Made by a program: the position numbers and the translations under genes | Shown: in pieces, positions 1-64,000 of the stretch | Layout: each line of letters opens with the position of its first letter | Position numbering within the stretch: position 1 is the stretch's first letter | Source of the DNA: Candidatus Woesearchaeota archaeon | Lineage (GTDB): Archaea; Nanobdellota; Nanobdellia; Woesearchaeales; GW2011-AR4 | Length of the DNA: 64,000 nucleotides | Reading direction: 5' to 3' | Assembly: GCA_016188245.1 (NCBI GenBank) | Contig: JACPIE010000040.1 | Location: 64,365-128,364 of the forward strand | Notes under the pieces: model-generated | What the model was told of the DNA's origin: nothing | Seen by the model: the letters and a program-made list of their open reading frames with translations, nothing else | Databases searched by the model: none

Positions 1-364
1 TCTTATTCGCCCTAGAATACTTGCCCGGTTTTACGTACGGCTCGTTTTGGCATGAGATTATATAACGGAATCCGCAATCATCTGCTTGCAGGATTTGGAC
101 CTTCCATCCATATTTAAAAATATCCTTTCTCGGAACTTCCGCTCGCAATCTATGGGCCAAATAATTAATCATCACGGGATTGGTGTCGCTTGGTTCAGCG
201 CCTTGAGCATGCACAGGCGAATATCTTGGGCCTGCAACTACTGATGCCAAGCCGCCTGCCAATGCAACGGCGCCTTTTAGAAATGCCCTCCTGCCGTCAT
301 GGTCGCTTTCAACAGATTTTGCACCGTAAATTTGCCCGCTTGCTGCCCTGTATGGTTTATCCAT
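1..364 (-). CDS. Partial CDS (N-terminal part; 3' end beyond window edge): exported protein with twin-arginine (Tat) signal
   Basis: Minus-strand ATG at 362-364 with the frame open to position 1. My translation MDKPYRAASGQIYGAKSVESDHDGRRAFLKGAVALAGGLASVVAG... shows RRxFLK followed by a hydrophobic stretch. Not in the ORF track because there is no stop in the window. Confidence 0.5.
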   Translation of the reverse strand, partial: MDKPYRAASGQIYGAKSVESDHDGRRAFLKGAVALAGGLASVVAGPRYSPVHAQGAEPSDTNPVMINYLAHRLRAEVPRKDIFKYGWKVQILQADDCGFRYIISCQNEPYVKPGKYSRANK

Positions 365-543
365 TCTAACGCCCCCTTAGTTTTAGTTAACAAGCATAGG
401 TTTGTTCACCTAAGCAATATTATTTCTAGAAAAAGCAGGGCATGTGCCTAAATTAAATTTTGCAATATATCATATTAACCGATATGCATAATATCCATTT
501 TTGTTTTAATGCAAGGTTGCCAGAATACAATTTAAAGGTTGCC

Positions 544-1146
544 TCATGCAACGCACTTGTCAGCTTCAAAGCCCTTGGCTTTTGCTTCGTCTTCGGAGCC
601 GAACCAAAGCTGGTTTTCCAAGCTTATTCTCTTGGCCCAGTCGCATTTTGCAATATGGTATTTGCCTGCCTTTTTGCTGGCAATGTATCTGCCGGGAGTA
701 AACTCCCCGGATATTGCAGATTCTTCAGATTTTTCAGGCTCCATCTTGTCAAGGTGCTGGTAGTACCGGGTTGGACTGCCTTGCCTTTCAGTGCCTTTTC
801 CAGGCTTTGTTGATTTCAGGCTTAGCAGCGCAATCGCGAGCCCAATCGCAGAAAAAATCACCACAGTCAAATGCTCCGTTTCAAATATTCCTGTAATCAG
901 GTAAATGAAAAGCATGTCTATCATCAGAAAAGCCAAAGCTGCCGCGATTATCGTCCAGCCCCATTGCTGATCATTGTATATTGCAAACATTGCAAAAATA
1001 AAAAGCGAGAATAATGCCAGCAGCAGCAGCAGCTCAACAACAAAAGCAAACCTGTGCAGGTCAAATACGGCAAAGATGAGCCCTATTGCCACAAAAAGAA
1101 GCACCAAATCCATAGTGAAAAAGCTGAGCGGCTTTTCCATGGTCAA
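544..1146 (-). CDS. Membrane protein (about 4 TM) with C-terminal Ada-like metal-binding-type motif
   Basis: 200-aa ORF with a hydrophobic N-terminal half. The C-terminus [37 protein letters not shown] resembles the YH..C....I...N...F.S..EA...G....C pattern. 4-nt overlap with the upstream aIF-1A gene. Confidence 0.6.
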
Positions 1147-1487
1147 AACTCCTCAAACTCCTCCAGCTGCTTCAGATAGCCCTTCCTTTTCAGGAAGGAG
1201 GTCTGGGTCGGTGTGTATTTGTAGATTATATCCCCTTTTTCGTCTCCGGAGTATTCCCATGGCTCGACAATGACAATATCATTCTCCCTCACCCACAATT
1301 TTCTTGTCAGCCTGCCCGGGATTCTGCAGATTCTGGTTTTGCCGTCCAGGCATCTCACCCTCATTCTTGATGCCCCAAGCCTCTGCTCAATTATCCCGAA
1401 TGTTTCCGCATTTCTCGGAAGGTGAATCCGGGAAATTTCCTGCTGAATCTGCTCCTGCTTCTGCTGCTCTTCCTTCTTCTTGCTCAT
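1143..1487 (-). CDS. eif1a: Translation initiation factor aIF-1A (S1/OB fold)
   Basis: [50 protein letters not shown]...GDIIYKY is the typical aIF-1A core. Start chosen at internal MSKKKEE (1487); the ORF extends to 1529. Confidence 0.9.
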
Positions 1488-1532
1488 GATACAGCTGGAT
1501 TCAGGCTGCTTTATATAACTTTCTGTCAAAGC

Positions 1533-1551
1533 GATACGCGTTTTTGAGCAT
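1533..1551 (+). repeat. Partial third copy of the hairpin-element left arm (GATACGCGTTTTTGAGCAT)
   Basis: Matches GATACGAAGCGTGTTTTTGAGCAT at 4846-4869; the hairpin part is absent. Confidence 0.4.
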
Positions 1552-1620
1552 CAAAACTGCAGCCCCAATAATAAAATTTAAATAGGAATTGAATTTTTAT
1601 TTGATAAAAAGAGGTTTGCA

Positions 1621-1884
1621 ATGGGCATCAAGCAGTTAAATGCGTTTCAGATTATCCCTTTGGTGATTGGGCTAGGCGCTACTTTTTTTGGATTTAAGCT
1701 TATAAAGGAAGTATACCTCATCAACAACAGCCAGATAAGCTGGCTTTTTGTGCTCGCTGTTTTCAACTGGCTCAGCCTGATTGTACTGCTCATATTCCTC
1801 AGCCTTATTCTGGATGCTTCAAAGAAAGGGCTCGGCAAGCTCGATGTGGTGATATACCTTCTTTCGCGCGGCAAAAAAAAGTAA
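1621..1884 (+). CDS. Small 2-TM membrane protein, tandem paralog 1
   Basis: 87 aa, colinear with the 87-aa neighbour (e.g. SWLFVLAVFNWLSLIVLLIFLSLILD vs SWLMIIAIFSWLTLMILFILLSLIVD). AT-rich upstream region. Confidence 0.6.
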   Translation: MGIKQLNAFQIIPLVIGLGATFFGFKLIKEVYLINNSQISWLFVLAVFNWLSLIVLLIFLSLILDASKKGLGKLDVVIYLLSRGKKK

Positions 1885-1933
1885 AGTGCTGCCAAATAAT
1901 AAAGTTTAAATACATCGGAGGCATTGGATTGCT

Positions 1934-2197
1934 ATGGCGCAGGACAGGATCAATGTGTTTGAAGTTGTTCTTTTGATGGTGGGGGTCGGCGCTGCCGTAA
2001 TGGGCTTTCACCTCATTAATTCCGTTTATAATGCCGAGAGCGGGCAGCTGAGCTGGCTCATGATTATAGCAATCTTCAGCTGGCTTACTTTGATGATTCT
2101 GTTCATACTTTTAAGCCTGATTGTGGATCTGGCCAAGAGGGAACTTAGGGAGATAAAGACAATGATTTTTCTGCTTTCTGAGAATAAGAAAAAATAA
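1934..2197 (+). CDS. Small 2-TM membrane protein, tandem paralog 2
   Basis: Same length and architecture as 1621-1884; both end in a K-rich tail. Confidence 0.6.
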   Translation: MAQDRINVFEVVLLMVGVGAAVMGFHLINSVYNAESGQLSWLMIIAIFSWLTLMILFILLSLIVDLAKRELREIKTMIFLLSENKKK

Positions 2198-2241
2198 GGT
2201 CAGCCTGCTTTTTCTATATTGGAGACTCTATTGTTTAAGTT

Positions 2242-2290
2242 TCATTACTCCCCCATAGTAAATAACCGAAAGATTTATAAAGGGCAAAAA
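2242..2290 (+). promoter_or_regulatory. Recurrent promoter block, copy a (divergent): ...CATAGTAAATAACCGAAAGATTTATAAAGGGCA...
   Basis: Shares the core ATAGTAAATAACCGAAAGATTTATAAAGGGCA with copies at 3498, 6531 and 8833. CGAAAG + TTTATAAA fits archaeal BRE/TATA. Confidence 0.7.
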
Positions 2291-2331
2291 TAGAAATATT
2301 TAAATATAACGTAATCTTATTGAGGGTTATA

Positions 2332-2988
2332 ATGGTAAAATTACAGGTACTGAGGCACGAAACTGTGAAGAGGATATTCGGCAAAGTTGAGATTGAGACC
2401 ATAATCAAGAAAATGGAAGGAAGAAAACTCAAGCAGACAGAAAGAAATTATCTATACAGGTCAATAAGGCCAAAGCTTGTAGCTGCAAGCATGCTGTCAC
2501 AAGAAAGCATATTAAATGAGATAAATAAAGACAATAGAGAGGATACTTTCGCAGTCGAATGCAATCTTTTTCACTATGGTTATGAAATGATTTCTCTAAA
2601 AAAGAAAAAGGGAAAGGTAATTCCCATAGAAGAGCTGATAGTCAGAATACTTGTCAAATTGCCTATAGCAAGATTTATAGAAGCGATTCCAATCATAATA
2701 ATCAAAAACCACATAGATAAGTTTAGGCTGCTTGAGCTTGCGTCTAGCTATGGCATAAAGAACAAGGTAGGGTATCTTTTGGAAACTGCATTTATGATCA
2801 GGCATATGAACTACCTCACAGACTTGCTTTCATACCTTGATTCAAACAAGGACAATGAGGTGTCATTTTTAGTTGAAGGAGATTATGAATTTTTGTTTAA
2901 GGAGTCCCCTCAAAGAATCAAAAAATGGAGGCTGCTTGGAAGGTTTTTTGATGATGATTTTATCAGAAATGCAAAGGCGTACCTATGA
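2332..2988 (+). CDS. Hypothetical protein, upstream partner of a nucleotidyltransferase (AbiEi-like position)
   Basis: ORF 2320-2988; first ATG at 2332. ATGA overlap with the downstream NTase gene. No motif recognised. Confidence 0.5.
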   Translation: MVKLQVLRHETVKRIFGKVEIETIIKKMEGRKLKQTERNYLYRSIRPKLVAASMLSQESILNEINKDNREDTFAVECNLFHYGYEMISLKKKKGKVIPIEELIVRILVKLPIARFIEAIPIIIIKNHIDKFRLLELASSYGIKNKVGYLLETAFMIRHMNYLTDLLSYLDSNKDNEVSFLVEGDYEFLFKESPQRIKKWRLLGRFFDDDFIRNAKAYL

Positions 2989-3485
2989 TTGATAAAAATG
3001 AGCTGGTGAAATGGCTGAAGTCCATTGACAAGAAGCTTAACAGAAAAATAAGTTTAATAGCAGTAGGGGGCACAGCAATGACTTTACTTAGCCTCAAATC
3101 TTCCACCAGAGATGTGGATTTTTGCATAAAGTCAAATGAGAAAAATGATTTTGAGAAATCTTTGGATAAGAGGTTTAAGGTTGACATTTTTACTGACGGC
3201 TATATTTTTTCTGAGCAGCTGCCCTCTGATTATTTTGAAAAGTCAAAAACTATTGTGGAGATGAAAAACATTGCTTTGAAGGCCCTCCATCCAGTTGATA
3301 TAATAATAACAAAGGCGGCAAGGTTCAATGCAAGGGACGAAGAAGACATTAAAGCACTTTCCAAGTACGTTGACAGGAAAGAGCTGGTAAAAAGGTTTGA
3401 TGAGGTTTTGAAGTCATATTCCGGCAAAGAGGAAGATTACAAATACCACTTTAAGGTTATTTTGAAGAGATTTTTCGATGCTTAA
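2985..3485 (+). CDS. Nucleotidyltransferase-fold protein (minimal NTase, AbiEii/DUF6036-like)
   Basis: IAVGGTAMTLLSLKSSTRDVDF matches the G[GS]x9-13 D.D NTase signature. Translationally coupled to 2332-2988. Confidence 0.65.
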   Translation: MIDKNELVKWLKSIDKKLNRKISLIAVGGTAMTLLSLKSSTRDVDFCIKSNEKNDFEKSLDKRFKVDIFTDGYIFSEQLPSDYFEKSKTIVEMKNIALKALHPVDIIITKAARFNARDEEDIKALSKYVDRKELVKRFDEVLKSYSGKEEDYKYHFKVILKRFFDA

Positions 3486-3497
3486 CTTTCCTTCTTT

Positions 3498-3552
3498 TCA
3501 TCACTCCTTCATAGTAAATAACCGAAAGATTTATAAAGGGCAGAAACAATGG
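3498..3552 (+). promoter_or_regulatory. Recurrent promoter block, copy b
   Basis: TCATCACTCCTTCATAGTAAATAACCGAAAGATTTATAAAGGGCAGAAACAATGG. The TATA (3530-3537) ends about 25 nt before ATG 3563. Confidence 0.75.
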
Positions 3553-3562
3553 CTTTGGAATA

Positions 3563-4687
3563 ATGGGGAGATTGGAAGAGATGGTCAGGATAGCTGTTCC
3601 TGTTGGAAGCAGCTTTGAGGGTAGTGGAGCTGAGGCAGTGCAAAAAGCAGATGCTCAACAAAAAGGCATGACGAGAAGAGGTTTTCTTAGAGGGGGGATT
3701 GCATTGGGAGGCACAGTTGCTTTGACAGCTGCATTAGGAGACCATCAAACAGTTTATGCCAAGCAGCCTCTGCCAGTTTTAGAGCCAAATTTTGAATCGA
3801 TAAATGATGAGTTAGTGCAGACAATTGCGCAGATATTACACGAAAGGCTTATGGTAAGGACAAGCATGGCAACTTGGAAAAGAGAGGATTATCAAGCAGC
3901 CCGTTCCAAATTAAGAGGGTATGGGATTGAGCTGGAAGAAGTGCTGTTTGGCTATCCCCCAAACCTCAATAAGTATTTGATTCCAAGAAGATATTATGTA
4001 AGCGCATTGAACTTTCCTCCCATGGTAATAAAAATTTTTCCAATAATGGAAGCTAGAGACTTTAACAGTTTTGTTGATGGCGGAGGCAATACAAGAAGTG
4101 ATGTATTCGGATTCAAGTTTGGAGCCTATACCCAATGCTTGTTGGATTATGAGGCTTACTCTTCTCATAAAGTTGCTCCTTGGGGATCAGAGGGCAAGTT
4201 GGATGGAATCGGGAATGTTGTTGGTGTGCCTTATAAGCATATCCAAGGCATTTTTCGTAATAGGCCGGAGTTAGCTGACTTGGATGCTGAAGCATTAACT
4301 ATGCATGAAATTGGACATTCAATCTTCCGAACACCTTATGAGGATATAGCAACTATGGTTGAGTTAGGATATAAAAAAGAGAAAAGTCCACCAATAAGAA
4401 GTGTAGATGACTTACACAACTATCTTAAGACTAGACGACTTACTCAAAGCAAATTCGATAGAGTTCAATTGGATATATTGTTTCATGGCAATTTTACGCA
4501 CGGGGCGACCATAAGGGCTCTAAAACAAATCGCTGGAGATTTGCAACATACTTCCATGGAACTTAATAAGATTGACAGAAGGAGGTATCCTACAGACGTT
4601 ATGCAAATTTCAGACCAACAATTACATGCAACTATGGAATTGCTTTTCAATAGGACTAATATAAGCGCGCAGTATAGCTATAGGTAA
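3563..4687 (+). CDS. Tat-signal exported protein with HExxH zinc-metallopeptidase-like motif (family unrecognised)
   Basis: MTRRGFLRGGIALGGTVALTAALG is a Tat-type signal. TMHEIGHSIF is the HExxH motif. Paralog of 8894-10078. Confidence 0.7.
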   Translation: MGRLEEMVRIAVPVGSSFEGSGAEAVQKADAQQKGMTRRGFLRGGIALGGTVALTAALGDHQTVYAKQPLPVLEPNFESINDELVQTIAQILHERLMVRTSMATWKREDYQAARSKLRGYGIELEEVLFGYPPNLNKYLIPRRYYVSALNFPPMVIKIFPIMEARDFNSFVDGGGNTRSDVFGFKFGAYTQCLLDYEAYSSHKVAPWGSEGKLDGIGNVVGVPYKHIQGIFRNRPELADLDAEALTMHEIGHSIFRTPYEDIATMVELGYKKEKSPPIRSVDDLHNYLKTRRLTQSKFDRVQLDILFHGNFTHGATIRALKQIAGDLQHTSMELNKIDRRRYPTDVMQISDQQLHATMELLFNRTNISAQYSYR

Positions 4688-4766
4688 CTCATTTCTTTTG
4701 ATTTTTTTTTAACATTCTTAATTATGAAATTTTCTATCAAGTGTCTTTTCAAAATTTTCTCTCAAG

Positions 4767-4967
4767 CGAAAAGCTTATTAATGACTTCCTGCAGTTTCTG
4801 ATTAAAAGAGAGGTATTTTTAAATATGTCAAAAACACCCCACACTGATACGAAGCGTGTTTTTGAGCATGCCCGGAAATCTTGGGTTTCCGGCATGTCAA
4901 AAAAAGAGGCAGTGTTAGTAATAATCCTAGTTATAATTGCCCTACTTGCAAGTGTCTCTTATGCTGC
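4767..4967 (+). repeat. Segmental duplicate (copy A) of the giant-gene promoter plus signal-peptide region
   Basis: Aligns by eye with 10117-10247 (CGAAAAGCTTATTAATGAC...GGTATTTTTAAATATGTCAAAAA...AAGAGGCAGTGTTAGTAATAATCCTAGTTATAATTGCCCTACTTGCA.GTGTCTCTTATGCTGC), apart from a 69-bp insertion. Confidence 0.85.
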
Positions 4968-5004
4968 AAAGCCTCAAAATATGAATGTAAGCATTCTTTA
5001 TTAA
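4825..5004 (+). pseudogene. Truncated remnant of a giant-secreted-protein paralog (signal peptide only, with an in-frame insertion)
   Basis: Encodes MSKTPHTDTKRVFEHARKSWVSG-MSKKEAVLVIILVIIALLASVSYAAKPQNMNVSILY*. The second half is almost identical to the N-terminus of 10174-16275, then stops 11 codons after the SYAA cleavage-like site. Confidence 0.6.
4835..4893 (+). mobile_element. 59-nt hairpin-bearing miniature insertion flanked by direct repeat ATGTCAAAAA
   Basis: Absent from the paralogous site at 10174-10183. Flanked by ATGTCAAAAA at 4825-4834 and 4894-4903. Contains hairpin CATGC-CCGGAAA/TCTTGGG/TTTCCGG-CATG (4867-4896). A related copy lies inverted at 26191-26231. Confidence 0.55.
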
Positions 5005-5063
5005 ACCCTTGATTTACTTACATGTAACTAACATTTATATATAAGTTATGATACTTATACTCT

Positions 5064-5633
5064 ATGCGAGGCGACAAGAGGGAAAGAATACTAAGAGTAA
5101 TGCTCAGCAGCAAGGAAGCATTGAGCAAGAACGAGCTCTCAAAAAGGGCAGAGTGCACCAGGCAGTGGATTATTCTTTTCCTGAAGGAATTAGAGAAAAA
5201 GAAGCTGGTAAACGGAACTACCCCAATAGACAGGAAAAAACTTCTGCAATATTGGATTAACATATCAAGAAGACCAAAAAAATACAAGAGTTATATGGTC
5301 AAAGAGCCATTAGAACTGCTTAAAAAAACTAAGCTAGATTATGCTCTGACAACTTATCAGGCAGAAAACATTGTACAGCATTATCTTTTTCCTTCAAGAG
5401 TGGACTTGTACATGAAGGAAAGTGATTTGGATAGTTGGCACAACCTTCTGACAAAAAATGGATTGTATGGGAAAGGAAATGTCAGAGTCATAATTGCCGA
5501 TGAGCATAGGAAGTATGGAAAAAGAATTATAAACGGGCTTTCAATAGTTTCAATGCCGCAGCTTATTGTTGATTTGACTAATGAAGGAGGCCCTTGTAAA
5601 GAAGCAGCTGAAATGCTTATGAAGAGGATTTAA
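5064..5633 (+). CDS. AbiEi-like protein (N-terminal winged-helix plus C-terminal domain), putative antitoxin/regulator
   Basis: The N-terminus RERILRVMLSSKEALSKNELSKRAECTRQWIILFLKELEKKKLV looks like a wHTH. Immediately followed (TAA-ATG) by an NTase gene, the AbiEi/AbiEii arrangement. Confidence 0.55.
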   Translation: MRGDKRERILRVMLSSKEALSKNELSKRAECTRQWIILFLKELEKKKLVNGTTPIDRKKLLQYWINISRRPKKYKSYMVKEPLELLKKTKLDYALTTYQAENIVQHYLFPSRVDLYMKESDLDSWHNLLTKNGLYGKGNVRVIIADEHRKYGKRIINGLSIVSMPQLIVDLTNEGGPCKEAAEMLMKRI

Positions 5634-6401
5634 ATGTATAAGGAATTTGAAACCAGAACATCATACAATTATTTGAAGGAAGTTATTAAGAACTTGAATG
5701 AGCCTATCTGCATACTAGGCGGCTGGGCTGTCTTCTTTCACGTCAATGAGAAATTTGAGAAAGCCCAAGGCAGGCCATATTTGGGCAGCAGGGACATTGA
5801 CTTGGGATTTAACATCAGCGGAGATTTAAAGCAGTCTGCTTTATCTCAAGCAATATCCATATTGACAAAAAATCTCAATTTTAAGCCATTAAGCTTCAGG
5901 TTGGTGAAAGAAATACACACAGAAACAGAAGAAGAGATTAAAAATGGAGAAATTGTGCAAGCCCACTTTGTTTTTCCAATGTATGTTGACCTGATAGTTG
6001 ATTCAATCCCAAGGGATTTTAGGGAAATATTTGGATTTAGCCCCATTGATGAGCCATTGCTTAAAACCGTATTCGAGAAAAAAGAGTTTGTAATTATAAA
6101 AAAATTTGGAAATAAGCTGCTTCTTCCAAAGATAGGTGTCCTTTTGGCAATGAAAGCAAGCTCAATTCCAAACAGGGATAGGGAGCATAAAAAGATAAAA
6201 GACATTTGTGATATGTTTGCATTGGCATGGTATTCGGATATCAAACTTGCGAATGTTAATCTTACAAAATATGTTTCTAAAAATAACCTTAAGAAATGCC
6301 TAAAATCAATAACACAAGATGGCCTTGAAAAATCAGCTGCTCAGATAGGGCATGACAAGGAAGAGCTAAAAAGGATTATTAATCTTATCTGTAAAAAGTA
6401 A
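5634..6401 (+). CDS. Nucleotidyltransferase (AbiEii-like toxin-type NTase)
   Basis: ILGGWAVFFHVNEKFEKAQGRPYLGSRDIDLGF gives the GG...S.D.D NTase motif. Adjacent to the AbiEi-like gene. Confidence 0.6.
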   Translation: MYKEFETRTSYNYLKEVIKNLNEPICILGGWAVFFHVNEKFEKAQGRPYLGSRDIDLGFNISGDLKQSALSQAISILTKNLNFKPLSFRLVKEIHTETEEEIKNGEIVQAHFVFPMYVDLIVDSIPRDFREIFGFSPIDEPLLKTVFEKKEFVIIKKFGNKLLLPKIGVLLAMKASSIPNRDREHKKIKDICDMFALAWYSDIKLANVNLTKYVSKNNLKKCLKSITQDGLEKSAAQIGHDKEELKRIINLICKK

Positions 6402-6530
6402 TAAAAAATTCATTCTTTTTATGCAGCTTTATTTTTTCTTGGGCTTGCCTGTTAAAGAAATAATAGCGGGTTTTACCAGCATTGGTTTATGATTATGCAG
6501 CAAAGCAAAAATTCTTTAGAGATATATTAT

Positions 6531-6584
6531 TCATCACTCCTGCATAGTAAATAACCGAAAGATTTATAAAGGGCAGAAACAATG
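6531..6584 (+). promoter_or_regulatory. Recurrent promoter block, copy c
   Basis: TCATCACTCCTGCATAGTAAATAACCGAAAGATTTATAAAGGGCAGAAACAATG, near-identical to copies b and d. Confidence 0.75.
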
Positions 6585-6595
6585 ATATTGGAAGT

Positions 6596-6634
6596 ATGGG
6601 GCTGGAAGGGTTGGTTTGGCAAGAAGATTTCTGA
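6596..6634 (+). pseudogene. 12-codon remnant of the Tat-protein family leader (MGLEGLVWQEDF*)
   Basis: Same spacing from promoter block c as the MGRLEEMVRIAVPVGSS / MQRLEDMLKMALPVGSS starts of 3563 and 8894. Nucleotide similarity ATGGGG..TGGAAG, then a stop. Confidence 0.4.
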
Positions 6635-6716
6635 TGGATCTGGAATAGATTAACCACAAAATTTATATATAAGTGCCTACTTTTATTACTAAAATGGTAA
6701 TTTCAGCAGGGGTAAA

Positions 6717-7964
6717 ATGTACTTAAAAAGATTTTTAGAAGAGGATATTAAAAAATACATTAAAAAACGGGAAATAATAGCTATCATAGGCCCAAGGCAA
6801 TCGGGAAAAACCACGCTTCTCGGGCATTTTTATGAAAACCTCAAAAATGCAGTTTTTCTGGATTTTGAAGACAGGGAAACATTAGAGCTGTTTAGCGAAG
6901 ACATTCATTCATTTATTGAGCTGTATGTAAAAAAGCATGACTATGTGTTTATAGACGAGTTCCAATATGCCAAAGAAGGCGGCAAAAACTTAAAGTATAT
7001 TTATGACAACTTCAAAGCTAAAATCATTATATCGGGGTCATCTGCAAGCGAGTTGTCAATACAAAGCATAAAATTTCTTGTTGGAAGGATATTTGTTTTC
7101 ACGCTGTATCCATTCTCATTTGAAGAGTACCTCAGCTGCAAAAATATCGGCTTGTATAATCTTATGAGAATCGGAAAATTAACGCGTCCATTGATAGGGA
7201 GAGTCATGCCTTATTTTAATGAATTTTGTATATACGGAGGCTATCCTAGGGTAATCTTATCCAAAGATAAGCCAGAAAAGGAGATTGTATTAAAAAACAT
7301 CTACAACACCTATTTCCTTAAGGAGATAAAAGAGATCTTAAATCTGCCAGATGACTACAAGTTAAGCAGGTTGATACACGCATTGGCTCTTCAGGTAGGG
7401 AATATTGTGAATTACAAAGAGCTTGCCGACATTACTGGGTTTAACTACAAAGATTTGTTAAGATACCTTAATGTTCTTGAAAAGACATTCATCTTAACAA
7501 GAAGCCTGCCTTTCCATACAAACAAGAGAACAGAGCTCGTAAAGTCGCCAAAATCATTTTTTTTGGATTCCGGATTCAGGAATATTGCCATAAAAAATTT
7601 TCAGCCGGTTGAAAATAGGCCTGACAAAGGGAGCCTTTATGAGAATTTTGTAGCTTCCGAACTGGTGAAATCCGGCATCGGGCTTAAATACTGGCGCACA
7701 AAATCAATGGCTGAAGTTGATTTTGTGATAGAAAGAAATAACAGAATTATGCCTGTTGAAATTAAATCCAGCCTTATCAAGCCCAAGTTTACAAAATCAT
7801 TTTTAAGTTTCCTTGAAAAATATAAGCCCGCAAAATCATTCATATTATCTGAAAGGCTGTTTGCAGAAAAAAATAAAACTAAGTTCCTTCCAATATTTTA
7901 CATTGGGATTTTGGATAAAGGCATGCCAAAGTACAAGGCATTGGCAAGCAGCATCCAGGCATAA
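6717..7964 (+). CDS. AAA-superfamily ATPase (AAA_14 + DUF4143-type, COG1373-like)
   Basis: Walker A IIGPRQSGKTTL and Walker B-like YVFIDEFQY. Length and C-terminal EVDFVIE (restriction-endonuclease-like fold motif) are typical of this family. Confidence 0.8.
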   Translation: MYLKRFLEEDIKKYIKKREIIAIIGPRQSGKTTLLGHFYENLKNAVFLDFEDRETLELFSEDIHSFIELYVKKHDYVFIDEFQYAKEGGKNLKYIYDNFKAKIIISGSSASELSIQSIKFLVGRIFVFTLYPFSFEEYLSCKNIGLYNLMRIGKLTRPLIGRVMPYFNEFCIYGGYPRVILSKDKPEKEIVLKNIYNTYFLKEIKEILNLPDDYKLSRLIHALALQVGNIVNYKELADITGFNYKDLLRYLNVLEKTFILTRSLPFHTNKRTELVKSPKSFFLDSGFRNIAIKNFQPVENRPDKGSLYENFVASELVKSGIGLKYWRTKSMAEVDFVIERNNRIMPVEIKSSLIKPKFTKSFLSFLEKYKPAKSFILSERLFAEKNKTKFLPIFYIGILDKGMPKYKALASSIQA

Positions 7965-8004
7965 ATGTTGGAAATTTAGAGAAGCCATAAATTCCGCAAA
8001 AAAA

Positions 8005-8469
8005 TTATTTCAGCTTGGAAATCAAGATAGAATATTCTGTTGAAGAAATGTAATAACCTATTTCAATGAGTTGGCTTAAAATTTTAAGCACTTCAGGTTC
8101 AGTTATGATTCTTTTTTTCATAGCTGCAAAAATAACCGTTGTTGTCCTTACTGCGTTAATGCCAAATGCTTTGGCAGCTTTTATAGCAACGGCATCATCG
8201 AGTATAATGCCGTCTTTCTTCTCGATAGCGAGGTTGATTGCTTGCTCCTCTCCTGCTCCAAGCCCGATTTTAGTTTTTCTTTTTGGGTTGATTACCTTCA
8301 GCCATCCGCCCTTAATGGCATTGTATATGCTTATATATCCATCCTTATCTTCTATAAGCACTTCCTCCTTTACAGCAGGAGGGATAAGTATAATCTTGTA
8401 TACTTTCTTAAGCAAGTCAAGCTTGCTTATCCTGCTCAAGCAAATCAGCGCTGTTGCATCTGATATCAA
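8005..8469 (-). CDS. PIN-like nucleic-acid-binding protein (DUF3368/COG2405-type), putative toxin
   Basis: MISDATALICLSRI...ILDDAVAIKAAKAFGI pattern. TTGA overlap with the upstream UPF0175-like gene. Alternative (TTG) start. Confidence 0.65.
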   Translation of the reverse strand: MISDATALICLSRISKLDLLKKVYKIILIPPAVKEEVLIEDKDGYISIYNAIKGGWLKVINPKRKTKIGLGAGEEQAINLAIEKKDGIILDDAVAIKAAKAFGINAVRTTTVIFAAMKKRIITEPEVLKILSQLIEIGYYISSTEYSILISKLK

Positions 8470-8792
8470 GATTTTCCCTCTAGAAGCCTAAGATCACTTT
8501 CAAGATCTTCTTTGGAATAGCCCGTCCAGTTTATATTATTCTCTTTTGCAATATCAAGCATTTCCCATAGCGAAAGCCCGCATTCTTCAGCAGCGCTGCC
8601 GATTGAAATTTTGTGCTGTCTCAATCTTTCAATAGAGTTTTGTATTTTCCAAGAGCTTACAGCTTTAGCTAACAGCCTTCTAATGGCTTCTGAGCGGTCT
8701 GCCTGCCAGTTTTTCTCAATTTCAGACAAATCCTTGACAAGTGAATTATCAAGCCTTACCGAAATAGTCGTTGTCATTGTATTCAATATCAT
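8466..8792 (-). CDS. UPF0175/RHH-type antitoxin-like protein
   Basis: N-terminal TISVRLDNSLVKDLSEIE...EAIRRLL is RHH-like. The C-terminal SIGSAAEECGLSLWEMLDIAKENNI is typical of UPF0175 partners of DUF3368 PIN proteins. Confidence 0.65.
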   Translation of the reverse strand: MILNTMTTTISVRLDNSLVKDLSEIEKNWQADRSEAIRRLLAKAVSSWKIQNSIERLRQHKISIGSAAEECGLSLWEMLDIAKENNINWTGYSKEDLESDLRLLEGKS

Positions 8793-8832
8793 ACAATGTA
8801 AACCACTATATAAAGCTTTACTTTTTATTATT

Positions 8833-8886
8833 TATCACTCCTTCATAGTAAATAACCAAAAGATTTATAAAGGGCAGAAACAATGG
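8833..8886 (+). promoter_or_regulatory. Recurrent promoter block, copy d
   Basis: TATCACTCCTTCATAGTAAATAACCAAAAGATTTATAAAGGGCAGAAACAATGG. TATA at 8864-8871, ATG at 8894. Confidence 0.75.
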
Positions 8887-8893
8887 TGTTTGC

Positions 8894-10078
8894 ATGCAAA
8901 GATTGGAAGATATGTTGAAGATGGCACTGCCTGTTGGTAGCTCTGGAAGTGAAACGGCTGGATTGCATGAAGCTTATCAAAATGGAATTACAAGAAGGGG
9001 TTTTCTTGGGGGAGGGATTGCTTCAGCAGCGTTAGTGGCAAGCGGATGCGCTACAACTAAAAATACTCCACATTCTTCAATTGATGATAGAACTATACAG
9101 ACTGCTAGATCGAATAGCATAGATTCAGTACAGGACCCTTTTGTCAGGGATGTTGCGATGTACTTTGATGCCAAATTTAGGACAGGAGACGCTGCTGTTA
9201 AGGAACAAGCTGAACGAAAGTTGACGCGACAAGGAGTTGTAAAAAGAGATTTGGTATTCCCGGAAAACATTAACAGATTATTAATACCTAAAGGTGTATT
9301 TCTAACATCATATACTGTATGGCAGGGCCCTAATCAATATATTGAAACAGCTGCAATTTATAGAATAGCCAAAAAAGATTTTTTTAACGGGTTTTTTCAT
9401 AATGGAAAATGGAGCAACAGATTTTCCGGTTTTCAATTGGAAGGTTATGACCGATATTTGTTTGGTCCGCAAATCTTTGCAACGCATAAAATGCCTGCCA
9501 GATCGGTATATTATACGATTAGGCACCCAGATGGCAAAGCTGAGCGTGTCATTGGAATCCAGCAAGATGCTATACAGAGAGCTTACTCCAGATTTGGCCC
9601 AAAGATAGTGGCAGAAGTGATCCAAGATGTATCAATGGAGGAAGCCGCCCATCTTTTGTTTAGAAAACCGTATAAGTATCCAACAATGTTGGTTGGATTA
9701 GGCGCCTATAGGGTTGATGGCGATATTGATTTAAAGAGTCCAAAAGATGTTGCAGCCAAATTAGCGACGATGGAGTTAACCAAAAATCCGCTTGTAGGTA
9801 TTTATCTTGACCTAATCAGTTTTGTGAATGTAGATGGCAAAAAAGTGCCAAGGGCGCAGGCAACATACGACCCCGGAAATCAGGTTGTTCACCACAATGG
9901 TTTTCTTAGCATAGAAAATGGACTCAGGGAATTAAGTCCAAAGTTAAACAGACATAACGATAAGCTTGCAGCAAATCCGAGTGAATCATCTTATGAACAA
10001 TTGAATTATAGTTTGGCTCACCTGCTTCAAACTAAAGGCAGGGAAACTCTAATCGATTTTCCTTCCGCCGGTAGATAA
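8894..10078 (+). CDS. Tat-signal putative lipoprotein, paralog of 3563-4687 with a degenerate HExxH (EExxH)
   Basis: ITRRGFLGGGIASAALVASGCA is a Tat motif followed by a lipobox-like L-V-A-S-G-C. SMEEAAHLLFRKPY aligns with TMHEIGHSIFRTPY of the paralog. Confidence 0.7.
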   Translation: MQRLEDMLKMALPVGSSGSETAGLHEAYQNGITRRGFLGGGIASAALVASGCATTKNTPHSSIDDRTIQTARSNSIDSVQDPFVRDVAMYFDAKFRTGDAAVKEQAERKLTRQGVVKRDLVFPENINRLLIPKGVFLTSYTVWQGPNQYIETAAIYRIAKKDFFNGFFHNGKWSNRFSGFQLEGYDRYLFGPQIFATHKMPARSVYYTIRHPDGKAERVIGIQQDAIQRAYSRFGPKIVAEVIQDVSMEEAAHLLFRKPYKYPTMLVGLGAYRVDGDIDLKSPKDVAAKLATMELTKNPLVGIYLDLISFVNVDGKKVPRAQATYDPGNQVVHHNGFLSIENGLRELSPKLNRHNDKLAANPSESSYEQLNYSLAHLLQTKGRETLIDFPSAGR

Positions 10079-10116
10079 GTTTTATCTTTCTGCAGCTTTA
10101 TTTAGTAATTTTTTTC

Positions 10117-10247
10117 CGAAAAGCTTATTAATGACTGGTTGCAGTTTTCATTAAAAGAACGGTATTTTTAAATATGTCAAAAAAAGAGGCAGTGTTAGTA
10201 ATAATCCTAGTTATAATTGCCCTACTTGCAAATGTCTCTTATGCTGC
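10117..10247 (+). repeat. Segmental duplicate (copy B): promoter plus signal-peptide region of the giant gene
   Basis: See 4767-4967. CGAAAAGCTTATTAA is a BRE/TATA-like element, and TTTTTAAATATG lies just before the start. Confidence 0.85.
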
Positions 10248-13200
10248 CCAGCAGCAAAAGGGATTTTGGGCTAAAGTGAAAGAGGCAATAAACAGCCTTC
10301 TCTACTGGAGTCCAGAGGACTTGGCTTCCATTTATGCAGATGCATTAAAGACTAATGCAAAGGCAGTTAAAGATGAGAATGGGAATATTATCTTAGTGAT
10401 TGTTGAAGTAGATGGGGGAGTAATCAGAGTAACCAAGTTATCAGATATTCTAAAAACCGCTGACCAACTTCCAACTCCTGAAGAAAAAGCATCATATTTA
10501 AGAGAACTAGTCATAGCCAATGGCGGCCAAAATATTGTGGAAAGGGCAGAGTGGATAGATATAACAAAGCCTGATGTTAGCCAAGTAGCAAAAGATTTTT
10601 TTCCAGGGGTCGTGGAAAAAGTTGCAAAAGAAGAAGCAGAAAAGAATAGAGAACAGGATGCATATGTTCAGCAGCAAAAGCTTCAAGCTGCAGTTAACTT
10701 AATGAGTGACCAGGAAAAATTAGCCAAATCTTTTGAATTGTTAGAAGCTACTGAATCATTGGGTTCAGCACAGGTTTCTTATTCTGGAAACACGAGAACA
10801 ATCTCTTTTGAAGATGGAAACCAATTATCATATGTATGGAATGGCGAGGAATGGGTGCCGGAAAGTTACGAAGAGGGGGCTATTCCAGTCATTGAAGAAG
10901 AAAGTGGTGTAGTTAAAGAACCGCCTAAGTTCTTTTCTAATAAACCTAACTTTAAGCTTGTAACTGATCAATCAAATGTAAAAATTTGGCAGGAAAAAAA
11001 TATATTCATAAAGGTTATTGGAGAGGGAGCTATAAATATCGAATCTTCTGGAATGGACATTTCCAAAGCTCTTAAACTTATAGCCCTCGGAGTTCATATT
11101 GAAATTAGCAGCAACGCCCGTGGCAGTGCATTCAGGATTACTGCTGAAAAAGGTACAATTTCAGTAAGTGCCAGTGATGGAAAGGCAATCGAATTTACCG
11201 ATGTTAAAAGCATTGAGCTGTCTGAACCAAAAAATACAGTATACAACACAGAGGAAGGAATTATTCATAATGGACCGATAGTGCAAACAATAACTGTCAG
11301 AGGGAAACAAACCCAGAATATTGTTGAAACATTTGTAATTGGTGTGGCAACTATCCCTAATTTAGCTACACATGTCTTAATTAAACAGGTTAGTGCAGTG
11401 CATAGTCCTGAAATAACGGCTAGCGGAGGCGGTTTGTCTTATGATTTTGCACCTAAACAAGATGAAAAGATTACAGCAACTTTTAACGGAGAAAACCCAA
11501 TGGCTTATGAGCCTGTGAATTTAGAACATCCCTTTGAATCCTTATCCAGTTTGCAGTTTGGACCTGCTGAAATTGAAACAAAAAGAGGCAATACACTAGA
11601 AAAGCTCATAAGCAACAGTGAAAGATTTATGCTAACAAAAAGTGAAACTCAACCGAATGGAGAAAAAATAAATGATGTTTTAATTGATTTAAACCGGCCA
11701 CAAATTTTAGGAATTAGTAAGTTTACACATGAAACAACAGGTAAAGAAATGATTGCCGTCACAGTTCTGGGTGTGAATACGGCAGGGAGCCTTGAAACTA
11801 ATGTAGTGGCAATGGTAGATGATGGGAACAGCTTCAGAATGATAGATGCAATCAGCAGCAGAGGCGGAAATAGGGAGATTACCGGCGACCCGAGGTTCAA
11901 TGTTTGGGCTCCTAATGTAGAGGCATTTGATGATGGCTCGATGTTTCAAATCGTAGGAACCTCACCAACTCACTATCTGTCACAAAGGATGATGTCAATC
12001 GGTCCCAAGAGCGGATTAACAGCCAATGAATTTAGGGCAATGAGCCCATCTGCATTGGTGGAAAAGCTCCTAATCAACCCAAATCTTGGTGGAGGAATCG
12101 CTACCCCGAGTAGAAGCCAATTTCAAATGAACAATGGAGAACTATTTATCAAGTCTAATAACAACAATCAAATAAAATTAAATAATATTGAAGTTGAGTC
12201 TATTGAAGTAACCCCTCCCTATGTTAGTTTTGAAAGAGGTGCAGCTAGTCCAGGTCGGACTCTTGTTAAGGGAACAGGAGACCGAATATCTGATGGTAAA
12301 AAAGTTGAGTTTCAATTTTGGGTGGAAGATTACGGGTACCCGCCTGTAGAACCAACAATTCAAATCAATTATGTAAGAGAAAAAAAAATAGAGCTTGCTC
12401 CTGAAATTACCACAGTAATTGAACAAGAGCCAATATCCACAGAGTCTAACCCTTTCTCCATCTTCATTCCTCTGCCAACATACTACCCAGCAATTGACTT
12501 TCCAACTCGGCAGCCTCAGCCTAGGATTTGCGGCGATGGAATATTAAATGTTCCGGAGCAATGCGAAAGCCCGAACACAAATGACAATCCTTTCTGCGTC
12601 AACAACCCTATCCTGATGTGCTTAAACAGGAAAACTGCGATAAGAGATGCGTATGGGAAATGCAATTCGGGATGCAGCTGCCAATATGACAGCCCTGCAA
12701 GCGTGTCGTGCATCAAGGGATTGTGCGGGGCAAACTGCTCAAATAACAATGATTGTGCAACTGGCACGCTTTGCAGCAGAACATCGTGCTTATGCATTGC
12801 CCCTCCCCTTAATGGGCTATGCGGCGATGGAATCATCCAGTCTCCAAACAATGACAGCATACATGAAGAATGCGATGGGGATGCTGATGAAATATTGAAT
12901 GATACTGGATTCTGCAAAATTGTAAGGAAATGTGTTGACTGCAAATGGCAGCCCCTTTTAGATTCTTCTGATTCTCAGTTTGAATTATGTGATGGAATAG
13001 ACAACAACTGCAATAGTTTAATAGATGAAAACATCCAGATAACCCCGTCACAAAATGAAGAAGGCTATTGCAATAGCCAAGTTGGAGTCTGCTACAACTC
13101 AAAGAAGAGATGCGGCGGATTGTCTGGATTTGCAGAATGCTCAACTCAAGACTATAACTACACAGGACAATATGAGCAGGTAGAGGCATTGTGCGACAAT

Positions 13201-16200
13201 CTCGATAATGACTGTGATGGCTCGATTGATGAAGGCTGTCCATGTGTCATAAATTCAACAAAATCATGCGGGCAAAGCAATTTTGGAGTTTGCAAGCTGG
13301 GAGTCCAAAATTGCACTGAGCAGGGAGTCTGGGGACTGTGCCAGGGCGCCATTTACTCTGAATCAAACAAGGAAGCAGTGTGCAACAGCATTGATGATGA
13401 CTGTGACGGAATTATTGATGAAAATTTGAAGAACAGGTGCGGCGAATGCGGGCAGCTGCCTGAAGAGGTTTGCGACTATATAGATAATGACTGCGATGCG
13501 GAAATGCAAAGCCCGACAACAAAGTGCACGCAGGAATGCGTTGGAATGTGGATGCTTCAAGGTGCAAAATGCATATTCAATGAATGCGGCAGCGGGTGCG
13601 GCCCTGATAACGTTGATACTTTCAAAACTGAAGTAGAGTGCAAGATTAAATCTATGGATAGTGAAAGAATTTGCCCGCAGCGATGCGTTGGAATGTGGAT
13701 GCTTCAAGGTGCAAAATGCATATTCAATGAATGCGGCAGCGGGTGCGGCCCTGATAACGTTGATACTTTCAAAACTGAAGTAGAGTGCAGCAAGACTGCA
13801 GGGCAATTCTCCCTAAAATCAGATAAAATAACATTTGATAAAGACCAAAATTTAACTGTAACATGGAACAATCCCGGCACTGCAAATTGCGTTGATTCCC
13901 AGATATGCGAACAAAGCAATGCAGAAGCGGGTAAAAATCCAGGGTGCGGCAATGGGCAATGCATGGAATATTTGCATACTGTTACTACAACAATACCGGG
14001 CATCTGCCGCATTGTTGACGAAGGGGGGCAGGTATCCTGCGATCCCGATGGGGTTTCTGAAACTTCTACTTCATACCCTGAAAGCTGCCAGGTATGCCCC
14101 CAAGACTGCGGCCAATGCGCCCCAAAATGCACCAACACTACAACATGCGCTCCTTCAACACCGAACTACTATGATTTTATTACATTTGTGCCTTTGGGGC
14201 AGTCAAGCTATGACGGCTTTCCAATTGAATATGTAAAAGGGGCAAAAGCAGGCACAGGCAGCATTAAAGTACCTCCTGTTCCCGGCAAGTATGAGCTGGT
14301 TTATGTTGACTATTCAACCAAAAACATTATTGCCAAAGGCTCTGCTATCACCGTTAATCCGCCAAAAGATGCTGTATGCGCGGCAGATTCAAAACAATGT
14401 CCTGACGGCAGCTCAGTTGGAAGAGACCCAGCTAACAACTGCAACTTTTATCAATGCAAAAAATCAATATTAAATGCTGATTTTGCCAATCCTTGCCCTT
14501 TCGGCACAATCTGCAAGGGAGTTTACGCTGACGGCATTGACAGCAACGCAAACGGAATTATTGATGAGGGGATAGATGAAGACGTCAAGACCAATCCCTC
14601 CGGAAACTATACAAACTGGTGCGATGCAAATGCATGCACAAAGATAAAGAGGACATGCTCCAAAGTGTTGGAAGATGAATTCAAAAAAATATACAGGAAA
14701 AAAGACAAGTCAAAGCTGGAAGAATACATAAAAGGAAGCGAATATTTCTCATGCCCTCCTGATGATAGCGATGCAGTTTGCTGCGAAAATCCAAATTCAT
14801 GCGTCTACAACGGGAAGTGCTATGCCAATGGCAGCATTGAAGACATTGGCAACGACGGAATAATGGACATGTGTGTAGTAGAAAGCCCAGGAACATGGGT
14901 TGTCAATTACGAAACCAACTGCATAGACGGAATAACCAATGACGCAGATCCTTTGATAGACTGCCAAGACCCTGATTGCGATGGGTTGCCGGGCCAAAAT
15001 GGGGCAATATGCTGCCATTCTGCAAATGACTGCCCGCAGGACGACTGCGTTGCGGAAAGCTGCGCGAATAATGAATGCGCGCTCACAAGCAGAAATTTAT
15101 GCGATTCGGCCGAATGCCCCCAAAATTCATTCTGCAATGCAACAGCAGGAGACTGCAAAGCAGCGGATGAAAGCAGCAGCGTGTGCTTAAATTGTGTTGC
15201 AGACTCAACTTTAATGTCATGGAACTCCACATCCCATATTGACGCCGGCAAGGAGTATTCAAGCAATCTAAATGTGTTCAACTCATTGTTTAATTCAGAT
15301 GCGCTTTCCTGCCCGCCTTCAAGCTGCTCCAAATCAAACTGCAGCTGCTTTGATTCGTCAAACAGCATTGCAAATCACAATGCTGCAATATCTGGAGGGA
15401 ACTGCTGCGGAGACGATCCAAATGAATATTTCAAGAAAGACTATTTTGGAGGAGAATGCGCAAATAATGCAAGCGATTGTGTTTGGCCAACTGGAGACTC
15501 GCAAAAAAGCAACACAGGAAATGCTGAATGGTGGTGCTACCTTCATGAATGGTCCCAATGCGATAACAGCTCGATCGGCAGCAAAGCCGGAGCTGTAACC
15601 TGCGCCGGAATTTCTGGAAACAACAGATGGATGTTAAATCCTGCTCCTGAAAGCCAATACTCATGCAATGACTTAAAAGACAATGATGGAGACGGGGCAG
15701 CGGATTGCGAGGATAGCGACTGCTACAGCGCGCTTCAGGGGAAAGTGACAGATGGGTCAAACTCCCCAATCAACGGGGCGTCTGTGATTGTCAGGAAAGG
15801 CAGCAGCCAAATTGCATCCTTGACGACAAATTCCCAGGGAGATTATAACGCAAGCTCATTATCATGCGGAAACTATCAGGTGTCTGCTTCGCATTATGAA
15901 TATTCAACACAATCCAGGTTTTTCACGGTCAATGCATTGCAGCAGTATAACATAGACATTGTTTTGGGAGCTGAAAACTCATGCGAAGCTGACTGCACCC
16001 TGGCATATGACGAGACGATACATGCTTCCTGCGCAAACATAAACGGCTGCACCTTTTATGACGACAAAGCAAAGGAAATATGCGATTTTGCAAAGCCGGG
16101 CTGGGTCAGGGATTATAATGAAACACACTACATTGCTTGCGCTTCAGGCTCTCCTGAAGCCAAGATTGAGTTAAAAGCAAGCATAAGCTGCGCATCAGGA

Positions 16201-16275
16201 ACCCTTGTCAAGATTACAAGAATCGTGCTTTACAACGGCGAGCCTGTCAAGCTTGTTGTGGCAGCATGCGGCTAG
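10174..16275 (+). CDS. Giant (2033 aa) secreted Cys-rich surface protein with MopE-like CxxxD(N/D)DCDGxxDE motifs and a C-terminal CarboxypepD_reg-like domain
   Basis: Signal peptide MSKKEAVLVIILVIIALLANVSYAA. Motifs CDGIDNNCNSLIDE, CDNLDNDCDGSIDEGC, CNSIDDDCDGIIDE, CDYIDNDCD and CNDLKDNDGDGAADCEDSDC. GKVTDGSNSPINGASVIVRKG...TNSQGDY is a regulatory-like beta-sandwich. Very high Cys content after about residue 780. Confidence 0.85.
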   Translation: MSKKEAVLVIILVIIALLANVSYAAQQQKGFWAKVKEAINSLLYWSPEDLASIYADALKTNAKAVKDENGNIILVIVEVDGGVIRVTKLSDILKTADQLPTPEEKASYLRELVIANGGQNIVERAEWIDITKPDVSQVAKDFFPGVVEKVAKEEAEKNREQDAYVQQQKLQAAVNLMSDQEKLAKSFELLEATESLGSAQVSYSGNTRTISFEDGNQLSYVWNGEEWVPESYEEGAIPVIEEESGVVKEPPKFFSNKPNFKLVTDQSNVKIWQEKNIFIKVIGEGAINIESSGMDISKALKLIALGVHIEISSNARGSAFRITAEKGTISVSASDGKAIEFTDVKSIELSEPKNTVYNTEEGIIHNGPIVQTITVRGKQTQNIVETFVIGVATIPNLATHVLIKQVSAVHSPEITASGGGLSYDFAPKQDEKITATFNGENPMAYEPVNLEHPFESLSSLQFGPAEIETKRGNTLEKLISNSERFMLTKSETQPNGEKINDVLIDLNRPQILGISKFTHETTGKEMIAVTVLGVNTAGSLETNVVAMVDDGNSFRMIDAISSRGGNREITGDPRFNVWAPNVEAFDDGSMFQIVGTSPTHYLSQRMMSIGPKSGLTANEFRAMSPSALVEKLLINPNLGGGIATPSRSQFQMNNGELFIKSNNNNQIKLNNIEVESIEVTPPYVSFERGAASPGRTLVKGTGDRISDGKKVEFQFWVEDYGYPPVEPTIQINYVREKKIELAPEITTVIEQEPISTESNPFSIFIPLPTYYPAIDFPTRQPQPRICGDGILNVPEQCESPNTNDNPFCVNNPILMCLNRKTAIRDAYGKCNSGCSCQYDSPASVSCIKGLCGANCSNNNDCATGTLCSRTSCLCIAPPLNGLCGDGIIQSPNNDSIHEECDGDADEILNDTGFCKIVRKCVDCKWQPLLDSSDSQFELCDGIDNNCNSLIDENIQITPSQNEEGYCNSQVGVCYNSKKRCGGLSGFAECSTQDYNYTGQYEQVEALCDNLDNDCDGSIDEGCPCVINSTKSCGQSNFGVCKLGVQNCTEQGVWGLCQGAIYSESNKEAVCNSIDDDCDGIIDENLKNRCGECGQLPEEVCDYIDNDCDAEMQSPTTKCTQECVGMWMLQGAKCIFNECGSGCGPDNVDTFKTEVECKIKSMDSERICPQRCVGMWMLQGAKCIFNECGSGCGPDNVDTFKTEVECSKTAGQFSLKSDKITFDKDQNLTVTWNNPGTANCVDSQICEQSNAEAGKNPGCGNGQCMEYLHTVTTTIPGICRIVDEGGQVSCDPDGVSETSTSYPESCQVCPQDCGQCAPKCTNTTTCAPSTPNYYDFITFVPLGQSSYDGFPIEYVKGAKAGTGSIKVPPVPGKYELVYVDYSTKNIIAKGSAITVNPPKDAVCAADSKQCPDGSSVGRDPANNCNFYQCKKSILNADFANPCPFGTICKGVYADGIDSNANGIIDEGIDEDVKTNPSGNYTNWCDANACTKIKRTCSKVLEDEFKKIYRKKDKSKLEEYIKGSEYFSCPPDDSDAVCCENPNSCVYNGKCYANGSIEDIGNDGIMDMCVVESPGTWVVNYETNCIDGITNDADPLIDCQDPDCDGLPGQNGAICCHSANDCPQDDCVAESCANNECALTSRNLCDSAECPQNSFCNATAGDCKAADESSSVCLNCVADSTLMSWNSTSHIDAGKEYSSNLNVFNSLFNSDALSCPPSSCSKSNCSCFDSSNSIANHNAAISGGNCCGDDPNEYFKKDYFGGECANNASDCVWPTGDSQKSNTGNAEWWCYLHEWSQCDNSSIGSKAGAVTCAGISGNNRWMLNPAPESQYSCNDLKDNDGDGAADCEDSDCYSALQGKVTDGSNSPINGASVIVRKGSSQIASLTTNSQGDYNASSLSCGNYQVSASHYEYSTQSRFFTVNALQQYNIDIVLGAENSCEADCTLAYDETIHASCANINGCTFYDDKAKEICDFAKPGWVRDYNETHYIACASGSPEAKIELKASISCASGTLVKITRIVLYNGEPVKLVVAACG
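13536..13789 (+). repeat. Perfect 107-bp direct repeat (13536-13642 and 13683-13789; 147-bp period) inside the giant gene
   Basis: Letter-by-letter comparison shows identical copies, each encoding CVGMWMLQGAKCIFNECGSGCGPDNVDTFKTEVEC. Confidence 0.9.
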
Positions 16276-16276
16276 A

Positions 16277-16609
16277 ATGAAAAAACAAGAACATGCAAAG
16301 AAAAAAAGGTGGAACTTTCATTTATTGGTTCCTGCACTTGTGCTTGCGGCAGTCTGGCTTGTGTTTTTCAGCATTGGCACATCAAAAAATGAAAAAGATA
16401 GTGATTATAGGGGCGAAGCAATCCAAATGGGCAAAATTGACGAGAATATTTTGAATGGGATTAAGGACATGGAATATAGCAAGGTAAAGGAAACGCTCAA
16501 TGCAACGGGCGATTTCTGCCTTGTTGTTGTTGACGGCCAGAATTCGGTTTTGCTGGAAAAGCATCCGGGCGGCAAAACTCAGGCTGAATTGTGCGATGGA
16601 ATGGTTTGA
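16277..16609 (+). CDS. Small N-terminally anchored membrane protein (110 aa)
   Basis: ATG one nt after the giant-gene stop; its TGA abuts the next ATG. MKKQEHAKKKRWNFHLLVPALVLAAVWLVFF is a TM anchor. Confidence 0.6.
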   Translation: MKKQEHAKKKRWNFHLLVPALVLAAVWLVFFSIGTSKNEKDSDYRGEAIQMGKIDENILNGIKDMEYSKVKETLNATGDFCLVVVDGQNSVLLEKHPGGKTQAELCDGMV

Positions 16610-19600
16610 ATGAACAAAAATACTGCAAAGAAAATTTTGCTGATGATGATGGTAGTGCTGTCTCTGCTGCAGGCCTCTTATGCCGCAAAATGCGATGACC
16701 TTGCGTGCTCTTCGCAGGGGAAAACGTGCATTATTTCAAAAGGAAATGCAAAATGCGCCGATTACTGCAGAACGAAAAACAATAAAACGGCAGCCCCCGC
16801 AAATGCATGCTCTATTGAAAGAGAGTATTGCAATCCATCAACTTTAAAACTTGAGAGCAGGTGCAATATATGCGGCTGCAATAAAGGAGAAGAGTGCAGG
16901 CCTGACGGAAGATGCGTTAAGGTATGCACTGACGGGACTGAAGGCGGAAAATGCTCTCTGCAAAAGCCATTTTTCTGCAATAACGGGATTTTGGAGCAAA
17001 AATCACAGGTATGCGGCTGCGATACCGGAAAAGAGCCTTATCCTGGCGGAACTTGCGCAAAAACAGGCTTTGTTGAAGACACTAGGAAAGAGGACTTTGC
17101 AGAGGGGGACATTGGGTTTGAGCAGGCTTCATTCGTATTCGACAAAAATTCCAATCTTGTTGAGCAGACAGATTTCATAAAAAAACACAGGAGGGCAGAG
17201 ATTATAGAAGGAGGGATTGAAGACCTTGCACTTCAGGGAGAGCCTTTTGCCTCTTCTAATTATCCCGGGCACCCTAATCTCAGCTATAAGCCAAGCCCCA
17301 TTTGCGTTAAAAGCCTTTTGTTGTTCTGCGACTGGATTTCAGACACAAATGAGCCAAGGCACCAAAACCAGCATATTGGAATAAAGTGGCAAACTCCGCG
17401 GACGTTTGATACTGTCTCATTTGCCCAATCATATCTGCACGCAAAAGGCTACAAAATACAATATTTGAAAGACGGAAGCTGGGTCGATGCAACTCAAGAA
17501 AAATCGCTTAGTTATTACCCAAAAGATTATTCCGCCGATTTAAGCAATTTCAATGAAAAACAAGGGGCAAGGCTCATTGAGACAGCAAGCTTCGAGCCTG
17601 TTACATCAACAGCAATGCGAATATTTTTTCCTGAATGCAGCCTGAACTGCAGAGTGGCAAGATTAAATATTTACAACCGAGATGCTGACGAGCTAAGATT
17701 CGCTCCGTTTATGGGCAACCTTGACTTGGGGCACAGGGGATATTATGACCATGCGGCGTTTGTATCAAAAGTCCACGATACTGAAAATGCAGAAACAAGA
17801 TTTGACAGCATTTCAATGAGCTACAGGATAGTAGGCATTCCAAAATCAAAGGGCGTGAACATAGCCCCTGAAGGAAAGCCGATTACTGATGATTACGATT
17901 TAGAAAATGCAAAACAGCTAAGCGATGACAAGCTCTTGAGCCTTCCAACTATAAATGACAAATGGCTTGTATTCCAAGGAGTTGCATCAAAAATTCCTTT
18001 TTACTGGCTTGTCGCCGGCTCATGGGTGAATGGGTACGCAGGCATAGAATGGGACACCACGAGAAAAATCAACAGAGTAAATGTGTATACGGCCACGCCA
18101 ACTCTGCCGTGCAAATCATTCTATGATGTAGAATACTGGGATGGAAACAAATGGAAAAGGGCTGCAAGAGGCTATAACAAGGCAAGCAACGACTATTTTG
18201 ATATGGAATGCGGCTTTAATTCCAATGTGGTATCAACATTTGCAATGGCAGAAGTTTTTGATACTGTAACCACGACCAAGATAAGGGTAAAGCCGCAGTC
18301 ATGGCTTTATATTGCGGAGATTGAGGCTTTTGAGCCTGAAGAATCAACTGGGTTCCAGGCAGGCACGGCAAACGCATCTGTAAAAGTTCAGATAAAAACA
18401 GCGCCAAGCAACAATGGCAAGGTAGGAATCTGGACTGATTGGATGGGGCCCGATGGAACAGACAAGACTTATTTCACAAAACAAAATGAAAAAATAAACA
18501 TAACCATAAAGACAATTTACGATACTGGATTTAAACCCCCTTCCAGCACCGGACTTAAATTCAATGCATGGTCAAGTCCGGAAAATGCGCATCAATCCGA
18601 TGGAAAATTCACTTCCCGCTCATTCAATCTTGCTAATCTATTCAGCAAAAGCGAAGGGGATTCTATAATCTGGACACTAATGAATCCAAAGTCGGAATGG
18701 GGCGCAAGATATCTTCACAAAACTTTGGCTTTCAATGATAAAATCTGGGTGATAGGCGGGCATTCGTCCACCGGGCAAACAAGGTATGGGTGGTTTAATG
18801 ATGTTTGGTCTTCAGGTGATGGAATCAAGTGGGAAAAAACTTCGCCCCAAAATGATTACATCGGCATGCTAATGGAAACATTCGCAATGACTACTTTGGT
18901 TTACAATGGCAAGATGTGGCATATAGGTGGAAACAATGTAAATTTCCTTCCAGCGAGAGCCAATGTTTTTTCCTCGCCGGATGGATATACCTGGACAGAA
19001 GTTATAAGGCAGGCTGCATGGGTTCCAAGATGGAGCCATTCATCAGTGGTTCACGATAACAAGATGTGGGTTATTGGAGGGTATACAGTAAATCCTTGGG
19101 GCGCATCCAGAACTCAAGTCTATGTTCCGGAATCATATCTTAATGATGTATGGCACTCAACTGACGGAGTGGCATGGACGCAAGCAACCAAAAATGCCTC
19201 ATGGTCGGGAAGATATCAGCATGCATCAGTTGCCTTCGACGGGAAAATATGGGTTATGGGGGGAATCTCCTATAAAGAAGGCGTCGTAAATGATGTATGG
19301 TACTCAGAAGATGGCATTAGTTGGACACTTGCTACACAACATGCCCCATGGAGTCCAAGAAGCAATTTTGAAGCTGTAGTCTACGATGACAAAATCTGGG
19401 TTCTGGGTGGAAGCGGTGCAAGCGACGCTTGGTTCTCAAGCGATGGAGTCAAATGGGCAAGAGCTACTCCGAACTCGGCAGTATTGCAGAGATCAGGATT
19501 CAGCGCAACTGTTTTCAAAAATAAGCTTTACTTTACAGGGGGGATTAAAGACTCAAATTACTTCAATGATGTATGGCATTCTGATTTGGTGGGGTGCGAT

Positions 19601-21037
19601 GCCAATGTCTACCTTTCAATGGACAAAGGCCAGACTTTGGCAAAAATCGGAAGCGCCGTAATGGAAGAAAAAGAAACTGTAAAAACAATAAATGCCGGCA
19701 CCGGCAAATTTGGATGGAAATCTGAAGGCTTCAGCAATGAGAATCTTTTGCTGGTTATAGTGCCGGGCAATGACACATTAAATGCCCAGGATTATTCTGC
19801 CTTCAGCTTGAATGTCCCGGAGGGCGCTGAAATAAGCGAAGTTGCCGCTTCTTTGGAAGGAAAATGCAAAGACATATTCCCGAGCATAGACAGCGTTCGC
19901 TTAAGGGTGGGGTACAGCCTGAAAAATGAGAGCCGTCCATTGACGGGAAGGTATGTGCAATTCAAGGCAATTTTAAGCTCGGGCAACGAAAATATTGCAG
20001 TTGGGTTGGATAATTTGAGGATAGCTTACCCGACATCCGGCAACCTGAAGCCAACTTCGAGTATGAAAGACATTGAAAGCCTTGTGAATGTCCCCATCAA
20101 TTTCACAGCCAATGCGCGCGATATTGACGGAACAATCGCAAAGTATGAATGGGATTTTGGAGACGGGAATATTGGCCATGGAAAGAATGCATTGCATGCA
20201 TATAATGAGTCCGGCATTTATGATGCAGAGCTTATTGTTACTGATGATGGCGAACTAAGCTCGTCAGCAAAATTCAAGGTTTACATCAACACATACAACT
20301 GTTTACTGGATGATGACTATGATTCAACAAAAGCAAACGGGCCTAATTATTTTATGTTCACGCCGACAGACCCATTAATCAGGCAAAAGGCAACTGAAGC
20401 AATCCTTGAGTACGCCCAAGAGAAAAAAATTCCGGCAGTGGACATTGACACCAGCATTGAGTTCTTTGAGGCGGCCAACCTGTACGTCACAAGGCATATG
20501 AGCTACAGCATTATCGGCGATGAAGGTTCGCTGAATACAGGATGGGACGGAGAAGCGGCCCCTGCAAAGAGGCTGTTTTCAGATTCTGCAAAGCCGATTT
20601 CAGAAGGCGGAAAAGGCTGCGCTAATGACTATTGCGGAGACTGCGAGGATTTTGCTGTTGCCACTGAAGCTCTTGTGAGGGCAATGGGCGTAAGCCCAAA
20701 ATGTGCTTATGTAAGCTGCGCGTTAACTCACTGCTGGAATGTTTTGAACATTGCAGGAAAGTTTAGGCTCGTGGAACCTCAAAGTGGCTCAATATACTCC
20801 AAATTCAGCTCGGATGCATACAACTGGAAGAACAAGTTCGGTAATGCGGTCTATGCTTCATTCGAGGTTCACAACGATGAAGTGGGCAGGCACTTTACCA
20901 ATAGCGCAGACCCGGCAAAATACACCCTTAATTATCCGGGATCAAGCGGATTGCCGAATCCTGCAAAAAAATGCCCAGATTATGCAGCCTGGAACGGAGA
21001 GGGCGACAACACATATTTTACAGAAATATGCGGATAA
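16610..21037 (+). CDS. Giant (1475 aa) secreted multidomain protein: Cys-rich N-terminus, two discoidin/F5-8C-like domains, Kelch beta-propeller, PKD domain, C-terminal transglutaminase-like cysteine protease core
   Basis: Signal MNKNTAKKILLMMMVVLSLLQASYAA. Kelch-like repeats: KIWVIGGHS, KMWHIGG, KMWVIGGY, KIWVMGG, KIWVLGG, KLYFTGG (about 18670-19580). PKD: YEWDFGDGNIGHGKNALHAYNESGIYDAELIVTDD. Transglutaminase core: GDCEDFAVATEALVRAMGVSPK...THCWNV...LVEPQ (about 20610-20790). Confidence 0.85.
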   Translation: MNKNTAKKILLMMMVVLSLLQASYAAKCDDLACSSQGKTCIISKGNAKCADYCRTKNNKTAAPANACSIEREYCNPSTLKLESRCNICGCNKGEECRPDGRCVKVCTDGTEGGKCSLQKPFFCNNGILEQKSQVCGCDTGKEPYPGGTCAKTGFVEDTRKEDFAEGDIGFEQASFVFDKNSNLVEQTDFIKKHRRAEIIEGGIEDLALQGEPFASSNYPGHPNLSYKPSPICVKSLLLFCDWISDTNEPRHQNQHIGIKWQTPRTFDTVSFAQSYLHAKGYKIQYLKDGSWVDATQEKSLSYYPKDYSADLSNFNEKQGARLIETASFEPVTSTAMRIFFPECSLNCRVARLNIYNRDADELRFAPFMGNLDLGHRGYYDHAAFVSKVHDTENAETRFDSISMSYRIVGIPKSKGVNIAPEGKPITDDYDLENAKQLSDDKLLSLPTINDKWLVFQGVASKIPFYWLVAGSWVNGYAGIEWDTTRKINRVNVYTATPTLPCKSFYDVEYWDGNKWKRAARGYNKASNDYFDMECGFNSNVVSTFAMAEVFDTVTTTKIRVKPQSWLYIAEIEAFEPEESTGFQAGTANASVKVQIKTAPSNNGKVGIWTDWMGPDGTDKTYFTKQNEKINITIKTIYDTGFKPPSSTGLKFNAWSSPENAHQSDGKFTSRSFNLANLFSKSEGDSIIWTLMNPKSEWGARYLHKTLAFNDKIWVIGGHSSTGQTRYGWFNDVWSSGDGIKWEKTSPQNDYIGMLMETFAMTTLVYNGKMWHIGGNNVNFLPARANVFSSPDGYTWTEVIRQAAWVPRWSHSSVVHDNKMWVIGGYTVNPWGASRTQVYVPESYLNDVWHSTDGVAWTQATKNASWSGRYQHASVAFDGKIWVMGGISYKEGVVNDVWYSEDGISWTLATQHAPWSPRSNFEAVVYDDKIWVLGGSGASDAWFSSDGVKWARATPNSAVLQRSGFSATVFKNKLYFTGGIKDSNYFNDVWHSDLVGCDANVYLSMDKGQTLAKIGSAVMEEKETVKTINAGTGKFGWKSEGFSNENLLLVIVPGNDTLNAQDYSAFSLNVPEGAEISEVAASLEGKCKDIFPSIDSVRLRVGYSLKNESRPLTGRYVQFKAILSSGNENIAVGLDNLRIAYPTSGNLKPTSSMKDIESLVNVPINFTANARDIDGTIAKYEWDFGDGNIGHGKNALHAYNESGIYDAELIVTDDGELSSSAKFKVYINTYNCLLDDDYDSTKANGPNYFMFTPTDPLIRQKATEAILEYAQEKKIPAVDIDTSIEFFEAANLYVTRHMSYSIIGDEGSLNTGWDGEAAPAKRLFSDSAKPISEGGKGCANDYCGDCEDFAVATEALVRAMGVSPKCAYVSCALTHCWNVLNIAGKFRLVEPQSGSIYSKFSSDAYNWKNKFGNAVYASFEVHNDEVGRHFTNSADPAKYTLNYPGSSGLPNPAKKCPDYAAWNGEGDNTYFTEICG

Positions 21038-21039
21038 AA

Positions 21040-22239
21040 ATGAAAAAAATAGTTTTATTTTCAATGTGGTTTTTGGTATTAGCAAGCATAAGCTATGCAA
21101 AAATCGAGTTTTACACGGGCAATGTCGAAGTGAATTCTTTTACAGCAACCGCAGATTTAAAAGACAAGGCTTATGTGGATATGGAGTATATTTTAACCGG
21201 AAATGAAGATGTCACAATTGAATTTAACAATGTCCCAAGCAATGCTGAGATTGCAGTTGGAAATCAAAAGCACGGAAATAAGTTTAATCTGCAGGTAAAG
21301 GGGGAAACGGCGATTAATGTAAAATTCACCGAAGAGCTGGGCAACAGCCCATTGAAGCAGTTCTCGGCAAACCCAAACATACTATTCAACGGAAATGTCA
21401 ATTCACGCCCAATAGCTCATTACAGGGCCAGGATTTTAATGCCCGAAAAAGTTGGTGAGCTGTTGGGCTCAAGCGAAAAGCCGACATCAAGCCAAAAGGT
21501 TGATGAACGGCAATTATTTGAATGGCTCAAGTCAGATTCTTACGCAACTGCTTTGACAATAAGCTGGCACAGCCTTGATGTGGATATTGACGTGCAAAGG
21601 CATATCCCGACCATAATAAATAACCAGTTTACTGTTAGGAATGTGATAAGGAATAACGGAAAAGAAATCAGGAATGTAAAGCTCGTGCAGTCATTTTTGG
21701 AAGGCGATGTTGAGGCAGTTGAGCCATTAAGCGAATTCCAGGTGATACTGGCGGGAAATGACATAAGGACAGAGTGGACAAAAGAAATGCCAGTGGTTGA
21801 TGCCGGCGCCGCAATCACATCTTACTACACGCTCAGGGCAAAAAGAACAGGCGAAAACATTGTTTTCAGGCCTCTCGAAGTTTATGTCGATGGCGTGCTC
21901 GCCAAAATTGTTGAAAGAGAAGAATATTTCAGCGCTCCGGATGTTCTCAATTTGACAAGTTTTACTTCAACTGCTGAATCTGCAATGCGGCTTTTGGTGG
22001 AAACTCCTTCTTCAGAAGGCGAGATGATGCCGGGGCGCCCGATTCCTCCGGAAAGCATACCTGTGCCAGAAGCGGTTAAAGAGCAGATTACGCCTGCAGC
22101 GCCTGAAACAGGAAAAGAAGCAATAAGGCAGGCGGCGGGCAAAAAAAACCAGCTTGTCTTATTGGCTGTGTTTGTAATTCTTGTTGCGCTTGTTACTCTG
22201 GCTTATAGGAAATTCAGGGAGAAAGGCAGGCTGGGATGA
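21040..22239 (+). CDS. Secreted protein with C-terminal TM anchor (400 aa), function unknown
   Basis: Start chosen at MKKIVLFSMWFLVLASISYA (ATG 21040, 2 nt after the upstream stop). The C-terminus is LVLLAVFVILVALVTLAYRKFREKGR. Confidence 0.7.
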   Translation: MKKIVLFSMWFLVLASISYAKIEFYTGNVEVNSFTATADLKDKAYVDMEYILTGNEDVTIEFNNVPSNAEIAVGNQKHGNKFNLQVKGETAINVKFTEELGNSPLKQFSANPNILFNGNVNSRPIAHYRARILMPEKVGELLGSSEKPTSSQKVDERQLFEWLKSDSYATALTISWHSLDVDIDVQRHIPTIINNQFTVRNVIRNNGKEIRNVKLVQSFLEGDVEAVEPLSEFQVILAGNDIRTEWTKEMPVVDAGAAITSYYTLRAKRTGENIVFRPLEVYVDGVLAKIVEREEYFSAPDVLNLTSFTSTAESAMRLLVETPSSEGEMMPGRPIPPESIPVPEAVKEQITPAAPETGKEAIRQAAGKKNQLVLLAVFVILVALVTLAYRKFREKGRLG

Positions 22240-22288
22240 TTTCCCGGGTCCAACCCCAACTTTTATAAACATATCTTCATTCTCGAAA

Positions 22289-22804
22289 ATGATGAAGCGA
22301 TTGAACCTTCCGAAAGAAAGGACATTCATAGGGCCAGCTTTGATTTGGAAAAGGGTGGCGGCTTTTTTCATAGATATTACAGTCATAAACCTTGTTGTGT
22401 TCTTTCCGTTCAGAAAATTATTTCGGGGCATTATGCCGCAGGATTATTCTTTTGCAGAAGCTTATGGGATTTTAAGCAGCACAAGCTATTCGGGCTTTTT
22501 GACTTCAGTTTCTTTGGTTATGTCAGTTTTGGTGATTATGTATTTTTACATGATGGAAAGAAAGATGGCCCAAACAATCGGAAAGATGATAATGAAAGTG
22601 TATGTTGCAGGCGACAATAGTGGCAATAATGGGCCGAAGGCGTGGCAGCTGCTGGCAAGGAATGCCGTATTCATACCTATGTTCCCTTTCATATTGCTGT
22701 GGATTTTGGACCCTTTATTCATGTTTTTTACCAAAACAAACCAAAGATTAAGCGAGATACTTGGCAAAACAAGAGTGGTTGAAACATACAGCCTGGAGCA
22801 GTAA
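22289..22804 (+). CDS. RDD-family-like membrane protein
   Basis: WKRVAAFFIDITVINLVVFF fits the R...D pattern, with 3 predicted TM. Start at MMKRLNL (22289); the ORF extends to 22181 but overlaps the upstream gene. Confidence 0.5.
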   Translation: MMKRLNLPKERTFIGPALIWKRVAAFFIDITVINLVVFFPFRKLFRGIMPQDYSFAEAYGILSSTSYSGFLTSVSLVMSVLVIMYFYMMERKMAQTIGKMIMKVYVAGDNSGNNGPKAWQLLARNAVFIPMFPFILLWILDPLFMFFTKTNQRLSEILGKTRVVETYSLEQ

Positions 22805-22815
22805 CAGGCACCCCA

Positions 22816-23019
22816 ATGGCAAAAATGGCAGAAGAGCAAAAAGTATTTTTGTTGAGGGTAGATGTGATGACAAACAACATACAGACATCAATGAAAACCC
22901 AGAATGTTTCTCCCCAGGAGGCAATCGGATTTTTGGAGATGGCAAAAGACCAGATACTTGACAACCTGAAGCAGGGAAGGAAGGACATATTCCAGGCTTT
23001 CAAGAAAGATGAGGGCTAG
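22816..23019 (+). CDS. Small hypothetical protein (67 aa)
   Basis: ORF only, tightly packed before sppA (the stop abuts ATG 23020). Confidence 0.4.
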   Translation: MAKMAEEQKVFLLRVDVMTNNIQTSMKTQNVSPQEAIGFLEMAKDQILDNLKQGRKDIFQAFKKDEG

Positions 23020-23940
23020 ATGGAAAAATCAGATTTCAGGTGGGGCTATGCGATATTTGTGCTGCTGCTCTTAAGCATACTCGGATTTATGGCAGCCGGA
23101 ATATTAAGCTTGTTTGTAGGTGTGAATGTCAATAGCCTGGGCGGGAATGTTGCGCTGATACCAATAGGTGGGGTCATTGTCGGAACAGATGATTCCGGAT
23201 TCCTCTTTGAAAGCGTCACAGCCTCTCCGGACGCCATTGAACTCATAGAAAAAGCCGATAAAAATCCGGGCATAAAAGCGATAGTTCTTGAAATAAACAG
23301 CCCGGGAGGATCGGCAGTCGCTTCAGAAGAGATAGCAAATGCCGTCAGGAAAACAAACAAGACAACTGTCGCATGGATACGTGAAGTTGGAGCTTCAGGA
23401 GCTTATTGGATTGCTTCTGCCTCAGACCATATTGTTGCAAACAAAGTTTCTATAACCGGCTCGATTGGAGTTATTGCCTCGTACCTTGAATTTCCTGGGC
23501 TATTGGAAGACTACAATGTGACTTACAGGAGGCTTGTCTCGGGAAAATATAAGGACATGGGGAGCCCTTTCAAGGAGATGACTGATGAAGAAAAAGCAAT
23601 TTTCCAGCAGAATCTGGATCTAATAAGGGACTATTTTGTAAGTGAGGTTGCTAAAAACAGGAATTTGAGCAAAAAAGATGTTGATAAGGTTGCAAATGGG
23701 CTGTTTTATCTTGGCATTCAGGCAAAAGAGCTTGGGCTGGTTGATGAGGTTGGAGGCAAAGACGAGGTTATAGCTTATGTTGAAAAAAAAGAAGGCATAA
23801 AGGCTGAGATTGTCGAATACAAAAAGGAGAAAGGTTTGCTTGAAATTTTGGGAGAAATTTTCAGCAGGCAGTCTTTTTTTGTCGGCAGGGGCATTGGGAG
23901 CAGCTTGCTTGATAAGGGCAATTTAAGGATTGAAACTTGA
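23020..23940 (+). CDS. sppA: Signal peptide peptidase SppA (S49, 36K type)
   Basis: VLEINSPGGSAVASEEI and GASGAYWIASASDHIVANKVSITGSIGV motifs, with an N-terminal TM. Confidence 0.85.
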   Translation: MEKSDFRWGYAIFVLLLLSILGFMAAGILSLFVGVNVNSLGGNVALIPIGGVIVGTDDSGFLFESVTASPDAIELIEKADKNPGIKAIVLEINSPGGSAVASEEIANAVRKTNKTTVAWIREVGASGAYWIASASDHIVANKVSITGSIGVIASYLEFPGLLEDYNVTYRRLVSGKYKDMGSPFKEMTDEEKAIFQQNLDLIRDYFVSEVAKNRNLSKKDVDKVANGLFYLGIQAKELGLVDEVGGKDEVIAYVEKKEGIKAEIVEYKKEKGLLEILGEIFSRQSFFVGRGIGSSLLDKGNLRIET

Positions 23941-24145
23941 TTCCATGTACAGGCACATAATCAGGCTGGTTAAGTCGATTCTTGGAGTTATTTTAATAAT
24001 AATCGGGGTTATCTCCGGATTTATCCCCATAATACAGGGCTGGATTTTCGTGCTTGCAGGCCTGCTTCTTCTCGGAGTAAAAGAAAAAACAATAAAAGGA
24101 TGGGTTAAGGATGCTAAGGAATGGCTTAAGAGTCTGAAATTTTGA
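23930..24145 (+). CDS. Small 2-TM membrane protein (PGPGW-like)
   Basis: 71-aa ORF overlapping the sppA end. ILIIIGVISGFIPIIQGWIFVLAGLLLLG. Confidence 0.45.
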   Translation: MKLDSMYRHIIRLVKSILGVILIIIGVISGFIPIIQGWIFVLAGLLLLGVKEKTIKGWVKDAKEWLKSLKF

Positions 24146-24292
24146 AATCTTTAAAAGAAAATTAATTTAAAATATTTTTGGCAGAGGCTTTGCAAAAAGC
24201 CAGTAGATGATACCTTATCCAAAGATTAAGTTAAAGTAACAGTCTCCGCCAACCTAAAGTAATTTAAATAAGTTGTGTCACTGATTGGAGGG

Positions 24293-24757
24293 ATGAGGAA
24301 AGTATATCGTGTAGCCGGACGGGTAAACGTGCGATATAGCGTATATGGAATCTTGTGCATGGTCTTATTTTCCCTGACCATCTTAGTGTGGTATGGCACC
24401 GACTTATCAGCGACGCACTTTGGCAGTGCTTTAACGCCAATTCTCGTTGTGCTGATCTTGGTGACAACGTTGGCAATGGTGAAAAAGGATGCGTATTTAG
24501 GTCAGTTTCTACGCCCGTCGTGGCGGAAATTCATAATCACGGCTTTTGTGGTGTTTGTCCTGCCGTTTCCTATCTACTCTTGCCCCTATGGTTGCAAATG
24601 GGAGCTGATGTGGATAATCAATCTAGTATTTCCTGGGCTTTTTGTTGTCATAGCCGCGCCCGCTAGTTGGTTTGCCATGGTCATTCAATTCTTCGTGTAC
24701 GTCGCCGTGACCTATGTCTGCGTGAGCCTGATTCTGAGAAGGAGTAAAAATCCATAG
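24293..24757 (+). CDS. Polytopic membrane protein, compositionally atypical (CG-containing codons)
   Basis: ORF 24275-24757; first ATG at 24293 about 25 nt after AATTTAAATAAG. Uses CGT/CGG/GCG/ACG/TCG codons, which are visibly rare in neighbouring genes. Confidence 0.5.
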   Translation: MRKVYRVAGRVNVRYSVYGILCMVLFSLTILVWYGTDLSATHFGSALTPILVVLILVTTLAMVKKDAYLGQFLRPSWRKFIITAFVVFVLPFPIYSCPYGCKWELMWIINLVFPGLFVVIAAPASWFAMVIQFFVYVAVTYVCVSLILRRSKNP

Positions 24758-24892
24758 GTAAGTCTGGACCAAAAAAAGTAATATATACGCTTCTCAACAT
24801 TATATGGCTAGTTGCTATGATGGCATTAGTTGTAAAAGTATACGGTTAATCTTTTTCTTTAAAATTTTTAGTGTAGCTCTTGATAATTGCAC

Positions 24893-24908
24893 TTGTATGT
24901 GCACAATT
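24893..24908. repeat. Left 16-bp inverted repeat TTGTATGTGCACAATT bracketing the fic gene
   Basis: Exact reverse complement of 25894-25909 (AATTGTGCACATACAA). Confidence 0.9.
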
Positions 24909-24952
24909 AACCGAAAGATTTATATATTATGTGCCCATACAATATTGTATGG
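24909..24952 (+). promoter_or_regulatory. fic promoter (AACCGAAAGATTTATATA) plus 18-bp palindrome CCATACAATATTGTATGG over the start codon
   Basis: The BRE/TATA core is identical to the recurrent block core. The perfect palindrome at 24935-24952 contains ATG 24949. Confidence 0.7.
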
Positions 24953-25887
24953 CCTATACAGAAACAATAAAACGGAATAATAAGGAATATTACTACCTTA
25001 CAAAAAATGTAAGGCTCAGCTTAAACAAATGGAAGAAAATCAGGATTTTCTTAGGAGATAAAAAACCTTCACAAGAAGAACTGAAAAAACATGCCAAAGA
25101 GATAGAAGATAAATCAAAACCATTCTTAAAATTATCAAACTATTCTTACCTCTCAGAGCACGACGCAGAAACCTTACAAGATTTAAAAGAAAGTTATAGC
25201 ACATGGCTTAAACATATTCCAAAAAGTGTGAAAGAAAAGCTAAATGAGGATTTCGTAATACGTTTTACATACCATTCCAATGCAATTGAAGGCAATCGGC
25301 TTACATTAAGGCAGACTGCCCTTATCCTAAAAGATAAAGTAATACCTTCTGGGGTACGTGCAGAAGATTACAATGAAGCAATAAACGGAAAAGAATGTCT
25401 GGATTATATAAAATTTTATAAAGGCGAATTAAACACGAAATTCCTTGAAAGAATAAATGGAATTCTAACAAAAAACACAGGGGTTGTTTATGGAGGAAGA
25501 ATCAGATTTTTTGATGTGCAGATACAAGGTTCAACGCATGTTCCACCTTCTCATGCTGAAGTCAAAAAACACATGCTTAATTTCCTTAAGTGGCATAGTG
25601 CAAATAAAAATAAATTGCATCCTTTTGAGTTGGCTGTATTGGTTCATGCGAAATTAGCATGGATTCATCCATTTGAAGATGGGAACGGCAGAACTGCAAG
25701 AACAGTCATGAATTTCATTCTAATGAAGCAAAGATTCCCTATGTTTTATATCCCATTTGAGAAAAGAGAAGAGTACTACCAATCATTAGATATTGCCGAT
25801 AAAGGCGATTATAAAGAATATGTATCTAGGATGCTCAGATTGATTATTGATCAGGTAAGAAGTTACGGGCACAATAAAAAAGAATAA
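24949..25887 (+). CDS. fic: Fic/DOC family protein (AMPylase-type)
   Basis: HPFEDGNGRTARTVMNF is the Fic motif HPFx[D/E]GNGRxxR. Start at MAYTETIKRN. Confidence 0.85.
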   Translation: MAYTETIKRNNKEYYYLTKNVRLSLNKWKKIRIFLGDKKPSQEELKKHAKEIEDKSKPFLKLSNYSYLSEHDAETLQDLKESYSTWLKHIPKSVKEKLNEDFVIRFTYHSNAIEGNRLTLRQTALILKDKVIPSGVRAEDYNEAINGKECLDYIKFYKGELNTKFLERINGILTKNTGVVYGGRIRFFDVQIQGSTHVPPSHAEVKKHMLNFLKWHSANKNKLHPFELAVLVHAKLAWIHPFEDGNGRTARTVMNFILMKQRFPMFYIPFEKREEYYQSLDIADKGDYKEYVSRMLRLIIDQVRSYGHNKKE

Positions 25888-25893
25888 TCTTCA

Positions 25894-25909
25894 AATTGTG
25901 CACATACAA
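25894..25909. repeat. Right 16-bp inverted repeat AATTGTGCACATACAA
   Basis: Begins 7 nt after the fic stop; pairs with 24893-24908. Confidence 0.9.
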
Positions 25910-26190
25910 TAATTCCTACAATAAACGCCTCGATTTTACTGCTTTTTACGTAAGTGTGCCCCTTAACTATTGTTCTTGGCGTATCGCTTCGCTTATTTGA
26001 TAGTATGACTTGTGCCCCGAGTAATAACTCTTCGGACGAAGTTTTCCCACACTTTGCATGGAAAAAGATTTTAACAATGGTCCTATAAGATAATTATGGT
26101 CGCAATTTACGAGATAGGCAATTGCGTGTAATGCAGTATAATCAACGCAATTGTCCATATTGCAAATAATTGCTTAAAATTCTGCATTAA

Positions 26191-26231
26191 CATGTCGGAA
26201 ATCCAAGATTTCCGAGCATGCTCAAAAACAC
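26191..26231 (-). repeat. Second copy (inverted) of the hairpin element seen at 4835-4893
   Basis: The reverse complement GTGTTTTTGAGCATGCTCGGAAATCTTGGATTTCCGACATG matches GTGTTTTTGAGCATGCCCGGAAATCTTGGGTTTCCGGCATG with 3 mismatches. Two of these are a compensatory pair in the stem. Confidence 0.7.
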
Positions 26232-26281
26232 TACGCATGTTTTTGATAACCTTTAAAAATAAATTTGTTTTCCGTCTTCAA

Positions 26282-29200
26282 ATGCAAAGAGGATGGCTTG
26301 TTATTTTGATTATTGTCATGGCCGCAGCCTATTCTGTTTCTGTTGACTCTAAATCCCACAAGGAGATTGAGGATATTTTTGGCAGCGAAGAAGAAACTGA
26401 AGTTATTGTTGTATTATACGATGATTATGGTGCTTTAAGCGAATTTGGAATTTCCAATTACGAATACAAAGATGATTTTGAGATGAAAAAGATGATGGTG
26501 AAAGGGCAGCAGGAAAGGGTATTCAAGGATTTAAAAATTAAGAAAAAAAATGTGATTTCCGCGCAATCGGACTATGATTTTGAGACGACAAACACCTATT
26601 CAACTGTAAATGGTTTTGCGGGAAAATTAAAGAAATCCAGCTATGAAAAATTAAAAAATAATCCTAAAGTTTTAAAGATAATAAAAAGCGGGACCAAAAG
26701 TCTTGTTCTTGATGCAAGTGTTCCGCAAGTTAATGCCACTAATGCCCAGAGATTGATTTATAACGAAATGAATATAACTGGTAAGGGCGAATCTGTTTGT
26801 GTGATTGATAGCGGAATTGATTACACACACCAAAATTTAGGAGGTTGTACAACTGATACTTTTCTTGCTGGAAACTGCAGCAAGGTTATAGTTGGGCATG
26901 ATTTTAAAAACAATGATAACGACCCTATTGATGACCAGGGGCACGGCACTCATGTTTCAGGGATAATAGCTTCTGCAAATGAAACATTTAGGGGAGTAGC
27001 ACCAGATGCTACATTAGTTGCAATAAAGGTTTGTGACAGCACAAGTGGTGGAAATTGCGCTGATAGTGATGTTGTTGCTGGCATTGACTGGTGTGTCAAT
27101 AACGCTTCAAAGTACAATATTTCCGTTATCAGTATGAGCTTAGGGGGCGGCTCATTCACAAGTCATTGCGATGATGAAAGCAGCGAATCTGTATTTAAAA
27201 CAGCTATTGATAATGCAATATCAAGGAATATATCTGTGATTGTCGCAGCTGGGAATAGTGGAAGCACAACAGATATATCATCACCTGCATGTATAAGGAA
27301 TGCCACTTCAGTAGGCTCTGTTACAAAAGCGGATGCAATTTCTAGTTTTAGCAACAGAAACAGCATAACAGATTTGCTCGCACCAGGAAGTTCAATAAAA
27401 TCAACAGTACCAACAAGTGGATGTATAAATTGTGATTCAAGCGGATTTGTGACGCTTTCAGGCACTTCAATGTCAGCCCCCCATGCCGCAGGAGCTTTCG
27501 CTTTATTGAGGCAGTACAGGAGGCTGGAACAAAACATCACATTGACTCCTGCTCAAATACAAAATGCTTTGAATAACACTGGAAAGCAGATAGCAGACTC
27601 CGGAAGCGGATTGACTTTTTCGAGAATAAACATTTACCAGGCAATTCTTTCTCTTGATGTAACTGCCCCCACAATAAGCTTTTCAAATCCTACTCCGGCA
27701 AATAATACAAAAACTTCAATAAATTCATTGTACATAAGCATAACTTCAAATGAAATTTTATTAGCCGCATTGCTTGAGTTTAACGGCACAAACGAAACAA
27801 TGAACAGAAACGGATTAAACTGGTTCAAGAATAAAACTGTGCCGAACAATCAAAATTCCAGCTATTCCTACAAAGTGTGGGGGAATGACAGTTCCGGAAA
27901 TGCGGCAGTTACGGAATTCAGGATTTTTATATCAAATAATACCGCTCCATTCATCTCATATTTTGCGCCTGCTGAGCTTAATTTTAGCATTGCGGAGTCA
28001 AATTCAAATTTTACATTCAACATTTCTTTTTTTGATGCTGAGAATGACGGCATATCGATAACATGGCGACAAAATGCAAGCATTAGCAAAACTAATTCAA
28101 ATTTCACGTTTCAGAACAATTTTTCAGCATCGGGATTTTACAATATAACTGTGGAAATTTTTGACGGGAACTTTACAGCAAGCATGGAATGGAATATGGC
28201 TGTCAGCAATTCAAATTTTGCGCCAAACATTGCATCAGTAAATTTAACGAACACGGATTTTCTTAACAGGACAAATGGGACTTTGCGGGCATTCTGGAGC
28301 TTTTCAGATTTGGACGGCGACAGCATAACGGCAAATGAGACATCATGGTACATCAATAATTCATTAATTTCAGATTACTCCAACAAAACGTTCATTGACT
28401 CTGCAAATACGACAAAGCTTGAGAACTGGACATTCAGCGTCAGGGTTTTTGACGGATTTAACTGGAGCGATTTTGCCAACAGCTCGAAAATAACCATATT
28501 GAATTCAAAGCCAGTGATGAATATAACGAATGCCCCTATAGCGGTTCAAGAAACCCAGCTCGTAAATATAACGCTTGATGGCTCTGATTTGGACGGCGAC
28601 GCTTTGGTATTCACATCAAATAAAAATGAGCTTGCTGTTTCCGGCAATGCCCTGCTTTGGCATACAAATTTGACAAGCAGCGGAATTTATACAGTAAACA
28701 TTTCCATTAACGACAGCGCAGATACGGACTCAGCAGCCGTAAACATAACAGTGACGGATGCAAGGGACCTGGACAGCGACGGCAATCCTGACTTTAATGA
28801 CACCGATGACGACAATGACGGAATTTCCGATGAAAATGATTTCCTGGTTGGAAATTTGTCTTCTATAAATACAACTGCTCAACTCGGTATAACAATAAAT
28901 GAGGCATCTAACCTGTCAAAATTGTTTAATGGCACTTTTTCAATAGCAATAACCAACGGCTCAGAAACATTCATGGAATTTAACTTTACATTTAACTCAG
29001 GCAATGTTCTTGATTTTGGCAACTTGACCATAAACAGGACAACAAACGGCAGCAGCGCAGTTTCAATAAGGGGATTAAGGCTGCCGGCTAATGCAACAAA
29101 AACAGTTTTCCTTGAAAAGATTAATTCGACAGTAAAATCAGTATGCATAAAGGATGCTGACGCAGGATTTGATGCAATAAGCTCAAGCTGCGACGGGGCA

Positions 29201-29911
29201 AATGAAACTCTTTTGTCATGCGACAATTCAAGCAATGGCCAATACGCCTGCTTTGATACGGGAGCAAGATACAAGATAACAGGATTAAGCCATTCTGCTG
29301 TCAAAGAGCAGTGCAGAGACAATGATGGGGATGGATTCGGCACAGGGTGCGCCGCAGGAAATGACTGCAATGACAACGATGCATCTAAAACCACTTCCTG
29401 CTCAAGCGGAAGCAGCTCATCCGGCAGTTCTGGCGGCGGTGGAGGAGGTGGCGGTGGAGGAGGCGGAGGGGCATTCTTTGTCTGCAACATGGAGTGGAAA
29501 TGCAATGAATGGTCTGCATGCATTGATGCAGCGCAAGCAAGGCAGTGTGATTATGTAAAGGTGCCGCAGCACACTTCCGATATACAATGCCAAATCCTTT
29601 CAGGCCCTCCAATAACAAGCCAAAAATGTGAAGCTGAAAAAAATATTGCATTGTCAGCAGAAACCTGCAGCGACAATATCAAAAACCAGAATGAGGAAAA
29701 TATTGACTGCGGAGGAAACTGCAAGCCATGTATAATTGAAAAGGATGAGAATGCAACTGCGGCAGGGCAGGCTTCAAAAATAGGAAACCAAATAACCGGA
29801 TTTGCTGCCAAAAGCATCACCATAAAAGCCAATGCTTTTATGATTTCGGTTGTTTTAGCCGCTGCAGCCATATCTGCAGCTTTATGGGTGAAATTCAAGA
29901 AATCAGGCTAG
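26282..29911 (+). CDS. Subtilisin-like serine protease (S8) with a long sequon-rich repeat region, Ca-binding-like D-rich motifs, poly-Gly tract and C-terminal TM anchor
   Basis: Catalytic triad motifs VCVIDSGIDYTH, HGTHVSGIIAS and GTSMSAPHAAGAFALL. DLDSDGNPDFNDTDDDNDGISDEND; CRDNDGDGFGTGCAAGNDCNDND; a G13 run; terminal hydrophobic segment plus KFKKSG. Start at MQRGWLVILIIVMAAAYS (ATG 26282) about 25 nt after CTTTAAAAATA. Confidence 0.85.
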   Translation: MQRGWLVILIIVMAAAYSVSVDSKSHKEIEDIFGSEEETEVIVVLYDDYGALSEFGISNYEYKDDFEMKKMMVKGQQERVFKDLKIKKKNVISAQSDYDFETTNTYSTVNGFAGKLKKSSYEKLKNNPKVLKIIKSGTKSLVLDASVPQVNATNAQRLIYNEMNITGKGESVCVIDSGIDYTHQNLGGCTTDTFLAGNCSKVIVGHDFKNNDNDPIDDQGHGTHVSGIIASANETFRGVAPDATLVAIKVCDSTSGGNCADSDVVAGIDWCVNNASKYNISVISMSLGGGSFTSHCDDESSESVFKTAIDNAISRNISVIVAAGNSGSTTDISSPACIRNATSVGSVTKADAISSFSNRNSITDLLAPGSSIKSTVPTSGCINCDSSGFVTLSGTSMSAPHAAGAFALLRQYRRLEQNITLTPAQIQNALNNTGKQIADSGSGLTFSRINIYQAILSLDVTAPTISFSNPTPANNTKTSINSLYISITSNEILLAALLEFNGTNETMNRNGLNWFKNKTVPNNQNSSYSYKVWGNDSSGNAAVTEFRIFISNNTAPFISYFAPAELNFSIAESNSNFTFNISFFDAENDGISITWRQNASISKTNSNFTFQNNFSASGFYNITVEIFDGNFTASMEWNMAVSNSNFAPNIASVNLTNTDFLNRTNGTLRAFWSFSDLDGDSITANETSWYINNSLISDYSNKTFIDSANTTKLENWTFSVRVFDGFNWSDFANSSKITILNSKPVMNITNAPIAVQETQLVNITLDGSDLDGDALVFTSNKNELAVSGNALLWHTNLTSSGIYTVNISINDSADTDSAAVNITVTDARDLDSDGNPDFNDTDDDNDGISDENDFLVGNLSSINTTAQLGITINEASNLSKLFNGTFSIAITNGSETFMEFNFTFNSGNVLDFGNLTINRTTNGSSAVSIRGLRLPANATKTVFLEKINSTVKSVCIKDADAGFDAISSSCDGANETLLSCDNSSNGQYACFDTGARYKITGLSHSAVKEQCRDNDGDGFGTGCAAGNDCNDNDASKTTSCSSGSSSSGSSGGGGGGGGGGGGGAFFVCNMEWKCNEWSACIDAAQARQCDYVKVPQHTSDIQCQILSGPPITSQKCEAEKNIALSAETCSDNIKNQNEENIDCGGNCKPCIIEKDENATAAGQASKIGNQITGFAAKSITIKANAFMISVVLAAAAISAALWVKFKKSG

Positions 29912-29919
29912 GCAGAATT

Positions 29920-30612
29920 CTATTTCACGCTTACAGTTATCAGCTCCATCCTTTCTATGTCGCTTAAGTCAACCAAAGGCTTCGGGAATTTGCTGTAGTC
30001 GTCAAGTATCCTGTTGCATGCTGTGTTGACCCAGCACTGTATGAACGGGAAATTCTCAATTTGGCTAAAATCCAAGGTGTCAAAAGCAAAGATATAGCAG
30101 TTCTTGTCCTTAAGCTGTTTTTTTAATTCGACTGCCTTCCTGAAATTATTCTGCCCCGGCTTCAGTGAAACAAGTATCCCTATTTCAGTTGCATCCAGGA
30201 ATTTCAGGTAAGCCCCTTTTCTTTTTTTGTTGTGCCTCTCGATTTCTGCGCGGTCTATCTTCGACATGATTGCATTAACCGGATCATAGCAAAACACATC
30301 CTTGTCAATGCTCAAGGCAATTCCCAGCGGGTGAAAAACGCCCGTTCCTATATAAAGGAAAGCATCAACATTGTCCTTTACTTTTTCTGCAGCTCCTGTG
30401 TCGCAGCCAAGCAATTGCCCATCATATTTTTGCCTAAGCTTATCAGCGAATATTGTCTTGCCCCTGCTTTCCAGATACTCCCTAATTTCATCAAAATAAT
30501 CAAGGAACTGCACGGTCGTGGCTAATCCTATTGTTCTCGGCAATGCCCCTGCATCCAAATTCGACAGGTCAATTTTGCCTTTGTAGCGCCCTTCAACCAT
30601 CATGATTTTCAT
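29920..30612 (-). CDS. dph2: Short Dph2-like protein (diphthamide synthesis 3-amino-3-carboxypropyl transferase), lacking the usual N-terminal domain
   Basis: TIGLATTVQF, GQLLGCDTGAA, LYIGTGVFHPLG and VNTACNRI resemble Dph2 domains 2-3. Only 230 aa, with an in-frame stop 9 codons upstream of the ATG. Confidence 0.6.
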   Translation of the reverse strand: MKIMMVEGRYKGKIDLSNLDAGALPRTIGLATTVQFLDYFDEIREYLESRGKTIFADKLRQKYDGQLLGCDTGAAEKVKDNVDAFLYIGTGVFHPLGIALSIDKDVFCYDPVNAIMSKIDRAEIERHNKKRKGAYLKFLDATEIGILVSLKPGQNNFRKAVELKKQLKDKNCYIFAFDTLDFSQIENFPFIQCWVNTACNRILDDYSKFPKPLVDLSDIERMELITVSVK

Positions 30613-30776
30613 AGGCTTTGTATTGCTGCACTGCTTTTAAATGTTTTGGGAATTTTTCTTCGATTTTTCCGCTTTGCATGCCGGCTTGGTCAATTAAAAT
30701 AAAAGCCCAATCTTTTCTTTTACCACATTGAAGTACATACAATCATTTTTAAACATTAATTCCAGAATCAAGGATA

Positions 30777-32684
30777 ATGGCTGAGTTAAAGAGGGCCCTG
30801 GGCTTTTGGACTGTGCTATCCCTTGCTATTGCGTCAATAATGGGCACGGGCCTGTTCTTTGGGGCTGCAGTAGGCTCAAGCTACTCAGGCAATGCATCCA
30901 TCATTGCATGGGTAATATTGACGGCCATTGCCATTATTATAAGCCTCTACTTCGCTGAGCTTTCATCAATGTACCCAAAGGCAGGCGGAGTTTACGAGTT
31001 CAGCAAGCAGTCTTACGGCAGGTTTTTTTCGTTTTTAATGGGGTGGATTGCATGGCTTGTCGGCAACCTGACAACTTCACTGCTTGTTGTTGCTGCAATT
31101 GACTACATGCTGCCTGACGAATCAAAATTTTGGCTGAAATTTGGGATATGCGTGCTGTTCATTATCGCCTTGAACCTTGTGGCTTATGTCGGCATTGAGG
31201 CAAGCGCGTTGCTCCTTGTGGTTTTTGCAATGGCTTCCATAGGTGTGCTGCTTTCCATCATACTTCCGGGCTTTTTATTTGTCAATACTTCAAATTATTT
31301 TCCGTTTTTTTCGTTTGGGGTAACTTCAATCATCGTAGCAATATTCTTTCTTACCGAGAGCTTCTTTGGGTGGGAAAGCGCAACTTACCTTGCTGAAGAA
31401 ACCCAGGAGCCGGAAAAGACAATACCCAAAGCGATTATAATTGGAACGGTGATTGTGGGCATTCTGGGAATCCTGATGAATGTGGTATCTCTGGGGGTTG
31501 TTCCGTGGAAAGCGCTTGCTTCATCAAATGCGCCGCTTGCCCTGGTTTCTGAAAAGGCGATTGGAATTGTCGGGATGAAAGCCGTCAATTTTGGGATTCT
31601 TATTGCGCTGATAGGCTCTGCTGCCAGCAGCATAATAACAATGCCAAGGCTTATACTTGCCCTTGCAAGGGACAAGCTGTTTATATCGCAGCTAAGCGCC
31701 ATTCATGAAAAGTTTAAGACCCCCCATAAAGCGATAATCTTCCAGTCAATTGTCTCATTATTGGTTTTGGCAATGGCATTTGGAAAATACAGGGCTTTGC
31801 TCAGCCTGCTGCTGCCCCTTGGCCTTGTAATGTACGTGTTTGTCGTGATATCGGTGCCTATTCTGAGAAAAAAAGAGCCAGGCATGCCAAGAAACTACAA
31901 AGTGCCTTTTGCAAAAACAACATCTGTGCTCTTGGTTTCATTTATAATTGTGATGGCTGCCCTGTGGGTTTTTTCTGACACATCTGCATTAAACACCCTC
32001 AAGCTCGCCATTTCGCTTGTTTTTGTCGGCATGCCCATATATCTGCTGCTTGAGATATACTACAACCCGGATGCAATAATAAAGATGAATGATATGCTTG
32101 CCTACCTGACTCTGCTGACAGAAAGGATAATCCTGCCCAAAAATGTCAGGAAAGAGATACTCGCGCTTCTTGGCGACGTGAAAGGGAAAAAAATCCTGGA
32201 ATTCGGCTGCTCAGTGGGAACTTTGACTTTGCACCTGGCTGAAGCTGTCAGCGCAAGCGGCAGAGTTTATGCAACAGACCTGTCAACAAGGGACTTGTCC
32301 ATAACAAAAAAAAGGCTTGTTAAGCATGGGCACACCCACGTCATTGTAATCCACGACGAGCACCAGGTGAACCGAGTCCATCCTTCAATACCCTATGTTG
32401 ATGCAATTGTAAGCATAGGCATGATGGGCTACCTGCAGGACGTAAAAAAAGTTTTGAAGGAAATGCGCGACTTGCTGCCTTACGGAGGAAAGATAGTCTT
32501 TGCGGATTATGCCGATTTTTTTGGCATAATACCCAATGTAGCATGGCTTTCAAGCGACAAGATGATAGAAAAAATGTTCAGGGATGCCGGATTTTCCGTC
32601 TTTGTAACAAGGAAAAAAGGAATGTTCTGGAATTATGTCTATGTTTACGGCATCAAGTTCCATGAAAATGTGCCTTATGTCTAG
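30777..32684 (+). CDS. Fusion protein: APC-family amino acid permease (about 12 TM) plus C-terminal class I SAM-dependent methyltransferase
   Basis: The N-terminus is LSLAIASIMGTGLFFG...AELSSMYPKAGGVYEF. The C-terminus has ILEFGCSVGTLTLHLA (motif I), VYATDLS and GGKIVFADY. Confidence 0.75.
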   Translation: MAELKRALGFWTVLSLAIASIMGTGLFFGAAVGSSYSGNASIIAWVILTAIAIIISLYFAELSSMYPKAGGVYEFSKQSYGRFFSFLMGWIAWLVGNLTTSLLVVAAIDYMLPDESKFWLKFGICVLFIIALNLVAYVGIEASALLLVVFAMASIGVLLSIILPGFLFVNTSNYFPFFSFGVTSIIVAIFFLTESFFGWESATYLAEETQEPEKTIPKAIIIGTVIVGILGILMNVVSLGVVPWKALASSNAPLALVSEKAIGIVGMKAVNFGILIALIGSAASSIITMPRLILALARDKLFISQLSAIHEKFKTPHKAIIFQSIVSLLVLAMAFGKYRALLSLLLPLGLVMYVFVVISVPILRKKEPGMPRNYKVPFAKTTSVLLVSFIIVMAALWVFSDTSALNTLKLAISLVFVGMPIYLLLEIYYNPDAIIKMNDMLAYLTLLTERIILPKNVRKEILALLGDVKGKKILEFGCSVGTLTLHLAEAVSASGRVYATDLSTRDLSITKKRLVKHGHTHVIVIHDEHQVNRVHPSIPYVDAIVSIGMMGYLQDVKKVLKEMRDLLPYGGKIVFADYADFFGIIPNVAWLSSDKMIEKMFRDAGFSVFVTRKKGMFWNYVYVYGIKFHENVPYV

Positions 32685-33079
32685 CTGTTTATAAAAACTA
32701 TCCCGTTGATTTTTGTTATTTTATTGCTTCCCTTCACTATGCTGCCGGTTACATTTATCGGCAGGAATTTTACATATTCTTCATCAAGAAAAATCACAGA
32801 AAGCTCCCTGTTGTCGGTTATAGATATGCTGTAGTTAATTCCGTTGACTTTTTGGGGCATCTCAAAAGCTCTCGAGTAGCCGTCATTCACTGATTTTGCA
32901 TTTTCTATTTCGCGATATGCAAATTCCGCAGTGCTCTCTGCAATTTTTCTGTTGCTCTCCAGCCTTGCTTCGGTCATTCTTGAGCTTGCAAGCGAGAAAA
33001 AGCCGAGTATTATCAGGAGCATGAAAGAAGCCAGCACTACAAATTCCATTGCAGACTGGGATTTTTGCATTTTATGCAT
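32681..33079 (-). CDS. Archaeal type IV pilin-like protein (class III signal peptide)
   Basis: MHKMQKSQSAMEFVVLASFMLLIILGFF is a K-x-Q-S-A-hE-F plus hydrophobic helix pattern. Confidence 0.7.
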   Translation of the reverse strand: MHKMQKSQSAMEFVVLASFMLLIILGFFSLASSRMTEARLESNRKIAESTAEFAYREIENAKSVNDGYSRAFEMPQKVNGINYSISITDNRELSVIFLDEEYVKFLPINVTGSIVKGSNKITKINGIVFINS

Positions 33080-33080
33080 T

Positions 33081-33539
33081 TTAGGTTACTTTAAGGAGTA
33101 TGGAGCCGGCGCTTATGGCAGATATTTCAAGCTTCTTAAGCCCGGAGCTTGCAAGCTCCGGCAGTTTGCAGACATTTGCCTCGCAGTTCAAGCCGGTTAT
33201 ATTGACGGATGAAAAGAACACGATTTCAGATGCGCCGAAATTTGTGGAGATGTTGAAGACAAGCTCCCTGTTGTCTATTATCATGGCAGCCTCTATATTG
33301 TCAGGGACATTTAATTCAAGTGTCGATTTTGAGCCTTCTCCGGAATAAAAAATAACCTCGGCAGTGTCAACAATGCTCCTGCCAAGCTTGGTTGTCTGCG
33401 CATCAATTATCTCCTCGCTTGATTCTTTTGAATAGTTATAGAACAGGTAAGTTGTTGGCACTATAATCACGAAAGTCAGCGCCACGACCATCAGGTATTC
33501 GAGCGATGACTGGGAAGGCTTGAATTTTGCAAATTTCAT
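33081..33539 (-). CDS. Archaeal type IV pilin-like protein
   Basis: MKFAKFKPSQSSLEYLMVVALTFVIIV; start moved to ATG 33539. Confidence 0.7.
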   Translation of the reverse strand: MKFAKFKPSQSSLEYLMVVALTFVIIVPTTYLFYNYSKESSEEIIDAQTTKLGRSIVDTAEVIFYSGEGSKSTLELNVPDNIEAAMIIDNRELVFNISTNFGASEIVFFSSVNITGLNCEANVCKLPELASSGLKKLEISAISAGSILLKVT

Positions 33540-33552
33540 CAGGCAGCTGCCG

Positions 33553-34023
33553 TTAACTGGATGTGATTTTTCCATTTATTTTACCGCGTATTACATGTTC
33601 CGGTTTGCTCGGGGTATCCGGGGCGTGATAGCTCATTGATATCTTCAGCTCAATCCTTTCATTTGCAAGATAGCCGCCGCCCGAGCAGGATGCGAATGTG
33701 ATTTCCTTTTCCGTCGAGTGCGGCCATTCAAAACCCGGAGGAGCGGAGCATGCAACCGGAGGCACTGCATCGTTCGTTATCTGGAGCGAGGTTACATTGA
33801 TGTCTTCTCCAAGGTTATTGGCAAGCTTGATCTGCACATTTTCAGGGCTCAGCCCAAAATCAATGCACTTAAACTGCGAGGGAAAAACGCATTTTTGCGG
33901 GAGGTATTTCCCGAAATCAAATATTCCGAAATAATACAGCGCAATTATCGTTATCACGATGACAAAAAATGACCATGCGTATGTCGTAAGAAATTCCAGG
34001 GCTGCCTGTGACTTGCTGCGCAT
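33553..34023 (-). CDS. Archaeal type IV pilin-like protein
   Basis: MRSKSQAALEFLTTYAWSFFVIVITI; start moved to ATG 34023. Confidence 0.75.
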   Translation of the reverse strand: MRSKSQAALEFLTTYAWSFFVIVITIIALYYFGIFDFGKYLPQKCVFPSQFKCIDFGLSPENVQIKLANNLGEDINVTSLQITNDAVPPVACSAPPGFEWPHSTEKEITFASCSGGGYLANERIELKISMSYHAPDTPSKPEHVIRGKINGKITSS

Positions 34024-34118
34024 TTTTACCTCTTTTTTGCAATATATCCTTAAGGCATTTTTCAAATAAAAAAATTAAAGAATTCGGTATATAAAATTTG
34101 CGCTTCTGCCTATCCTGC

Positions 34119-34616
34119 CTAAATCACTCCGGAGAATATTTCCCCGTTTACTTCTTTGGCATAGCTTGAGCCGCTGGATACTGAGAAGTACCTGAGCTTG
34201 AACAGCACTTTTCCTTTCTCGCCGGCAACCATGCCGGTTTGAGCTGTATTGCAGCCGCTCCATGAAAAGTCAATTATCTCGCCGGTTTTCCATGATGTTG
34301 CGTTTGCAGGTCCCGTTGAGCATGAGTATTGCGTGCTGGTTTCGCTGCTCAGCAATATAGACTGCACAGTAACTGGCTCGCCGGCATTATTCTTGAGCCT
34401 TACCTTGAACGTGTTGTCTGTAGCTGAAATCTGGAAGTCAAGGCATTCAAATTCAGGGCCTACATTGCACCTGTTTGGCAGTACCTTGCTAGGGCTTAAA
34501 ATCCCGAAATATGCAAGCGTCCCGACCATAATCAGTATAACCAGGAATGCCCAGCCGTATGTTGTTAAAAACTCCAATGCTGCCTGCGATTTTTTCTGTA
34601 ATCTCTTAAATGCCAT
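34119..34616 (-). CDS. Archaeal type IV pilin-like protein
   Basis: MAFKRLQKKSQAALEFLTTYGWAFLVILIMV, a paralog of 33553-34023. Confidence 0.75.
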   Translation of the reverse strand: MAFKRLQKKSQAALEFLTTYGWAFLVILIMVGTLAYFGILSPSKVLPNRCNVGPEFECLDFQISATDNTFKVRLKNNAGEPVTVQSILLSSETSTQYSCSTGPANATSWKTGEIIDFSWSGCNTAQTGMVAGEKGKVLFKLRYFSVSSGSSYAKEVNGEIFSGVI

Positions 34617-34848
34617 ATTTACCAGCCCTTTTTTGGTTTTTTATTTTTCCTTTGTCATGTTCCTTTACATAAAACAATATTCCGAGTATTATCAAGAGCA
34701 GCAGTGAATTGACAAGCGAAAGCACCAGGTTCATTGAGCCAAGGTCGCTGTCCTTCAGGCCTGCAGTTACATACACTCCGATTATCATAGTCAGAATAAC
34801 AACAATTGCAGTCAAGAATTTGTATGGAATTTGCGCGCTATTTCCCAT
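34606..34848 (-). CDS. Small 2-TM membrane protein at the head of the pilin sub-operon
   Basis: 80-aa ORF. CGAAAAGTTTATAAAC promoter-like element about 90 nt upstream, with an A-rich leader. Confidence 0.5.
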   Translation of the reverse strand: MGNSAQIPYKFLTAIVVILTMIIGVYVTAGLKDSDLGSMNLVLSLVNSLLLLIILGILFYVKEHDKGKIKNQKRAGKYGI

Positions 34849-34973
34849 TTTTGCTCTTTTTTTAATGTCTTTTTTTAATGCTCTTTTTTATCTTCTTTTT
34901 TATCTTTTTATTTTTATTTGCGTCCTTGTTTATAAACTTTTCGATTTTAGCGTTTATTGCAAATCATGGCTCG

Positions 34974-35999
34974 TCAGGTTATTCCCGCAAAAAGTGTCCC
35001 AAGCACCTTCATGAAAACTGCATAAAACAGGATTGAGCCGGAAACATATATGGGAATGTATTTCACCCCGCCTTTCATGTCGCCTTTCTCGACGATAGAA
35101 ACTATGAGGGAAGAAAAGAAGGATATCACAAAAATCGAGATTACCGAGAATATCTTGAAGTCCTGCGGATTCACATTAATTTTTGAAAACGCAAATGGCA
35201 GGGCACCTACCCTTTGGGTGGCCGATGACAGCTGCCCTACAAAATTTGTGATTATGGCAAGCAGGTGGAACGAAAGCGCAAAAAGCAGCGGGCTTATCAC
35301 CACAACAATAACCGAGATGAATATCATGTATGCAATTGCCGATGCAGACATCTCGTTCTTCAAAGATTTTGTTTCCTTCAGGTTGTCCACGAGCCTGTCT
35401 ATGAGCTGGGATACATTGCCGCCGCTCTCCACTTCGGTGATTATCAGGTCAACTGTCCGCCTGAGCATCAGTGAATCATATTTGTCCGCGAGCTCTGTTA
35501 AAGCCTTTCCTATCTCATAGCCTGTCATCACTTTTTTTGAAGATTTCGCCATTTCGGAGCCGAGCACGTTGAAGCGCGGCTTGACAGCTGCCCACAGCGC
35601 CCTTTCAAAAGTCATCCCTCCTTTTAGATTGGAAGAAAGCACCTGAAGAAAGTCCGGCAGCTGGTCTTCCATTTTTCTTGTCCTGTGGTATATTTTCAGG
35701 TCCAGGTAAAAGTAAACAAGAAGCATGAACAAAGTCGCAAAGAATATCTGAATCATGAACCATCCGAAAAAAGAATAAAAATAGATTTCAAGAAGCGAAA
35801 ATTTTTTTAGGTAAGGGTAGATGAATGCAATAAAGATTAAAGTGGTTATAAGGGCAGAGATATAAAACAGCGCTCCGAAAAGCCTGTATGGAACTTCATT
35901 AAAGCCGGCTTTAAGCAGGTATTTTTTCAGGATTGGCGCGGCTTTTTTCGGCACAAACGCCTTTCCAAACTCCTCCAGGAAAATTATTTTCAATGCCAT
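34974..35999 (-). CDS. Type II secretion system F-family platform protein (TadC/FlaJ-like)
   Basis: 341 aa with a cytoplasmic helical domain between TM blocks (LSSNLKGGMTFERALWAAV...). Abuts the preceding paralogous gene. Confidence 0.75.
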   Translation of the reverse strand: MALKIIFLEEFGKAFVPKKAAPILKKYLLKAGFNEVPYRLFGALFYISALITTLIFIAFIYPYLKKFSLLEIYFYSFFGWFMIQIFFATLFMLLVYFYLDLKIYHRTRKMEDQLPDFLQVLSSNLKGGMTFERALWAAVKPRFNVLGSEMAKSSKKVMTGYEIGKALTELADKYDSLMLRRTVDLIITEVESGGNVSQLIDRLVDNLKETKSLKNEMSASAIAYMIFISVIVVVISPLLFALSFHLLAIITNFVGQLSSATQRVGALPFAFSKINVNPQDFKIFSVISIFVISFFSSLIVSIVEKGDMKGGVKYIPIYVSGSILFYAVFMKVLGTLFAGIT

Positions 36000-36758
36000 C
36001 TACAGGTTCACCATCGGCCTTATTGACCTGAAGAATGTTATGAACAGGAACTGCAGGACAACAAGGAATAATGTAAAAATTAGCAGGTCATTCCAGCCAA
36101 TCGAAAGGTTTACCAGGCTGGATATTATGATGAATAATGCGACTCCCAGGCTCGGCAGTATTACTGCACCGAGCATGTAAAAAATAACAAGAGTGTTGAG
36201 CTTTTTGCCGTATTTCTTTATTTCCAGCTCCTCTTCTTTTGTTATCTCTTCCAGCACTGACTCGAGCGGCTTTGTTACGTCAATGCCTAGCTGCAGGGCA
36301 TTGTTTATGTGGAAGAGTATACTTCTCAGCTTGTCCGAAGGAGAGTATATCATTGCGCTGTTCAGCGCGTCCTCTATCGTGTTGCCCGTGCCTATGTCAT
36401 CCACTATCTCCTTGATATATTTTGAGGCTATACCCCTGCCTTCCGCAGTCTCGATAAGCGCGTTAAGCAGCGGCCTTCCTGAATAAAGCTTCACCAAAAG
36501 GTACCTGCCGACAAACAGGACTTCCTTGTTCACTTCCCTTTCCCGTTTCCTGATTTTTGCCTTTACACTTAAAATGAAATATTCGAAAAACAAGACAAAT
36601 ACGATGATGAATGCAGGAAGCGCCAGGATCAATGAGAGGCCTGCCTTCTGAAAAACAAAAAGGAGAAGAAATGAAAATAAAAAAGAATAAAGAACGCTAA
36701 GCTTAAGCTTGCTTTTTATGAACTGCCTTGGTGTATACGGCAAATGCGCTATCCTCAT
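36000..36758 (-). CDS. Type II secretion system F-family platform protein (TadB/FlaJ-like)
   Basis: LVKLYSGRPLLNALIETAEG...IEDALNSAM, TM segments at both ends. Start at ATG 36758 to avoid overlapping the ATPase gene. Confidence 0.7.
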   Translation of the reverse strand: MRIAHLPYTPRQFIKSKLKLSVLYSFLFSFLLLFVFQKAGLSLILALPAFIIVFVLFFEYFILSVKAKIRKREREVNKEVLFVGRYLLVKLYSGRPLLNALIETAEGRGIASKYIKEIVDDIGTGNTIEDALNSAMIYSPSDKLRSILFHINNALQLGIDVTKPLESVLEEITKEEELEIKKYGKKLNTLVIFYMLGAVILPSLGVALFIIISSLVNLSIGWNDLLIFTLFLVVLQFLFITFFRSIRPMVNL

Positions 36759-36811
36759 CTCTGTCTTGAGGCGCGGAAAAAGGAGGGCTATCCTGTTTAA
36801 AGCTCCAATCT

Positions 36812-38272
36812 TTAAGCACCGCCTTTGATTTGCATGAACGGCCTGTTGTGGTAATATTTTGACATTAGCAGCCCTATCTTGTTGACATCGTTTATGTTTT
36901 TGGCAGCCATCCATTTCAGTATTTTTATTTTTGACTGCATGTCTGCATATACGTCCTGCTTCTGAAGCCCTGTGTAAAGGCTTAAAGTCTCTATGATTGC
37001 CAGCGGCTCGTTAACTATTTCGAGGCTGTCTTTGATAGGGTTAAGCTGCATTAAAAGCCGCCCGTCGCCATTCGGCAGCACTTCCGCAATCTGCAATGTC
37101 CTTCTTCTCCCTGTTCTTCTGTTGATGTGCTGCACGGCAATCAGCGAAAGCGCTGAAAGCATCTGCTTGGGCAGGTCTATGGGGGGATTTGTAAGCCTGT
37201 TTACTGTTTCCCTTACATTGTTTGCGTGCAGTGTCCCGTAAACTGAATGCCCGGTGTGCATTGCCTCAAACAGCACTTCGGCTTCTTTTCTTCTCCTTAT
37301 CTCCCCTACAACAATCCTGTCGGGCCTCATCCTCAATGCATTGACAATCAAGTCGAGCATTTCTATGCCGCCTTTTCCCTCAGGATTAGGCAGCCTCGTT
37401 TCCAATGGCACCCAGTGCAAAATGCTTGGAAGCATGATTTCTCTTGTGTCCTCAATCGAGATTATTCTCTGGTTCGGTGGGAAAAAATTTGCAATTGCAT
37501 TAAGCATGCTTGTTTTTCCGGATGCCGTGCCTCCTGCAACAATTATTGACATCTCGTTCTGCACAGCCAGCCACATCAAGGCGGCCCCCTCATACGAGAT
37601 TGTCCTTTCTTTTATGAAATCTGTTATTGTCCACGGCTTCACTGCAAATTTTCTTATTGTTATTGTATTGCCTTTTGAGGATATCGGAGACAAAGTCGCA
37701 TTTACCCTGTCGCCCGTCTTCAAGTGGGCATCCATCAATGGGTTCAGTATGGTAATCTCCTTTCCGACATCCCTGCCGATTGATGTGGAATAATGCCTTA
37801 TCCTTGACTCGCTTGGCACAACCACATTTGTTTTCAGCCAGCCGTAGCGCCTGTGGTAGACCCATACCGGCTCCTTTGAGCTGTTTATCACTATCTCCTC
37901 AAGATTGGTGTCTTTGAGCAGTATGTCGAGATTGCCGAGCCCGATATTCTGCTGCAGGATATAGTTGATGAGCATGTCCATTGTCTTCTTGTCTGCGCTT
38001 GGGAAATATTTTGCAAGAAGCTTCAGGATTTTTTCCTTGAACTGCTCCTGTATGTCATATACGCTTGCCTCTTCGCTCAAGGTTTTTGTCTCCTCTGCAA
38101 CGAATTCATCCCTTATCTTCTCAAGAATCAGCTTTGTAGTGTCGCTGATGTTGGTTATGGAGATGCTGTACAGCGGCACAGGCTCCTCTTCCTTCGAGAT
38201 TATAGTGACATCAACCACTATGTCATTCACATTCAGCTCGTAAGCGTCAATTATTTTTTGGCCGGCTTCCAT
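36812..38272 (-). CDS. Type IV pilus/archaellum-type assembly ATPase (GspE/FlaI/TadA family)
   Basis: Walker A VAGGTASGKTSMLNA. IISIEDTREI, RMRPDRIVVGEIR (Walker B/Asp box region) and HTGHSVYGTLHA (His box). Confidence 0.9.
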   Translation of the reverse strand: MEAGQKIIDAYELNVNDIVVDVTIISKEEEPVPLYSISITNISDTTKLILEKIRDEFVAEETKTLSEEASVYDIQEQFKEKILKLLAKYFPSADKKTMDMLINYILQQNIGLGNLDILLKDTNLEEIVINSSKEPVWVYHRRYGWLKTNVVVPSESRIRHYSTSIGRDVGKEITILNPLMDAHLKTGDRVNATLSPISSKGNTITIRKFAVKPWTITDFIKERTISYEGAALMWLAVQNEMSIIVAGGTASGKTSMLNAIANFFPPNQRIISIEDTREIMLPSILHWVPLETRLPNPEGKGGIEMLDLIVNALRMRPDRIVVGEIRRRKEAEVLFEAMHTGHSVYGTLHANNVRETVNRLTNPPIDLPKQMLSALSLIAVQHINRRTGRRRTLQIAEVLPNGDGRLLMQLNPIKDSLEIVNEPLAIIETLSLYTGLQKQDVYADMQSKIKILKWMAAKNINDVNKIGLLMSKYYHNRPFMQIKGGA

Positions 38273-38330
38273 TTTTCAAATGATAGCTTATTGAAATTAG
38301 ATAGTTTATTGTTTATTGCACGTCTTTATT

Positions 38331-39284
38331 TTATTGCAGCGTCTTTATCTTGGCGTGCAGAGCCTTTGATTCGGCGTCGTTGGGCTCGATGCTTAACGCC
38401 TCCTGTATGTCCTTGAATGCCTCATTGTAAAATCCCTTTTCCATGTTTCTTTTCGCGCGCTCTTTTTTCGAGGATAGCGCTCCGGCATCCGGAACATTTC
38501 CACTGAATTGATGGATGGCCTGCTGATTTTGGGGCTGCTGGGCCAGCTGCTTCTGCAGATTTGATATCTCGTTGTAAATGCTCAGGCTTCTGTAGATGTC
38601 CAGGATCCTCATCCCAATTGGATTTTTGTGCCTTAAAAATCCTTCAGGCACCTGGTTGTAAAGCTCTATGCACTTATTGTAGTTTACAGTCGCATTTACT
38701 GTGTCATTGGACCTTATGGCAAGGCTTATCTTTTCTATAAGCCGGTTGATTTCCGATATCAGTGAGGATGTCCTTTTTATTAGTTCGCTGTCTGTTCCCA
38801 TCTTCAGCTCCCTGTAAAAATCCGCTATCTGCGCCTCAATTATCCTTTTTTCCTCGAAGAAAGCATCGGGAATCGTGCTGAATATCTCCTGAGCTTCTGA
38901 ATAAAGCTTGAACGGCGCCTCTTTTCTGCCCTGCTGTATCGCAGATTTTGCACGGCCAATAATCTCGTTTACGCGCTCTGATTTTTGCCTGGCTTCGCCG
39001 TAGGACTGGGCCAGCATGCCGGAAAACTGCCTGCTCAGCGCCAGCAGCTGTTCGTAAAGCTCCCTGTTCCATTTCAGCTTTTGCCCGGAAAGGGCGCGCC
39101 AAAGCTGCATGTATTCCTGCTCTGCCTGCCATATGTTGCCTGCGCCGATGCTTGCGCTGATGTTCTGGGCCAGTGGCTGCCTGCCGTCATCTTCGGGCGG
39201 CAATCCGTCCTCTTTTTTTTCAGAAGTGCCCGTCTGCAATCCCAGGTCGGAAAGCTCCCTATCCAAAAACTCGTCAATGTCCAT
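38331..39284 (-). CDS. Helical-repeat/TPR-like protein of the pilus locus, function unknown
   Basis: 317-aa ORF. The C-terminus GFYNEAFKDIQEALSIEPNDAESKALHAKI is TPR-like. Confidence 0.55.
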   Translation of the reverse strand: MDIDEFLDRELSDLGLQTGTSEKKEDGLPPEDDGRQPLAQNISASIGAGNIWQAEQEYMQLWRALSGQKLKWNRELYEQLLALSRQFSGMLAQSYGEARQKSERVNEIIGRAKSAIQQGRKEAPFKLYSEAQEIFSTIPDAFFEEKRIIEAQIADFYRELKMGTDSELIKRTSSLISEINRLIEKISLAIRSNDTVNATVNYNKCIELYNQVPEGFLRHKNPIGMRILDIYRSLSIYNEISNLQKQLAQQPQNQQAIHQFSGNVPDAGALSSKKERAKRNMEKGFYNEAFKDIQEALSIEPNDAESKALHAKIKTLQ

Positions 39285-39302
39285 TTTTAAACTAAGATGA
39301 TT

Positions 39303-39749
39303 TTAAAGGTATGATAGATATTTTTTCCAGAGGTTCTCTATCTCTTTATCCGGAATTTTCTTTTTGCGCGCTTTTGCCAAAAACTCCTCCCTGATATGGG
39401 TGAGGTTTTGCTGCAAGTATCTCCTCCACATGCCTTCTATGTGCTCATGGGGCGCTTTTTTTGATTTTGCTTTCTCATAAAACTGTTCCTTTGTAATCAG
39501 CCCGTTAGCAAAGCTTTTCTCTTTTTCTTTTGTTTCCTTTATGCCGTCTTTGTAAAGGTAAATGTAGGGCGTTGTGAACTTGTACTCTATCCCGAAAATT
39601 TTTTCCTCCACTAAAAAATCTACCAAAGCCTGGACGCTTGCCACAGGCATGCCGAGCTTTTTCGCTGCCTCCTCAATTGATATCTTCTTGTGTTTTCTGA
39701 CAAGCTCGAGCAGCTCATCTGCAGTTGTCCTAAGCACAAAGTCAGCCAT
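39303..39749 (-). CDS. Small winged-helix-like protein of the pilus locus
   Basis: ELLELVRKHKKISIEEAAKKLGMPVASVQALVDFLVEEKIF is HTH-like. Confidence 0.5.
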   Translation of the reverse strand: MADFVLRTTADELLELVRKHKKISIEEAAKKLGMPVASVQALVDFLVEEKIFGIEYKFTTPYIYLYKDGIKETKEKEKSFANGLITKEQFYEKAKSKKAPHEHIEGMWRRYLQQNLTHIREEFLAKARKKKIPDKEIENLWKKYLSYL

Positions 39750-39816
39750 ATGCTTAAATTTAGAGCATCATATAAAAACTTTAGTCATTGACCTTGAGTA
39801 ATAACTGATATTTCCA

Positions 39817-40788
39817 TCAGCATGCCTGCACTGCGTCCTGGGCAGTTATATTGTACCTTATGACATGCTCGAAGTCAAGCTTGAAGTACCGAAATTCGTC
39901 CCATAAGCCCGTGATGTTGTAAAGCTGGCTGCATTCATTTTGAAACTCGTGGCTCCAGAAGGAATAATCAGCATAGCTTTCAGCCTGGTCGCTTGGGCTT
40001 ATCCTGTTTGGATTTACAAGGCTTTCTATGCCGCAGCAGCTTGAATTGGATATTGTGTTTGTAAGCCTCATCAAAAATGACGGCGCATTTGAATTGTCAA
40101 GATGGATGTACGTGCCGTTTCTCAAATGCTCCCTGACTTTTGTGATATTCCACTCTTCAGTTATCCCGATTGTTGACTTTTTGACCTGGTTGGTGTATTC
40201 ACCGTTTGTGTTGGCGAGATAATACGGGTCATGCATCCCCTCCAGGCTGACTGATACGGCTATGGTATCAATTTTATTCCATTCTGCCACATTTGACCTG
40301 ACAGTAAAATTTACGCTCATCCTTGAGCCAATTTCCCATGGCTTTGACTGGAAAGCTGAGACATTTAGAACTGTTATCTCGGTATCGACATTCAAGGTGT
40401 CTTTGGCCGTGCTTGCAATTCTTTCATTCCATCCGCTGATTGTGTCATTGCCCATTATCTGCTTGCCGGTAACAGAATCTATAGGAGTTCCGTTTATTTT
40501 TCCCGTCATTATGATTTCGGAGAATGCAGCGTCAAAATCCTCCAGGTAGGAGCCTGTTGAGTTAATGTAAAATATCATGGAAAGGATTGTCTTGTAAGCT
40601 GAAGTCCGGAGCACTGTTTCAAAATAAGTGCTTAAATCACCGACATAATTGTCAACCGCAGCTATCCTTGCATTCACAGCCTGGGTGTCTTTCTGAACGC
40701 TTATGCCTGCCTGGGGGGTGAACACCAGCAGAAAAATTGCCATTATCATTATGGATATAAACGTGAAGAATATCCCCTTGTTGCTCAT
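39817..40788 (-). CDS. Large pilin-like/minor pilin protein with N-terminal hydrophobic helix
   Basis: MSNKGIFFTFISIMIMAIFLLVF. ATGA overlap with the upstream gene at 40785-40788. Confidence 0.6.
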   Translation of the reverse strand: MSNKGIFFTFISIMIMAIFLLVFTPQAGISVQKDTQAVNARIAAVDNYVGDLSTYFETVLRTSAYKTILSMIFYINSTGSYLEDFDAAFSEIIMTGKINGTPIDSVTGKQIMGNDTISGWNERIASTAKDTLNVDTEITVLNVSAFQSKPWEIGSRMSVNFTVRSNVAEWNKIDTIAVSVSLEGMHDPYYLANTNGEYTNQVKKSTIGITEEWNITKVREHLRNGTYIHLDNSNAPSFLMRLTNTISNSSCCGIESLVNPNRISPSDQAESYADYSFWSHEFQNECSQLYNITGLWDEFRYFKLDFEHVIRYNITAQDAVQAC

Positions 40789-41315
40789 TTTTCCCATACA
40801 AATACCTCGGACTTATATGGGCCCCAGATGCTGCTTGTGCTCTTGTTCAGGATTCCGAAAGTGGCTTTTTTTGAGGTTAGCAGCAGCTTTGTGTTTTTTT
40901 TTGAGCCTGTATGCTCAGCAGATGGAGTTTTCGGATAGATAAGGTTGCCATCAATCCAAAGCTCATATCTGAACTGGGGAGGTATAGCTCCTGCCGATAC
41001 ATTCTGAACAAATTTTTCCGCTGTGTCGAGCTTTTCTTCAGCATAAAACTCGCCAATCTGCTGCAGCAGCGAATTATCGCCATCAGTTATCTCGCCCTGG
41101 CTCCAGAGATAGCCGCCAATGCCTGCATAAGGGTTGTTTATGCTTTTTATCTTGGTTTTTGACAAAAAATTAAGCAGGTCGTCCGACAGCAGGCTGACTT
41201 GGGCAGGCTGAGGCACATTGATATAGGAAGAAGTAATAAGAAAAATGCCTATGACTATCACCATCAATGCCAGCAAGGCATCAAGCATGAAGAAAAAACC
41301 TCTTTTTTTAAGCAT
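40785..41315 (-). CDS. Pilin-like protein (prepilin-type N-terminus)
   Basis: MLKKRGFFFMLDALLALMVIVIGIFLI. Confidence 0.65.
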   Translation of the reverse strand: MLKKRGFFFMLDALLALMVIVIGIFLITSSYINVPQPAQVSLLSDDLLNFLSKTKIKSINNPYAGIGGYLWSQGEITDGDNSLLQQIGEFYAEEKLDTAEKFVQNVSAGAIPPQFRYELWIDGNLIYPKTPSAEHTGSKKNTKLLLTSKKATFGILNKSTSSIWGPYKSEVFVWEK

Positions 41316-41444
41316 CTTGGCAGATAATGCCTAAAACTAAACCATATTTATAGTTTATGTTTTATAAGTGGTTGGAAATGGCTTAAGCTGTTTAGTGGGT
41401 ATTTCTACGAACGAAACGGGCTGGGGGTTCCTTATTCCTTACTT

Positions 41445-42278
41445 TTATCTGTGAGTTTTTTTATCTGTTATAGAAAGATAGTTTTTTCTGGTTGTTACTG
41501 GACGGCCTAATTCTTTTTCAGCTTCTATTCTGGCATTTCCTGCGACTTTTCCGCCTCTTTTGGCAACATCTTTGCTTTTATCAAAAGTTTCTGGTTTTTC
41601 TTCTTGTGAAAGTTCTGTTGTCATACGCTCACCAAGCATTGTAAAAATCAGCTCCAAATCGTTCATGTGGTCTCTTAGATTGGCTTTCGATTGTTTTGGC
41701 AAATTTTTGAATTTCTTGTACTCGGTTGGAGTCATTCCGAATGTTGCTTTAGAAATTTCTGCTGTCAGGATAGCAAAATCTTTTTGTTCTTGAATACCTC
41801 TTTCTTTCCATTCATCAGTTAGATTTTGCCTTATAGCAATGCCTCTTAACCTTTTATCAATCCAATCTTGAGGATATCCCTTTGCAGTGTAAATCTCTTT
41901 CATTCTTGCTTGAGCAAGTTCGGGGTTTTCTATTTCATCAATTCGCTCTTTTCCTACCTCTGCCAGCCATCTCTTGAATGGTTCAGCATTTTTGCTTGGA
42001 ATTGATTGAATAAGCCGAAAAACGTCTTTTGTGTTGCCAGCAAGAACTTGCCTGTTTTTGCCTGTTTCAGTCAGCATTTCTACATGGGGACAGTTTGTCC
42101 CTAGGTAGCTTCCAAGCTCTTCATCTCTTTTACGCAGCTTTTTCAGATAATCGGTAGGGTTAACACTATCAGTTAAGGCTTTGACTATATCAACCAAAGA
42201 ATAATACCATTCATCATTAAACCAAGTTCTTCGGATTTTCTTGCTTTGGAATACAACTAATGCATTGTTTGAATTCAT
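41445..42278 (-). CDS. Bro-N domain protein, DinD (DNA-damage-inducible protein D)-like
   Basis: ALVVFQSKKIRRTWFNDEWYYSLVDIVKALTDS is a Bro-N pattern. Length (277 aa) and the C-terminal GGKVAGNARIEAEKELGRPV resemble DinD. Confidence 0.65.
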   Translation of the reverse strand: MNSNNALVVFQSKKIRRTWFNDEWYYSLVDIVKALTDSVNPTDYLKKLRKRDEELGSYLGTNCPHVEMLTETGKNRQVLAGNTKDVFRLIQSIPSKNAEPFKRWLAEVGKERIDEIENPELAQARMKEIYTAKGYPQDWIDKRLRGIAIRQNLTDEWKERGIQEQKDFAILTAEISKATFGMTPTEYKKFKNLPKQSKANLRDHMNDLELIFTMLGERMTTELSQEEKPETFDKSKDVAKRGGKVAGNARIEAEKELGRPVTTRKNYLSITDKKTHR

Positions 42279-42509
42279 TTTTGCAATAAAATAAACCTAA
42301 AACTTTATAAAGTATTCTCTTTATAAACTAAATCTCTGAACTCCCCCTAACGAAACGACTAAAACGAAATGTCCCTCTTAATGTTTGTTCTTTATTACTC
42401 ACTTTGTTCGCCAGATTGAACATGAGCCACTAAAAATTACTCTGTGGACTCAAGTTTCCAGAACTTCGTAACTGAAAACTTACTTAACAAGAAAGTATAT
42501 GCTAATCTC

Positions 42510-42902
42510 CTATTTCTGGCTGCAGGGAGTTCCGCTCAGGTTTATAGTCGGCGAGCCTATTCCCCTGTAGCTGTTGTTTATCAGCACAAGATTGCCTTCG
42601 TCATCCTCAAGATATATGCAGAAATCGCCTTCAACCCTCATCCTTCTCTTTAAGTCAGCATAGCTCAGGTTTTTCAGCTCATTTAGCTTGGTTATGTTTA
42701 TCTCGTTTTTGTCAACAACCCTCAAAGGGGCTTCCTGTGAAGCGACCTGCTTTGTAACCGATGAAGCTTCTTCTTTAAGGTTTTGGGCCTTTGTGCCGCT
42801 GTCTGCATCGATCAGTGAGTAGAATATAAAAAAGGCTGCAGAAAATATGATGACTCCCAAAACAATGTCCAGCGACCACGACTGTGATTTTTTAATGCCC
42901 AT
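42510..42902 (-). CDS. Pilin-like protein (class III signal peptide-like)
   Basis: MGIKKSQSWSLDIVLGVIIFSAAFFIFYSLI; start moved to ATG 42902. Confidence 0.6.
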   Translation of the reverse strand: MGIKKSQSWSLDIVLGVIIFSAAFFIFYSLIDADSGTKAQNLKEEASSVTKQVASQEAPLRVVDKNEINITKLNELKNLSYADLKRRMRVEGDFCIYLEDDEGNLVLINNSYRGIGSPTINLSGTPCSQK

Positions 42903-42993
42903 AAGAATATAATCTGTCAAAAACATATAAAAAGGTTTCTAAATTCATGCAGCTACAGCAAACTTTAAGAATAACTGATTAAACAGGATTAGC

Positions 42994-44391
42994 ATGAGGG
43001 AATCCTGCAAAGAGCTGCTGCTGATGTTTTTATTTGTCCTGCTGTTTGTCCTTATTTCTTCCTTCAGGCTGGATTTTCTGATTTGGCTCGTCAATGTTCC
43101 CCTGCTGATCCTTGTTTACGGAAAGCCTGTAAAAAAAGCTGCCCTGCTCGCGCTGCCTCCAAGCATTCTGGCTGTTGCCCTCTCAGTCACATGGGTTACA
43201 GAATACAGCTGGAGCGCATATATTCTATCATCAATTTTGGTTTCTGGATTCTTTTTTTTGTTTGCCGTAGCCTTCAGCATCCTGGCAAGAAGAATCAGGG
43301 GAAATATGCAGATTTTTGCTGCGCCTTTTGTTTACTCCATCCTGATGATATTATTCTCATTCAGCGTGATAGGCAGCTACTGGGCAGACTGGTCGATGTT
43401 CAATCCGGCAATTGCCCCATTAATCTGGATTGTTGGCAGCCACGGAATAACTTTCCTGATAATTTTAGCCAATTCAATGATTGCATTTTATATTTTGAAG
43501 AGGGACAATAAAATTTTGGCAGCAGGGATTGTTCTTGCATTGGTTATAGTTGGAAGCCATGCTTACAGCATTAATTCAAATCCCGATGGGCAAAAGATAA
43601 AAGTTGCATTGCTGCAGGGCAACTTTAACCAGGGCTGGGAATGGCGCGCCTTGAATGCAAAAAGCATCATTTTTGATGCTTATGAGAACATGACAATTGA
43701 AGCTGCAAAAAGCAAGCCTGCACTGATAGCCTGGCCGGAATATGCCATAGCAGACGAAGTTCTGAAAGACAAAAATTTAACGAACAGGCTGTCAAGCCTT
43801 GCAAGAAAATCAAATGCGCATCTGGTTGTAGGCGCTTTAAGGTGGCATGATTCTTTCTACAGGAATGAAAGGGAAAGGAATGATATCGCGCTTGTTTTCG
43901 GGCCTGACGGAAGGTTAATCGGGGAATATAATTCTGTAAAGCCGGTCCCTTTTGAAAAATGGGTTTTGCCCGGGAATGAAACAAAAATTTTCACAGGCGG
44001 CATGGGCAATTTTGGCGTCTCATTGTGTTATGAGGAAACCCAAAGCACTGCCAAGGATCTCTCGCTAAAAGGTGCGCAGTTTTTGGTGTCATTGGCTAAC
44101 AACCAGATACTTGATGAAACTTCGGGATTGTACCTCACGGGCCTTTACCCTAATTTAAGGGCTGCGGAGAACGGAAAATACTTAATAAGGGCGACAAACA
44201 CCGGCATCACAAAAATAGTGAATCCTTACGGGAAAACAGATGCCCAATTGGAGCCTTACACAAGGGGAATCCTGGTTGGAGATATTTATTTGAGGGATAA
44301 CAATACATTTTACACAAAATATGGGGATGTGGCCCTGTATTCAGTGCTTATTGTCTTGTTTTTTGTCTTTGTTAAACAAATTTATTTGTAA
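42994..44391 (+). CDS. lnt: Apolipoprotein N-acyltransferase (Lnt)-like: polytopic N-terminus plus CN-hydrolase domain
   Basis: Multiple N-terminal TM helices, then KVALLQGNF, IAWPEYAI (Glu), YNSVKPVPFEKWVLPG (Lys) and GVSLCYEE (Cys), matching the E-K-C triad context of Lnt. Terminal TM present. Confidence 0.75.
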   Translation: MRESCKELLLMFLFVLLFVLISSFRLDFLIWLVNVPLLILVYGKPVKKAALLALPPSILAVALSVTWVTEYSWSAYILSSILVSGFFFLFAVAFSILARRIRGNMQIFAAPFVYSILMILFSFSVIGSYWADWSMFNPAIAPLIWIVGSHGITFLIILANSMIAFYILKRDNKILAAGIVLALVIVGSHAYSINSNPDGQKIKVALLQGNFNQGWEWRALNAKSIIFDAYENMTIEAAKSKPALIAWPEYAIADEVLKDKNLTNRLSSLARKSNAHLVVGALRWHDSFYRNERERNDIALVFGPDGRLIGEYNSVKPVPFEKWVLPGNETKIFTGGMGNFGVSLCYEETQSTAKDLSLKGAQFLVSLANNQILDETSGLYLTGLYPNLRAAENGKYLIRATNTGITKIVNPYGKTDAQLEPYTRGILVGDIYLRDNNTFYTKYGDVALYSVLIVLFFVFVKQIYL

Positions 44392-44436
44392 TTGGTAAAA
44401 TTTGAACGAAAAGTTTATAAATATCTATGTTTAGTG

Positions 44437-44448
44437 ATAGATATCTAT
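44437..44448. promoter_or_regulatory. 12-bp palindrome ATAGATATCTAT between TATA box (44414-44421) and GTG start; putative operator
   Basis: Perfect palindrome. A half-site ATATCTAT is repeated at 44421-44428. ACGAAAAGTTTATAAATA is a BRE/TATA element. Confidence 0.5.
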
Positions 44449-44451
44449 TAG

Positions 44452-44733
44452 GTGATAAAGATATATTTTGAAGATTTGCGCTGGAAAGGAAAGTTATTGA
44501 TATTCACTTGGCATTTCAAAGAGGAGTTTGATAAGCTGAAGAAGCCTATTGAATTTGTGTTAGAGGTGCTTGATGAAGGCGAGCATGTTTTAGTGTCCAA
44601 GAACCAGAACAAATACAACGTATTTTATCCATTCAGAAGAAAATATTTGTGCTTATCATACGCTGAGCATGAGAACATCATTTTGATTCATGTCAAGCCA
44701 ACAACCAAAAAACCGGAGGGAAAAAGAAAATGA
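44452..44733 (+). CDS. Small protein, putative toxin partner of the AbrB-type protein
   Basis: 93 aa, GTG start, ATGA overlap with the next gene. No family recognised. Confidence 0.45.
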   Translation: MIKIYFEDLRWKGKLLIFTWHFKEEFDKLKKPIEFVLEVLDEGEHVLVSKNQNKYNVFYPFRRKYLCLSYAEHENIILIHVKPTTKKPEGKRK

Positions 44734-45110
44734 AAACACGAAAAAAACAGAGTTTTTTTGTGTCCCAAAAGTCAAAGACTTTTGTGAAATTCATGAAAAC
44801 TTGCTATAAGTGCGGAACGGAAGTTAAAGTAGCTAAAAGTGTAAAGGAGGGTATCGCTTTAGACTGCTTGAAGTGCCCTAAATGCGGTGAAGAGTATTTT
44901 ACTTCAAGTGAACTGATAAAGTTTGACATAAAGACAGGAAAAAGAAAGATGGTTAGAAAATTCGGAACATTGGGAGATTCTACAGTTATGCGATTTCCTT
45001 CCGATGTGATAAAAGATTACAAGATAAAACCGGGAGATTATGGAATATTTGAGAAAAAGCCAGAAGGGATATTGATAAAGCCAATTCATGCAAAGGATAT
45101 TGGGAATTAG
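44730..45110 (+). CDS. Zinc-ribbon plus SpoVT/AbrB-like domain protein (putative antitoxin/regulator)
   Basis: CYKCGTEV...CLKCPKCGEEYF (CxxC x2), then TLGDSTVMRFPSDVIKDYKIKPGDYGIFEKKPEGILIKP (AbrB swapped-hairpin pattern). Confidence 0.55.
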   Translation: MKTRKKQSFFVSQKSKTFVKFMKTCYKCGTEVKVAKSVKEGIALDCLKCPKCGEEYFTSSELIKFDIKTGKRKMVRKFGTLGDSTVMRFPSDVIKDYKIKPGDYGIFEKKPEGILIKPIHAKDIGN

Positions 45111-45117
45111 CAGAATT

Positions 45118-45717
45118 TTATCTCGAGCTGTCTGCCTGCCTTTCAATCTCGAGCTTTTTCGATATGGCATGTGATGCGCTGCTTAGCCTGTATGCGCTTA
45201 TTATCTCTTCAGCAAGGCTGGATATGATTGATTTCTTGGTGTTAAAAGTCCTGTGGTATGCCCCCTGAGTCATGTACTTCAGGGCCAAATCAACCCTTCT
45301 TTGGGGCGAGCACTCAACTGCTTTTGGGTATCTTGCTCCCCCGTATTCTATCGTTACAATCTCTTCCCTTTGGGCGGCATTTTCCAGTGCCTTGACAAAA
45401 ACCTTGATTGGGTTTTCCTTTGTTGTTTTTTCAATCTGCCTGAAAACTTCCTCAACAATCAGGTAAGATGTCTGGGCTTTTCCGGTAATATGGCCACTGG
45501 ACTTGTAATGTTTCTTGCTTTTATGCCCCGGCACCATTATCTTGTTTATCAGCCTCTCAACAATGAATGTCTTGCTCTTGTGGAACCTGCTTCCGGCATA
45601 TCTTGCTCCTGTCTTGGGAACAATTCTCGGCTGCAGGGTAAGGTACGGCTGCAGCCCAAAGTCATCTACCTTGATGCCTTCCATTCCCCACCTGTTGAAA
45701 ACTTTTATTTCTGGCAT
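45118..45717 (-). CDS. rps7: Ribosomal protein uS7
   Basis: ERLINKIMVPGH...KVFVKALENAAQREEIVTIEYGGARYPKAVECSPQRRVDLALKYM. Confidence 0.9.
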   Translation of the reverse strand: MPEIKVFNRWGMEGIKVDDFGLQPYLTLQPRIVPKTGARYAGSRFHKSKTFIVERLINKIMVPGHKSKKHYKSSGHITGKAQTSYLIVEEVFRQIEKTTKENPIKVFVKALENAAQREEIVTIEYGGARYPKAVECSPQRRVDLALKYMTQGAYHRTFNTKKSIISSLAEEIISAYRLSSASHAISKKLEIERQADSSR

Positions 45718-45784
45718 TTTTTATTGGATTTATTTAATTTAGATTTGTTTTTTATTTTTTTGGATTTCATATTTGTATTTAATT

Positions 45785-46030
45785 TTATCTGTATGGGGAA
45801 AAAAGAGTTATTGAAACTCTTGGCACCTCTACCACTCCGCGCCCCTTTTCAGATAAGTAAAAAACCTTATCTCCAGATTCTATTCTTGCTACAAAAGCCT
45901 TAACGCCACTAACTTCTCCATCGGGGCCACTATATCTTACATATGCCCTTCTTATTTCTGGTTTTGCGGAGTCGTCATATTTCACATGCCCAACAACCGG
46001 CAATTCGCCAATCATTTTTTCATCAATCAT
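45785..46030 (-). CDS. ORFan (81 aa) inserted between rps12 and rps7
   Basis: ORF on the same strand, 20 nt after the rps12 stop. No motif recognised. Confidence 0.45.
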   Translation of the reverse strand: MIDEKMIGELPVVGHVKYDDSAKPEIRRAYVRYSGPDGEVSGVKAFVARIESGDKVFYLSEKGRGVVEVPRVSITLFSPYR

Positions 46031-46050
46031 TTTTATTTTAAAAAAAATGC

Positions 46051-46488
46051 TTATTTTCTTGCCTTTTCTATCCTTCCTTTCAATAATGCATCCAAACTCT
46101 GGTCATTTACTTTTATGACCTGCCATCTCACACCTGGAATGTCGCCCTTGCTCTTGCCCATTGCGCCGCCGATGCACTCAATGATGACTTCATCGTGCTC
46201 GTCAATCATCTTTGTAGCCCCATCTCTTGGGCAGAATGCCGTGACCTGCTTCCCGTTCTTTATGAGCTGGACCCTGACGCATTTCCTCATTGCAGAATTG
46301 GGCTGCTTTGCCTCAAGCTGGACTTTTTCAATGACAATTCCTTTTGCCTGGGATGCCCCTTCCAAGGGATCTGAGCGCGCCTTCATTCGCAGGATTCTCC
46401 TTATGTAGGGGCCGTAGTGCCACCTGCCCTCCTTTCTCCTGTTCCTGAGCCTTTTTCCGGCGAATAGTCCTCTTGCCTTTTTTCCCAT
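46051..46488 (-). CDS. rps12: Ribosomal protein uS12
   Basis: [31 protein letters not shown]...[14 protein letters not shown]. Confidence 0.95.
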
Positions 46489-46533
46489 GTGGTTGGTATT
46501 TTTAAATGCTTTTTAAATGTTGCGTCAATATTT

Positions 46534-46938
46534 TTAGACAACCTTCACTTCCTTGACATCAAAATAGCGCTTTACAATGTTTGCCAGGTGGTTTATGCTG
46601 TGCCGTTCCCTTCCGATAAGCATCGCTCTTGTGGCAGTGTCCTTTCCGTGGATTGCCACAATCCCGTTTTCAATAGTTACATCTGAAATTTCTGCAGGAT
46701 AAACAAAATTTTTGACAAACTGCAGCACATCGCTGCTGAATTCCGCAAGCTTGATTTTTTTCTTCAGCATGCCTTCCATCTTCCTTATGTTTGAGCCGTT
46801 TCTGCCGATTGCCTTGCCTATGTCATTCTCCTCTATTATGAAAATCAGCTTTTCATTCTGTATGCAGTCCTTGACTTTGGCGCCGGTGTTTGCCTCAAAA
46901 AGCGCGATTAATTTAAGCGATTCAGAGTCAAGCTTCAT
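46534..46938 (-). CDS. nusA: Archaeal NusA-like protein (two KH domains)
   Basis: IGKAIGRNGSNIRKMEGMLKKKIKL (GxxG KH motif) and RAMLIGRERHSINHL. Start at MKLDSESLKL (46938). Confidence 0.85.
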   Translation of the reverse strand: MKLDSESLKLIALFEANTGAKVKDCIQNEKLIFIIEENDIGKAIGRNGSNIRKMEGMLKKKIKLAEFSSDVLQFVKNFVYPAEISDVTIENGIVAIHGKDTATRAMLIGRERHSINHLANIVKRYFDVKEVKVV

Positions 46939-46943
46939 CTTGC

Positions 46944-47222
46944 TCACTTGGTCTTCAGCAAAGCCAGCACAGATATAGAAAAAGGCTTTTTGCATATGAC
47001 TCCCAGCTCGTCATTTGGATAGTCAATCTTGTGCAGCTCTGTTCCGCTCAGCCCTGCATAATAGCTTATGTCCTTCTCGACTTGTGCAGGGCAGTTGGAG
47101 CTCAAAAGGATTTTTTGTATCTTTCCAAGCTTCAGGCTTTTCACAGTTTTCTCAGTGCCGATGATAACGCCGCCTGATTTCATCATTTTCTTGATTTCTG
47201 CCGAGCTTATTTTTTTGGACAT
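46944..47222 (-). CDS. rpl30e: Ribosomal protein eL30
   Basis: GGVIIGTEKTVKSLKLGKIQKILLSSNCP...ELGVICKKPFSISVLAL, in the canonical position before nusA. Confidence 0.85.
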   Translation of the reverse strand: MSKKISSAEIKKMMKSGGVIIGTEKTVKSLKLGKIQKILLSSNCPAQVEKDISYYAGLSGTELHKIDYPNDELGVICKKPFSISVLALLKTK

Positions 47223-47325
47223 TTTGTTTTGTTTGAAATGTGTTTTTTTATTCTAAAAATTTTATTGCTTTTTAATTTATCTTTAGTTTTTGGCATTAGG
47301 CAATATTGCCGCCAGTGGCAATACC

Positions 47326-47598
47326 CTAATATGGATTCAATGTCCAGTCTGTTTTTGTATTAACGCCTGCCGCATAAATCCTTTGCTCTTCGTCTGAATA
47401 GCCATATCGCTCGGCGCATTTGTCAATTAGTTCTCTTGCAATTTTCCATACCTGTTTTGAGTCATTAATTGCCAATAAATCTGTGCGCAGTAAGGCACGA
47501 ATTCCATCTTGCGCATCATTCCATCCTTGAGTGTGAATTTCAGCTACTCTTCGGGTTAATTCAATATCTTTACCATCTATTTTTATGGTCAATTGCAT
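47326..47598 (-). CDS. ORFan (90 aa) inserted between rpoA1 and rpl30e
   Basis: ORF with AT-rich flanks. The palindrome GGCAATATTGCC lies just downstream (47299-47310). Confidence 0.45.
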   Translation of the reverse strand: MQLTIKIDGKDIELTRRVAEIHTQGWNDAQDGIRALLRTDLLAINDSKQVWKIARELIDKCAERYGYSDEEQRIYAAGVNTKTDWTLNPY

Positions 47599-47623
47599 TT
47601 TTATTTAAATTTTAAAATTTATT

Positions 47624-50320
47624 CTAAACCGTATGGATTATCCTCTTAACATTAACGATTCCGTTTTCTGACTTTGAGACGTCAATGCCGTCTTCGCCGT
47701 AGTCAAACTGGATGATTTTTTTGGATGCGTCCCTTACAGTATGGTCATACTCAACTTTCAGGTCCTGCATGGCGTTTGCAAGCCTCCTGTAAAGGTAGCC
47801 GCTTTTTGGCGTTCTCAGCGCAGTGTCCATCAGTGAATCTCTTCCAGTCATGGAGCCGAAGAAGAATTCAGACGGGGTTAACCCGGACTTAAAGCCGTCG
47901 CTTATAAAGCCGTGGGCATCCGGGCTTAGGTCATTTTTCTTAAAATGGGACAATGTTCTTTGATCATAGCCTTTCTCTATCCTCTTGCCCCTCATTGCCT
48001 GCTGCCCCACACATGCCGCCATCTGCGCCAGGTTAAGCAAATTCCCTCTTGCCCCGGACTCCGCCATGATCATTGTATTTGTCCTTTTGTCGGCGTGGTT
48101 TGCAACAGTCCTTCCGGTTTCATTTCTTGCCTTGTTTAAAATTTCAAGTATCCTGAGCTCCAGGGTTTCCTGCAGTGTCTTGCCGGGAAATGTATCAAGC
48201 TTCCCTTCCTTAAACTGGATTATCAAATTGTCAACTTCTTTTTTTGCCGAATCAAGGTCTTCCTTTATCTTCATTTTTGCAGATTCCGGCAAGTCGGTGT
48301 CCGACAATGCCGAAGTAAATCCGACTCTGAGCAGGTATTCTATTCCAAGCCTGAACACCTTGCCGAGGAAGTCTATGCTCAAGTCCTTGCCGTATTTTTG
48401 ATGGATGTTTCTCAGCATAAGCCCGGATTCTTCCCCAAGTGAATTTCTGTCCAAAACTCCGGAGACCAGCTTGCCGTCTTCTATCACAACATGGGTTTCC
48501 TTGTCGCATTTTTCTTTTGACCTGTCGCAAAGCCTTGAGTGCCCGCTGTAATTAAAATTGTCAGGCAGCAAAACGCTGAACACTTCCCTGCCGGCAACGA
48601 CAGATTTTCTTGGCAGTTTTGTGAAGTCGGCAACGCCAACTGCTGCCAGCAAATCGATAGCATCTTCCCTTTTCACTGAATTATCCCTTGAAAGCATGTA
48701 GTTGCCGGATATGGCATCCTGGGTGCACCCTATTATGCTCAGCCCATATCTCAATGAGACAAGCTGTGTCTGCACTTCCATCAAAATCTCAGCCTCTGCC
48801 CTCGCCTCCTCTGTTTGTGGGATGTGCAGGTTCATTTCATCTCCGTCAAAATCCGCATTATATGGCGTGCATACAGCCGGATTGAGCCTCAAAGTTTTTC
48901 CGGGCAATACCCTTACCCGGTGGCACATCATGCTCATCCTGTGCAGGCTTGGCTGACGGTTGAAAATTGCAACATCTCCGTCCATGAGGTGCCTCTCGAC
49001 AATATAGCCCGGCTGCAGCTCTTCCAAAGAAGTTTCCTTTGTTTCTTCTGTTATTTTTTTCTTCTTGCCGTCAGGCCTTATTATATAATTTGCTCCCGGA
49101 TACTTGTCAGGCCCTTTTTCAACAAACTGCTTTAGGTATTGGATATTCCATTCGTTGACCCTTTCAGGCACGGTAAGCTTGTTTGCAATGATGAAAGGCA
49201 CGCCGACTTCATAAAGCTCAAGCATTGGATCCGGAGAGATGACTGTTCTTGCAGAGAAATTTGTTCTTTTTCCTGCCAGATTGTGCCTTATCCTTCCTTC
49301 CTTGCTTTTTATCCTCTCGGTCAGTGTCTTTAATGGCTGGCCGCTCCTATGCCTTGCAGGAGGCAGCTGCGCAATGCTGTTATCAAAAAATGTAGTGACA
49401 TGGTACTGCAGCAGGTCCCACAAGTCCTCGACAATTATTTCAGGGGCGCCTGCATTTATGTTTTCAAAAAGCCTTTGGTTAATCCTCACAATGTCGCCAA
49501 GCTTGTGTGTTAAATCGTCTTCGCTCCTTTCGCCGCTTTCAAGGGTTATGCTCGGCCTCATAGTGACCGGCGGGATTGGCAAAATTGTCATAACCATCCA
49601 TTCCGGCCTTACATGGGGCACTTTCAGCCCAAAGATTTCACAATCCGCATCCGGAATTTTTTCAAGCCTTGCCCTTATTTCTATGGGGCTCAGTCTTTTC
49701 TCATCCTCCAAGAATGTTGTCGGCTTTTCCAGTGATAATTTTCTCTGCTTGGCCTTGCAGTTCGGGCATTTTGTAGCCGTCTTCAGGCCCGCTATAATCT
49801 CCTTTACCTTCTGCCTTCTTTCCTCAATGCCGTTTTCCTTTTCAATTTCGTCAAGCTCTTCCTTTATCTTGCCTATCTTGCCGTCAGGAATCAAAATCCT
49901 GCCGCAGTCCCGGCATGTGCACTTGGCCAAGGTCATTATTATGTTTACAAACTTCACGTGGATGATTGGCCTTGCAAGCTCTATATATCCGAAATGCCCT
50001 ATGCACTCTTTCAGCTTTGAGCCGCACGTCTTGCACCTCAGCCCAGGGTCAATGACTCCCAGCCTTATGTCCATCAAGCCGCCGTCAACAGGATAGCCTT
50101 CCTTGTCATACAATTCCGGAGTGACTATCTTGGCAGATGCCATCTTCCTGATCATTTTCGGGCTCAGTACGGAAAATGCAATGCTTCTGACCTGCTTGTA
50201 GATATGCTGCTCTTCCTCAATTCTTTCGGCTTTTGCCACTTTCGCTTCGCCGCCTTCAATAGCCTGCTTCACAGCTTCAATTTCCTGCTCTTCAGCCGCT
50301 TTTTTTTCTTCGTCTGCCAT
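47624..50320 (-). CDS. rpoA1: DNA-directed RNA polymerase subunit A' (N-terminal part of the largest subunit)
   Basis: Zn-clamp CKTCGSKLKECIGHFGYIELARPIIHV and catalytic YNADFDGDEMNLHIPQT. Confidence 0.95.
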   Translation of the reverse strand: MADEEKKAAEEQEIEAVKQAIEGGEAKVAKAERIEEEQHIYKQVRSIAFSVLSPKMIRKMASAKIVTPELYDKEGYPVDGGLMDIRLGVIDPGLRCKTCGSKLKECIGHFGYIELARPIIHVKFVNIIMTLAKCTCRDCGRILIPDGKIGKIKEELDEIEKENGIEERRQKVKEIIAGLKTATKCPNCKAKQRKLSLEKPTTFLEDEKRLSPIEIRARLEKIPDADCEIFGLKVPHVRPEWMVMTILPIPPVTMRPSITLESGERSEDDLTHKLGDIVRINQRLFENINAGAPEIIVEDLWDLLQYHVTTFFDNSIAQLPPARHRSGQPLKTLTERIKSKEGRIRHNLAGKRTNFSARTVISPDPMLELYEVGVPFIIANKLTVPERVNEWNIQYLKQFVEKGPDKYPGANYIIRPDGKKKKITEETKETSLEELQPGYIVERHLMDGDVAIFNRQPSLHRMSMMCHRVRVLPGKTLRLNPAVCTPYNADFDGDEMNLHIPQTEEARAEAEILMEVQTQLVSLRYGLSIIGCTQDAISGNYMLSRDNSVKREDAIDLLAAVGVADFTKLPRKSVVAGREVFSVLLPDNFNYSGHSRLCDRSKEKCDKETHVVIEDGKLVSGVLDRNSLGEESGLMLRNIHQKYGKDLSIDFLGKVFRLGIEYLLRVGFTSALSDTDLPESAKMKIKEDLDSAKKEVDNLIIQFKEGKLDTFPGKTLQETLELRILEILNKARNETGRTVANHADKRTNTMIMAESGARGNLLNLAQMAACVGQQAMRGKRIEKGYDQRTLSHFKKNDLSPDAHGFISDGFKSGLTPSEFFFGSMTGRDSLMDTALRTPKSGYLYRRLANAMQDLKVEYDHTVRDASKKIIQFDYGEDGIDVSKSENGIVNVKRIIHTV

Positions 50321-50399
50321 TTTGTTGTTTGGGTTTTTATTTTATAATTGTTTTAATTTTATTTTTCTATTTATTTTGATTATTTTTTTAATTTTTTAG

Positions 50400-50750
50400 T
50401 TAATTTTTTTGTCCAATCTCTGCGATATGCTTATCTGAAACTTCTCTAGCTTTTGCTTCAACTTTTGCAAGATACTGATCTGCATCTTCTATCAATCTTC
50501 TAACCTGGGGGTTTGTCCCACCATACCAATTCTTTAACTTCCTATAATCCAACTCTCCAATTCTAACTTTATCTTCTTTTCCTTCAAACATTAAAAGTAC
50601 TGGTTGTCCGCCAAATGGAACAAAAGCAGCAACATGACATTCAGCTTCCAATAAACTGTAATCAGCTAACTGATCAAATGAGATAATTGTATCGATATGT
50701 GCTCCTTGAGTCACAAATCTCATAACCTGAATCGGTTTATTTTCTGGCAT
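50400..50750 (-). CDS. ORFan (116 aa) inserted between rpoA2 and rpoA1
   Basis: ORF flanked by 80-130 nt extremely AT-rich spacers. No motif recognised. Confidence 0.45.
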   Translation of the reverse strand: MPENKPIQVMRFVTQGAHIDTIISFDQLADYSLLEAECHVAAFVPFGGQPVLLMFEGKEDKVRIGELDYRKLKNWYGGTNPQVRRLIEDADQYLAKVEAKAREVSDKHIAEIGQKN

Positions 50751-50877
50751 TTTTATTTTTTAGGCATTGTACAATTTTAGTTTAGTGATTTTATAGTCAA
50801 TGTGAATTTTATTTTTTAATTTCTTTTTCTGTTGATTTCCCAACGCATTATTTTAAAATTTAAAATATAAAAAATTT

Positions 50878-52038
50878 TTATTTCTCTTTCGCGGCTTTCT
50901 GCGGCGCTTTTACAGTCAATCCAGGGAGCCCTGTTCCGATAGGAATTGCCTGGTTGATCATGACGTTTTCAACAACTGAGTCGAGATTGTCAACTTCTCC
51001 CACAAGGGCTGCATTTATTATGTGTTTTATCGGCGTTTCAAATGACGCTCTTGCCAAAACGCTTGATTTCTCGCTTACAACCCCATATCTTGTGATGCCC
51101 TTGACTGTGCCGCTGACGCACATTGTATCTGCCACAAGCATGATGTGCCTGACATCAACATTCAGGCCCTGGCTCTCTATGACTTTCAGTATCTCATTGA
51201 TAATGGCCTGGCGGGCAGCTTCTATTCCAAGCACGTGCTCGATTTCGAAAAGATTGTTGGTCGTTGTCCTGTAGGCATCAACTTCCTCGAGCTGCAGGAT
51301 ATCTGCCAGATTGGAGCCTGCAGTGATTATAACAAACTCTTCCTCTCTTTTTACAGGGAGCACCTGGAAGATTCCCTTAATCCCTTTTACGTTTATCTCC
51401 TTTATCTTTTCCTTCGTTTTGTAAGAGTCATTGAACGAGTCTTCCTTGCTCCTGGCTTTCAGCACAATCGAATCCTTGTTGTCCCTTAAGTTGTAGCCTT
51501 TCAGCTGCTTGGAGATTGCATCAAGGACTTTGCCGGTTGTAAGGTCAATTTCTTTCATCTTGTCCTTGTCAAGCTTCACTTCAATTGTCAGGTCGGCAAT
51601 GTTGATTGTGAATTCTGTTGCTATGTCCTTCAGCTTTGTCTCCTTGATTTGAAGCGCCAAATGCCTCAAATCTTCTATTTTTTTGCCTGTTGCAAAAGGC
51701 TTTTTCAGGTAAATCTCCATCATAGGGTTGTCGAGCTCTTTCCTACCGTCAAGGATTTCAATAATCCTCGGCAGTCCCAATGTCACATTCATCTCCGCAA
51801 CTCCGGCAAAATGGAAAGTGTTCAATGTCATCTGTGTGCCTGGCTCGCCGATAGATTCCGCTGCAATCAGCCCAACTGATTCGCCAGGGGCAACTCTGGA
51901 GTTTTTGTATTCCTCACAAGTCGCTTCGAGAAGCTTCTTCAATTTAGTTTCGCTGATGCCTTTTGCAATGCTATTCCTGACATCCTCGATTATTTTGGGC
52001 GGAAGCCTGTCTTCATACTCTGAGATTATGTCTGCCAT
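50878..52038 (-). CDS. rpoA2: DNA-directed RNA polymerase subunit A'' (C-terminal part, trigger loop)
   Basis: [50 protein letters not shown]. Confidence 0.95.
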
Positions 52039-52074
52039 TGTGTTTTGTTATTTTATTTTTTCAAAATTTTATTA

Positions 52075-53877
52075 TCAGTACTTGCTCTCCAGCTGCAGCT
52101 TCGGATAAATCCCCAGTGACTTGAACTCATCAAGCATCAGCTTGAAGGCATAGCTTATCTCTATGTCATTCACGTCGACATTCTCGCCGCAAACCGGGCA
52201 GTATGACTTGTTCCTGTAGTTATCCCTTATTGCAATGATTCCGCAGCTGTCGCACACCGGAACAACTGTCTTGTCGCTGTCAAACCTTTCCTTCAAAAGC
52301 AATGAAGCTCCGTGGGCCACAAAAGTGTCTTTCTCCATTTCTCCCAGCCTTAATCCGCCTTCTTTTGCCCTTCCCTCTGTAGGCTGCCTTGTAAGCAGCT
52401 GGATTGGGCCTCTCGCTCTTGAATGTATTTTGTTTGCAACCATGTGCTTTAATTTCAGATAGTACATGTCTCCAATGAATATTTTTGCGTGGTATTGCTC
52501 GCCGGTCTGCCCATTGTACATTGTTTCAACGCCGCTTTCTCTGAATCCAAGGGAAAGCAATTCTTTTCTCAGCCTTTCCTCCGGCTCCGCATCAAAAGTG
52601 GTCCCGTTGATGTGCCTCCCTGCCAAAGCGCCAACTTTACCGGCCACCATTTCAATCAGATGCGATATGGTCATTCTTGAAGGTATTCCATGAGGGGAAA
52701 ATATCAAATCCGGCACTATTCCGGATGCCGAGAAGGGCATATCGCTTTGCGGAACTATCAGGCCGACAATTCCTTTTTGGCCGTGCCTGCTGGTGAATTT
52801 GTCGCCTACTTCAGGGACTCTTTCGTCCCTTAGCCTTACCTGCACAAGCCTGTTGCCTTCTTCATTTTCTGTTATCAGGACAAAATCTACAACGCCTTCT
52901 TCTCCATGCTTTAAGTTTATGGAGCTTTCCCTTCTTGTGCTTGAGGCAAGGGAATACTCTTCCATTGAGCTTAAGAACCTCGGAGGGGAAGTCTTTCCGA
53001 TGACTACATCCCCTTCCTTGACTTTTGCTTCAGGATAGATTATCCCGTCGTCCTCCAAAAACCTGTAGTCTTTTTCAGTTTTGTAGCCCTTGACTTCTTT
53101 ATCCGGAATGCAGACCTGGTCAATTAAGCCGCCTGCATACCTGAGCTCTTCTGCAATGCTTGGCCTGTAATAGGTGGATCTTCCCAGCCCTTTTTCAATA
53201 GAGCCCTTATTGAGCACGATTGCGTCTTCCATGTTGTAGCCTTTGTAGCTCATTATTGCAACAACCAGGTTTTGGCCGGCAGGATGCGTATCATACTTTG
53301 AGATATCGTGCATTATTGTATTCACTATGGGCCTTTGCGGATAGTGCATCAAATTGACGTCCATGTCCATCCTAACGGCAAAGTTGGAGGCGTAGAATCC
53401 CAATGCCTGCTTTTGGTTTTTTGAGCCCGCGTTAAGCCTTGTTGACTGGTTAAAGTTTCCATACGGGACAAGGGACGTGCAATAGCCAAGCATTCCCAAA
53501 GGAGTTATCTCGAGATGTGTATGCTCTGGCGTTAATTCGCTCTCAAAAAAGGCAATTAATGAGTTCTCTTCTTCTGCGGCATCAAGATATTCAATGACCC
53601 CTTGCTTCACCAAGTCCGACCATGAAATTTCATTTTTTTCCAATTGCTTTATGTGCTTTTCTGTGAGCAAAGGCACCCCGTCCTTGATAATTATTAATGG
53701 CCTTCTTGCCCTTCCCTTTGAGCTTTCAAGCTGCACCTCGTTTGCCCTCTCATTGTAGTGGACATTAAGCTTGTCAGGCACAGAGCCTTTTCTCCTCTCT
53801 TCCCTTAGTTTCTGCACAAATTCGATCGGGTTGTCAATATTTCCGACAAATTTGCTGTTGAGGTATACTTCTGCCAT
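52075..53877 (-). CDS. rpoB1: DNA-directed RNA polymerase subunit B' (C-terminal part of B)
   Basis: GDKFTSRHGQKGIVG, SRMTISHLIEM, GGLRLGEMEKD and C-terminal Zn ribbon CDSCG...CPVCG. Confidence 0.95.
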   Translation of the reverse strand: MAEVYLNSKFVGNIDNPIEFVQKLREERRKGSVPDKLNVHYNERANEVQLESSKGRARRPLIIIKDGVPLLTEKHIKQLEKNEISWSDLVKQGVIEYLDAAEEENSLIAFFESELTPEHTHLEITPLGMLGYCTSLVPYGNFNQSTRLNAGSKNQKQALGFYASNFAVRMDMDVNLMHYPQRPIVNTIMHDISKYDTHPAGQNLVVAIMSYKGYNMEDAIVLNKGSIEKGLGRSTYYRPSIAEELRYAGGLIDQVCIPDKEVKGYKTEKDYRFLEDDGIIYPEAKVKEGDVVIGKTSPPRFLSSMEEYSLASSTRRESSINLKHGEEGVVDFVLITENEEGNRLVQVRLRDERVPEVGDKFTSRHGQKGIVGLIVPQSDMPFSASGIVPDLIFSPHGIPSRMTISHLIEMVAGKVGALAGRHINGTTFDAEPEERLRKELLSLGFRESGVETMYNGQTGEQYHAKIFIGDMYYLKLKHMVANKIHSRARGPIQLLTRQPTEGRAKEGGLRLGEMEKDTFVAHGASLLLKERFDSDKTVVPVCDSCGIIAIRDNYRNKSYCPVCGENVDVNDIEISYAFKLMLDEFKSLGIYPKLQLESKY

Positions 53878-53970
53878 TTTTGTTCAGTTTTTATTTTGAA
53901 TTATTTTTATTTTTTGATTGCAGTTTATTGATTTTTGCTTTAATATTTATTTCCGGCTATCGTTCAGAGT

Positions 53971-55458
53971 TTATTTTATCGTCTTTACTCCCATTGACTT
54001 GAGCGATTTCAAAATTTCGTCTTCGCTTGTGTCTCCGGATATCGTGCACAGCAGCGCAAGGTTTTTTCTCAGCCCGATGTTTGTCCCTTCAGGAGTTTCT
54101 ATCGGGCACAGCCTTCCAAGGTGGGTTGTATGGAGCTCCCTTGCCTCAAAATTTTCCTGCGAAGCGCTTAGCGGGCTTACAACTCTCTGGAGGTGGGACA
54201 AAGTTTCAAGGTAGTTAAGCCTTTGAATTCTTTGGCTTATTCCTTTTCTGCCGCCTACCCAGACTCCGGTTGCCATTGATGAATATATCCTCTGGGTAAG
54301 CAATTTGTCCCTTATTATGACTTTTATCGACGGAAATTTTCCCCTCTTGACTATTCTCTGGAAATTGTAAAGCAGATCCCCTATCAAAACTTTCAGATTC
54401 AGCCTGAGAAGGTCTGCGAGCAAATCGCCGCTCATCTTGAGCCTCTTATTAATGTAGTGGTCTTTGTCATCCAGTGGGATCTCATTATTTGATGCAAGCA
54501 TATACTTCTTCAGCATTTTGCACAAGTTGTATGCCTTTGATATCCTGTCTTCCGGCTTTATGCCGAGATGAGGCAGCAAATATTTGTCAAGGATTTCCTT
54601 CATCCTGTCTATCCTCACTTCTTTTGACTGGGTAATCCCTATTTTCTTGGCTATGTAGTCCAAAGCATCCTCTTCATTTTTTATGTCGACAAACTCAAGC
54701 AGGTTGATTATTACTTCATCAAACTGCCTCTCGGGCGATATGAATTTTGTTATTTCCTCGTCTTTAAGCAGTCCAAGCGCCTTGACAACAACAATAATCG
54801 GGATCCTCTTGACCCTGGTAAATGTGATGTAGAACAAGCCGTCTTTCATCTTCTCAACAGTATGGGGAATCTTGAAAGAGCCGTATTCTGAAAACAGCTT
54901 TCCGACAATTTCGCTTGGGCCTGTCGCATCCCTTTCAGTCAAAAACCTGTTTGAAGCCAGGTCCTCTATTGTTATGAGGACTTTTTCTGTGCCATTGATG
55001 ATGAAGTAGCCGCCTGGCTCGTCAGGGTCTTCACCTCTCGCAATCAGCTCTTCCCTGCTTAGCTTATGAAGGTGGCACCATCTGCTTTTCAGCATTATTG
55101 GCAGGTTCCCAATCTGTGTGTCGAAGCTTTCACGCTGAACCCCATTAATGTGGGCGCTCACCGTAATCCAGCATGGCGCAGAATAAGTTATTTTTCTCAG
55201 CCTTGCCTCCATGGGGTAGATGTTCCTGCTTGACCCGTCAGCTTCTATCATCTTCGGCTTTTCCACCCAGATCTTGTCTAGCTTTATTTTGAATTCGTCA
55301 ATGTTGTGGGGGATGATTGTCGGAATGATCTCCCTGTTTTCTTCAATGATGTTGATAAGCTCCTTGTCTATGAAGTTGTTAAAAGACGCTATGTCGGAAT
55401 CTACAAAGCTTTGCTCTTCAAAATATTTTTGGATAAGTGTTTTGCCGTATTTATACAT
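53971..55458 (-). CDS. rpoB2: DNA-directed RNA polymerase subunit B'' (N-terminal part of B)
   Basis: SFVDSDIASFNNFIDKEL..., ...GRLCPIETPEGTNIGLRKNLA. Start at MYKYGK (ATG 55458) overlapping the rpoH stop (ATGTATAA). Confidence 0.9.
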   Translation of the reverse strand: MYKYGKTLIQKYFEEQSFVDSDIASFNNFIDKELINIIEENREIIPTIIPHNIDEFKIKLDKIWVEKPKMIEADGSSRNIYPMEARLRKITYSAPCWITVSAHINGVQRESFDTQIGNLPIMLKSRWCHLHKLSREELIARGEDPDEPGGYFIINGTEKVLITIEDLASNRFLTERDATGPSEIVGKLFSEYGSFKIPHTVEKMKDGLFYITFTRVKRIPIIVVVKALGLLKDEEITKFISPERQFDEVIINLLEFVDIKNEEDALDYIAKKIGITQSKEVRIDRMKEILDKYLLPHLGIKPEDRISKAYNLCKMLKKYMLASNNEIPLDDKDHYINKRLKMSGDLLADLLRLNLKVLIGDLLYNFQRIVKRGKFPSIKVIIRDKLLTQRIYSSMATGVWVGGRKGISQRIQRLNYLETLSHLQRVVSPLSASQENFEARELHTTHLGRLCPIETPEGTNIGLRKNLALLCTISGDTSEDEILKSLKSMGVKTIK

Positions 55459-55696
55459 CTGACACCACCCTGTAGAAAACTGCATCTCCGGCAGTCGGGC
55501 TTTTTCTTATGATTTTGACAATGTCGCCAGGCTTTGCCTCAAGCTCTTTTATGGCAGAATCAGTCTTCTGTATTTTTGGAAGCTCCTTGGAAGTAACGTG
55601 GTATCTTTCCAGCAGCTGTGCCTTTTCTTTTTCGCCAAGCTTAAGGTGTTTTGGAGTAAGTGTATGCTTATCGACTTTGAATTTGGGTTTTTTCAT
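55451..55696 (-). CDS. rpoH: DNA-directed RNA polymerase subunit H (Rpb5-like)
   Basis: HTLTPKHLKLGEKEKAQLLERYHVTSKELPKIQKTDSAIKELEAKPGDIVKIIRKSPTAGDAVFYRVV. Start at MKKPKF. Confidence 0.9.
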   Translation of the reverse strand: MKKPKFKVDKHTLTPKHLKLGEKEKAQLLERYHVTSKELPKIQKTDSAIKELEAKPGDIVKIIRKSPTAGDAVFYRVVSDV

Positions 55697-55846
55697 CTTT
55701 TGGTTGCCACTGTTCCAAATCAAGTGGAACGCGAGTGAGCTTCGTTTTTGCGAATTCGCTCACAACTCACTGTGGATTTTAGTTTTGTTGAATCAGCTTT
55801 TCAATGCTGATTCTTATTTTTTGAATTTTTGTGTGATTTTCAAAAG

Positions 55847-56026
55847 TGGGCCGGACGAGACATGCGTGGCTTCGAGACACGCTCGCGTGCCATTTCGGAC
55901 TCGCGACCACCTGATTAAAAGTTTCACCAATGAACTGCCTGAAATTTTTCCAGACTCGGTTCAACACAGGTGCTCTTTCCTGCATGCAAGTTAAGGCTTG
56001 CAGGTACCAGGCTGAGCTACCGGCCC
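55847..56026 (-). tRNA. tRNA-Lys(UUU)-like gene, 180 nt, apparently with three introns (D-loop, anticodon stem, T-loop)
   Basis: GGGCCGG-TA-GCTC-AGCCTGGTA-[about 27 nt hairpin]-A-GAGC-A-CCTG-[44 nt]-A-CTTTTAA-TCAGG-TGGTC-GCGAG-TCCGAA-[33 nt]-T-CTCGT-CCGGCCC-A. Perfect 7-bp acceptor stem. The T-loop is non-canonical at position 55 under this model. Confidence 0.65.
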
Positions 56027-56039
56027 ATGAGCATAAAAG

Positions 56040-56206
56040 CGCCCTGGTCGGGACTTTCAAGCGAAACCTTTGCAGGCTGCAATTTTTGAACCCGAGTCGG
56101 AGCCGTTTTGCGGCATTATTCATGCCACGACAGGGCTCCATGATGGTTCCTGCAGCAATAATTGTTTATGGCCTTTTTATGCTGATCCAGGCTACACTAC
56201 CAGGGC
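56040..56206 (-). tRNA. tRNA-Asp(GUC)-like gene, 167 nt, apparently with three introns (D/anticodon junction, canonical 37/38, T-loop 59/60)
   Basis: GCCCTGG-TA-GTGT-AGCCTGGATCA-GCAT-[about 39 nt]-GAGCC-CTGTCG-[22 nt]-C-GGCTC-CGAC-TCGGG-TTCAAA-[31 nt]-T-CCCGA-CCAGGGC-G. All stems are Watson-Crick or G-U; discriminator is G. Confidence 0.7.
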
Positions 56207-56571
56207 AAATAGCCGGTAAAAAGGTATAGGAACCCCACATTAGCAAAATTGACAATGAAATCATAGTCTTTTGTCTAAAGAAGGATTATTTCCCATCATA
56301 AATGGGAGACTAAAGTTATTTATAAAGCTTTTGGAATCTGATATATGAAATTCAAAAGAGCCCGAAAATTCATAGAATTTGCATGGTTGCGGATTTTTTT
56401 GATTGCTTAAATGGGGTTTATACTCTGCAGCTTGCTGCGATATTTTAACTCAATTTGAGGCTTAAAAATCCCCACAGTTTGCTGTGATTGGGATTTTAAT
56501 TTTTCTAGGGTTTTATTACTAATCAGACTACAAGGAAAAAAATTTAAAAACATCAAAGAATTTCAAAGATT

Positions 56572-57117
56572 ATGAAGCGAATGGAGTTATATGAGGGTGG
56601 ACCTGATTTAGATAGGCGTGTTGCACTAATCCCTCCTGTCATCGAAATTGCCGTTACTATGCTCCCTTATCAAAAAAGTATGATTGCAATTCATAGTCCA
56701 CAGCTGCATACTGGTAAAATTGAAGATAAGATAAGGAAAAGATATGTAGAGGGGGATCCTGACTTTGCTTATTGGATTTTATCTGACAAAACAATAGGGA
56801 GTTTTGCTGCATATGGGCACAGAATAAGCAAACTTGCAAAGCTAATAGCGGAGTTTTTAGATGGCAACACACGGGCGGATGGCTCTTTGCCGCAATTAAT
56901 ATACCTGGGGACAGGCATAGAGATAGATGAAAATGGGGGATTGGTCAAAGATGGAGAAACATTAAGAATCCATGAACCTGAATCAGTAAACTATTTTCCG
57001 AGTGATACTTATTTGCCAACTCCATCGTCCCTTGATAAGCTGAAAGAAGCAGTTAAGGCCGAGTTCGAAATATTACAAAGGTTAAAACGAACTTCACTTT
57101 TAAAGAAAGTTAGCTGA
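56572..57117 (+). CDS. Hypothetical protein (181 aa)
   Basis: ORF only. Confidence 0.5.
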   Translation: MKRMELYEGGPDLDRRVALIPPVIEIAVTMLPYQKSMIAIHSPQLHTGKIEDKIRKRYVEGDPDFAYWILSDKTIGSFAAYGHRISKLAKLIAEFLDGNTRADGSLPQLIYLGTGIEIDENGGLVKDGETLRIHEPESVNYFPSDTYLPTPSSLDKLKEAVKAEFEILQRLKRTSLLKKVS

Positions 57118-57192
57118 TTTGCGATTGTCAAAATTTAATGATTTATTTTTAATCCCGCAACATTTAAATATAAAAATCAAATTCTATAATTA

Positions 57193-57303
57193 ATGAAAAG
57201 AAGCTCTCGTCGGTGGAAGAAAAAGCAGCAGATGCGCTGGAAATGGCAGCGAAAGAGAATGAAGAAAGAGAGAAGGCTGAGAAAGCAGCACAGGGCTGGG
57301 TAA
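57193..57303 (+). CDS. rpl41e: Ribosomal protein eL41 (36 aa; below the ORF-track cutoff)
   Basis: My translation MKRSSRRWKKKQQMRWKWQRKRMKKERRLRKQHRAG* matches the archaeal L41e pattern KRSSRRWKKK..MRWKW..KR....R. CATTTAAATATAAAAA lies about 25-30 nt upstream. Confidence 0.7.
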   Translation: MKRSSRRWKKKQQMRWKWQRKRMKKERRLRKQHRAG

Positions 57304-57350
57304 ATAGTTTTTCCAGATAGATTTTTAAATGATCCTACCTTACCAAAGAG

Positions 57351-57836
57351 GTGGACAGATACAATGCATTTGTTTCTAAAGTAATTGAGCCAGGTCTGGT
57401 CTTGTTACCGACTGAAGCTTATTTAAAAAAATTAGTTGCTGAACCTGGTTTTCCACATGAGAGTTTGGGAGATTTTTTCTCTACTGTCCCTTTAAAAGGA
57501 TTGGCATCGCGAATTCATGATATTTTAAAAGATAAATCTGAAATGCCAATTGATTTGGTTGATGTCAATAGCTTTAATGAACTACTCGCAAAACCTGATT
57601 TTACTTATATCATAGACGGCAAAGGTCAAGTAAGAATCTATTACCCGCTACATCATGCTGGTGTAACAGATGACGCCGGATTCGCTTATGGAATTTTTAG
57701 TTTAGCGTTTTTACCTGAATTATTTGCAAAAGCACCAAAAGGAAGTTTACAGGAATTTTTGAGGCAACATAGAGAAAGATGGAGTAATCATGGTAAAATG
57801 CTATATGGGCACCAGGACTTACCAGAAATAAATTAA
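57351..57836 (+). CDS. Hypothetical protein (161 aa, GTG start)
   Basis: ORF only. Confidence 0.45.
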
Positions 57837-57907
57837 TAAATCAACCTCAAAAATTTCCCCACAAACTATATAAACAAACAAATTTTCTTTTTCTTAAGGT
57901 AGTTACA

Positions 57908-59206
57908 ATGTCAATGATGGATGATATTTCAAAGGCTGACCCTGAGATTTTTGAAGCTATAAAAAAAGAAGGAATAAGGATAAGGGAAGGCGTTGAATTA
58001 ATCCCGAGCGAGAATTTTGTTTCAAAGGCTGTTCTTCAGGCATATGCCACTTTTTTCACAAACAAGTATTCTGAAGGCTACCCCGGAAAAAGGTATTATG
58101 GCGGGAACCAGTTTGTTGACGTTGTTGAAAATCTCGCGATTGAAAGAGCCAAGAAATTATTCGGGGCTGAGCACGTCAATGTGCAGCCTTATTCTGGCAG
58201 CCCGGCAAACCAGGCTGTGTTCTTCGCATTGCTGAATTTAGGCGATACTTTCATGGGGTTTGACTTAAGCGCAGGCGGTCACCTTACTCATGGCTCCCCT
58301 GTAAATTTCTCCGGCAAGTTTTACAAATGCGTACCTTACAATGTCGACAAAGAAACAGAATTGCTGGATTATGATGTTATGATGAAGCAGGCAAAAGACT
58401 GCAAACCAAAAATGATCTTGTCGGGGCTGACAGCGTACCCAAGAAAAATTGACTTCAAGGCGTTCAAAGAAATCTGCGACGAAGTTGGAGCTTACCATTT
58501 TGCAGACATCGCCCATATTTCAGGATTGTGCGCAACAGGAGTCCACCAAAACCCGATTCCATACTGCGATGTTGTGACAACAACAACCCACAAAACATTA
58601 AGAGGACCAAGAGGCGCAATGATAATGTGCAAAATAGAGGACAGGCTCGATAAAGAAGGCAAAAAAAACCTTGCACAGAAAATTGATTCTGCTGTTTTTC
58701 CGGGGCTCCAGGGAGGGCCTCACGACCATGTCAATGCGGCAAAGGCAGTTGCCTTCAGGGAAGCGCTTCATCCAGACTACAAAGAATACTGCGAGCAGAT
58801 CGTGAAAAATGCAAAAGCTCTTGCAAGCTCCCTGATGGACGAAGGGCTCGAGCTTGTGACAGGAGGAACCGACAATCACCTGATGGTTGTGAAGCTTGTC
58901 AATAAAGGATTGACAGGCAAAGGCAAGGAAATCCAGAATGCGCTTGGAGAGGCTGAAATTTACTGCAACAAAAACTCAATTCCCTACGAGCCAGGCTCCC
59001 CGTTCAACCCCAGCGGAATAAGGCTTGGAACTCCGGCAATAACAACAAGGGGGATGAAGGAAAGCGAGATGAAAGCAATAGGGGAGTGCATTGCAAAAGT
59101 GATTGGCAATTATCAAGATAAGGGGGTTATTGAAAAAGTGAAAAGTAATATTTTGGAGTTGTGCAAAGACTTTCCATTATATCCTGGAATGGAAGTGCTT
59201 AGGTAA
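57908..59206 (+). CDS. glyA: Serine hydroxymethyltransferase
   Basis: [26 protein letters not shown] and [13 protein letters not shown] (PLP-Lys). Confidence 0.95.
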
Positions 59207-59253
59207 TCTTTAGTGTTGCTTTGGGTTGTTCATAAATTTTCAGGGGTGTTTTT

Positions 59254-60171
59254 GTGGTATTATGCATTGTCGCTCTTCCGGTTTTCGCAATTCTTGGAAT
59301 TTTCAGCCTGAGGTACAGGAAGCTGGCTGTTGAATCGCTGCACTGCCTTTTCAGGACCGCAATTTTTAGGCCGTGCAGGAGCGGGCTTGATGAAAATATA
59401 AAATCCTCGATAACCGGCAAGGTGATGAAGTACTCCCCAAAAGCTGCCGGAGCCATGTACAGGCATTATAGGATATTATCTTTGCTATTCTTAATCGTGT
59501 TATTGTTAAGCGCTTACTGGACAGCTGCCGGCGTATACAATTACTGGAAATACGGGAACTGCAACGGGCCTGAAGAAACGGGATTTTGCATGTTTGACCC
59601 TGCGGGGGAGAACAGCAGGATTTCAGAAACTGATGTTGATTCAATAACCCAAGTGGTCATTCCCAAAGTTGAAAATGGCGATCCCCTCATAGGAAATCCA
59701 AATGCAGAGATTACAATAATAGAGTTTGGCTGTTACGCATGCCCTTTCACAAAAAAAGCAGAGCCTATCATCAATGAGGTACTGGAACATTACAAAGGAA
59801 AGGTAAACTTGCAGTTCAGGACATTTTACATTCCCAACCATAATTTGAGCTACACATCAGCACTTGCTGCAAACTGCGCAATGGAGCAGGGAAAATATCT
59901 TGAGTACCACAAAAAGCTTTTTGAGATGCAGGAAAGCATGGCAAAAGACAAGCTTTTTGCAATAGCCGACAGCATTGGGCTGGAGCAGAAAAACTTCACT
60001 TTGTGCATGGAATCAAACAGATACAGGCAGGAGATTGACTCTGACTCGCTTGCAGGAATCCATGGTGGCGTAAGGGGCACACCCACATTTTTCATCAACA
60101 GCCAAAGGATTGCAGGGCCAAAGCCTTTTAGGACATTCAAAACAATAATTGACTCGGAGCTGAAGAAATGA
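59254..60171 (+). CDS. Membrane-anchored DsbA-like thioredoxin-fold oxidoreductase
   Basis: IIEFGCYACPFTKKAEP (CxxC) and GVRGTPTFFINSQRI (cis-Pro loop region), with N-terminal TM segments. GTG start uncertain (alternative ATG at 59422). Confidence 0.75.
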   Translation: MVLCIVALPVFAILGIFSLRYRKLAVESLHCLFRTAIFRPCRSGLDENIKSSITGKVMKYSPKAAGAMYRHYRILSLLFLIVLLLSAYWTAAGVYNYWKYGNCNGPEETGFCMFDPAGENSRISETDVDSITQVVIPKVENGDPLIGNPNAEITIIEFGCYACPFTKKAEPIINEVLEHYKGKVNLQFRTFYIPNHNLSYTSALAANCAMEQGKYLEYHKKLFEMQESMAKDKLFAIADSIGLEQKNFTLCMESNRYRQEIDSDSLAGIHGGVRGTPTFFINSQRIAGPKPFRTFKTIIDSELKK

Positions 60172-61373
60172 TTTTTGGGTTTGATGCAAACAAGGCAAGA
60201 AAGGATTTTCCTGTTTTGTCAAAGGATATTATATATTTTGACAATGCATGCATGTCGCTAAAGCCATTGCAGGTGATTGAAAGAATAAATGAATACTACA
60301 AGGAATACAGCGCATGCGCAGGAAGGAGCGCGCACAAGTTGGCATCCAGGGTGGAGAATGAAGTTGCAAAATCAAGGGAAGAATTAAGAAAGATTGTAAA
60401 TGCAAAGAAGCAGGAAGAGATTATCTTCACAAGAAACACAACAGAGGGCATCAATCTTGTCGCAAATTCCATAGGATTAAGGAAAGGCGACGAGGTGATA
60501 ATCAGCGACAAGGAGCACAACTCTAATTTGCTGCCATGGCTAAAACTCAGAAAAAATGGGATGATAGTAAAAATCTGCCCGGGGAACAGTGATGGAACAT
60601 TCAATCTTGAAAATTTTGAAAAGCTGATTTCAAAAAAAACGAAGATTGTTTCCGTTGTCTTTACATCGAATGTTGACGGAGTTACAAATCCAATAAAGGG
60701 AATATGCAAGATTGCGCATGATAATGGCTCATTGGTGCTTGCTGATGGAGCGCAGGCCGTGCCGAGCCATGAGGTTGATGTGGGGGGCCTTGATGTTGAT
60801 TTTCTTGCATTTTCAGGGCACAAGATGCTTGGCCCAACAGGAACAGGCGTGCTTTACGGAAAAAAGAAGCTTTTGGAAAAGATGGACCAGTTCATAATCG
60901 GAGGGGAAACAGTCACGAACACCAATTACGATTCATATGAGATGGAAGAGCTTCCGATGAAGTTTGAAGCAGGCCTGCAGGATTATGCTGGGATAATAGG
61001 GCTCGGGGAGGCGTGCAGATACCTAAAAAGAGTAGGCTTAGGCAGTATAAAAAAGCAGGAGCTGAAGCTTAATGCCCTTATTTCCAGAGAGCTATTGAAG
61101 AATGAAAAAATCAGGATATTGGGCCCCGGGGATGCCGGGCAAAGGAGCGGGATTTTCTCTTTCAACATAAAGGGAATGAATCCGCACAATGTTTCAAAGA
61201 TCCTTGAAAATTCAAGAAATATTCTTACAAGAAGCGGGATGCACTGCGTGCACAGCTGGTTCAACAGCAGGAAGATTGGGGGAAGCGTGAGGGCATCCAT
61301 GTACTTTTACAATACCGAAGAGGAAGCTGAAATTTTCGTTGGGGAAGTGCAAAAAATCTGCAAGGCTTTTTAG
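60168..61373 (+). CDS. Cysteine desulfurase (class V aminotransferase, SufS/Csd-like)
   Basis: LADGAQAVPSHEVDV, FLAFSGHKMLGPTGTGVLYG (PLP-Lys) and RSGMHCVH (active-site Cys). Confidence 0.85.
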   Translation: MIFGFDANKARKDFPVLSKDIIYFDNACMSLKPLQVIERINEYYKEYSACAGRSAHKLASRVENEVAKSREELRKIVNAKKQEEIIFTRNTTEGINLVANSIGLRKGDEVIISDKEHNSNLLPWLKLRKNGMIVKICPGNSDGTFNLENFEKLISKKTKIVSVVFTSNVDGVTNPIKGICKIAHDNGSLVLADGAQAVPSHEVDVGGLDVDFLAFSGHKMLGPTGTGVLYGKKKLLEKMDQFIIGGETVTNTNYDSYEMEELPMKFEAGLQDYAGIIGLGEACRYLKRVGLGSIKKQELKLNALISRELLKNEKIRILGPGDAGQRSGIFSFNIKGMNPHNVSKILENSRNILTRSGMHCVHSWFNSRKIGGSVRASMYFYNTEEEAEIFVGEVQKICKAF

Positions 61374-61413
61374 CGCAGTTAATTTTAAATACAGCCATCA
61401 ATATTCTTGTGTT

Positions 61414-62256
61414 ATGCCGGCCAAAATCATTGACGGAAAGAAAATAGCTGACGGAATCCTGGAGAACCTGAAGTCAAAAGTGAAAAGCATGAATGAAAAG
61501 CCGGGCCTGGCTCTGGTTTTGGTTGGAGATAATCCTGCTTCTGAGATTTATGTTAATTTCAAGGAGAAGACATGCAAAGAAGTGGGATTTTACTGCGAAA
61601 GGCACAATTTTGGCAAGGATGCAGATGAGATGGAGCTGCTTAACTTGGTTACCCAATTAAACAACAGCCCAAAGATACACGGCATTCTGGTGCAATTGCC
61701 TTTGCCAAAGCAGATTGATGAAAATCTAATAACAAATTCCATACTGCCCCACAAAGATGTGGACGGATTTACTGCAGTAAGCCTCGGGCATCTTTTTTCA
61801 GGCAACACAATAATGGCGCCTGCAACGGCCATGGCAGTCATGCGCCTGATTGAGTCAACCGGAACAAGGATTGAAGGAAAGAATGCAGTTGTTGTTGGGA
61901 GAAGCAACATCGTAGGCAAGCCGGTTGCAATGATGCTGCTTGAGAAGAACACCACTGTCACAATTTGCCACTCCAAGACAGAAGGTATCGCAGAGAAAGC
62001 AAGAAAGGCAGATATACTGGTTGCCGCTGTCGGAAAGCCAAAATTGATAACTAAAGAGATGGTTAAGGAAGGCGCTGTCGTGATTGATGTTGGCATCAAC
62101 AGGGTAAACGGAAAAATTGTCGGAGATGTTGATTTTGAGAATGTCAAGGAAGTTGCAGGCTTCATCACTCCTGTTCCAAAAGGAGTCGGCCCGATGACAA
62201 TTGCAATGCTTATGGAAAACACGCTGAAGGCAATGGAATTGGCTAAGAAAATTTGA
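61414..62256 (+). CDS. folD: Bifunctional methylenetetrahydrofolate dehydrogenase/cyclohydrolase
   Basis: PGLALVLVGDNPASEIYV, GILVQLPLP, VVVGRSNIVGKPVAMML and TPVPKGVGPMTIAML. Start at MPAKIIDGK. Confidence 0.9.
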   Translation: MPAKIIDGKKIADGILENLKSKVKSMNEKPGLALVLVGDNPASEIYVNFKEKTCKEVGFYCERHNFGKDADEMELLNLVTQLNNSPKIHGILVQLPLPKQIDENLITNSILPHKDVDGFTAVSLGHLFSGNTIMAPATAMAVMRLIESTGTRIEGKNAVVVGRSNIVGKPVAMMLLEKNTTVTICHSKTEGIAEKARKADILVAAVGKPKLITKEMVKEGAVVIDVGINRVNGKIVGDVDFENVKEVAGFITPVPKGVGPMTIAMLMENTLKAMELAKKI

Positions 62257-62290
62257 TTTGCTGAGGTTAAATTTTAGGCAGTTTGTAAAA

Positions 62291-62989
62291 ATGATAAATT
62301 CTGAATTTACAGTTGTTGAAACGAAGCAGGAAACTCATGATGTTGAAAGCATTAAGCTTTACCTTGGCAACAAATTTGACTTCAAGCCCGGGCAATACAT
62401 GATTATGGAGCTTGATGTTGAAGATGCAGAAAACGGAAACACGAGGCCTTTGTCAATTGCCTCCTCCCCAACCGAGGATTTTCTTTTGTTCTCGACAAAA
62501 ATTTCGCAAAGCTTTTTTAAGCAAAAGCTGGATAGCCTAAAGGCTGGTGACAGGGTAAAACTAAAAGGTCCAATGGGGGTTTTTGTCCTTAAAGAGGATG
62601 CGAAAGAGATTGTTTTTCTTGGAGGGGGCATTGGAATAACTCCTTTTCGCAGTATGATTAAATATGCGACTGACAAAAAATTGCAGATAAAAATGACATT
62701 GATTTATTCCAACAGGGCAAAAAAGGATATTGTCTATTTTGACGATTTCAATGAGATGGAAAGGCAAAACCCAAATTTTAAAATGGTTAATACCCTAACC
62801 GATGATACGACGGATTGGAAAGGAAAAACAGGAAGGATAAGCGAAGCGATGATAAAAGAATTCAGCAGCGAAAAAACTTTGTTCTACATATGCGGGCCTC
62901 CCGGAATGGTTGACGCATTGTCAAATTTATTGAAGTCAATGAATGTTCCTCAGCAGGATATAAGGATTGAGAAGTTTGCCGGGTATTGA
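62291..62989 (+). CDS. Ferredoxin-NADP reductase-like FAD/NAD(P)-binding oxidoreductase
   Basis: FKPGQYMIMEL, RPLSIASSP (RxYS-type FAD motif), FLGGGIGITPFRSM and YICGPPGMV. Confidence 0.8.
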   Translation: MINSEFTVVETKQETHDVESIKLYLGNKFDFKPGQYMIMELDVEDAENGNTRPLSIASSPTEDFLLFSTKISQSFFKQKLDSLKAGDRVKLKGPMGVFVLKEDAKEIVFLGGGIGITPFRSMIKYATDKKLQIKMTLIYSNRAKKDIVYFDDFNEMERQNPNFKMVNTLTDDTTDWKGKTGRISEAMIKEFSSEKTLFYICGPPGMVDALSNLLKSMNVPQQDIRIEKFAGY

Positions 62990-63002
62990 ATTTAGCCGTG
63001 CA

Positions 63003-63830
63003 TCATAATTCCCCGTAATCCCTCTTCATCATCAATGCATCCCCCTCAATGTTCGGGCTTTCAGAGATGACAACGCCTTTGGCCTTGAAGTCTTTTAAAG
63101 CCTTCAGGAGCTCTTTGTACTTTAAATCCGAATCTTCCAGAGTCAGGTGGTGCTTCTCCCCCTTGGGGCCGTATGCAATTCCTGTGATGTGTATGTGCAT
63201 GTTCTCCAGCCCTTTCTTTCCAAGGGATTTTTCTATTTTTTCCAGTATGCTGCAGAATTCATCATATGTGTTGAACTTTCCGTTTGTCCTTGCATGGAAA
63301 TGCGCAAAGTCCACGCACGGCATTACATTGCAAAATTCCTGGCTTAACTGCAGGATTTCATCAACATTCCCGAACTGGGTGGCTTTGCCTGTTGTCTCCG
63401 GCCTTATCCATATCTTATTATTCTCTTTTTTTAAGGCTGATGAAATTTCCCCCAGGTTTTGTTTTATCGCATCATAAGCTTTTTTTGGATCCTGCCCCAT
63501 GTAAAACCCCGCATGAAAGCAGACGCTGTAGCCGCCGCATAAATATGCAATTCTTGCTGAATTCAAAATTCTTTCAATGCTTGCCTTTACTTTTGCCATT
63601 TCCGAAGAATTCAAGTTGATGAAGTAAGGCGCGTGGCATGTCAATACAACATTGCTTTCTTCAGCAGCTTTTTTTACCTGAGGAGCTTTGTCTTTTGTGA
63701 TATTGACGCTTCTCACAAACTCAAGCTCCATTGCCCCAAGCCCGAGCTTCCTTACATGCCTTATCCCGTCTGCTGTTGCGCCTTTCGCGCTCAGCGGAAT
63801 GCCTGCTGTGCCGAATAGCAGCTCTTTCAT
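63003..63830 (-). CDS. Xylose-isomerase-like TIM-barrel protein (AP endonuclease family 2 / endonuclease IV-like)
   Basis: LFGTAGIPLS, GLGAMELEFV, LTCHAPYFINL, VCFHAGF, VDFAHFHAR and MHIHITG (metal-ligand His/Glu pattern). Start at MKELLFG. Confidence 0.65.
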   Translation of the reverse strand: MKELLFGTAGIPLSAKGATADGIRHVRKLGLGAMELEFVRSVNITKDKAPQVKKAAEESNVVLTCHAPYFINLNSSEMAKVKASIERILNSARIAYLCGGYSVCFHAGFYMGQDPKKAYDAIKQNLGEISSALKKENNKIWIRPETTGKATQFGNVDEILQLSQEFCNVMPCVDFAHFHARTNGKFNTYDEFCSILEKIEKSLGKKGLENMHIHITGIAYGPKGEKHHLTLEDSDLKYKELLKALKDFKAKGVVISESPNIEGDALMMKRDYGEL

Positions 63831-64000
63831 AAAAAAAATAGAAAACACCATTGTTTTTAAAGATTGCCAATGTATGATTCATCCTATGCCACCGGCTCAG
63901 TAGAAAGTCTTAAGTAAAACACCCCCTCTTGCATTGCAAAAGAGGGGTGGGGAAGGATAAGTTCCCCATGAAAAAGCAAGAAAGACTAGTAAATAAAATA

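Follow-up and report, generated by a model that had tools for sequence, protein, structure and literature searches.

Exchanged order of the rpoA′ and rpoA″ cistrons in the RNA polymerase operon: an apparently neutral lineage trait of one genus of Woesearchaeales

The window analysed here, a stretch of 64,000 nucleotides from a Candidatus Woesearchaeota genome, contains a complete and contiguous cluster from rpoH to rps7. Pfam assignments place all its genes on the minus strand, from 55723 down to 45118 (Table 1). Read along this strand, the order is rpoH, rpoB″, rpoB′, rpoA″, orf116, rpoA′, orf90, L30e, nusA and S12. The gene encoding the C-terminal part of Rpo1 thus lies upstream of the gene encoding its N-terminal part. 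The same assignments confirmed the order, the coordinates and the motifs given by an earlier sequence-only reading of this DNA, and the catalytic motif NADFDGDEMN is found at residue 488 of rpoA′. The true start of rpoH is probably the ATG at 55696, as judged from the sequence, and nusA overlaps the end of the L30e gene, likewise in relatives. In addition to the spacers of Table 1, the coding strand carries 25 bp between A′ and orf90 and 103 bp between orf90 and L30e. ORFans and AT-rich spacers occupy four cluster junctions in this genome. Every gene of the cluster is single-copy in the metagenome-assembled genome (MAG; 1.29 Mb, 92% complete), in which A″ and A′ gave one match each.

Table 1. 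Genes, spacers and junctions of the RNA polymerase cluster in the window.
Feature	Coordinates	Strand	Assignment or remark
rpoH (Rpo5)	55451..55723	-	Pfam RNA_pol_Rpb5_C, E 3e-28
rpoB″ (N-terminal half, split Rpo2)	53971..55485	-	Pfam Rpb2 domains 1-3
B″/B′ AT-rich spacer, 93 bp	53878..53970	-	promoter-like site inside (PWM scan)
rpoB′ (C-terminal half, Rpo2)	52075..53877	-	Pfam Rpb2 domains 4-7
B′/A″ junction, 36 bp	52039..52074	-	new upstream neighbour of A″
rpoA″ (C-terminal part of Rpo1, with trigger loop)	50878..52038	-	Pfam Rpb1_5 positions 65-266, E 9e-51
A″/orf116 AT-rich spacer, 127 bp	50751..50877	-	sequence
orf116 (ORFan between A″ and A′)	50400..50750	-	no Pfam or PHROG family
A′ AT-rich leader, 79 bp	50321..50399	-	BRE/TATA-like matches inside
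rpoA′ (N-terminal part of Rpo1)	47624..50320	-	Pfam Rpb1 domains 1-4 and Rpb1_5 positions 1-67
orf90 (ORFan between A′ and L30e)	47326..47598	-	no Pfam or PHROG family
rpl30e	46944..47222	-	Pfam Ribosomal_L7Ae
archaeal nusA (KH domains)	46534..46995	-	Pfam KH_5/KH_2
rps12	46051..46488	-	Pfam
third ORFan, 81 aa	45785-46030		between rps12 and rps7
rps7	45118..45717	-	Pfam Ribosomal_S7

Such an order could result from an assembly or binning error, for instance if conserved RNA polymerase sequences of two strains had been joined into a chimera, and joins of this type do occur, as one Logan contig (L177) is a chimera inside rpoA′. However, three contigs assembled by Logan from single runs (L178-L180) match positions 52209-50081 of the window with 100% identity and span the B′/A″/orf116/A′ junctions, and the same gene layout was recovered in Logan contigs from five further sequencing runs. 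At least three separate runs thus reproduce both junctions with 100% identity, and in total seven or more assemblies, each made independently from one run, agree across these joins. The species is represented in the groundwater run series SRR12113419-32. Moreover, the order is common to about 30 species obtained in different studies and with different assemblers, and the genome holds no second copy of A′ or A″. The artefact is thus effectively refuted, and we regard its probability as negligible. Contig L177 was also considered as a duplication intermediate of the type A″-orf116-A′-A″. This candidate was rejected: over its first stretch of about 1020 nt it matches the window with 100% identity, beyond which identity drops to about 70%, with the join in conserved rpoA′, a profile which is that of a chimera with a different organism.

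The canonical cluster, rpoH-rpoB-rpoA1-rpoA2-rpl30e-nusA-rps12-rps7, has been described for Crenarchaeota, Euryarchaeota, Asgard and DPANN genomes (PMC10833476). The present locus shares with it the gene set, the strand, the split of rpoB, the split point of rpoA, the single copies and both flanks (rpoH-B″-B′ upstream and L30e-nusA-S12-S7 downstream), whereas A″ here precedes A′ and the tight A′ to A″ junction is lost. Fragmented or dispersed RNA polymerase and ribosomal clusters are known from reduced or rearranged archaeal genomes such as those of the Heimdallarchaeia PR6 and PM71 (PMC10833476). These cases have in common with ours that a highly conserved gene order is broken in a small-genome lineage; in contrast, the cluster studied here is contiguous and only two adjacent cistrons have been exchanged. 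A literature search returned the canonical order only, including for a DPANN genome, and no published report of A″-A′; the exchanged order seems not to have been described before.

We then asked how widely the order is distributed. It was readable in 34 of the 43 species of the same GTDB genus, which belongs to the groundwater Woesearchaeales, and about 30 of these 34 carry H-B″-B′-A″-A′-L30e-nusA-S12. The four others (G403, G433, G007 and G434) have the canonical A′-A″. Outside the genus, where the order was read from locus-based samples, A′-A″ was found in every genome sampled (about 90). Besides four other genera from the same family, this sample took in about 60 other Woesearchaeales, with a further 28 genomes from the phylum; the canonical loci, counted by sample, were 58, 11, those of the four same-family genera and those of the 28 further phylum genomes. 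Synteny extending beyond the RNA polymerase cluster was common to members of the genus only. The exchange of the rpoA halves within an otherwise intact rpoH-B-A-L30e-nusA-S12 cluster, as claimed from the sequence alone, does depart from the canonical order outside the genus. By the refuting condition set in that reading, the swap is a lineage trait, since close relatives commonly carry the same order.

The proteins themselves show nothing unusual. Rpo1 is split inside Rpb1 domain 5 (Table 1), with the active site and domains 1-4 on A′ and the trigger loop on A″, as expected for an archaeal split Rpo1. Furthermore, swapped and canonical genomes can be aligned residue for residue at the C-termini of A′ and at both the N- and C-termini of A″. 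Whatever the gene order, A′ and A″ are synthesised as separate chains and assemble after translation. The swap most likely leaves the enzyme unaffected, and it is apparently neutral. Because the enzyme appears ordinary, the finding bears on genome evolution and not on mechanism. We judge the A″-A′ order to be a genuine trait of the lineage, apparently neutral and modestly interesting.

The junctions between the cistrons differ considerably among these genomes. Of the six outgroup loci, five have an ancestral-type A′ to A″ junction of 2-16 bp; in the sixth (L057) it measures 57 bp. In the window this tight junction is lost: orf90 follows A′, and the 127-bp spacer and orf116 follow A″. Similarly, the B″/B′ junction is 1-19 bp in the outgroups versus 93 bp in the window. 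Several swapped relatives are nevertheless compact, with junctions of 1, 1, 32 and 1 bp in G010 and of 11, 25 and 25 bp in G017, and all junctions of G010, G017 and G297 fall within 1-33 bp. Since some swapped relatives are fully compact, the swap itself includes neither the spacers and ORFans nor separate promoters, and the proposal that an ORFan and long AT-rich spacers belonged to the rearrangement does not hold. The AT-rich spacers and ORFans are later, species-specific insertions, which consist partly of dispersed hairpin repeats.

The spacer ORFans vary by species and are mutually unrelated. Among the fetched loci, orf116 has a sole homologue, at the same position in L032 and with 60% identity; 11 Logan contigs carry identical copies of orf116. 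For orf90, neither the fetched loci nor the rest of the genome yielded a homologue, and searches of Pfam and PHROGs with orf116, orf90 and seven ORFans from the spacers of relatives gave nothing significant. Weak matches (E about 0.01-0.03) were observed between orf116 and two other ORFs located between A″ and A′. Repeats recur among the expanded spacers, both inside one genome and from genome to genome (99% identity over 197 bp in L122 and 76% over 223 bp in L033), with repeats about 80% similar across three spacers in L035, and the spacers also match dispersed hairpin elements of 80-150 bp in this genome. No pseudogene fragments of A′ or A″ were detected in 71 spacers (tblastn, E≤5), and no known RNA families in the spacers of the window and of four relatives. 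One tRNA was found elsewhere in L124.

Promoters were searched with the genome's own BRE/TATA matrix, the leaderless distance being about -37 of the ATG. A match with a score of 8.9 lies at -34 of A″, in the 36-bp B′/A″ junction, two matches precede A′ (11.4 at -79 and 8.9 at -35), and a site scoring 11.4 starts 39 nt upstream of the B′ ATG. Immediately after the A″ stop codon lies a T6 run which, from its sequence, is a candidate archaeal oligo-T terminator; no Shine-Dalgarno motif precedes A″ or A′ in the window. Matches at the leaderless distance before both genes, the T6 run and the missing Shine-Dalgarno motifs are consistent with an adaptive role, in which the swap and the spacers would uncouple A″ and A′ into separate promoter-driven, independently regulated units. 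The scores are, however, moderate when compared with the control: rps12 has its own strong leaderless predicted promoter, CGCAACATTTAAAAAG from -36, with a score of 15.1, and among real upstream regions the 75th percentile lies at 12.9. In addition, AT-rich spacers easily match the BRE/TATA matrix. The sites are also not conserved among swapped relatives, in which scores of at least 9 were reached upstream of A″ in 4 of 24 and of A′ in 1 of 15 regions, while the S12 match reached this threshold genus-wide in 22/22 scorable loci (observed 13.8-17.0). The compact relatives with 1-bp junctions indicate that the swap itself came without promoters, and RNA polymerase requires A′ and A″ at 1:1. Taken together, these data make the adaptive explanation improbable, and they do not support the claim that the swap implies separate promoters, given the 8.9 of A″ and A′ against 15.1 for S12 and the lack of sites in most swapped relatives. 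In this particular genome, internal promoters and a terminator could possibly operate, as their sequences suggest.

Whether the order changed once or more often was evaluated from trees obtained with FastTree, with careful LG+G4 searches of two data sets and with a quick LG+C20 PMSF search (SH-aLRT 89-93). In all trees, the canonical in-genus clade is nested among swapped lineages, near G019/G426 and G010/G017, and this nesting suggests a reversion. The order would then have flipped more than once, with a swap at the base of the genus and a later return to A′-A″ in the G403/G433/G007/G434 subclade. Recombination of AT-rich or hairpin repeats at the junctions would have driven both flips, by unequal crossing-over, tandem duplication and loss of the outer copies. 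In agreement with this, the swapped genomes formed one clade in 0/200 bootstrap trees of either data set. The long stem of the canonical in-genus clade points the same way, because long-branch attraction would draw it toward the outgroup, the opposite of what is observed. The A′/A″ junction of the presumed reverted clade is 69-300 bp, compared with the short outgroup junctions given above, and several genomes carry direct repeats on either side of these genes (around the A″-A′ block in L033, at all three junctions in L035, and in L122 and L124). On the other hand, AU tests did not reject a single origin (p 0.10 and p 0.18), the basal branches of the genus are very short with bootstrap support of 33-69, and adding flanking genes to the phylogeny still left the resolution low. 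The first quick ML search, whose tree seemed to force two changes, missed a better one; its tree was discarded as a poor optimum, the constrained tree being 42 log-likelihood units better. Furthermore, no duplicated intermediate or remnant was found, compact swapped genomes carry no repeats at their junctions, and the similarity of the spacers is in part that of low-complexity AT-rich sequence. We consider a reversion tentative, at slightly less than even chances. The same grade applies to the broader proposal that the order flipped twice in one genus, driven by short dispersed repeats colonising operon junctions. Given the four nested canonical species, one clean swap at the genus base may be an oversimplification.

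The explanation that best accounts for the data, and which we hold with high confidence, is a lineage swap at the level of the genus, with an enzyme most likely unaffected and junctions loosened later. The swap would date from close to the root of a single genus-level clade of groundwater Woesearchaeales (DPANN), and would have altered the order of the cistrons and the ancestral tight A′ to A″ junction, not the proteins. At its origin the swapped operon was probably compact and co-transcribed, with 1 bp between B′ and A″, about 30 bp between A″ and A′ and 1 bp between A′ and L30e; the compact members may likewise be co-transcribed. In many species, this one included, the junctions would later have been loosened by species-specific insertions: spacers rich in AT, dispersed hairpin repeats present as copies, and ORFans without mutual relationship, among them orf116 and orf90.

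Two routes to the swap can be proposed. It may have occurred through tandem duplication of the A′-A″ pair followed by reciprocal loss, or through recombination between repeats at the junctions. Duplication followed by deletion is the model used for circularly permuted proteins, and a tandem A′-A″ duplication with loss of the outer copies would yield exactly the A″-A′ order. As in that model, the C-terminal module is encoded ahead of the N-terminal module of one ancestral protein; the modules are here, however, separate genes, no permuted polypeptide is made and neither intermediate nor remnant was found. No genome with extra copies of A′ or A″ was encountered, and the missing remnants leave room for an old event of duplication and loss.

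The rpoB-rpoA′-rpoA″ order is among the most conserved archaeal gene orders, and corresponds to the N-to-C arrangement of the subunit that bacteria and eukaryotes make as one fused protein. Its reversal in a clade of about 30 species amounts to a natural experiment, which suggests that a working RNA polymerase requires neither the N-terminal half to be encoded first nor a tight coupling of A′ to A″. The swap also provides a clean rare-genomic-change marker for a lineage of Woesearchaeales, and calls for caution in pipelines, and among people, inferring or concatenating ‘rpoA’ by gene order. If the reversion is true, the locus would be tractable for studying how repeats reshuffle essential operons, and if the order did flip twice, a highly conserved archaeal operon would be a recurrent substrate of recombination in these DPANN archaea.

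The gene identities in the window, assigned from an ORF listing and Pfam, agreed exactly with the gene calls of the sequence-only reading. Downstream of orf90 lie rpl30e, nusA and rps12, followed by a third ORFan and rps7. The MAG whose contig C19 holds the window (1.29 Mb in 41 contigs, estimated 92% complete) carries one copy each of A'' and A'. A misassembly at the joins, against which that reading had advised a check, was ruled out: an exact-sequence look-up of orf116 returned 11 run-by-run Logan contigs (SRR12113419-32), and contigs L178, L179 and L180 reproduce the window at 100% identity, starting at the end of B', crossing A'' and orf116 and entering A'. The gene order by Pfam, the per-run contigs and the congeneric species show that the placement of A'' before A', as first read, is real. 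Another contig, L177 (logan:SRR12113428, 4208 bp), was considered as an A''-orf116-A'-A'' duplication intermediate and rejected as a chimera joined inside the conserved rpoA', because its identity to the window is 100% over about 1020 nt and then falls abruptly to about 70%; beyond the break it runs into a canonical, intein-bearing A'-A'' pair from a different organism. Such chimeras call for caution in synteny calls based on Logan contigs.

Coordinates of the features (window positions unless a locus, L, or a contig of the source genome, C, is named)
Feature	Position	Strand	Remark
rpoH	55451-55723	-	Pfam
rpoB''	53971-55485	-	Rpb2 domains 1-3 (Pfam)
rpoB'	52075-53877	-	Rpb2 domains 4-7 (Pfam)
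rpoA''	50878-52038	-	Rpb1_5 positions 65-266 (Pfam)
orf116, 116 aa	50400-50750	-	no family
rpoA'	47624-50320	-	Rpb1 domains 1-4 and Rpb1_5 positions 1-67 (Pfam)
orf90, 90 aa	47326-47598	-	no family
Third ORFan	45785-46030	-	between rps12 and rps7
rps12 promoter site	46509-46524	-	score 15.1
Region upstream of rpoH	55724-55860	-	
rpoB' leader, G429	L122 4846-5040		195 bp
rpoA' leader, G429	L122 8409-8605		
Hairpin repeat copies	C17:17142-17241, 19287-19435; C20:6122-6216; C2:7930-8024; C19:12491-12581		C19 copy outside window
rpoA'' intein carriers	L055 4827-7520 (G003); L053 4262-6958		also G008, G012, G438
rpoA' intein carriers	L034 3988-8166 (G018)		also G428, G438

Loci fetched around rpoA'' were probed with ten window proteins by tblastn. 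All loci with an A'' at least 79% identical to that of the window have the order H-B''-B'-A''-A'-L30e-nusA-S12; all 58 loci at or below 73% identity, from many Woesearchaeales families, have the canonical H-B''-B'-A'-A''-L30e-nusA-S12. The canonical order was also found in four other genera of the same GTDB family and in all 28 further genomes sampled from the phylum. The genus comprises 43 species, and the order, readable in 34, is swapped in about 30 and canonical in four (G403, G433, G007 and G434). Groundwater projects (Rifle, 'NC_groundwater' and New Zealand groundwater) are the source of the close relatives. Synteny with relatives, the comparison proposed in the sequence-only reading, shows that the swapped order is a trait of one lineage, a Woesearchaeales genus. 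In a survey of ribosomal-protein clusters, rpoA1-rpoA2 is the order given for Asgard, Crenarchaeota, Euryarchaeota and one complete DPANN genome (PMC10833476). Our literature search found no paper reporting the A''-A' order, apparently a variant of a known operon that is new to the literature.

Alignments of swapped with canonical genomes run residue for residue at the A' C-terminus and at both A'' termini, and the split point, active-site motif and trigger loop are as usual. The polypeptides are therefore ordinary, and cistron order is the sole difference. In several congeneric species rpoA'' is interrupted in frame by an intein of about 505 aa that includes a LAGLIDADG endonuclease (Pfam Intein_splicing, E 4e-20; LAGLIDADG_3, E 6e-17). 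This intein sits inside the trigger-loop motif (GEPGTQM / intein ...THN / TLNTFHFAG) and is absent from the window's own A''. In some, rpoA' contains an intein of about 497 aa (Intein_splicing, E 2e-17) immediately ahead of the catalytic motif (...NPAV / CVAPDT...FLTGN / CTPYNADFDGDEMN).

Outgroup junctions are tight in five of six loci (B''|B' 1-19 bp, A'|A'' 2-16 bp), the A'|A'' junction of outgroup locus L057 being 57 bp. Within the genus the length of each junction varies between about 1 and nearly 900 bp, and fully compact swapped species exist: G010 (1, 1, 32 and 1 bp), G017 (11, 25 and 25 bp) and G297. The swap thus needed no spacers, inserted genes or new promoters, and the unrelated gene and AT-rich spacers first read as part of the rearrangement are incidental to it. 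The expanded spacers hold unrelated ORFans and repeated AT-rich or hairpin elements. The ORFans (79-172 aa) vary between species; orf116 has one homologue, in locus L032, and orf90 has none in the fetched loci or elsewhere in the source genome. The RNAP/str cluster of the genus is a hotspot for such small species-specific ORFans, with three in the window and others in relatives (loci L037, L040, L050, L055, L116 and L122); the same junction holds different ORFs in different species, and one ORFan has a signal-peptide-like N-terminus. As for the repeated elements, the leaders of B' and A' in L122 are 99% identical over 197 bp, a sign that a spacer was duplicated or underwent gene conversion within the operon very recently. 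The two spacers bordering the A''-A' block in L033 share 76% identity over 223 bp, and in L035 a related element lies at three junctions. Elements from the spacers of relatives match dispersed hairpin repeats of 80-150 bp on at least 10 other contigs of the source genome. The dispersed intergenic copies contain two or three hairpins, often end just before a start codon and may be REP- or MITE-like elements; sister species have related copies in the spacers of their RNAP operons. In the operon loci searched, no spacer matched a known RNA family in Rfam; the spacers held no A' or A'' fragments.

A BRE/TATA matrix, CGAAAAATTTATAAAT, built from 763 upstream regions of the source genome, begins about 37 nt ahead of the ATG, a distance that indicates mostly leaderless mRNAs. 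Its consensus begins at about -37 in about half of the genes having an intergenic upstream region, and a weaker GGTG signal occurs genome-wide at -9 to -12. The rps12 site lies at the right distance and is strong (13.8-17.0) in 22 of 22 scorable relatives, making it a good positive control. Window A'' and A' have promoter-like scores of 8.9 each, at -34 and -35, and further sites score 11.4 each (A' at -79, B' at -39); these exceed 99.9% of coding positions, yet are mid-range among real upstream regions. Because the scores are moderate, AT-rich spacers match CGAAAAATTTATAAAT easily and few swapped relatives reach 9 (4 of 24 upstream regions for A'' and 1 of 15 for A'), internal promoters in the source genome are plausible but unproven. 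Given these counts and the compact relatives, the separate promoters that the swap had been taken to imply are incidental. A T6 run follows the A'' stop codon, and start contexts are A-rich, without Shine-Dalgarno motifs. rpoH lacks a BRE/TATA match at the usual upstream distance; the nearest promoter-like site lies about 136 nt before the likely ATG.

The preferred explanation of the swap is a local interchange of two neighbouring genes, with a neutral or near-neutral effect given that the A' and A'' products come together after translation. If the A'-A'' pair were duplicated in tandem and both outer copies then lost, exactly the A''-A' order would result; the same route would permit later reversal, and junction repeats would favour both steps. 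Such a repeat-assisted duplication-loss route is a possible mechanism; neither a duplication intermediate nor a remnant of lost copies was found in the genus genomes, the spacers or L177.

Trees were built from concatenated B''+B'+A'+A'' (36 rows, 2387 columns) and from 15 genes of 21 genomes (4713 columns). A swap near the genus base is secure. The four canonical species of the genus form one tight clade on a long stem. They might simply have retained the ancestral A'-A'' order; the genus base is nearly a star, and AU tests leave a single swap origin unrejected (p = 0.10 and p = 0.18). However, their clade sits amid swapped lineages, close to G019/G426 and G010/G017, in every analysis (FastTree, careful LG+G4 searches and, with SH-aLRT 89-93, a quick LG+C20 PMSF search), and, with either data set, not one of 200 bootstrap trees unites the swapped genomes as a single clade. 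A later reversion in this one subclade is tentatively favoured, although unproven; if confirmed, it would make the locus more interesting.

Follow-up and report, generated by a model that had tools for sequence, protein, structure and literature searches.

Adjacent tRNA-Asp(GUC) and tRNA-Lys(UUU) genes, each with three predicted BHB introns, upstream of rpoH in a Woesearchaeota archaeon

Our analysis indicates, with high confidence, that a pair of co-oriented genes encodes functional tRNA-Asp(GUC) and tRNA-Lys(UUU), and that each gene is interrupted by three short archaeal bulge-helix-bulge (BHB) introns. The pair occupies positions 56206 to 55847, on the minus strand, of a 64-kb window (the whole stretch of DNA that was analysed; Table 1), and the two genes are separated by 13 nt. 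Gene ends, strand, anticodons, spacer and the presence of three introns, mostly at non-canonical positions, in each of the tandem genes are all as claimed in a first-pass annotation of this DNA. The predicted mature forms are a 75-nt tRNA-Asp, GCCCTGGTAGTGTAGCCTGGACCATCATGGAGCCCTGTCGCGGCTCCGACTCGGGTTCAAATCCCGACCAGGGCG, and a 74-nt tRNA-Lys, GGGCCGGTAGCTCAGCCTGGTAGAGCACCTGACTTTTAATCAGGTGGTCGCGAGTCCGAATCTCGTCCGGCCCA, the latter with C55 in its T-loop. Each gene has its four exons in colinear order on one contiguous stretch, of 167 nt for Asp and 180 nt for Lys, so that neither is a split or permuted tRNA gene. Immediately downstream of the pair lie rpoH and then a split rpoB. The host was assigned to the DPANN archaea (Woesearchaeota) because its RpoB'' is 71-93% identical to that of 80 species-representative genomes carrying Woesearchaeota, Nanoarchaeia or Nanoarchaeota labels. 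Its nearest relatives in this comparison are mostly groundwater or sediment metagenome genomes.

Exons, introns and splice motifs

Table 1. Features of the tRNA-Asp/tRNA-Lys locus, in window coordinates
Feature	Position	Strand	Description
TATA-like box	56317..56327	(-)	CTTTATAAATA; archaeal, conserved; sequence kept in ~20 related loci
tRNA-Asp(GUC) gene	56040..56206	(-)	167 nt; 4 exons, 3 introns; from alignment to intronless orthologues
Asp exon 1	56186..56206	(-)	acceptor 5' strand, D-stem 5' strand, D-loop to A20
Asp intron 1	56147..56185	(-)	39 nt; gene nt 22-60; D-loop 20/20a; relaxed BHB (HBh')
Asp exon 2	56128..56146	(-)	D-loop end, D-stem 3' strand TCAT, G26, anticodon stem 5' strand, anticodon loop as far as G37
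Asp intron 2	56106..56127	(-)	22 nt; canonical 37/38; hBHBh'
Asp exon 3	56085..56105	(-)	C38, anticodon stem 3' strand, variable loop, T-stem 5' strand, T-loop 54-59
Asp intron 3	56054..56084	(-)	31 nt; T-loop 59/60; outer helix = T-stem
Asp exon 4	56040..56053	(-)	T60, T-stem 3' strand, acceptor 3' strand, discriminator G
Asp/Lys spacer	56027..56039	(-)	CTTTTATGCTCAT; 13 nt
tRNA-Lys(UUU) gene	55847..56026	(-)	180 nt; 4 exons, 3 introns
Lys exon 1	56006..56026	(-)	acceptor 5' strand, D-stem 5' strand, D-loop to T20
Lys intron 1	55977..56005	(-)	29 nt; D-loop 20/21; relaxed BHB (HBh')
Lys exon 2	55967..55976	(-)	10 nt; A21, D-stem 3' strand GAGC, A26, anticodon-stem CCTG
Lys intron 2	55923..55966	(-)	44 nt; inside anticodon stem, 30/31
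Lys exon 3	55894..55922	(-)	A31, anticodon loop CUUUUAA, anticodon stem 3' strand, variable loop, T-stem 5' strand, T-loop TCCGAA
Lys intron 3	55861..55893	(-)	33 nt; T-loop 59/60; hBHBh'; outer helix = T-stem
Lys exon 4	55847..55860	(-)	T60, T-stem 3' strand, acceptor 3' strand, discriminator A; then CTTTTG

The coordinates of exons and introns, the BHB geometry, and the conservation and covariation given below were all computed directly. The exon joins were defined independently, by spliced alignment to uninterrupted orthologous genes, and this alignment places three introns in each window gene. A template-free BHB scan, which sought a 4-bp helix between two bulges of 3 nt, each cut after its second nucleotide, gave top rank to the same junctions in five of the six introns; the sixth, in the Lys D-loop, was added by hand and afterwards confirmed. 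A BHB motif, which the first-pass annotation had named as the feature to look for, is present in strict or recognised relaxed form at the orthologue-defined junctions of all six introns. The central helix (H) is complete (4/4) in four introns and carries one mismatch (3/4) in each of two. Four introns have a strong outer helix (h), which is a D-arm/anticodon-loop pairing in Lys 30/31 and the T-stem or the anticodon stem in the others; both D-loop introns show the relaxed HBh' form, with h of 0-1 in the strict scan. When the orthologue-defined junctions were held fixed and each intron was shuffled 5000 times, 0-2% of the shuffles per intron matched the observed BHB score.

The D-loop intron of tRNA-Asp combines the central helix CCTG/CAGG with the bulges GA^T and AA^C (the caret marks the cut) and the intron helix CAGCA/TGCTG (H 4/4, h' 5; 0/5000 shuffled introns as good). 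This site is used in 20-21 orthologues, with the same CCTG/CAGG helix and a 3' exon that starts C(A/T)ATCATG, and a compensatory form of the helix, CTTG/CAAG, is found in L010. The first-pass annotation had given the correct length of 39 nt for this insert and had placed it between the D-stem and the anticodon stem; the true site is in the D-loop, 8 nt upstream. The earlier model, in which intron 1 comprises gene nucleotides 30-68, likewise yields a 75-nt product, a 76-nt variant of it is called as tRNA-Asp by ARAGORN, and the GCAT that it takes as the 3' strand of the D-stem does serve as the exon D-stem strand in a few orthologues (L005, L018, L021, L030 and L045). Its junctions, however, form no BHB, having one of four central-helix pairs and neither an outer nor an intron helix, whereas the D-loop placement has the complete motif described above, which no shuffled intron equalled. 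The D-loop site and its helix also recur in the 20 other orthologues, and TCAT, not GCAT, is the D-stem strand of most orthologues, among them the nearest relatives, and of the intronless genes; in the window, GCAT belongs to the intron's own helix. We consider the earlier placement extremely unlikely and retain the intron in the D-loop. A duplication of the 3' half of the D-arm was also considered behind TCAGCAT, the first 7 nt of this intron; it was set aside as a largely coincidental resemblance, because CAGC alone is conserved among the orthologues, and there the intron helix requires it.

The remaining five insertions had been placed correctly from the outset. For tRNA-Asp these are the 37/38 intron, with one C32·A mismatch in the central helix and the intron hairpin GGCAT/ATGCC (H 3/4, h 7, h' 5; 31/5000 shuffles as good), and the 59/60 intron, with central helix TTCA/TGAA and bulges AA^A and AG^T (H 4/4, h 5; 76/5000). 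Introns occupy the first of these sites in 44 orthologues and the second in 63, where 250 of 252 central-helix cells are paired. In tRNA-Lys, the D-loop intron has the central helix CCTG/CAGG, bulges GT^A and AA^A and a hand-derived intron helix of 8 bp with one mismatch (H 4/4; 99/5000), and its 20/21 site recurs in 12 orthologues, every one with 4/4 central-helix pairs. The 30/31 intron is framed by CACC/GGTG with bulges TG^T and AA^A (H 4/4, h 5; 23/5000); in its outer helix, AAGAG/CTTTT, part of the D-arm is paired to the anticodon loop, an arrangement that the cloverleaf does not allow. An intron is found at this site in 27 orthologues, with all 108 central-helix cells paired and a compensatory variant, CATC/GATG, in L014. 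The Lys 59/60 intron has the central helix TCCG/CGCA, with a C55·C mismatch, and the intron helix TGGC/GCCA (H 3/4, h 5, h' 4; 36/5000), and 46 orthologues carry an intron there. Among the exon-exon joins predicted from these structures are GCCTGGA followed by CCATCATG in the Asp D-loop, CACCTG followed by ACTTTTAA, and TCCGAA followed by TCTCGT.

Pairing at these sites is maintained across species. At every recurrent site 91-100% of the orthologue central-helix cells are paired, compared with 25-75% in slid controls in which the partner is taken 1-3 nt off. The former percentages are somewhat inflated, because BHB positions in the orthologues were refined within +/-10 nt by means of a score to which the BHB itself contributes; this affects neither the slid controls nor the shuffle test on the window in the same manner.

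Orthologues and selection on the spliced products

Of the 80 species genomes compared, ~74 likewise have this Asp-Lys pair upstream of rpoH; each gene there has 0-3 introns, and gene lengths are 73-316 nt for Asp and 74-259 nt for Lys. Intronless genes occur at the same syntenic site in four cases for Lys (L027, L047, L061 and L054) and in two for Asp (L044 and L076). Zero, one, two and three introns are found in 4, 15, 34 and 21 Lys genes and in 2, 26, 34 and 12-13 Asp genes, respectively, the mean over 74 orthologue pairs being ~2.0 for Lys and ~1.8 for Asp. Both genes carry three introns at six loci, the window included. A call of four introns in the Asp gene of L015 was taken, after hand inspection, as an artefact, in which one D-loop intron had been split in two. 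Other tRNA genes in the related loci are mostly intron-bearing as well (Tyr 12/12, Pro 3/4 and His 1/1 in a splice-and-fold scan). Three-intron Asp and Lys genes are thus an ordinary state in this Woesearchaeota lineage and not unusual, contrary to the first-pass view that two such genes in tandem would be exceptional in a DPANN-like genome. Intron sites appear to switch even among species with identical mature tRNAs, between D-loop 19/20 and 20/21 and between 30/31 and 37/38.

What is conserved in these genes is the exons. They are 93-100% identical to those of close relatives, whereas identity between same-site introns is 19-80%, and their lengths vary. Twenty-two other species share the window's mature Lys sequence at 100% identity; their RpoB'' is only 87-93% identical, and their same-site introns are 35-76% identical and of different lengths. 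In the two spliced orthologue sets, one of 37 and the other of 53 distinct sequences, 99% of the cloverleaf stem cells are paired in Lys and 96% in Asp, and double compensatory changes occur at 9 of 21 stem pairs in Lys and 7 of 21 in Asp. This pattern of exons and introns fits purifying selection acting on the spliced product, and not pseudogenes or a coding frame.

U55 is near-invariant in tRNAs, and the C at this position of tRNA-Lys might suggest that one or both genes are decaying pseudogenes, with the Lys gene disabled by C55 and working copies elsewhere in the genome, of which the visible part is 64 kb, in which no other tRNA was found. The first-pass annotation had similarly raised decay or a different mode of splicing as explanations for C55. 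Against this, the mature Lys sequence that is shared by 22 other species despite diverged introns includes C55, and the TCCGAAT T-loop is present in the tRNA-Lys of at least 24 species, including clade members whose genes have no T-loop intron. The intron base opposite position 55 in the 59/60 motif also tracks the exon, being mostly G where the exon has C55, as in most intron-bearing members, and A or G where it has U55. Finally, the stems covary, and the insertions always keep BHB geometry. A pseudogene origin is on these grounds highly improbable. Judged from its conservation, C55 in tRNA-Lys is a clade-wide trait of a functional gene, neither a sign of decay nor a product of mis-splicing.

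Detection, promoter and predicted processing

The suggestion that standard finders may miss these genes was borne out for ARAGORN and Rfam. ARAGORN, in default, intron and lowered-threshold modes, reports no tRNA across the 64-kb window, and Rfam yields no tRNA (RF00005) match for the unspliced pair, either at the gathering score of 29 bits or at E<=10. Once the inserts are removed in silico, ARAGORN calls tRNA-Asp(gtc) and tRNA-Lys(ttt). The orthologues behave alike: of those tested with each tool, intronless genes score 72-73 and 54 bits with RF00005 and are also positive with ARAGORN, and multi-intron genes are missed by ARAGORN in all six tested (L001-L003, L007, L020 and L022) and by Rfam in both tested (L007 and L020). 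A template-free splice-and-fold scan of the related loci, by contrast with these tools, recovers 76 Asp and 78 Lys genes; its Ser-aga, Ser-cga, Phe-aaa and Val-cac (81 nt) calls, whose 'introns' are very long, were discounted as false positives.

The tRNA-like pieces could in principle be coincidental features of another structured RNA or of a protein-coding stretch. Mechanically called ORFs of 99-161 aa overlap the tRNA region on both strands, and at E<=10 Rfam gives three weak snoRNA-like matches (E 0.15-6), all nearby. A covariance model that assigned the region to another RNA family had been named as evidence that would overturn the tRNA reading; no Rfam family reaches its threshold. Moreover, the orthologue indels are of arbitrary length, not multiples of three, and fall exactly between conserved tRNA segments, and where orthologues lack introns, the genes at this syntenic position are bona fide tRNAs. 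We attach almost no probability to such a coincidence and treat the region as a pair of tRNA genes.

Within the window, no further tRNA was found by ARAGORN, by a scan for T-arms and acceptor stems or by the template-free splice-and-fold scan. The T-arm and acceptor-stem scan of the whole window returned ten more candidates, which were rejected as tRNAs; the six of these that were inspected are all AT-rich, and most overlap coding ORFs. A phmmer search of the 64-kb window and the 80 related loci, with an approximate M. jannaschii EndA query, found no EndA homologue, and no RtcB gene was found in the window or in the 80 related loci.

The spacer between the two genes is too short to leave room for a promoter. 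Inspection by eye found a single TATA-like box upstream of the pair (Table 1), preceded by a BRE-like CCAAAAG, and from its conservation we infer a promoter role for this box. As the sole such element seen, it may drive a longer precursor. Expression, co-transcription with the conserved unit upstream, splicing, circular introns, the enzyme and the order of cuts all belong to a route that we infer from these features, as follows. Transcription of both genes, possibly into a single precursor driven by the conserved TATA box ~110 nt upstream, would come first. The precursor would fold locally, so that each exon-intron pair presents two 3-nt bulges around a 4-bp helix, and the tRNA splicing endonuclease EndA would cut each strand after the second bulge nucleotide, the exons then being joined by an RtcB-type ligase. 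The ends would be trimmed by RNase P and RNase Z, and CCA would have to be added, because neither gene encodes it (CTTTT follows each gene directly), giving tRNAs of 75 and 74 nt as the end products. Given the relaxed D-loop motifs and the non-cloverleaf fold at Lys 30/31, the enzyme would need to tolerate non-canonical substrates, and the alpha4 EndA with an L3 loop, a published DPANN candidate (PMC5829648), is the candidate that we would expect.

Significance and comparison with known systems

Since routine finders miss genes of this kind, DPANN genomes seem to lack essential tRNAs, and these apparent gaps feed claims of extreme reduction or host dependence. The pair described here shows concretely what missing DPANN tRNAs can look like and how they can be recovered. 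With identical exons, 0-3 introns and a handful of recurrent sites, the orthologue series is a natural data set on the gain, loss and movement of BHB introns, and could help to define what the DPANN splicing endonuclease recognises. The conserved C55 of tRNA-Lys is a small yet real structural oddity.

A broader interpretation, to which we give slightly less than an even chance, is that the Woesearchaeota are a second, independent hot spot of tRNA introns, with a density at least that of the Thermoproteales, and that in one of their clades the elongator tRNA-Lys(UUU) carries C55. It rests on ~1.8-2.0 introns per gene, for two genes in 74 species, set against the 0.84 introns per tRNA gene of the Thermoproteales (PMC8450103). 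If the hot spot is real, intron gain, loss and site-switching may be fast, to judge by the orthologue sequences, and the lineage would presumably be served by an alpha4-type endonuclease, a class once considered strict. A cytoplasmic tRNA-Lys(UUU) with C55 would then either work without pseudouridine-55 or be C-to-U edited.

The closest published parallel is in the Thermoproteales, which have non-canonical BHB introns, up to three per tRNA gene (PMC4033280, PMC8450103). As far as the work of Sugahara (2007/2008) and Fujishima (2010) is represented in PMC4033280 and PMC8450103, the genes of Pyrobaculum, Thermofilum and Caldivirga resemble those of the window in having short BHB or relaxed introns, up to three per gene, in sharing the D-loop, anticodon-stem, 37/38 and T-loop sites, in forming some motifs in non-cloverleaf folds only, and in escaping ordinary tRNA finders. 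Unlike them, the present host belongs to the Woesearchaeota (DPANN) and is not a hyperthermophilic crenarchaeon, and the (alpha-beta)2 EndA with the crenarchaeal loop is not expected here.

Two other archaea offer partial likenesses. ARMAN-2 (Micrarchaeota) is likewise of a DPANN lineage and has non-canonical 59/60 introns: the examples described in PMC3239211 comprise pre-tRNA-Cys with an intron at 59/60 and tRNA-Pro with introns at 53/54 and 59/60, with hBH and strict BHB motifs. It differs in belonging to another phylum-level lineage and in having the three-unit epsilon2 EndA with an L2 loop, and three-intron genes and 30/31 or D-loop sites are absent among those examples (PMC3239211). In Methanopyrus kandleri, pre-tRNA-Glu(UUC) has a D-loop HBh' intron and a canonical 37/38 intron (PMC5829648), the same combination of a relaxed HBh' D-loop intron and a 37/38 intron in one gene that is seen in the Asp gene; this gene, however, has two introns, and its host is a euryarchaeon whose (alpha-beta)2 EndA lacks a specific loop and is poor at D-loop cutting (PMC5829648).

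The survey of Kaneta et al. (2018), in the portion of it drawn on here, reports that the alpha4 EndA with an L3 loop, present in several DPANN lineages, accompanies markedly more disrupted tRNA genes, including multi-intron ones, and that gaps in tRNA sets point to disrupted genes that escaped detection (PMC5829648); the genes in the window are of the very kind that it says go undetected. That survey included one Woesearchaeota genome, used tRNAscan-SE 2.0 and presented the outcome in a summary figure, and the same portion holds neither a locus-level description nor a cross-species comparison, unlike the present analysis (PMC5829648). Because multi-intron tRNA genes are known in the Thermoproteales and ARMAN and have been flagged for DPANN archaea, the Asp and Lys genes described here exemplify a known gene structure, whereas the cross-species census and the clade-wide C55 of tRNA-Lys appear to go beyond the earlier literature that we found.

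Intron sites in the tRNA genes

Across the tRNA-Lys genes of the 80 related Woesearchaeota and Nanoarchaeia loci (L001-L080), the sites of introns differ by clade, with switching between sites. The D-loop intron is found at position 19/20 (tRNA numbering), with the helix GCCT/GGGC, in 33 genes and one nucleotide later, at 20/21, with the helix CCTG/CAGG, in 12 genes that include the Lys gene of the window. Introns at 30/31 and 37/38 are mutually exclusive in these Lys genes; each occurs in 27 of them, the former mostly in the close clade and the latter in every case outside it.

The first 7 nt of the D-loop intron of tRNA-Asp(GUC), TCAGCAT, resemble the 3' half of a D-arm. This mimicry permits a second drawing of the cloverleaf, which misled the first-pass annotation into placing the intron between the D-stem and the anticodon stem, an alternative fold that lacks a bulge-helix-bulge splice motif. 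In some orthologues TCAGCATG occurs as exon sequence. Conservation at the intron start among the orthologous Asp introns is limited to CAGC.

The related loci yielded 12 tRNA-Tyr(GUA) genes. All of them contain an intron too, of ~27-57 nt and at or near 37/38 in all except one gene; four of the genes have a second intron, located in the T-loop in three and in the 5' half in L040. These genes stand upstream of the Asp-Lys pair (L040, L047-L049, L054, L056, L063, L065, L070, L071, L073 and L077). The 64-kb window contains no Tyr gene and no tRNA besides the Asp-Lys pair.

Features of the tRNA-Asp/tRNA-Lys region, in window numbering
Feature	Position	Strand	Remark
Conserved unit upstream of tRNA-Asp	about 56218-56327	minus	kept in about 20 relatives
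TCAGCAT, start of Asp intron 1	56179-56185	minus	
C55 of tRNA-Lys	about 55897	minus	in Lys exon 3 (55894-55922)
Perfect 8-bp hairpin, GAATCAGC-ATTGAAAA-GCTGATTC	55802-55826	minus	~25 nt past tRNA-Lys

Elements flanking the tRNA pair

The conserved upstream unit opens with a strong BRE/TATA element, CC[AG][AC]AA[GC]CTTTATAAATAAC, which is followed by a ~90-nt block in which AAUCCUUCUUUAG is invariant and a 3' GAGGGAUU is able to pair with it. RUGAUGA-like and UGAUU motifs are present, and a T-run closes the unit just 10-45 nt ahead of the tRNA. Rfam returned no match for this unit. It may represent a small RNA, perhaps of a C/D-box-like type, that is co-transcribed with the tRNAs.

Between the Asp and Lys genes of L002, L004, L005 and L006 lies a repeated hairpin-like element of ~40 nt (TTGAACGCGAGAATGCTC...CGCATTCA), present in two copies in L004; it is absent from the window, where the spacer is 13 nt. 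Downstream of tRNA-Lys, the 8-bp hairpin and a second inverted repeat, GTGAGC...GCTCAC, ahead of rpoH, are conserved in none of the relatives compared.

The T-loop of tRNA-Lys and the labels of its relatives

A T-loop of TCCGAAT, in which C replaces the near-invariant U55, is shared by the tRNA-Lys(UUU) of at least 24 species genomes (Lys genes of the window, L001-L025, L028, L037 and L041). C55 is also found in Lys genes that have no T-loop intron, and the T-loop in more distant relatives is TTCGAAT. Such a tRNA-Lys could be one that functions without pseudouridine-55, or C55 could be a site of C-to-U editing. One Asp orthologue (L052) has C55 as well.

Many third-party-annotated assemblies among the relatives, including L001, L003, L006 and L008, are titled 'uncultured Methanosarcinales archaeon'. 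Their RpoB'' proteins are ~90% identical to those of Woesearchaeota genomes, with which they share the intron-laden tRNA locus. The records look mislabelled.
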